From an uncultured Gammaproteobacteria bacterium (GTDB lineage: Bacteria; Patescibacteriota; Microgenomatia; Daviesbacterales; UBA10151): 6,061 nt of DNA. Under the pieces are notes generated by a model. It ran no database searches and was not told where the DNA came from. It was given only the letters and a program-made list of their open reading frames with translations. This document shows, piece after piece, positions 1 through 6,061 of the stretch (the first letter of the stretch is position 1; every line of letters starts with the position of its first letter). The translations under genes and the position numbers were made by a program. Location of the stretch: positions 1 to 6,061 of the forward strand of contig CAZFVS010000066.1 in assembly GCA_964522265.1 (NCBI GenBank), given 5' to 3'.

Positions 1-16
1 TGATTAGAAAGTCAAA
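1..16 (-). repeat. Copy 1 of a 16-nt direct repeat that reads as a -35-like TTGACT on the minus strand
   Basis: TGATTAGAAAGTCAAA (1-16) matches GGATTTGAAAGTCAAA (137-152) at 14/16 positions. The 10-nt core GAAAGTCAAA is identical (7-16 and 143-152). The reverse complement contains TTGACT (15->10), facing leftward out of the window. Confidence 0.5.
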
Positions 17-31
17 TAATAAATACCTCCG

Positions 32-102
32 TGGACCGGACGGGAGTCGAACCCGCATTTTCTACTTGAGGGGTAGTTGGTCTGCCGTTAACCTACCGGC
101 TC
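32..102 (-). tRNA. tRNA-like gene, 71 nt, anticodon loop CCCUCAA (anticodon CUC = Glu under standard numbering); atypical at several conserved positions
   Basis: The reverse complement of 32-102 folds as a cloverleaf. Acceptor GAGCCGG/CCGGTCC; U8; D arm GGTT-AACGGCA-GACC (A14, G18G19, A21 present); anticodon arm ACTAC-CCCTCAA-GTAGA; 4-nt variable loop AAAT; T arm GCGGG-TTCGACT-CCCGT (canonical T54 T55 C56 R57 A58); discriminator A. No CCA is encoded. Deviations: A2.C71 mismatch, A27.A43 mismatch, and C instead of U at position 33. Confidence 0.6.
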
Positions 103-121
103 AATTCACGGAGGCTGGTGG

Positions 122-151
122 ATTATTACAAAGTTTGGATTTGAAAGTCAA
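122..151 (-). promoter_or_regulatory. Candidate sigma70-type promoter for the tRNA-like gene
   Basis: On the minus strand: TTGACT (151->146), 18-nt spacer, then TGT-AATAAT (130->122), an extended -10 with a 5/6 hexamer. The predicted start is near 115, about 13 nt upstream of the tRNA 5' end and at the first base of the leader helix CCUCCGUG. Confidence 0.45.
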
Positions 152-152
152 A
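137..152 (-). repeat. Copy 2 of the 16-nt direct repeat; contains the -35 of the tRNA promoter
   Basis: GGATTTGAAAGTCAAA matches 1-16 at 14/16. It also contains the small palindrome TTTGA-aag-TCAAA, which reads TTGAAA on plus and TTGACT on minus. Confidence 0.5.
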
Positions 153-177
153 ACGAAAGAAAAGATTAGGAGCGAGC

Positions 178-1188
178 ATGAGTAACCAAATGATTAATCA
201 AAAAGCATGCTTAAATCCTAAACTATTTGATAAGGATATTGAGCAGGTGCCTTCCAGGATGGGGTTTGGGGAGGGGCTGGTTTTGGCAGGGGAGGAGAAC
301 CCTAATGTTGTTGGTCTTTGTGCGGATCTGACAGGTTCTACCAAGATGGACGCCTTTGCCAAAAAATTCCCTGAAAGATTTGTGCAGATCGGCGTGGCGG
401 AACAAAATTTAGCAACTGTAGCTTCAGGTATGTCAGCAGCAGGCAAAATCCCCTTTATATCCTCTTATGCCATGTTTTCCCCTGGACGAAACTGGGAGCA
501 GATCCGCACAACTGTCTGTTACAACAACCAGCCTGTAAAAATTATCGGTTCACATGCCGGAATTTCAGTGGGGCCTGACGGTGCAACTCACCAGGCCCTG
601 GAGGATATGGCAATTACCAGGGTAATTCCTAATATGGTAGTGATTGCGCCATGTGACACCATTGAAGCCAGGAAAGCTACACAAGCTGTGGCACGCACCA
701 AAGAGCCTTCTTACATCAGGTTGTCCCGCGAAAAAGTTCCGGTTGTGACAACCCAGCAGACCCCATTTGAGATTGGTAAAGCCCAGGTTTTTTATGAAGG
801 TAAAGACGTTACAGTCATTGGATGCGGGCAGATGGTTTACCGCGCGCTTTTGGCGGCTAAAAAACTTGCCGAACCTGAGAAAGGTAAAATAAGTGTTCGA
901 GTAATAAATTGCCACACAATTAAGCCTTTGGAAAAGAAAACCATCGTGCAAGCTGTGGAAGAAACCGGGGCAATAGTCACTGTTGAAGAGCATCAGGCTG
1001 CTGGGGGGTTGGGGTCGGCTGTGGCGGAACTTGTTTCCCAAAATTACCCTGTACCTATAAAAATTGTAGGAATTGAAGACCATTTTGGAGAATCAGGTGA
1101 ACCTGATGAACTGTTGGAAAAATTCGGGCTGACGGTGGAAGCGATCATTAAAGCAGTTACACACGTTCTTCGGTTAAAAAATAAGTAA
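178..1188 (+). CDS. Transketolase, C-terminal subunit of a split (two-polypeptide) transketolase: pyrimidine-binding plus C-terminal domains
   Basis: 336-aa ORF with AGGAG (168-172) 5 nt upstream of the ATG. Motifs match the transketolase/DXS pyrimidine-binding domain (FVQIGVAEQNLATVASGMS, GSHAGISVGPDGATHQALEDMAITRVIPNM), followed by a C-terminal domain (VINCHTIKPLEKK..., VEEHQAAGGLGSAV). The length fits the C-terminal half alone, and no TPP-binding N-terminal domain is present. Confidence 0.9.
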   Translation: MSNQMINQKACLNPKLFDKDIEQVPSRMGFGEGLVLAGEENPNVVGLCADLTGSTKMDAFAKKFPERFVQIGVAEQNLATVASGMSAAGKIPFISSYAMFSPGRNWEQIRTTVCYNNQPVKIIGSHAGISVGPDGATHQALEDMAITRVIPNMVVIAPCDTIEARKATQAVARTKEPSYIRLSREKVPVVTTQQTPFEIGKAQVFYEGKDVTVIGCGQMVYRALLAAKKLAEPEKGKISVRVINCHTIKPLEKKTIVQAVEETGAIVTVEEHQAAGGLGSAVAELVSQNYPVPIKIVGIEDHFGESGEPDELLEKFGLTVEAIIKAVTHVLRLKNK

Positions 1189-1458
1189 CTAATCAGGAAC
1201 TCCGCGTTTTTTGCCTTTCTCCACTAAAAACAGAAGATGATCCAGATCCAATTTGTGCCTGAAATTTTCCTCCAATATCTCATCAAGGCTTTGGTATGTA
1301 GGGGTTTCGTCTACCCGCACCCAAACAGCCTGTTTGTCGGGGTCAACAAAAACGATTTTTCGCTCACTCTCTGGCATAAATGTTTTATAGCCTATGCGGT
1401 AAATGGTTGTCAATAGCGGAATATTGACTTTTGGTATATAATGTTTATATCCCCCCAT
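1189..1458 (-). CDS. Small hypothetical protein (89 aa maximal ORF; a 62-aa version starting at ATG 1377 is at least as likely)
   Basis: This is the only long ORF filling the 270-nt gap between tkt and the copper operon. Its TAG stop (1191->1189) directly abuts the tkt TAA (1186-1188). The internal Met at 1377 lies 6 nt downstream of a good minus-strand promoter (TTGACA-18-TATAAA). The acidic C-terminal half has no motif I recognise. Confidence 0.45.
   Translation of the reverse strand: MGGYKHYIPKVNIPLLTTIYRIGYKTFMPESERKIVFVDPDKQAVWVRVDETPTYQSLDEILEENFRHKLDLDHLLFLVEKGKKRGVPD
1384..1413 (-). promoter_or_regulatory. Candidate sigma70-type promoter giving a leaderless transcript for the small minus-strand ORF
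   Basis: On the minus strand: perfect TTGACA (1413->1408), 18-nt spacer, TATAAA (1389->1384), then 6 nt (ACATTT), then ATG at 1377->1375. No Shine-Dalgarno sequence is present in between. Confidence 0.45.
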
Positions 1459-1470
1459 AGGGGATATAAT
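1432..1470 (+). promoter_or_regulatory. Promoter region of the copper operon with two consensus -10 hexamers
   Basis: TATAAT occurs at 1437-1442, preceded by TGG-TATATA (1432-1440), which is extended -10-like. A second TATAAT at 1465-1470 lies 7 nt before ATG 1478, so it would give a leaderless or 1-nt-leader mRNA. There is no Shine-Dalgarno sequence before 1478. No convincing -35 is present at 17 bp for either hexamer. Confidence 0.4.
1445..1469. promoter_or_regulatory. Perfect 10-bp inverted repeat TTATATCCCC-ccata-GGGGATATAA; candidate CsoR operator of the copper operon
   Basis: Arms 1445-1454 and 1460-1469 are exact reverse complements separated by a 5-nt spacer. The layout (C4/G4 tracts inside AT-rich flanks) is the style of known CsoR operators. 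It overlaps the TATAAT at 1465-1470 and lies 9 nt upstream of the first operon ATG. A CsoR with the full Cu(I) ligand set is encoded at 3804-4073. Confidence 0.55.
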
Positions 1471-1477
1471 CTAGTTT

Positions 1478-1987
1478 ATGAATGAAAAAAAGTTGATTAT
1501 TGGGTTTATTGCAGCAACAATCCTTCTTTTGGGCGGAAGTGTGGTGTTTGTGAGCAGTTCATCGGCTCCTAAAGCTATTCAAATCTCACAAAACGCCAAA
1601 GTTGAAACCCCTGAAACCTCATTTGATTGGGGCGAAATTAAATACGACGGCCCCAAAGCTACAAAAACATTTAAAATTAAAAATGCCGGTTCCGACAGCC
1701 TGCAGCTGACAAAAGTAAAAACATCCTGTACCTGTACTACAGCTCAGGTAGTTATTAATCCTAGTGACCCTAATGCGAAAAGAAGCCCTATTTTCAGTAT
1801 GCATGCTGCCGCTGACTGGTTAGGTGAGGTTCCTCCGGGGCAGGAGGCAGATTTGGTGGTAATATTTGACCAGTCATTCCATGGGCCCTCGGGGGTTGGT
1901 TCTATAGAAAGATTAATTTCAGTGGAAACAAATGATGCAAAAAGTCCAAAACTTGAGTTTACACTAAAAGGCAATGTTGTCAAATGA
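1478..1987 (+). CDS. Signal-anchored DUF1573-type protein (Ig-like fold family) with a CxC motif
   Basis: 169 aa. The N-terminus is MNEKK followed by a hydrophobic helix and then SSSSAPKA, consistent with N-in/C-out topology or a cleavable signal. The core FDWGEIKYDGPKATKTFKIKNAGSDSLQLTKVKTSCTCT matches the DUF1573 signature (FDFG.I..G......F.F.N.G...L.I..V..SCGCT). Cys84 and Cys86 are at 1727-1735. The stop overlaps the next start (ATGA, 1984-1987). Confidence 0.85.
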   Translation: MNEKKLIIGFIAATILLLGGSVVFVSSSSAPKAIQISQNAKVETPETSFDWGEIKYDGPKATKTFKIKNAGSDSLQLTKVKTSCTCTTAQVVINPSDPNAKRSPIFSMHAAADWLGEVPPGQEADLVVIFDQSFHGPSGVGSIERLISVETNDAKSPKLEFTLKGNVVK

Positions 1988-2964
1988 AAAGAAAATTAAA
2001 AAAAATTTTAAAGCGGGCAATACCGCTGTGGATGGTCATAATACTTATACTGGATGCTTCCATGCTGGTTGGAATTTCGGAATATGTTTTGATGAAAAAA
2101 CAGCTCAGTCAAGCTGTTTTAAGTCTTTCTAAAATCACTGATTCTGACGGATTGATCCAGATCCTGAAACAGGAAGTTATCCCCGCCGGTGGATACACAG
2201 CCTCAGTTAAATGGAAAAATTTAGGCCAACAGTTGGTGGAAGCGGGTGCAATTGATGAGGAAAAATACCGGGAGATTTTCAGCGGCGACGAGATGAAATA
2301 TTTAAACGGAAGTTATGATGAAAATATTAAAATTAACGAGAAGAACTCACGTTTTTTAGTTAACACTTTCTGGGCGTTGGGTTTGGTAAACAAGTCAAGA
2401 GTGTTAGACGCAGGCCCGATGAAAAGTGAGGGTATAGAGACAGGTAATATGGCTTCAACAGGCGGTTGGACACTGGGCAAACTGCAACCAATGGAACTTT
2501 ATTCCTCAAAAGAATTGATTAAACTTACCGACCAGCAGCAGGAACTGGTTAAAAAAATAGCCCAAAATATCTACCGACCCTGTTGTGACAACAGCACCTA
2601 TTTTCCGGACTGCAACCACGGTATGGCTGTTTTGGGTTATATAGAGTATGCAGTTTCGGAAGGGCTTTCAGAAAATCAAATCTATAAGGATATCCTGGCG
2701 CTTAATTCTTACTGGTTTCCTCAGAATTATTTGGATATGGTGGAATATTTTAACCGCGATCTTTTTAAAACAAAACCCCAAACGCTTGCACAAAAAATCC
2801 TCAAGTTTGGCGCTGATCCCAAAAAAGATATTAAATGGTCCAGCCTTGATCCCAAAGTTTTGTTGTCCAAAGAGTATTCTTCTGCGGGTGGTGCGAAAAA
2901 GATCCAAAAAGAGGTAGAGGATATTAAGGGGTCTCCGATCCAGGGGGGAGGGTGCAGCGCTTAA
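1984..2964 (+). CDS. Membrane-anchored extracytoplasmic protein of unassigned family with a CC-x8-C-x-H motif
   Basis: 326 aa. A very basic N-terminus (MKRKLKKILKR) and one TM helix predict N-in/C-out topology with a roughly 285-aa outside domain. The conserved-looking block is GNMASTGGWTLG ... IYRPCCDNSTYFPDCNHGMAVLGY (Cys200-Cys201 at 2581-2586; Cys210 and His212 at 2611-2619). The C-terminal tail is QGGGCSA. It is coupled by ATGA upstream and TAATG downstream. I recognise no Pfam family. Confidence 0.8.
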   Translation: MKRKLKKILKRAIPLWMVIILILDASMLVGISEYVLMKKQLSQAVLSLSKITDSDGLIQILKQEVIPAGGYTASVKWKNLGQQLVEAGAIDEEKYREIFSGDEMKYLNGSYDENIKINEKNSRFLVNTFWALGLVNKSRVLDAGPMKSEGIETGNMASTGGWTLGKLQPMELYSSKELIKLTDQQQELVKKIAQNIYRPCCDNSTYFPDCNHGMAVLGYIEYAVSEGLSENQIYKDILALNSYWFPQNYLDMVEYFNRDLFKTKPQTLAQKILKFGADPKKDIKWSSLDPKVLLSKEYSSAGGAKKIQKEVEDIKGSPIQGGGCSA

Positions 2965-3797
2965 TGGAAAATATACTTTTTCAAACATCTCTTATTGCGG
3001 CATTTGTAGCAGGGATGGTGGCTTTATTTGCCCCATGCTGTATTACATTTCTTCTGCCAGCCTATTTGGGGAGTATTTTCAAAGAGAAAGAAAAAGTTTT
3101 ATTGATGACCATGGTTTTCGGCGCAGGCATTTTCGTTGTTTTACTGCCGGCGGTTTTGGGTGTAGCCTACATTTCAAAGTTTTTATTTGATAACCATGAT
3201 TTTGTATATATTTTAGGAGCTGTCATGATGATGACTGTTGCCGTCACGACATTTTTGGGACTGAAGCTTCCCATGCCCCACCTTCCGGGAGCTGATCGGC
3301 AAAAACATGATATTTTATCAATCTTTACCCTTGGCATATTTTCCGGGATTACCAGTGCCTGTTGTGCTCCTGTTTTGATCGGAATATTAACTTTAACATT
3401 TCTTTCACCCAGCTTTTTGGGTGCCATAATAATAGGGGGGATGTATGTATTGGGTATGGTTATGCCGCTTCTTTTGATCTCAATTTTTTTAGACGGCAAG
3501 ATGCCGGCTGTTTCAGTACTAAGGAAGTGTCTTTTTGAAATAAAAATTTTCGGAAAAAATTATGCTGTTTTAACTAGTAATTTAATTGCTTCCGTAATCT
3601 TCTTGTTTACCGGTTGGTTGATACTGCTTCTGACTCTGCAAGGAAAATTGGCGATGGGAAGCATACAAAAATATACCGCAACTATTACCAACGCTTTCAA
3701 TTATATAAACAGCTATACGGGGAATAATCTATTCATTAACATAGCATTTGTATTTTTGCTGGTGCTTTTGCTTTATAAAATAGGAAAAAAATTGTAA
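2964..3797 (+). CDS. CcdA/DsbD-family integral membrane protein (cytochrome c biogenesis-type thiol-disulfide transporter fold), variant with vicinal Cys pairs
   Basis: 277 aa from ATG 2964 (TAATG overlap with the upstream stop; GGAGG at 2947-2951). About 7 predicted TM helices. TM1 reads FAPCCITFLLPAYL, compared with CcdA SPCvlPLlP.Y. TM4 reads GITSACCAPVLIGIL, compared with CcdA tPCigPiLg. Both pseudo-symmetric halves therefore carry CC (3036-3041 and 3360-3365) where CcdA has a single Cys. Confidence 0.85.
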   Translation: MENILFQTSLIAAFVAGMVALFAPCCITFLLPAYLGSIFKEKEKVLLMTMVFGAGIFVVLLPAVLGVAYISKFLFDNHDFVYILGAVMMMTVAVTTFLGLKLPMPHLPGADRQKHDILSIFTLGIFSGITSACCAPVLIGILTLTFLSPSFLGAIIIGGMYVLGMVMPLLLISIFLDGKMPAVSVLRKCLFEIKIFGKNYAVLTSNLIASVIFLFTGWLILLLTLQGKLAMGSIQKYTATITNAFNYINSYTGNNLFINIAFVFLLVLLLYKIGKKL

Positions 3798-3803
3798 AAA
3801 AAT

Positions 3804-4073
3804 ATGGCATACAGACCTAAAGATTCTAAAGAGAGGACCTTGCACAGGCTTAAAATTGCCCAGGGCCATCTGAAAAAGGTGGTTAGTATGATGCAAAATG
3901 GCCAATATTGTATAGATATCCTGCATCAATCTAATGCAGTACAGCGGGCGCTCAAAGAAGCGGACAGTATGATTTTGGAAAACCATCTTAAAACCTGCGC
4001 AGCGGATGCTATTCAAAATGGTAGAAAAGAAGAGGCAATTTCTGAGATAATGAACGTGTTCAAAAAAAGTTAA
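3804..4073 (+). CDS. csoR: CsoR-family copper-sensing transcriptional repressor (CsoR/RcnR/FrmR, DUF156 fold)
   Basis: 89 aa. RLKIAQGHLKKVVSMMQNGQYCIDILHQSNAVQRALKEADSMILENHLKTC carries the family core. The x-C-H-C ligand fingerprint (Y-C ... H-x3-C) is diagnostic of Cu(I)-sensing CsoR rather than RcnR or FrmR. Confidence 0.92.
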   Translation: MAYRPKDSKERTLHRLKIAQGHLKKVVSMMQNGQYCIDILHQSNAVQRALKEADSMILENHLKTCAADAIQNGRKEEAISEIMNVFKKS

Positions 4074-4084
4074 GGAGGTGAAGA

Positions 4085-4354
4085 ATGATGTTAAAACCTT
4101 ACGCTTTTGCCAATGCCTTTACTGTGGTTAGCTTGGCAATTTATGCTATCTGCAGGATCTTATCTCTTTTGGCGCCGGAGTTCCTTTTCAATATTTCTAC
4201 GAGCTGGTTTCATACTTTCAGCCTGGCAAGTTTGAAAGGCACAATTCCTTTTGATTTGGGAATGTTTATTTTTGGGGCTGTAACCTTGAGTGTGTTGGTA
4301 TGGGTAACTGCATATGCGGGAGCGCTGCTTTACAACAGGTGGGCTAATGGATAA
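4085..4354 (+). CDS. Small 2-TM membrane protein, function unknown (possibly the DUF5676-like family seen next to metal ATPases; low-confidence family call)
   Basis: 89 aa with a strong RBS: AGGAGG (4073-4078) 6 nt before the ATG. Two hydrophobic helices (FTVVSLAIYAICRILSLLAP and LGMFIFGAVTLSVLVWVTAYAGALLY). The C-terminus is LLYNRWANG. It overlaps the next gene by 8 nt. Confidence 0.7.
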   Translation: MMLKPYAFANAFTVVSLAIYAICRILSLLAPEFLFNISTSWFHTFSLASLKGTIPFDLGMFIFGAVTLSVLVWVTAYAGALLYNRWANG

Positions 4355-4700
4355 AATTTTAGTCACCATTTTTGGTGTATTAGGAATAGTGTTTACCTAC
4401 TGGTTCTTTTTGATGAAAAAAGAAAGGGAGTTGGCGGTTAAAAATGAGGTAGATATTACTGTTGAAGGCGGTTACACACCGGATGTTATCTCAGTACCTT
4501 TGGGAAAGTTGACAAAAATCAATTTTTTCCGCAAAGACTCCTCGAGCTGTTTGGAAGAGGTGGTTTTAGGCGAATTCAAAATTCGAAAACAGCTGCCTTT
4601 GAATAAAAAAGTGACCGTTGAAATTATGCCGCAAAAAAGAGGAGAGTTTGTGTTTACCTGCGGCATGAACATGTTTCACGGAAAGGTGATAGTCAGATGA
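4347..4700 (+). CDS. Membrane-anchored cupredoxin-like domain protein (Cupredoxin_1-type, commonly encoded upstream of copA)
   Basis: 117 aa from ATG 4347 (AGGTGGG at 4337-4343; ATGGATAA overlap with the upstream gene). An N-terminal TM ([20 protein letters not shown]) is followed by a beta-rich domain: [34 protein letters not shown]...[18 protein letters not shown]. The C...C-G-M-x-M-x-H ligand pattern is typical of this family. The stop overlaps the copA start (ATGA). Confidence 0.8.
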
Positions 4701-6061
4701 AAAAAACCTACCCGGTGAAAGGGATGCACTGTGCATCATGCGTAAGACTGATTGAAAAAGCGTTGTCCAAAGTTGACGGTGTAGCATCCGCCAGCGTTAA
4801 CCTGGCGAGTGAAAAGGCAACGGTTGAATACAACTCCAAAGTTGCCAGCGAAGAAAAAATACAGTCTGCTGTTGCTGGTGTAGGATACCAGCTTATGATC
4901 AACGAGGAAATTAAATCGGAAGACGAAACAAAAATAGAAAAGGTAAAGGAGCTGAAAGATCTGCGCACAAAGGTGATGATCAGTTTGGTGTTGGGAGGGC
5001 TTATCCTTTGGGGTAGTTTTCCCGGTTTGGTACAGACGGCACCGGTTTTTTTACAAAACTTCTGGATGCAGTTTTTACTCGCAACACCGGTCCAATTTTG
5101 GGTCGGGTCTGCATTTTATAAAGCAGCCATCCCTGCGCTCAAACACAGAAGCGCCAATATGGATACTCTGGTTGCGATTGGTACTACAGTAGCTTACGGA
5201 TATTCTGCTTTTGTAACAATTTTTCCACAAGTGGTAAAAAATATCGGGATAGAACCGATGCCTTATTTTGATGTTGCAACCATAATAATCGGCCTGATCC
5301 TTTTGGGCAGGTATTTTGAAGCGAAGGCCAAAGCAGGTACATCTGAAGCAATTAAAAAACTGATAGGATTGCAGGCTAAAACGGCAAGAGTTTTGCGGGA
5401 TGGCAAAGAGTTGGATATACTGATTGACCAGGTTGTAATTGGGGATATCATCAGGGTCCGACCCGGAGAAAAGATACCTGTTGACGGTGTAATAACTTTA
5501 GGGGAGTCCAGTATCGACGAATCAATGATTACCGGGGAAAGCATTCCAGTGGATAAAACTAAAGGTGATAGTGTTGTCGGTGCAACGATCAACAAAACCG
5601 GCACATTCACCTACCGGGCTACCAAAGTTGGTAAGGATACGGTTTTAGCCCAAATTATTAAACTTGTGACTCAAGCCCAGGGATCAAAGGCACCAATCCA
5701 AAGGCTTGCGGATCTGATCTCATCATATTTTGTGCCGATCGTCATCATGCTTGCTATTTTCACTTTTGTGGTATGGTATGTATTTGGCCAGTCCCCAGCT
5801 TTGCTTTTTGCACTTTTAAACACTGTGGCGGTACTGATTATCGCCTGCCCCTGCGCTATGGGTTTGGCCACACCGACTGCAATTATGGTGGGGACCGGGA
5901 AAGGTGCAGAACACGGCATACTGATAAAAGATGCGGAAAGCCTAGAAACCGCCCATAAAATCAACACTATTATTTTTGACAAAACTGGAACATTAACTTA
6001 CGGTAAGCCTGTGGTTACGGATGTCGTTTCTATGGAATTGGATTCCCGCCTGCCTGCCGGT
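4697..6061 (+). CDS. copA: Copper-translocating P1B-type ATPase CopA, N-terminal 455 codons (3' end lies beyond the window)
   Basis: My own translation of frame 2 from ATG 4697 (AAGGTGA RBS at 4683-4689) runs to 6061 without a stop. It contains an HMA domain [15 protein letters not shown] (GMHCASC at 4721-4741), the actuator motif ITGES, the TM6 CPC motif ([13 protein letters not shown], 5846-5854) and the phosphorylation site DKTGTLT (5978-5998). Confidence 0.97.

Follow-up and report, generated by a model that had tools for sequence, protein, structure and literature searches.

A membrane-anchored cysteine/histidine protein family outside the thioredoxin fold, with a probable role in copper handling or thiol redox chemistry at the surface of Patescibacteria

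What does the gene at positions 1984 to 2964 do in the copper operon that surrounds it? The window analysed here is the whole stretch of 6,061 nucleotides, and the original prediction singled out this gene (hereafter the target) as the least explained of the operon, a judgement borne out by searches of Pfam, NCBIfam and the PDB and by Foldseek, all without a match. Our results indicate a probable role for the target at the cell surface, either with copper or in thiol redox chemistry. The locus holds the following features:

1445-1469, no strand: CsoR-box-like perfect palindrome, TTATATCCCC-N5-GGGGATATAA (0.01 matches expected by chance)
1478-1987, + strand: membrane-anchored DUF1573 (Ig-like) partner with the CxC motif SCTCT (Pfam DUF1573, E = 1.3e-14)
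1984-2964, + strand: target gene, ATG start, 326 aa, member of an unnamed family
2964-3797, + strand: CcdA homologue, 277 aa, with vicinal cysteine pairs in both half-sites and an invariant histidine (PDB 5vkv)
3804-4073, + strand: CsoR copper-sensing repressor (Pfam Trns_repr_metal, E = 4e-23)
4085-4354, + strand: DUF5676 protein with two transmembrane (TM) helices, annotated by a Pfam-type search
4314-4700, + strand: membrane-anchored Cupredoxin_1 protein (domain search and its orthologue in locus L001), its true start probably near 4347
4697-6061, + strand: N-terminal 455 aa of a CopA-type P1B ATPase with the HMA motif GMHCASC, running past the window end

The target open reading frame is real and, as predicted, shows translational coupling to both neighbours, a CxC protein and a CcdA-like permease bearing vicinal cysteines. 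Its start codon (ATG, 1984-1986) and the DUF1573 stop codon (TGA, 1985-1987) overlap as ATGA, and its TAA (2962-2964) overlaps the ATG (2964-2966) of the CcdA-like gene as TAATG; we take this ATG as the true start of the latter, rather than the GTG at 2952 in the list of open reading frames, because homologues begin MENxxFQTS. The downstream gene encodes a true CcdA homologue (PDB 5vkv, E = 1.3e-11). Its cysteine pairs, C25-C26 (nt 3036-3041) and C133-C134 (nt 3360-3365), were invariant in 70 of 70 sequences, and the canonical CcdA cysteine of 5vkv aligns with the first residue of each pair. In the upstream partner, C84, C86, M108 and H135 were invariant across 75 sequences. Selenocysteine forms (UGC) of DUF1573 have been described (PMC9312934, PMC13188914).

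The regulator aligns without gaps to Mycobacterium tuberculosis CsoR (PDB 2hh7), residues 9-87 to residues 9-87, with Y35, C36, H61, C65 and E81 conserved and the Cu(I) ligands C36, H61 and C65 thereby kept. The first cassette gene begins 9 nt downstream of the palindrome, and in related loci the same box (ATCCCC-N-GGGGAT / ATACCC-N-GGGTAT) stands upstream of csoR (19 sites) or of DUF1573 (5 sites). With an operator-like palindrome and a repressor that has the Cu(I) ligand set, the locus has, as judged from sequence, the features of a CsoR regulon. The L001 orthologues of the last two genes are a Cupredoxin_1 protein of 119 aa and a CopA with HMA and E1-E2_ATPase domains.

Within the target itself we distinguished six features:

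2017-2094, + strand: predicted single N-in TM anchor, about aa 12-37 (sequence reading; long helix in the AlphaFold model)
2179-2928, + strand: predicted globular, mostly alpha-helical extracytoplasmic domain, aa 66-315 (AlphaFold pLDDT 90.5, pTM 0.89)
2452-2469, + strand: conserved ASTGGW loop, aa 157-162, with A157, T159 and W162 invariant
2575-2628, + strand: signature block R198-P-C200-C201-x8-C210-N-H212-G-M-A215, by its invariance among representatives
2761-2826, + strand: lineage-specific 22-aa insertion L260-K281, outside the family core (alignment A1; pLDDT 55-63)
2929-2961, + strand: C-terminal arm ending QGGGC324SA, disordered by pLDDT, its Cys tail found in 83/83 loci

The N-terminus is basic (seven K/R in the first 11 residues), and AlphaFold renders the hydrophobic stretch that follows as a single long helix, consistent with an N-in anchor, the remainder lying outside, and with the export originally predicted. 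Lying beside a CcdA gene and carrying a cysteine domain predicted on the outer face, the target would, on these sequence features, belong among the clients or partners of CcdA/DsbD pathways.

The family to which the target belongs is large: it comprises more than 4,600 clusters at 90% identity and occurs in at least 564 species genomes, almost all of them Patescibacteria/CPR, and every member is annotated "hypothetical." We assessed conservation in 150 representatives of 50%-identity clusters, 145 of which could be aligned. The target has only four cysteines, C200 (nt 2581-2583), C201 (2584-2586), C210 (2611-2613) and C324 (2953-2955). The first three were present in 145/145 aligned sequences, H212 (nt 2617-2619) in 144/145, and C324 in 94 of the 98 sequences that reach the C-terminus, so that the cysteine/histidine block highlighted by the original prediction (IYRPCCDNSTYFPDCNHGMAVLGY, aa 196-219, preceded by GNMASTGGWTLG, aa 154-165) is indeed conserved among homologues. 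A second alignment of 40 sequences, with a mean column identity of 29%, left W130, A157, T159, W162, R198, P199, C200, C201, N203, D209, C210, N211, H212, G213, A215 and C324 invariant. The closer alignments A1 and A3 add S158 and G161 in the ASTGGW loop as well as N241 and W244. This pattern suggests functional constraint, more than chance, on the block and on its polar neighbours R198, N203, D209 and N211. We propose R-P-C-C-x8-C-N-H-G together with ASTGGW and GG(G/S)C-x2-COOH as the family signature; all three elements are present in the target and conserved family-wide.

The tail cysteine is the third residue from the end (GGGCSA). The consensus GG(G/S)CG(A/V)-COOH was kept in 83 of 83 loci, the cysteine always in third position from the end, and the Cys tail is retained in non-CPR members as well. 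The Gly-rich tail had been suspected of being constrained by the ribosome-binding site of the next gene. This suspicion did not hold: the tail is not a ribosome-binding-site artefact, because the 83 loci that keep it include 29 in which the first 60 nt downstream contain no start of a CcdA-like gene. In the model, its last six residues (aa 321-326) have a pLDDT below 50.

The AlphaFold model of the target is mostly helical with one two-stranded sheet, and C210 stands one residue before a helix (aa 211-225, DSSP on the model). The insertion L260-K281 was found in alignment A1 only in the target, P0002 and, in a longer form, P0037. Foldseek against the PDB, with full-length and domain models, gave a best E of about 1 and TM-scores below 0.2; PDB sequence searches, run from the single sequence and again from a profile, returned noise (best E = 0.57). 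Pfam and NCBIfam scans of the target and 40 divergent members hit no family model at E <= 1, and only fused domains matched. The predicted fold has no match among solved structures, and the family is uncharacterised: literature searches on DUF1573 and copper, Patescibacteria CsoR, CcdA vicinal cysteines, DsbD_2/PF13386 and CPR CopA-cupredoxin returned no description of it or of the cassette.

These searches also bear on two narrower claims, that the target is not a thioredoxin fold and that it belongs to no known copper protein family; both stand. CxxC, expected of a thioredoxin-fold oxidoreductase (DsbA, DsbC, ResA, TlpA or ScsC), is absent, and no thioredoxin fold was found by the helical model, by Foldseek against the PDB or by Pfam. 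The family profile was compared by hhalign with neighbouring DUF411, DsbA-like and DUF3105-like proteins, with probabilities of at most 0.6% (0.6% for the DsbA-like protein; 0.5% for A3 against the DUF411 protein of L087). Membership of Sco/SenC found no PF02630 match, no CxxxC and a different predicted fold, and there was no PF04214 match to DUF411/CopG. CopC, CusF, PCuAC, cupredoxin and HMA/CopZ gave no Pfam or NCBIfam match at E <= 1. DUF411/CopG and these other copper proteins share with the target clustered cysteines (with histidine) in a copper operon, but the target model is helical rather than beta-sandwich or ferredoxin-like.

To place the family in its genomic context, we tabulated the neighbourhoods of the 80 species-level loci closest to the query, out of the at least 564. 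Homologues were strongly associated with metal and thiol-redox genes: DUF1573 occurred in 74 of the 80 loci, CcdA-like genes in 70 (within 6 kb), CopA in 55 and CsoR in 53, frequencies that may be lower in distant family members beyond these closest loci. DUF1573 lay directly upstream of the target gene in 65/80 and the CcdA-like gene directly downstream in 56/80. The recurring order, behind the CsoR-box palindrome and usually with CopA, is csoR-DUF1573(CxC)-X-CcdA(CC/CC), X being the target gene, which marks the most conserved part of a CPR copper-response locus. Members outside CPR adjoin HMA-DsbD_2-cupredoxin and two DsbA-like genes, or lie near CopA and cupredoxin, or, in L089, near Sco1, Cox11, DUF411, DsbD_TM, Redoxins and a rhodanese; DUF411 is also a neighbour in L087. 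Around the long-form locus L086, copper genes are absent nearby.

Fusions and substitutions point the same domain toward thiol chemistry. P0140 joins a signal peptide and a DsbC_N dimerisation domain (38 bits against a cutoff of 25) to the target domain. Long forms carry a "GCPxCG" module of four to five TM helices, a linker TM helix and then the domain, a layout like that of VKOR-thioredoxin; the module has an intramembrane CxxC (CPxC) in four TM helices, with the linker as the fifth, and it matched nothing in Pfam, VKOR and DsbB included. In L069 the order is CcdA(CC/CC)-Redoxin(CYPAC)-domain, so that the family member follows a classical CcdA-Redoxin pair and the Redoxin replaces the DUF1573 CxC protein in this one locus. 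Judged by these three architectures (DsbC_N, the CPxC module and CcdA-Redoxin), the predicted domain stands where thioredoxin-fold domains normally stand. The rhodanese found in fusion with the domain (P0128) or with DUF1573 (L059), or as a neighbour (L089), and the selenocysteine forms of DUF1573 also speak for a thiol relay. Loci without a CC/CC CcdA have other small polytopic proteins with intramembrane CC, CPxC or CPLC pairs adjoining the gene.

The explanation we favour, while holding it tentatively at somewhat less than even confidence, is that, under copper stress, Cu(I) is bound or relayed by a non-thioredoxin centre that is formed by the Cys3His set and the tail cysteine and that the CcdA relay keeps in the reduced state. 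The target would be the membrane-anchored, outward-facing member of a copper-induced thiol cassette made up of the DUF1573 CxC protein, the target and the CC/CC CcdA. We propose that C200, C201, C210 and H212 lie on a single site within reach of the tail: the reactive centre would consist of Cys200-Cys201, Cys210 beside the helix start and His212, in a fold unrelated to thioredoxin, and Cys324 on its disordered Gly-rich arm would serve as a fifth ligand or a shuttle residue. From the conserved residues and the gene context we infer copper binding, the roles of the individual cysteines, and electron flow and its direction as follows. Cu(I) would free CsoR from the cassette palindrome, and the three proteins would then be made together with CopA and the cupredoxin. 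The CcdA variant would take reducing equivalents from thioredoxin in the cytoplasm to the outer side of the membrane; these might reach the Cys3His centre directly, carried by a swinging Cys324, or by way of the DUF1573 CxC protein, holding the centre reduced. The reduced centre could then bind Cu(I) at the surface and either sequester it or pass it on, much as Sco depends on TlpA, and CueP on ScsB/ScsC, to stay reduced.

These known pairs resemble the cassette in several respects. As in TlpA-ScoI and CcdA-ResA, a CcdA homologue is encoded beside a membrane-anchored extracytoplasmic Cys/His protein; Sco and the target each have one TM anchor at the N-terminus and a Cys/His ligand set, and family members occur beside Sco1, Cox11, DsbD_TM and two Redoxins (L089) or after CcdA-Redoxin (L069). 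The target differs in having no thioredoxin fold, no CxxC or CxxxC and an alpha-helical model without a PDB match, and the cassette differs in its vicinal CcdA cysteines and its predicted control by a copper-stress repressor; moreover, we know of no cytochrome oxidase in the hosts of the cassette. Salmonella ScsB/ScsC-CueP resembles the proposed cassette in its copper-linked expression, its DsbD-family membrane reductase and its extracytoplasmic cysteine proteins, which have to remain reduced to cope with copper. However, ScsC adopts the thioredoxin fold and CueP a fold of its own, the searches found no sequence or structural relation of the target to either, and the cassette regulator is CsoR. 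MerA, high-Mr thioredoxin reductase and Erv2 likewise place reactive cysteine on a flexible C-terminal arm near a fixed cysteine centre.

A broader claim seems possible to us but doubtful: that the family is a new class of non-thioredoxin extracytoplasmic Cys-relay or copper-thiolate domain, with a fixed CC/C/H centre and a swinging tail cysteine, that plugs into partners with intramembrane cysteine pairs (CC/CC CcdA or the 4-TM CPxC module), and that these may move Cu(I)-thiolate instead of or alongside electrons. To our knowledge, the terminal domain of every extracytoplasmic thiol-redox pathway described so far either has the thioredoxin fold or is a DsbD-alpha Ig-like domain. Should the target domain prove to be redox-active or to bind Cu(I), it would add a structural solution to these and would show CcdA to be capable of serving non-thioredoxin partners.

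Among the alternatives, the one that survives best, though we consider it unlikely, is that the target is a CcdA-powered, non-thioredoxin reductase or isomerase that repairs wrong envelope disulfides caused by copper, in the manner of DsbC or Scs, and binds no copper itself. Copper causes mis-oxidation of disulfides, and dsbC mutants are copper-sensitive. The DsbC_N fusion, which puts the domain in place of the DsbC catalytic domain, speaks for this alternative, as do the CcdA adjacency, the VKOR-Trx-like long form, the position of C210 one residue before a helix and the mobile tail cysteine, which resembles shuttle cysteines. The likenesses have limits: P0140 shares a signal peptide and a genuine DsbC_N domain with DsbC/DsbG, but the family replaces the catalytic thioredoxin domain and most members are monomers anchored by a TM helix; the long forms share with VKOR-thioredoxin and DsbB-DsbA fusions the 4-TM CxxC module, fifth linker helix and outer domain, but nothing in Pfam matches the module, and the outer domain does not resemble thioredoxin. 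What argues against it is that the invariant histidine two residues past C210 and the Cys/Met/His set of DUF1573 look like metal ligands, and that non-CPR members lie near Sco, Cox11 and DUF411 chaperones rather than general folding factors.

It is also conceivable, if improbable, that Cu(I) rather than electrons is relayed, from the DUF1573 CxC through the CC/C/H site and the tail cysteine to the four intramembrane cysteines of the CcdA variant or the CPxC of the 4-TM module, and that the membrane protein would be a Cu(I) conduit. Metal, not electrons, may cross the membrane because the CC/CC pairs of the CcdA variant and the CPxC of the alternative partner are equally typical of soft-metal translocation, as in MerT/MerF and the CPC of P1B-ATPases. 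Vicinal cysteine pairs in TM helices define the mercury importers MerT, MerC and MerF, and the LysE superfamily, home of DsbD/CcdA, also includes metal transporters. The invariance (70/70) of the second cysteine beside each canonical one is consistent with such a relay, as is the presence of other polytopic proteins with intramembrane CC, CPxC or CPLC where the CC/CC CcdA is missing; MerT/MerP resemble the cassette in their TM cysteine pairs and small exported cysteine partner. Importing copper under copper stress, however, has no obvious benefit when CopA already exports it, the partner is nearer genuine CcdA (PF02683, PDB 5vkv) than the DsbD_2/UreH-like branch, and in L069 a classical CcdA-Redoxin pair lies upstream of the gene. 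In contrast to Mer, MerA, thioredoxin reductase and Erv2, there is also no homology, the tail bears a single cysteine rather than a pair, there is no flavin/NADPH domain, and the implied metal is copper. Were the relay true, a copper analogue of the Mer system, built on a CcdA scaffold, would be widespread in CPR bacteria; in any case the CC/CC variant raises the testable question of whether an electron transporter has been converted to, or doubles as, a soft-metal conduit.

Another alternative is that the CC-x8-C-x-H set forms two structural disulfides or holds a structural Zn, and stabilises an extracytoplasmic enzyme or binding protein whose real activity resides in another region, such as the Trp-rich ASTGGW pocket; we regard a purely structural role as very unlikely. 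The spacing C-x8-C-x-H recalls Zn modules (the copper-fist Zn site is C-x2-C-x8-C-x-H), and residues outside the block are invariant too (W130, A157, T159 and W162, with S158, N241 and W244 in A1/A3). Yet a structural disulfide needs no dedicated CcdA and leaves the flexible, invariant tail cysteine unexplained, and the lasting thiol-redox and copper linkage across phyla, together with the DsbC_N, rhodanese and CPxC fusions, argues for active cysteine chemistry. The handling of sulfane sulfur (persulfide or polysulfide) from exported rhodaneses, as in copper-sulfide trapping or reactive-sulfur detoxification, is the least likely alternative: members of one exported rhodanese subfamily turn up as fusions with the domain (P0128) or with DUF1573 (L059), or next to the gene (L089), and CsoR-family regulators include the persulfide sensor CstR, but rhodanese is absent from the window and most loci, and in the window the regulator carries all of the Cu(I)-sensing C-H-C residues and not a CstR-type set.

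CPR/Patescibacteria make up a large share of bacterial diversity, and their surface biology is mostly unknown. Defining this family would annotate thousands of "hypothetical" proteins and provide a compact Cys3His and tail-Cys module for copper biochemistry.

Two further candidates were set aside. A cysteine-protease or sortase-type Cys/His/Arg triad was suggested by the motif alone and is backed by neither fold nor family, and we judge an Fe-S or other cofactor loaded in the cytoplasm to be unlikely in the CPR forms, whose anchor is of plain Sec type and lacks RR. Some non-CPR members do carry Tat-like RR signals, which our favoured model leaves unexplained and which hint at a cytoplasm-loaded cofactor.

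The window carries the features below, and its genes from position 1478 onward make up a single co-directional block:

31-102, minus strand: tRNA-Glu with a CTC anticodon, at the window's left end
178-1188, plus strand: transketolase C-terminal-half gene
1189-1458, minus strand: 89-aa ORF without family assignment
1478-1987, plus strand: DUF1573 gene
1984-2964, plus strand: target gene
2964-3797, plus strand: CcdA-like membrane protein gene
3804-4073, plus strand: CsoR gene
4085-4354, plus strand: DUF5676 gene
~4347-4700, plus strand: Cupredoxin_1 gene
4697 to end of window, plus strand: CopA gene

The target gene overlaps both neighbours: its start codon and the DUF1573 stop share ATGA, and its stop codon and the true start of the CcdA-like gene share TAATG. 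Mechanical ORF calling placed the CcdA-like start at GTG 2952, which is too early: all homologues begin MENxxFQTS and the orthologue has 277 aa, giving ATG 2964. The mechanical start of the cupredoxin gene, 4314, is likewise too early; judging from a 119-aa orthologue, the start probably lies near 4347 (MDKILV). The 89-aa ORF occupies an insertion of ~200 nt separating the transketolase gene and the cassette (the DUF1573, target and CcdA-like genes, usually with csoR and copA); the closest relative has just 87 nt there. This ORF had no match in Pfam or NCBIfam and was not found in any of 88 related loci, and its ATG sits in the loop of the CsoR-box palindrome; it may be a real gene (small mobile or toxin-like) or a chance ORF.

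The target protein has a strongly basic N-terminus followed by one hydrophobic helix (about aa 12-37). Re-reading the ORF bore out the CC-x8-C-x-H block noted in the original prediction of a 326-aa exported protein: the block reads R198-P-C-C-D-N-S-T-Y-F-P-D-C210-N-H212-G-M-A, accompanied by a loop, A157-S-T-G-G-W162, and a C-terminal end, Q-G-G-G-C324-S-A. Its only cysteines are C200, C201, C210 and C324, and the 326 aa contain no CxxC motif. A 22-aa insertion with low model confidence, L260-K281 (nt 2761-2826), is common only to the target, its 81%-identical relative and (longer) the family sequence P0037, and lies outside the family core.

Neither single-sequence nor profile searches of the target against Pfam-A, NCBIfam and PDB sequences gave a family match, and Foldseek with the target model found none among solved structures, in agreement with the original prediction, which could match it to no known copper protein family. 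Forty divergent members scanned one by one against Pfam and NCBIfam gave no match for the domain itself (the globular, mostly alpha-helical extracytoplasmic part). Every source annotates family members as “hypothetical” and none lists a precomputed Pfam domain on them; we found no description of the family or cassette in the searchable literature. The central domain is unnamed and apparently new, in a system that otherwise resembles known copper and thiol-redox pathways.

A word-indexed search at E ≤ 1e-3 put the family at >4,647 clusters of 90% identity. Against 1.84 billion representatives, an exhaustive search by profile at the same cutoff gave 565 clusters at 50% identity, 226 of which scored E ≤ 1e-30; with each GTDB species represented by one genome, at least 564 loci encode a member. 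Named sources are nearly all Patescibacteria/CPR: Daviesbacteria, Levybacteria, Curtissbacteria, Collierbacteria, Beckwithbacteria, Chisholmbacteria, Amesbacteria, Roizmanbacteria, Blackburnbacteria, Woesebacteria, WWE3, Uhrbacteria, Andersenbacteria and Wolfebacteria. Some divergent members, a minority, belong to non-CPR bacteria, including one Actinobacteria MAG, and several of these carry Tat-like RR signals or lipoprotein boxes (P0240; P0258, L089:8001-8987; P0261; P0242; P0512, L092:6162-7172). The twin-arginine-like signals SRRRFS, SRRTFI and NRRLLL replace the plain anchor, and Tat export of such members might point to cytoplasmic folding or cofactor loading.

We assessed conservation in 150 representatives at ≤ 50% identity, of which 145 cover the Cys block and 98 reach the C-terminus. 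The residues singled out by the original prediction proved to be strongly conserved: C200, C201 and C210 are each kept in 145/145, H212 in 144/145 and C324 in 94/98. In a second alignment of 40 sequences with a mean column identity of 29%, W130, A157, T159, W162, R198, P199, C200, C201, N203, D209, C210, N211, H212, G213, A215 and C324 are invariant. Because many polar residues round the cysteines are invariant, this pattern suggests that the block is an active site or binds a ligand, and is more than a structural staple.

AlphaFold modelled the full-length target with a pLDDT of 80 and the domain (aa 56-326, 60-sequence alignment) with a pLDDT of 90.5 and a pTM of 0.89. The domain model is mainly alpha-helical with one two-stranded sheet; helix 183-195 leads into the RPCC segment, and C210 lies one residue ahead of helix 211-225, a position directly before a helix start being one that favours a reactive thiolate. 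Since the last six residues, including C324, have pLDDT <50, the C324-bearing end is modelled as a flexible arm. The GGAGG of the CcdA-like gene's ribosome-binding site falls within target Gly codons (2947-2951), and the Gly-rich tail had been suspected of merely reflecting that site. This is ruled out: all 83 of 83 loci end in GG(G/S)CG(A/V)-COOH, where Cys is invariably the third-last residue, and 29 of them have no CcdA-like gene start within 60 nt. Long forms and members outside CPR share this ending, and P0169 keeps a related G-G-S-K-C internally, directly ahead of its C-terminal BNR domain.

To characterize the genomic neighborhood, we performed six-frame ORF calling on 80 species-level loci, followed by phmmer with the window proteins, counting same-strand partners within 6 kb. 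These are the 80 loci nearest to the query among at least 564, so for the whole family the counts should be read as upper estimates: DUF1573 74/80, CcdA-like 70/80, CopA 55/80, CsoR 53/80, DUF5676 37/80 and Cupredoxin_1 33/80. Co-occurrence with CcdA-like, DUF1573, csoR and copA genes, a check proposed in the original prediction, holds in this set. DUF1573 is directly upstream of the target gene in 65/80 loci and the CcdA-like gene directly downstream in 56/80. The commonest order is csoR-DUF1573-X-ccdA(-DUF5676-cupredoxin-copA), where X is the target gene; the window and its nearest relative differ in having csoR downstream of ccdA.

At 1445-1469, 9 nt ahead of the DUF1573 ATG, stands a perfect 10+10 palindrome, TTATATCCCC-N5-GGGGATATAA (0.01 matches expected by chance). 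Related cassettes are headed by the same G/C-core palindrome (ATCCCC-N-GGGGAT or the classical ATACCC-N-GGGTAT): within the 200 nt upstream, csoR has 19 such sites and DUF1573 has 5. Alignment of the window CsoR with its M. tuberculosis counterpart (PDB 2hh7) needs no gaps, and C36, H61, C65, Y35 and E81 are kept; in that structure these are the Cu(I) ligands and second shell. Because palindrome and residue set are both kept, the cassette is predicted to be copper-derepressed. In several phyla the gene is part of loci for copper homeostasis, with CsoR control predicted.

Profile comparison with PDB 5vkv (E = 1.3e-11) shows the CcdA-like protein to be a true homologue of CcdA. In each half, the first Cys of the PCC or ACC motif aligns with the canonical redox Cys, and both Cys pairs plus a His are invariant in 70/70 such proteins. 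In the DUF1573 partner, C84-x-C86, M108 and H135 are invariant; selenoprotein forms of DUF1573 carry UGC at the CxC motif (PMC9312934, PMC13188914). Where CC-type CcdA is lacking, a different small polytopic protein, carrying an intramembrane Cys pair, lies beside the family gene: 4-5 TM with CPLC (L068:6772-7769, L078:6906-7472), 4 TM with CIAC and CDVC beside a DsbA-like gene (L056, L058), SfLAP-like CcdA with HPC/CSIPC (L084:6597-7298, L061:8911-9708) or 3 TM with CC (L069:8945-9367). At L084, a long-form locus, a 52-aa ORF with CPHC (7337-7495) lies between the SfLAP-like CcdA and a second DUF1573 gene.

Roughly 35 retrieved sequences reach 400 aa or more and count as long forms. Most of these (~450-550 aa) begin with a 4-5 TM module bearing ‘GCPxCG’ in a TM helix, with one more Cys or CxxC beyond the final helix, followed by anchor and domain (P0137, P0154, P0273, P0278, P0319, P0366). 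In some loci the module is encoded by a gene of its own (~170-195 aa; L056:6645-7157, L060:5750-6337, L069:9832-10377). It had no Pfam match and could represent a new module of DsbB/VKOR-like or Mer-like type. Other fusions are P0140 (signal peptide, DsbC_N and domain; DsbC_N 38 bits against a cutoff of 25), P0128 (TM, rhodanese and domain) and P0169 (domain and BNR propeller, the latter also a gene within the L089 cluster). The P0128-type rhodanese subfamily is a separate gene beside the family member at L089:9075-9497 and is fused to DUF1573 at L059:8952-9665; this exported single-Cys rhodanese (YC[KR][ST]GRMS) is a recurrent third partner.

Among other settings, the non-CPR locus L089 places the family gene beside DsbD_TM, Cox11, DUF411, cytochrome c, Sco1 and two Redoxins. 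HMA, HMA-DsbD_2-cupredoxin and two DsbA-like genes precede it at L092, CopA and cupredoxin lie 4 kb away at L090, and the L056 copper island holds multicopper oxidase, Met-rich protein, cupredoxin, CsoR and CopA. L069 has the order CcdA(CC/CC)-Redoxin(CYPAC)-domain. One long-form locus, L086, has no copper genes nearby.

As a second line of evidence, converging with the copper context, the target gene is consistently tied to thiol chemistry. In three independent architectures the domain stands where known systems have a thioredoxin-fold domain: after DsbC_N, after the 4-TM CxxC module and linker TM (a layout shared with VKOR-Trx), and downstream of CcdA with or without Redoxin. On the observed basis of anatomy, conservation, context and fusions, the most economical model, which we favour tentatively, is a non-thioredoxin cysteine centre kept in the reduced state for Cu(I) handling. 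We infer the electron flow, the copper binding and the part played by each cysteine: CC/C/H and the swinging tail Cys would form the centre, the CcdA variant would keep it reduced, directly or through the DUF1573 CxC protein, and the reduced centre would bind Cu(I) or hand it on. Sco with TlpA and CueP with ScsB/ScsC are the proposed functional analogues of this pairing. That the domain is instead a pure reductase or isomerase is plausible but appreciably less probable. That Cu(I) is relayed in Mer-like fashion, with metal rather than electrons crossing the CC-lined membrane protein, seems unlikely. It is improbable that the protein is an unrelated enzyme whose cysteines are purely structural or form a Zn site, and rhodanese-linked sulfane-sulfur chemistry is marginally less probable.

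Finally, the CPR copper islands round the cassette (L001:15355-20284; L056:4523-12629) also hold Penicillinase_R and Peptidase_M56 (a BlaI/BlaR- or CopY-like pair), DUF3105, DsbA-like proteins, a DsbD_2-Cupredoxin fusion, HMA, multicopper oxidase and a Met-rich membrane protein.

What the first reader, a model, noticed from the sequence alone, without database searches (positions are those of the whole stretch)
1478..3797. Candidate undescribed copper-linked envelope thiol module: DUF1573(CxC) + CC-x8-CxH protein + CC/CC CcdA-like permease
Three consecutive translationally coupled genes (ATGA and TAATG overlaps) encode two exported Cys-motif proteins plus a membrane thiol relay or conduit. They sit under the same operator-bearing promoter as csoR and copA. 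CcdA-type proteins normally serve a thioredoxin-fold partner (ResA, CcmG, StoA), and none is encoded here. The only candidate exported partners are a DUF1573 protein and an unassigned protein. DsbD-like proteins have precedents in copper biology: ScsB in the Salmonella scsABCD copper-tolerance locus, and the DsbD-domain protein YcnL next to the Bacillus ycnKJI copper locus. Those use different partners. I infer either a reductive pathway that keeps exported cysteines reduced or repairs copper-oxidised thiols, or a Cu(I) capture and hand-off route on the outer face that complements CopA efflux.
Basis: inference. Interest (0 to 1): 0.85.

Follow-up and report, generated by a model that had tools for sequence, protein, structure and literature searches.

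The report
Copper-regulated envelope cysteine-relay module in Patescibacteria
Three tightly coupled genes in a copper-export operon of an uncultured Daviesbacteria-like bacterium encode a conserved, undescribed trio (small CxC carrier, new-fold Cys/His surface protein, unusual CcdA-type membrane protein) that most likely keeps copper-handling cysteines on the cell surface reduced during copper stress.

Summary
Genes A (1478-1987, DUF1573, CxC), B (1984-2964, no known family, CC-x8-C-x-H) and C (2964-3797, two CC pairs) overlap by ATGA and TAATG. They lie behind a CsoR-type palindrome (1447-1467), upstream of csoR, a DUF5676 gene, a CupA-like gene and copA.

C is a real but divergent CcdA relative: its profile matches T. 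thermophilus CcdA at E=7e-16, and the first Cys of each CC aligns with the catalytic Cys.

B is a large Patescibacteria family with no Pfam, NCBIfam or PDB match. A confident AlphaFold model found no fold match in the PDB.

In 80 related genomes, A-B-C is intact in 48 loci and 68 carry CsoR, an ArsR-type regulator or CopA. None shows cytochrome c maturation signatures. B is the constant part. DUF1573 is replaced by a Sco/TlpA-like redoxin, and the CC permease by other Cys-bearing membrane proteins. Both replacements are strictly mutually exclusive.

Best reading (about 0.5): a copper-induced reductive relay, cytoplasm to C to A to B, that keeps B's Cys3-His site reduced to bind or process Cu(I) expelled by CopA. 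This is analogous to ScsB/ScsC/CueP. A Cu(I)-conducting permease is not excluded. No literature on the module was found.

The parts
1447..1467 (.). CsoR-type operator: G/C-tract palindrome ATATCCCC-N5-GGGGATAT, 10 bp before the start codon of A
   Evidence: One match in the window and none in 200 shuffles. The same motif lies 10-45 bp upstream of csoR or of the DUF1573 gene in about 17 related loci.
1478..1987 (+). Gene A: exported or membrane-anchored DUF1573 Ig-like protein (169 aa). The CxC motif is encoded at 1727-1735. M108 and H135 are conserved.
   Evidence: Pfam PF07610 at 1.3e-14, above cut-off, and a HYDIN/VesB Ig-like hit. C84 and C86 are 97% conserved, H135 97%, M108 83%. A single N-terminal hydrophobic segment spans residues 3-31. 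DUF1573 has selenoprotein forms with UGC at this motif (PMC9312934).
1984..2964 (+). Gene B: N-terminally anchored, outward-facing 326-aa protein of an unnamed family. The motif R-P-C-C-D-N-S-T-x-F-P-D-C-N-H-G is encoded at 2575-2622. The tail Cys324 is encoded at 2953-2955.
   Evidence: No Pfam, NCBIfam or PDB sequence match. More than 4647 homologues, and 454 clusters at 50% identity. Invariant residues are R198, C200, C201, N203, D209, C210, N211, H212 and G213; the A-S-T-G-G-W stretch (157-162) and C324 are at least 90% conserved. AlphaFold model: pLDDT 88.6, pTM 0.82, mainly helical, tail 322-326 disordered. No Foldseek PDB match better than E=2.8.
2964..3797 (+). Gene C: divergent CcdA/DsbD-superfamily membrane protein (277 aa). 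Vicinal Cys pairs are encoded at 3036-3041 (C25, C26) and 3360-3365 (C133, C134). It carries an extra C-terminal transmembrane helix.
   Evidence: Family profile against CcdA 5VKV: E=6e-7 and 7e-16. The first Cys of each pair aligns with the CcdA Cys. C25, C26, C133, C134 and H78 are invariant; M48 and M165 are at least 90% conserved. Hydropathy suggests about 7 helices, N-terminus out and C-terminus in. The protein itself has no Pfam hit. Some homologues are named CcdA or carry PF02683.
3804..4073 (+). csoR: Cu(I)-sensing repressor (89 aa) with the C36/H61/C65 ligand triad
   Evidence: Pfam PF02583 at 4e-23. NCBIfam RicR-like match below cut-off. The triad was read directly from the translation.
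4085..4354 (+). DUF5676 protein with two transmembrane helices (89 aa), a frequent operon companion
   Evidence: Pfam PF18926 at 2.7e-14. Homologues occur in 40 of 80 related loci.
4347..4700 (+). Membrane-anchored cupredoxin-like protein (117 aa) with C68 ... C105-G-M-N-M, the CupA-type Cu(I) chaperone pattern
   Evidence: Pfam Cupredoxin_1 at 3.6e-23. The motif was read from the translation. The resemblance to S. pneumoniae CupA (C74, C111-x-M-x-M) is from memory.
4697..6061 (+). copA: Cu(I)-exporting P1B-ATPase with an N-terminal HMA domain and a CPC motif, truncated by the window end
   Evidence: Pfam HMA and E1-E2_ATPase; NCBIfam CopA at 2.7e-116.

Best explanation
This is a copper-stress envelope module.

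- When cytoplasmic Cu(I) releases CsoR from the operator at 1447-1467, the whole seven-gene unit is transcribed (inferred).
- CopA, loaded by the CupA-like chaperone, pumps Cu(I) to the outer face of the membrane (from established family knowledge).
- C, a CcdA-type membrane protein, carries reducing equivalents from the cytoplasmic thioredoxin system across the membrane (inferred from homology).
- C hands them to the CxC pair of the small Ig-fold protein A.
- A keeps the Cys3-His site and the flexible C-terminal Cys of the membrane-anchored new-fold protein B in the thiol state.
- Reduced B, and probably A, binds or processes the expelled Cu(I). This stops it re-entering the cell or oxidising other exported thiols.

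Shown here: gene content, motif conservation, CcdA homology, synteny with copper regulators and pumps, and modular replacement of partners.

Inferred: direction of electron flow, copper binding by A and B, and co-transcription.
For: 1. C is homologous to a structurally characterised CcdA, with the catalytic Cys aligned.
2. A, B and C are translationally coupled here. In relatives, 40 of 44 adjacent A-B gaps and 40 of 44 adjacent B-C gaps are at most 20 bp.
3. Copper linkage: CsoR occurs in 49 of 80 loci, an ArsR-type regulator in 12, CopA in 53, and any of these in 68. The operator is conserved upstream of the operon. B sits next to a multicopper oxidase (L032, L034), next to CopG/DUF411 and a CopY-like repressor (L083), next to CopZ-CopA (L088) and next to a YHS protein (L089). 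B is also fused to a cytoplasmic HMA domain (P0274).
4. Redox-relay logic: DUF1573 and a thioredoxin-fold CxxxC...H redoxin never co-occur (0 of 59 against 7 of 21, p=4e-5). In a distant lineage a classical WCPPC TlpA/ResA-type redoxin overlaps the start of B (L090). L088 has the order B, CC/CC DsbD_TM, redoxin. DUF1573 is found fused to a CcmH thiol-oxidoreductase domain (L084). DUF1573 has Sec-for-Cys forms.
5. DsbA-like and VKOR genes lie nearby in 10-19 loci. These cells therefore have an oxidising pathway that exported thiols must be protected from.
6. Precedent: copper-induced ScsB/ScsC bind Cu(I) and pass it to CueP, and DsbD-alpha and ScsB-alpha are Ig-fold dithiol carriers (PMC10907172).
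7. The 80 loci contain no sign of cytochrome c maturation.
Against: - There are no experimental data of any kind, and all organisms involved are uncultured.
- Vicinal CC pairs are unusual for thiol-disulfide relays and typical of soft-metal sites.
- M48, H78 and M165 are conserved in C. About 18 of 120 close C homologues carry a cytoplasmic 'H-x-CC' tail. A has conserved His and Met beside its CxC. All of this would also fit a metal conduit.
- C does not reach any Pfam threshold, and its AlphaFold model is poor (pLDDT 59.8).
- The mutual-exclusivity statistics ignore phylogenetic non-independence.
- Rhodanese domains recur in the system (11 of 80 loci) and this model does not explain them.
- Co-transcription from one promoter is inferred from spacing only. 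No consensus sigma-70 promoter was called upstream of A.
Confidence: 0.5

Rival explanations
1. Metal relay rather than electron relay. C would be a thiolate-lined Cu(I) conduit built on the DsbD/CcdA scaffold. Cu(I) would move by ligand exchange between a cytoplasmic Cys site, the two membrane-embedded CC pairs, and the Cys/His sites of B and A, as Hg(II) moves through MerP, MerT and MerA.
For: - Both CC pairs are invariant, along with conserved M48, H78 and M165.
- Cytoplasmic 'H-x-CC' tails occur on about 18 of 120 close homologues.
- Similar C-terminal 'DCC' ends occur on alternative partner proteins.
- Alternative membrane partners carry CPxC in a transmembrane helix.
- Relatives encode a DsbD_2 membrane domain fused to a CupA-like Cu(I) domain right after copA.
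- An HMA-TM-B fusion exists.
Against: - There is no energy source for export against a gradient, and import during copper stress would be harmful (inference).
- C is homologous to an electron transporter, and the aligned Cys are the redox-active ones.
- Thioredoxin-fold redoxins, including a classical CxxC TlpA-type, are recurrent partners.
- C has no detectable similarity to MerT, MerC or other metal permeases in Pfam or NCBIfam.
Confidence: 0.2
2. Cuproprotein maturation rather than detoxification. Like TlpA, Sco and PCuAC, the module would reduce and metallate exported copper proteins such as cupredoxins or multicopper oxidases, using copper delivered by CopA.
For: - A Sco-like CxxxC...H redoxin replaces DUF1573 in some loci.
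- B lies directly upstream of a multicopper oxidase in L032 and L034.
- B lies next to COX2-type cupredoxins in L082 and L084.
- Cupredoxin-domain genes recur in the operons.
Against: - The window encodes no exported cuproenzyme.
- The cupredoxin here looks like a cytoplasm-facing CupA-type chaperone (inference).
- Expression sits behind a CsoR operator together with the efflux pump. That is the logic of a stress response, not of cofactor supply.
- Most of the 80 loci lack an oxidase.
Confidence: 0.12
3. General envelope disulfide repair. B would be a new kind of disulfide reductase or isomerase acting on many exported proteins damaged by copper-catalysed oxidation, with no copper binding of its own. 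This resembles the role of DsbC in E. coli copper tolerance.
For: - The same CcdA homology and redoxin partnerships apply as for the main explanation.
- C210 sits at the N-terminus of a helix, as nucleophilic Cys do in thiol oxidoreductases.
- B has many invariant polar residues (R198, N203, D209, N211), suggesting an active site rather than a simple metal site.
Against: - B is fused or adjacent to dedicated metal-binding modules: HMA, YHS, CopG and Sco-like proteins.
- The C-x-H-x-M arrangement and the CC pair are typical copper ligand sets (inference).
- No substrate candidates are known.
Confidence: 0.13
4. The adjacency to copper genes is incidental. C would be an ordinary CcdA serving cytochrome c or other housekeeping maturation, and A and B would be unrelated surface proteins.
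For: Some databases name close homologues of C 'cytochrome c biogenesis protein CcdA'.
Against: - The 80 loci contain no CcsA- or CcmF-type WWD motif and no CXXCH protein.
- Gene order and overlaps are conserved across Microgenomates, Parcubacteria and WWE3.
- Metal regulators and CopA are present in 68 of 80 loci.
Confidence: 0.03

Closest known systems
Salmonella ScsB/ScsC(/ScsD) with CueP (copper-induced envelope thiol-reductase system plus periplasmic copper chaperone)
   Same: - It is a copper-induced operon.
- A DsbD-superfamily membrane protein feeds electrons to small exported dithiol proteins.
- Those proteins bind Cu(I) themselves and pass it to a Cys-containing chaperone that works with CopA (PMC10907172).
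- The first acceptor domain, ScsB-alpha, has an Ig fold, like DUF1573.
   Different: - ScsB has 8 transmembrane helices with fused alpha and gamma domains and single catalytic Cys residues. C is a free-standing CcdA-like core with CC pairs and one extra helix.
- ScsC is a thioredoxin-fold protein. A is a DUF1573 protein with CxC.
- B is unrelated to CueP by sequence and has no PDB fold match.
- Regulation is by CsoR here and by CpxR/CueR there.
CcdA with ResA, StoA or TlpA, and TlpA-Sco (Gram-positive and alphaproteobacterial reductive pathways)
   Same: - C is homologous to CcdA.
- In relatives the partner is a TlpA/ResA-type or Sco-like redoxin.
- TlpA reduces the copper chaperone Sco so that it can bind copper (established knowledge).
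   Different: - C has vicinal CC instead of single Cys, and a seventh helix.
- There is no thioredoxin-fold partner in this window and no link to cytochrome maturation.
- The terminal protein B is a new family.
MerP, MerT and MerA mercury relay
   Same: - A vicinal Cys pair sits inside a membrane helix.
- Cys pairs sit on flexible or cytoplasmic tails.
- A small exported Cys-motif protein sits in front of the permease.
   Different: - There is no sequence relationship.
- The Mer system imports the metal for cytoplasmic reduction, and no equivalent sink for copper is encoded here.
CopG (DUF411) and CopL/YdhK-type exported copper-resistance proteins
   Same: - They are small exported or surface-anchored Cys/His/Met proteins co-regulated with copper exporters.
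- CopG uses a CxCC motif for a multinuclear copper cluster (established knowledge).
- A CopG gene is the immediate neighbour of a B homologue in L083.
   Different: - B matches neither family in Pfam.
- B is mainly helical rather than thioredoxin-like or beta-rich.
- Copper binding by B has not been tested.

Membership tests
CcdA/DsbD superfamily (gene C) | Significant sequence or profile similarity to an experimentally characterised CcdA | tested here: met
   The family profile matches T. thermophilus CcdA (5VKV) at E=6.3e-7 with 31 sequences and at E=7.2e-16 with 55 sequences, over residues 7-180.
CcdA/DsbD superfamily (gene C) | One conserved Cys in the first and one in the fourth transmembrane helix, next to Pro | tested here: met
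   P24-C25 and C133-x-x-P136 align with the two CcdA Cys and are invariant. Deviation: each is followed by a second invariant Cys (C26, C134).
CcdA/DsbD superfamily (gene C) | Reaches the curated Pfam DsbD_TM (PF02683) or DsbD_2 threshold | tested here: not met
   The window protein has no Pfam hit even at E<=10. Only 3 of 120 close homologues carry a precomputed PF02683 hit.
CcdA/DsbD superfamily (gene C) | Six-helix 3+3 inverted-repeat fold | tested here: inconclusive
   Hydropathy gives about 7 helices, with the CcdA-aligned region covering the first five or six. The AlphaFold model has pLDDT 59.8, too poor for a fold search. Its predicted helices do break at the two CC sites.
CcdA/DsbD superfamily (gene C) | Transfers electrons from cytoplasmic thioredoxin to an exported thiol-disulfide oxidoreductase | not testable with these tools
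   This needs biochemistry or genetics. Indirect support: redoxin partners in related loci.
Cytochrome c maturation (System II, CcdA-ResABC) | Co-occurrence with ResB/CcsB, with ResC/CcsA (WWD motif), or with CXXCH apocytochromes | tested here: not met
   No WWD motif occurs among 1084 ORFs of at least 150 aa, and no CXXCH occurs among 1043 neighbour ORFs, in the 80 loci.
DUF1573 (gene A) | Pfam PF07610 above the gathering score, with the family's CxC motif | tested here: met
   54.4 bits against a cut-off of 26.1. C84-x-C86 is 97% conserved.
CsoR (3804-4073) | PF02583 fold, the C-H-C Cu(I) ligand triad, and a G/C-tract palindromic operator | tested here: met
   PF02583 at 4e-23. C36, H61 and C65 were read from the translation. 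The operator lies at 1447-1467 and is conserved in relatives.
ScsB-type DsbD (Scs system) | Eight transmembrane helices with fused periplasmic alpha (tandem Ig) and gamma (thioredoxin) domains | tested here: not met
   C is 277 aa with no soluble domains. The resemblance is functional only.
MerT/MerC-type metal permease | Sequence membership in the MerT, MerC or MerF families | tested here: not met
   C has no Pfam or NCBIfam hit to any Mer permease. Only the vicinal CC in a helix is shared.
Known exported copper proteins (CopG/DUF411, CueP, Sco, PCuAC, CopC, CusF, CopL) for gene B | Sequence or fold similarity to one of these families | tested here: not met

The most novel reading that the evidence does not exclude
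The CC/CC CcdA variant would be the first DsbD-superfamily protein that conducts a metal rather than electrons. Cu(I) would move by thiolate ligand exchange between a cytoplasmic H-x-CC tail, the membrane CC pairs and the exported proteins. B would be a new-fold enzyme that assembles a multinuclear copper-thiolate or copper-sulfide cluster on the cell surface. In some lineages B would draw sulfane sulfur from the rhodanese domains that are repeatedly fused to it or to DUF1573.
Probability: 0.15. Interest if true: 0.85.

Novelty: new variant of a known kind. Interest (0 to 1): 0.66.

Why it matters
Patescibacteria (the candidate phyla radiation) are abundant, uncultured, metabolically minimal bacteria, and their envelope biology is almost unknown. 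This module appears to be their standard companion to the copper pump. It contains a large protein family (454 clusters at 50% identity) with no annotation and no fold match in the PDB.

If the proposed mechanism is right, copper tolerance by reductive protection of surface thiols extends to a third architecture beyond DsbD-DsbC and ScsB-ScsC-CueP. It would also assign a first function to DUF1573 CxC proteins, some of which are selenoproteins. And it would define a CcdA subclass with vicinal cysteine pairs whose chemistry, electrons or metal, is directly testable.

The modular swaps give ready-made hypotheses about which parts are functionally equivalent. DUF1573 is exchanged for a redoxin. 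The CC permease is exchanged for CPxC membrane proteins. Rhodanese and HMA domains appear as fusions.

Tried and rejected
- Pfam and NCBIfam on B and C, even at E<=10, gave nothing usable.
- PDB sequence and profile searches for A and B gave nothing significant. The best match for B was an NTF2-like All4940 protein at E=0.13, treated as chance.
- A Foldseek search of the confident B model against the PDB gave no match below E=2.8.
- The AlphaFold model of C was poor (pLDDT 59.8) and was not fold-searched.
- Model coordinates are not exposed, so I could not test whether C200, C201, C210 and H212 cluster in space.
- hhalign of B against a PCYCGC-family neighbour showed no relation.
- hhalign of B against an unnamed Cys-rich neighbour in L083 gave a weak possible relation over the C-x-H helix region (probability 59%, E=9e-5). 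I did not rely on it.
- hhalign of the CPxC membrane domain fused to some B proteins against the C family showed no relation.
- The consensus promoter scan called no sigma-70 promoter upstream of A. Internal sites did not exceed shuffled expectation.
- Literature searches found no description of the module: DUF1573 with copper; CcdA with CsoR and CopA; Patescibacteria with copper; PCYCGC; CPR with copper resistance and thiol.
- The cytochrome c maturation reading was rejected.


Full report
**1. What is in the window**

ORF listing, sequence reading and family scans give the following map.

| Coordinates | Strand | Feature |
|---|---|---|
| 31-102 | - | tRNA-Glu(CTC) |
| 178-1188 | + | C-terminal half of a split transketolase |
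| 1189-1458 | - | Unannotated small ORF |
| 1447-1467 | . | 21-bp palindrome |
| 1478-1987 | + | A: DUF1573 |
| 1984-2964 | + | B: no family |
| 2964-3797 | + | C: membrane protein with two CC pairs |
| 3804-4073 | + | csoR (C36/H61/C65 triad) |
| 4085-4354 | + | DUF5676, two transmembrane helices |
| 4347-4700 | + | Cupredoxin_1 protein with a CupA-like C...C-x-M-x-M pattern |
| 4697-6061 | + | copA, truncated by the window end |

The last seven genes are tightly packed on the + strand. The window is a whole 6061-bp NCBI contig. Its closest relatives are Candidatus Daviesbacteria, in the Microgenomates group of Patescibacteria.

**2. Checking the observation**

- The ATGA (A/B) and TAATG (B/C) overlaps are real. 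The ATG at 2964 is the true start of C, because all homologues begin there.
- The Cys motifs are as described and nearly invariant.
  - A: C84-x-C86 at 97%, with H135 at 97% and M108 at 83%.
  - B: C200, C201, C210 and H212 at 100%, and C324 at 96%. C324 lies in a disordered C-terminal tail.
  - C: C25, C26, C133 and C134 at 98-100%.
- A and B each have a single N-terminal hydrophobic segment after a basic stretch, so their domains should face outward (positive-inside rule, inference).
- The palindrome ATATCCCCCCATAGGGGATAT is unique in the window and absent from 200 shuffles.
- Spacing after C is 6 bp, 11 bp, then two overlaps. Internal promoter-like and terminator-like sites do not exceed chance. 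One transcription unit is a fair inference but not shown. The scan called no consensus sigma-70 promoter upstream of A.

**3. What each protein is**

A is a bona fide DUF1573 Ig-like protein. Some DUF1573 proteins are selenoproteins with U-G-C at this motif (PMC9312934 and PMC13188914). That marks the CxC as chemically active.

C has no Pfam hit itself. A profile of its family matches the solved T. thermophilus CcdA at E=6e-7, and at 7e-16 with a more diverse alignment. P-C25 and C133-x-x-P align on the two catalytic Cys. C is therefore a divergent CcdA-superfamily member. It has three distinctive features:
- a second Cys next to each catalytic one;
- conserved M48, H78 and M165;
- an extra C-terminal helix that puts the C-terminus in the cytoplasm.

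About 18 of 120 close homologues extend that end with an 'H-x-CC' tail.

B has more than 4647 homologues at E<=1e-3 and 454 clusters at 50% identity. Where a source names them, the name is 'hypothetical protein', and none has a Pfam domain. Its AlphaFold model is confident (pLDDT 88.6, pTM 0.82) and mainly helical. C210 sits at the start of a helix. The model has no Foldseek match in the PDB. Other structure libraries were unavailable.

**4. Comparative genomics**

A scan of one genome per species returned at least 574 loci, and the best 80 were analysed. They span Microgenomates, Parcubacteria and WWE3.

| Feature near B | Loci (of 80) |
|---|---|
| A within 1.5 kb | 59 |
| C within 1.5 kb | 58 |
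| A and C both | 48 |
| CsoR | 49 |
| ArsR-type regulator, mostly where CsoR is absent | 12 |
| CopA | 53 |
| CsoR, ArsR-type regulator or CopA | 68 |

- The commonest gene order is csoR-A-B-C (27 loci).
- 40 of 44 adjacent A-B gaps, and 40 of 44 adjacent B-C gaps, are at most 20 bp.
- The same operator type lies 10-45 bp upstream of the first operon gene in about 17 loci.
- No WWD heme-handling motif and no CXXCH motif occurs in the neighbourhoods. C is not there for cytochrome c maturation.

**5. The system is modular and B is the constant**

- Seven loci lack A. Each of these carries instead a membrane-anchored thioredoxin-fold protein (Pfam AhpC-TSA/Redoxin, with a weaker SCO1-SenC hit). 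It has invariant C-Y-P-[AS]-C, S-S-M-H and P-G-H-[TS]. The exclusivity is 0 of 59 against 7 of 21, p=4e-5.
- Ten loci lack C. These carry other Cys-bearing membrane proteins: two CPxC types and one SfLAP-like type with N-P-C and C-E-F-P-C. The exclusivity is 0 of 59 against 10 of 21, p=2e-7. These statistics ignore shared ancestry.
- Among distant B representatives, several fusions occur:
  - about 20 have a four- or five-helix domain with G-C-P-x-C-G fused to the N-terminus;
  - one has a cytoplasmic HMA domain followed by one transmembrane helix;
  - several have an exported rhodanese domain.
- Rhodanese with an intact C-R-S-G-x-M-S loop occurs in 11 of 80 loci. It is fused to DUF1573 or to B, or stands free.

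Contexts of eight distant B homologues were looked up individually:

| Locus | Neighbourhood |
|---|---|
| L081 | DUF302, DUF1573, SfLAP-like permease, HMA::B, CopA |
| L082 | Cupredoxin, rhodanese, Ferric_reduct membrane protein |
| L083 | CopY-like repressor, CPxC membrane protein, CopG/DUF411, rhodanese::B |
| L084 | CcmH::DUF1573, further DUF1573 copies, COX2-type cupredoxins |
| L088 | CopZ, CopA, B, CC/CC DsbD_TM, Sco-like redoxin |
| L089 | YHS domain protein |
| L090 | Classical WCPPC TlpA/ResA-type redoxin overlapping the start of B |
| L086 | No informative neighbours |

In L032 and L034, B precedes a multicopper oxidase.

**6. Mechanism**

The recurring combination is:
- a membrane protein with Cys in a helix;
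- a small exported dithiol protein (Ig-fold CxC or thioredoxin-fold CxxC/CxxxC);
- B;
- copper regulators and pumps.

This is best read as a copper-induced reductive relay ending on B. The CcdA homology, the TlpA-type partner and the CcmH fusion all point to electron transfer. The HMA, YHS, CopG, Sco-like and oxidase associations point to copper handling by B and probably A, as does the ligand-like C-C...C-x-H-x-M set.

The nearest precedent is Salmonella ScsB/ScsC with CueP. There the reductase components bind Cu(I) themselves and pass it to a Cys-containing chaperone that works with CopA. The first acceptor domain of DsbD and ScsB also has an Ig fold (PMC10907172). I give this reading about 0.5.

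The rivals are:
- Metal relay (about 0.2). The vicinal CC pairs, conserved Met and His, and Cys-rich cytoplasmic tails keep a Mer-like Cu(I) conduit alive. It lacks a driving force and an obvious sink.
- Cuproprotein maturation (about 0.12).
- Copper-independent disulfide repair by B (about 0.13).
- Incidental adjacency. This is effectively excluded.

The rhodanese fusions remain unexplained.

**7. Novelty and verdict**

The kind of system is known: a DsbD-superfamily reductant conduit tied to copper tolerance. This implementation is not. It combines a new-fold Cys3-His protein family, a CC/CC CcdA subclass and a DUF1573 CxC carrier, in a lineage with no genetics.

Five literature searches found nothing on it. 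The library searched is limited to open-access papers and preprints.

I rate it a new variant of a known kind, with interest 0.66. Its interpretation is supported, with the refinements given above.

Noticed in passing
window 4347-4700: The Cupredoxin_1 protein has C68 and C105-G-M-N-M. The 37-residue spacing and the C-x-M-x-M pattern match what I recall for the S. pneumoniae Cu(I) chaperone CupA. Charges after its single helix suggest a cytoplasm-facing domain that loads CopA.
   Followed up: partly
L004:12735-13975 (also L005-L010, L016, L023, L024, L044, L054, L058): In close relatives copA is followed by a 344-aa fusion and then a 70-aa CopZ-like HMA protein. The fusion joins a DsbD_2 membrane domain (one Cys in each of two helices) to a CupA-like cupredoxin domain (C...C-S-M-G-M). 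The window ends inside copA, so whether this genome has them is unknown. It is a second DsbD-superfamily protein tied to copper.
   Followed up: partly
L022:8920-9666, L040:7533-8735, L057, L065, L051:7545-7994, L082:2064-2561: Exported rhodanese domains with an intact C-R-S-G-x-M-S or C-K-T-G-R-M-S loop recur in the system. They are fused to a second DUF1573 copy (7 loci) or to B (3 loci), or stand free next to B. No explanation so far accounts for a sulfurtransferase domain here.
   Followed up: partly
P0252, P0265, P0277, P0283 and about 16 other cluster representatives; L082, L084: Many distant B homologues carry an N-terminal four- or five-helix membrane domain with an invariant G-C-P-x-C-G...P-L-x-G-L-E motif. 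It has no Pfam match and no detectable relation to the CcdA-like permease.
   Followed up: partly
P0126-P0158 (C homologues); L053:4026-4496; L036:7391-7924; L083:2165-2659: A C-terminal 'D/H-x-CC' ending recurs on three kinds of protein in these loci: the cytoplasmic tail of some CC/CC permeases, a CPIC membrane protein, and a soluble 165-180 aa protein of unknown family encoded just upstream of B.
   Followed up: no
L083:4479-5219 and L083:5318-5527: Two further exported proteins next to a rhodanese-B fusion end in '...V-G-G-C', like B's '...G-G-x-C-x-x' tail. The larger one has C-x2-C-C...C-x-C-x-H and aligns weakly with B's C-x-H helix region (hhalign probability 59%).
   Followed up: partly
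L008:5168-6030, L028, L030, L036:9572-10523, L055, L060, L065, L079; fused in P0272/L088: Pairs of small (140-160 aa) membrane proteins recur downstream of the module, one carrying an M-x-x-C-C-x-H-H/Y motif in a helix. In P0272 this domain is fused to B. There is no Pfam match.
   Followed up: no
L002:4234-5287 and about 10-19 other loci: VKOR and DsbA-like genes, an oxidative disulfide-forming pair, lie a few kb upstream of the module on the same strand in many Microgenomates.
   Followed up: partly
window 1189-1458 (- strand): An 89-aa ORF with no Pfam hit fills the transketolase-to-A spacer, with a likelier 62-aa start at 1377. Its annotated start would overlap the operator. In the closest relative, L001, this spacer is only 87 bp, against 290 bp here, so the ORF region looks like an insertion.
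   Followed up: no
window 31-102 (-) and 178-1188 (+): A tRNA-Glu(CTC) and the C-terminal half of a split transketolase lie upstream. The N-terminal half is a separate gene in L001. They are unrelated to the module.
   Followed up: no
L032:8803-10365, L034: In two loci without A or C, B is directly followed by a three-domain multicopper oxidase.
   Followed up: no
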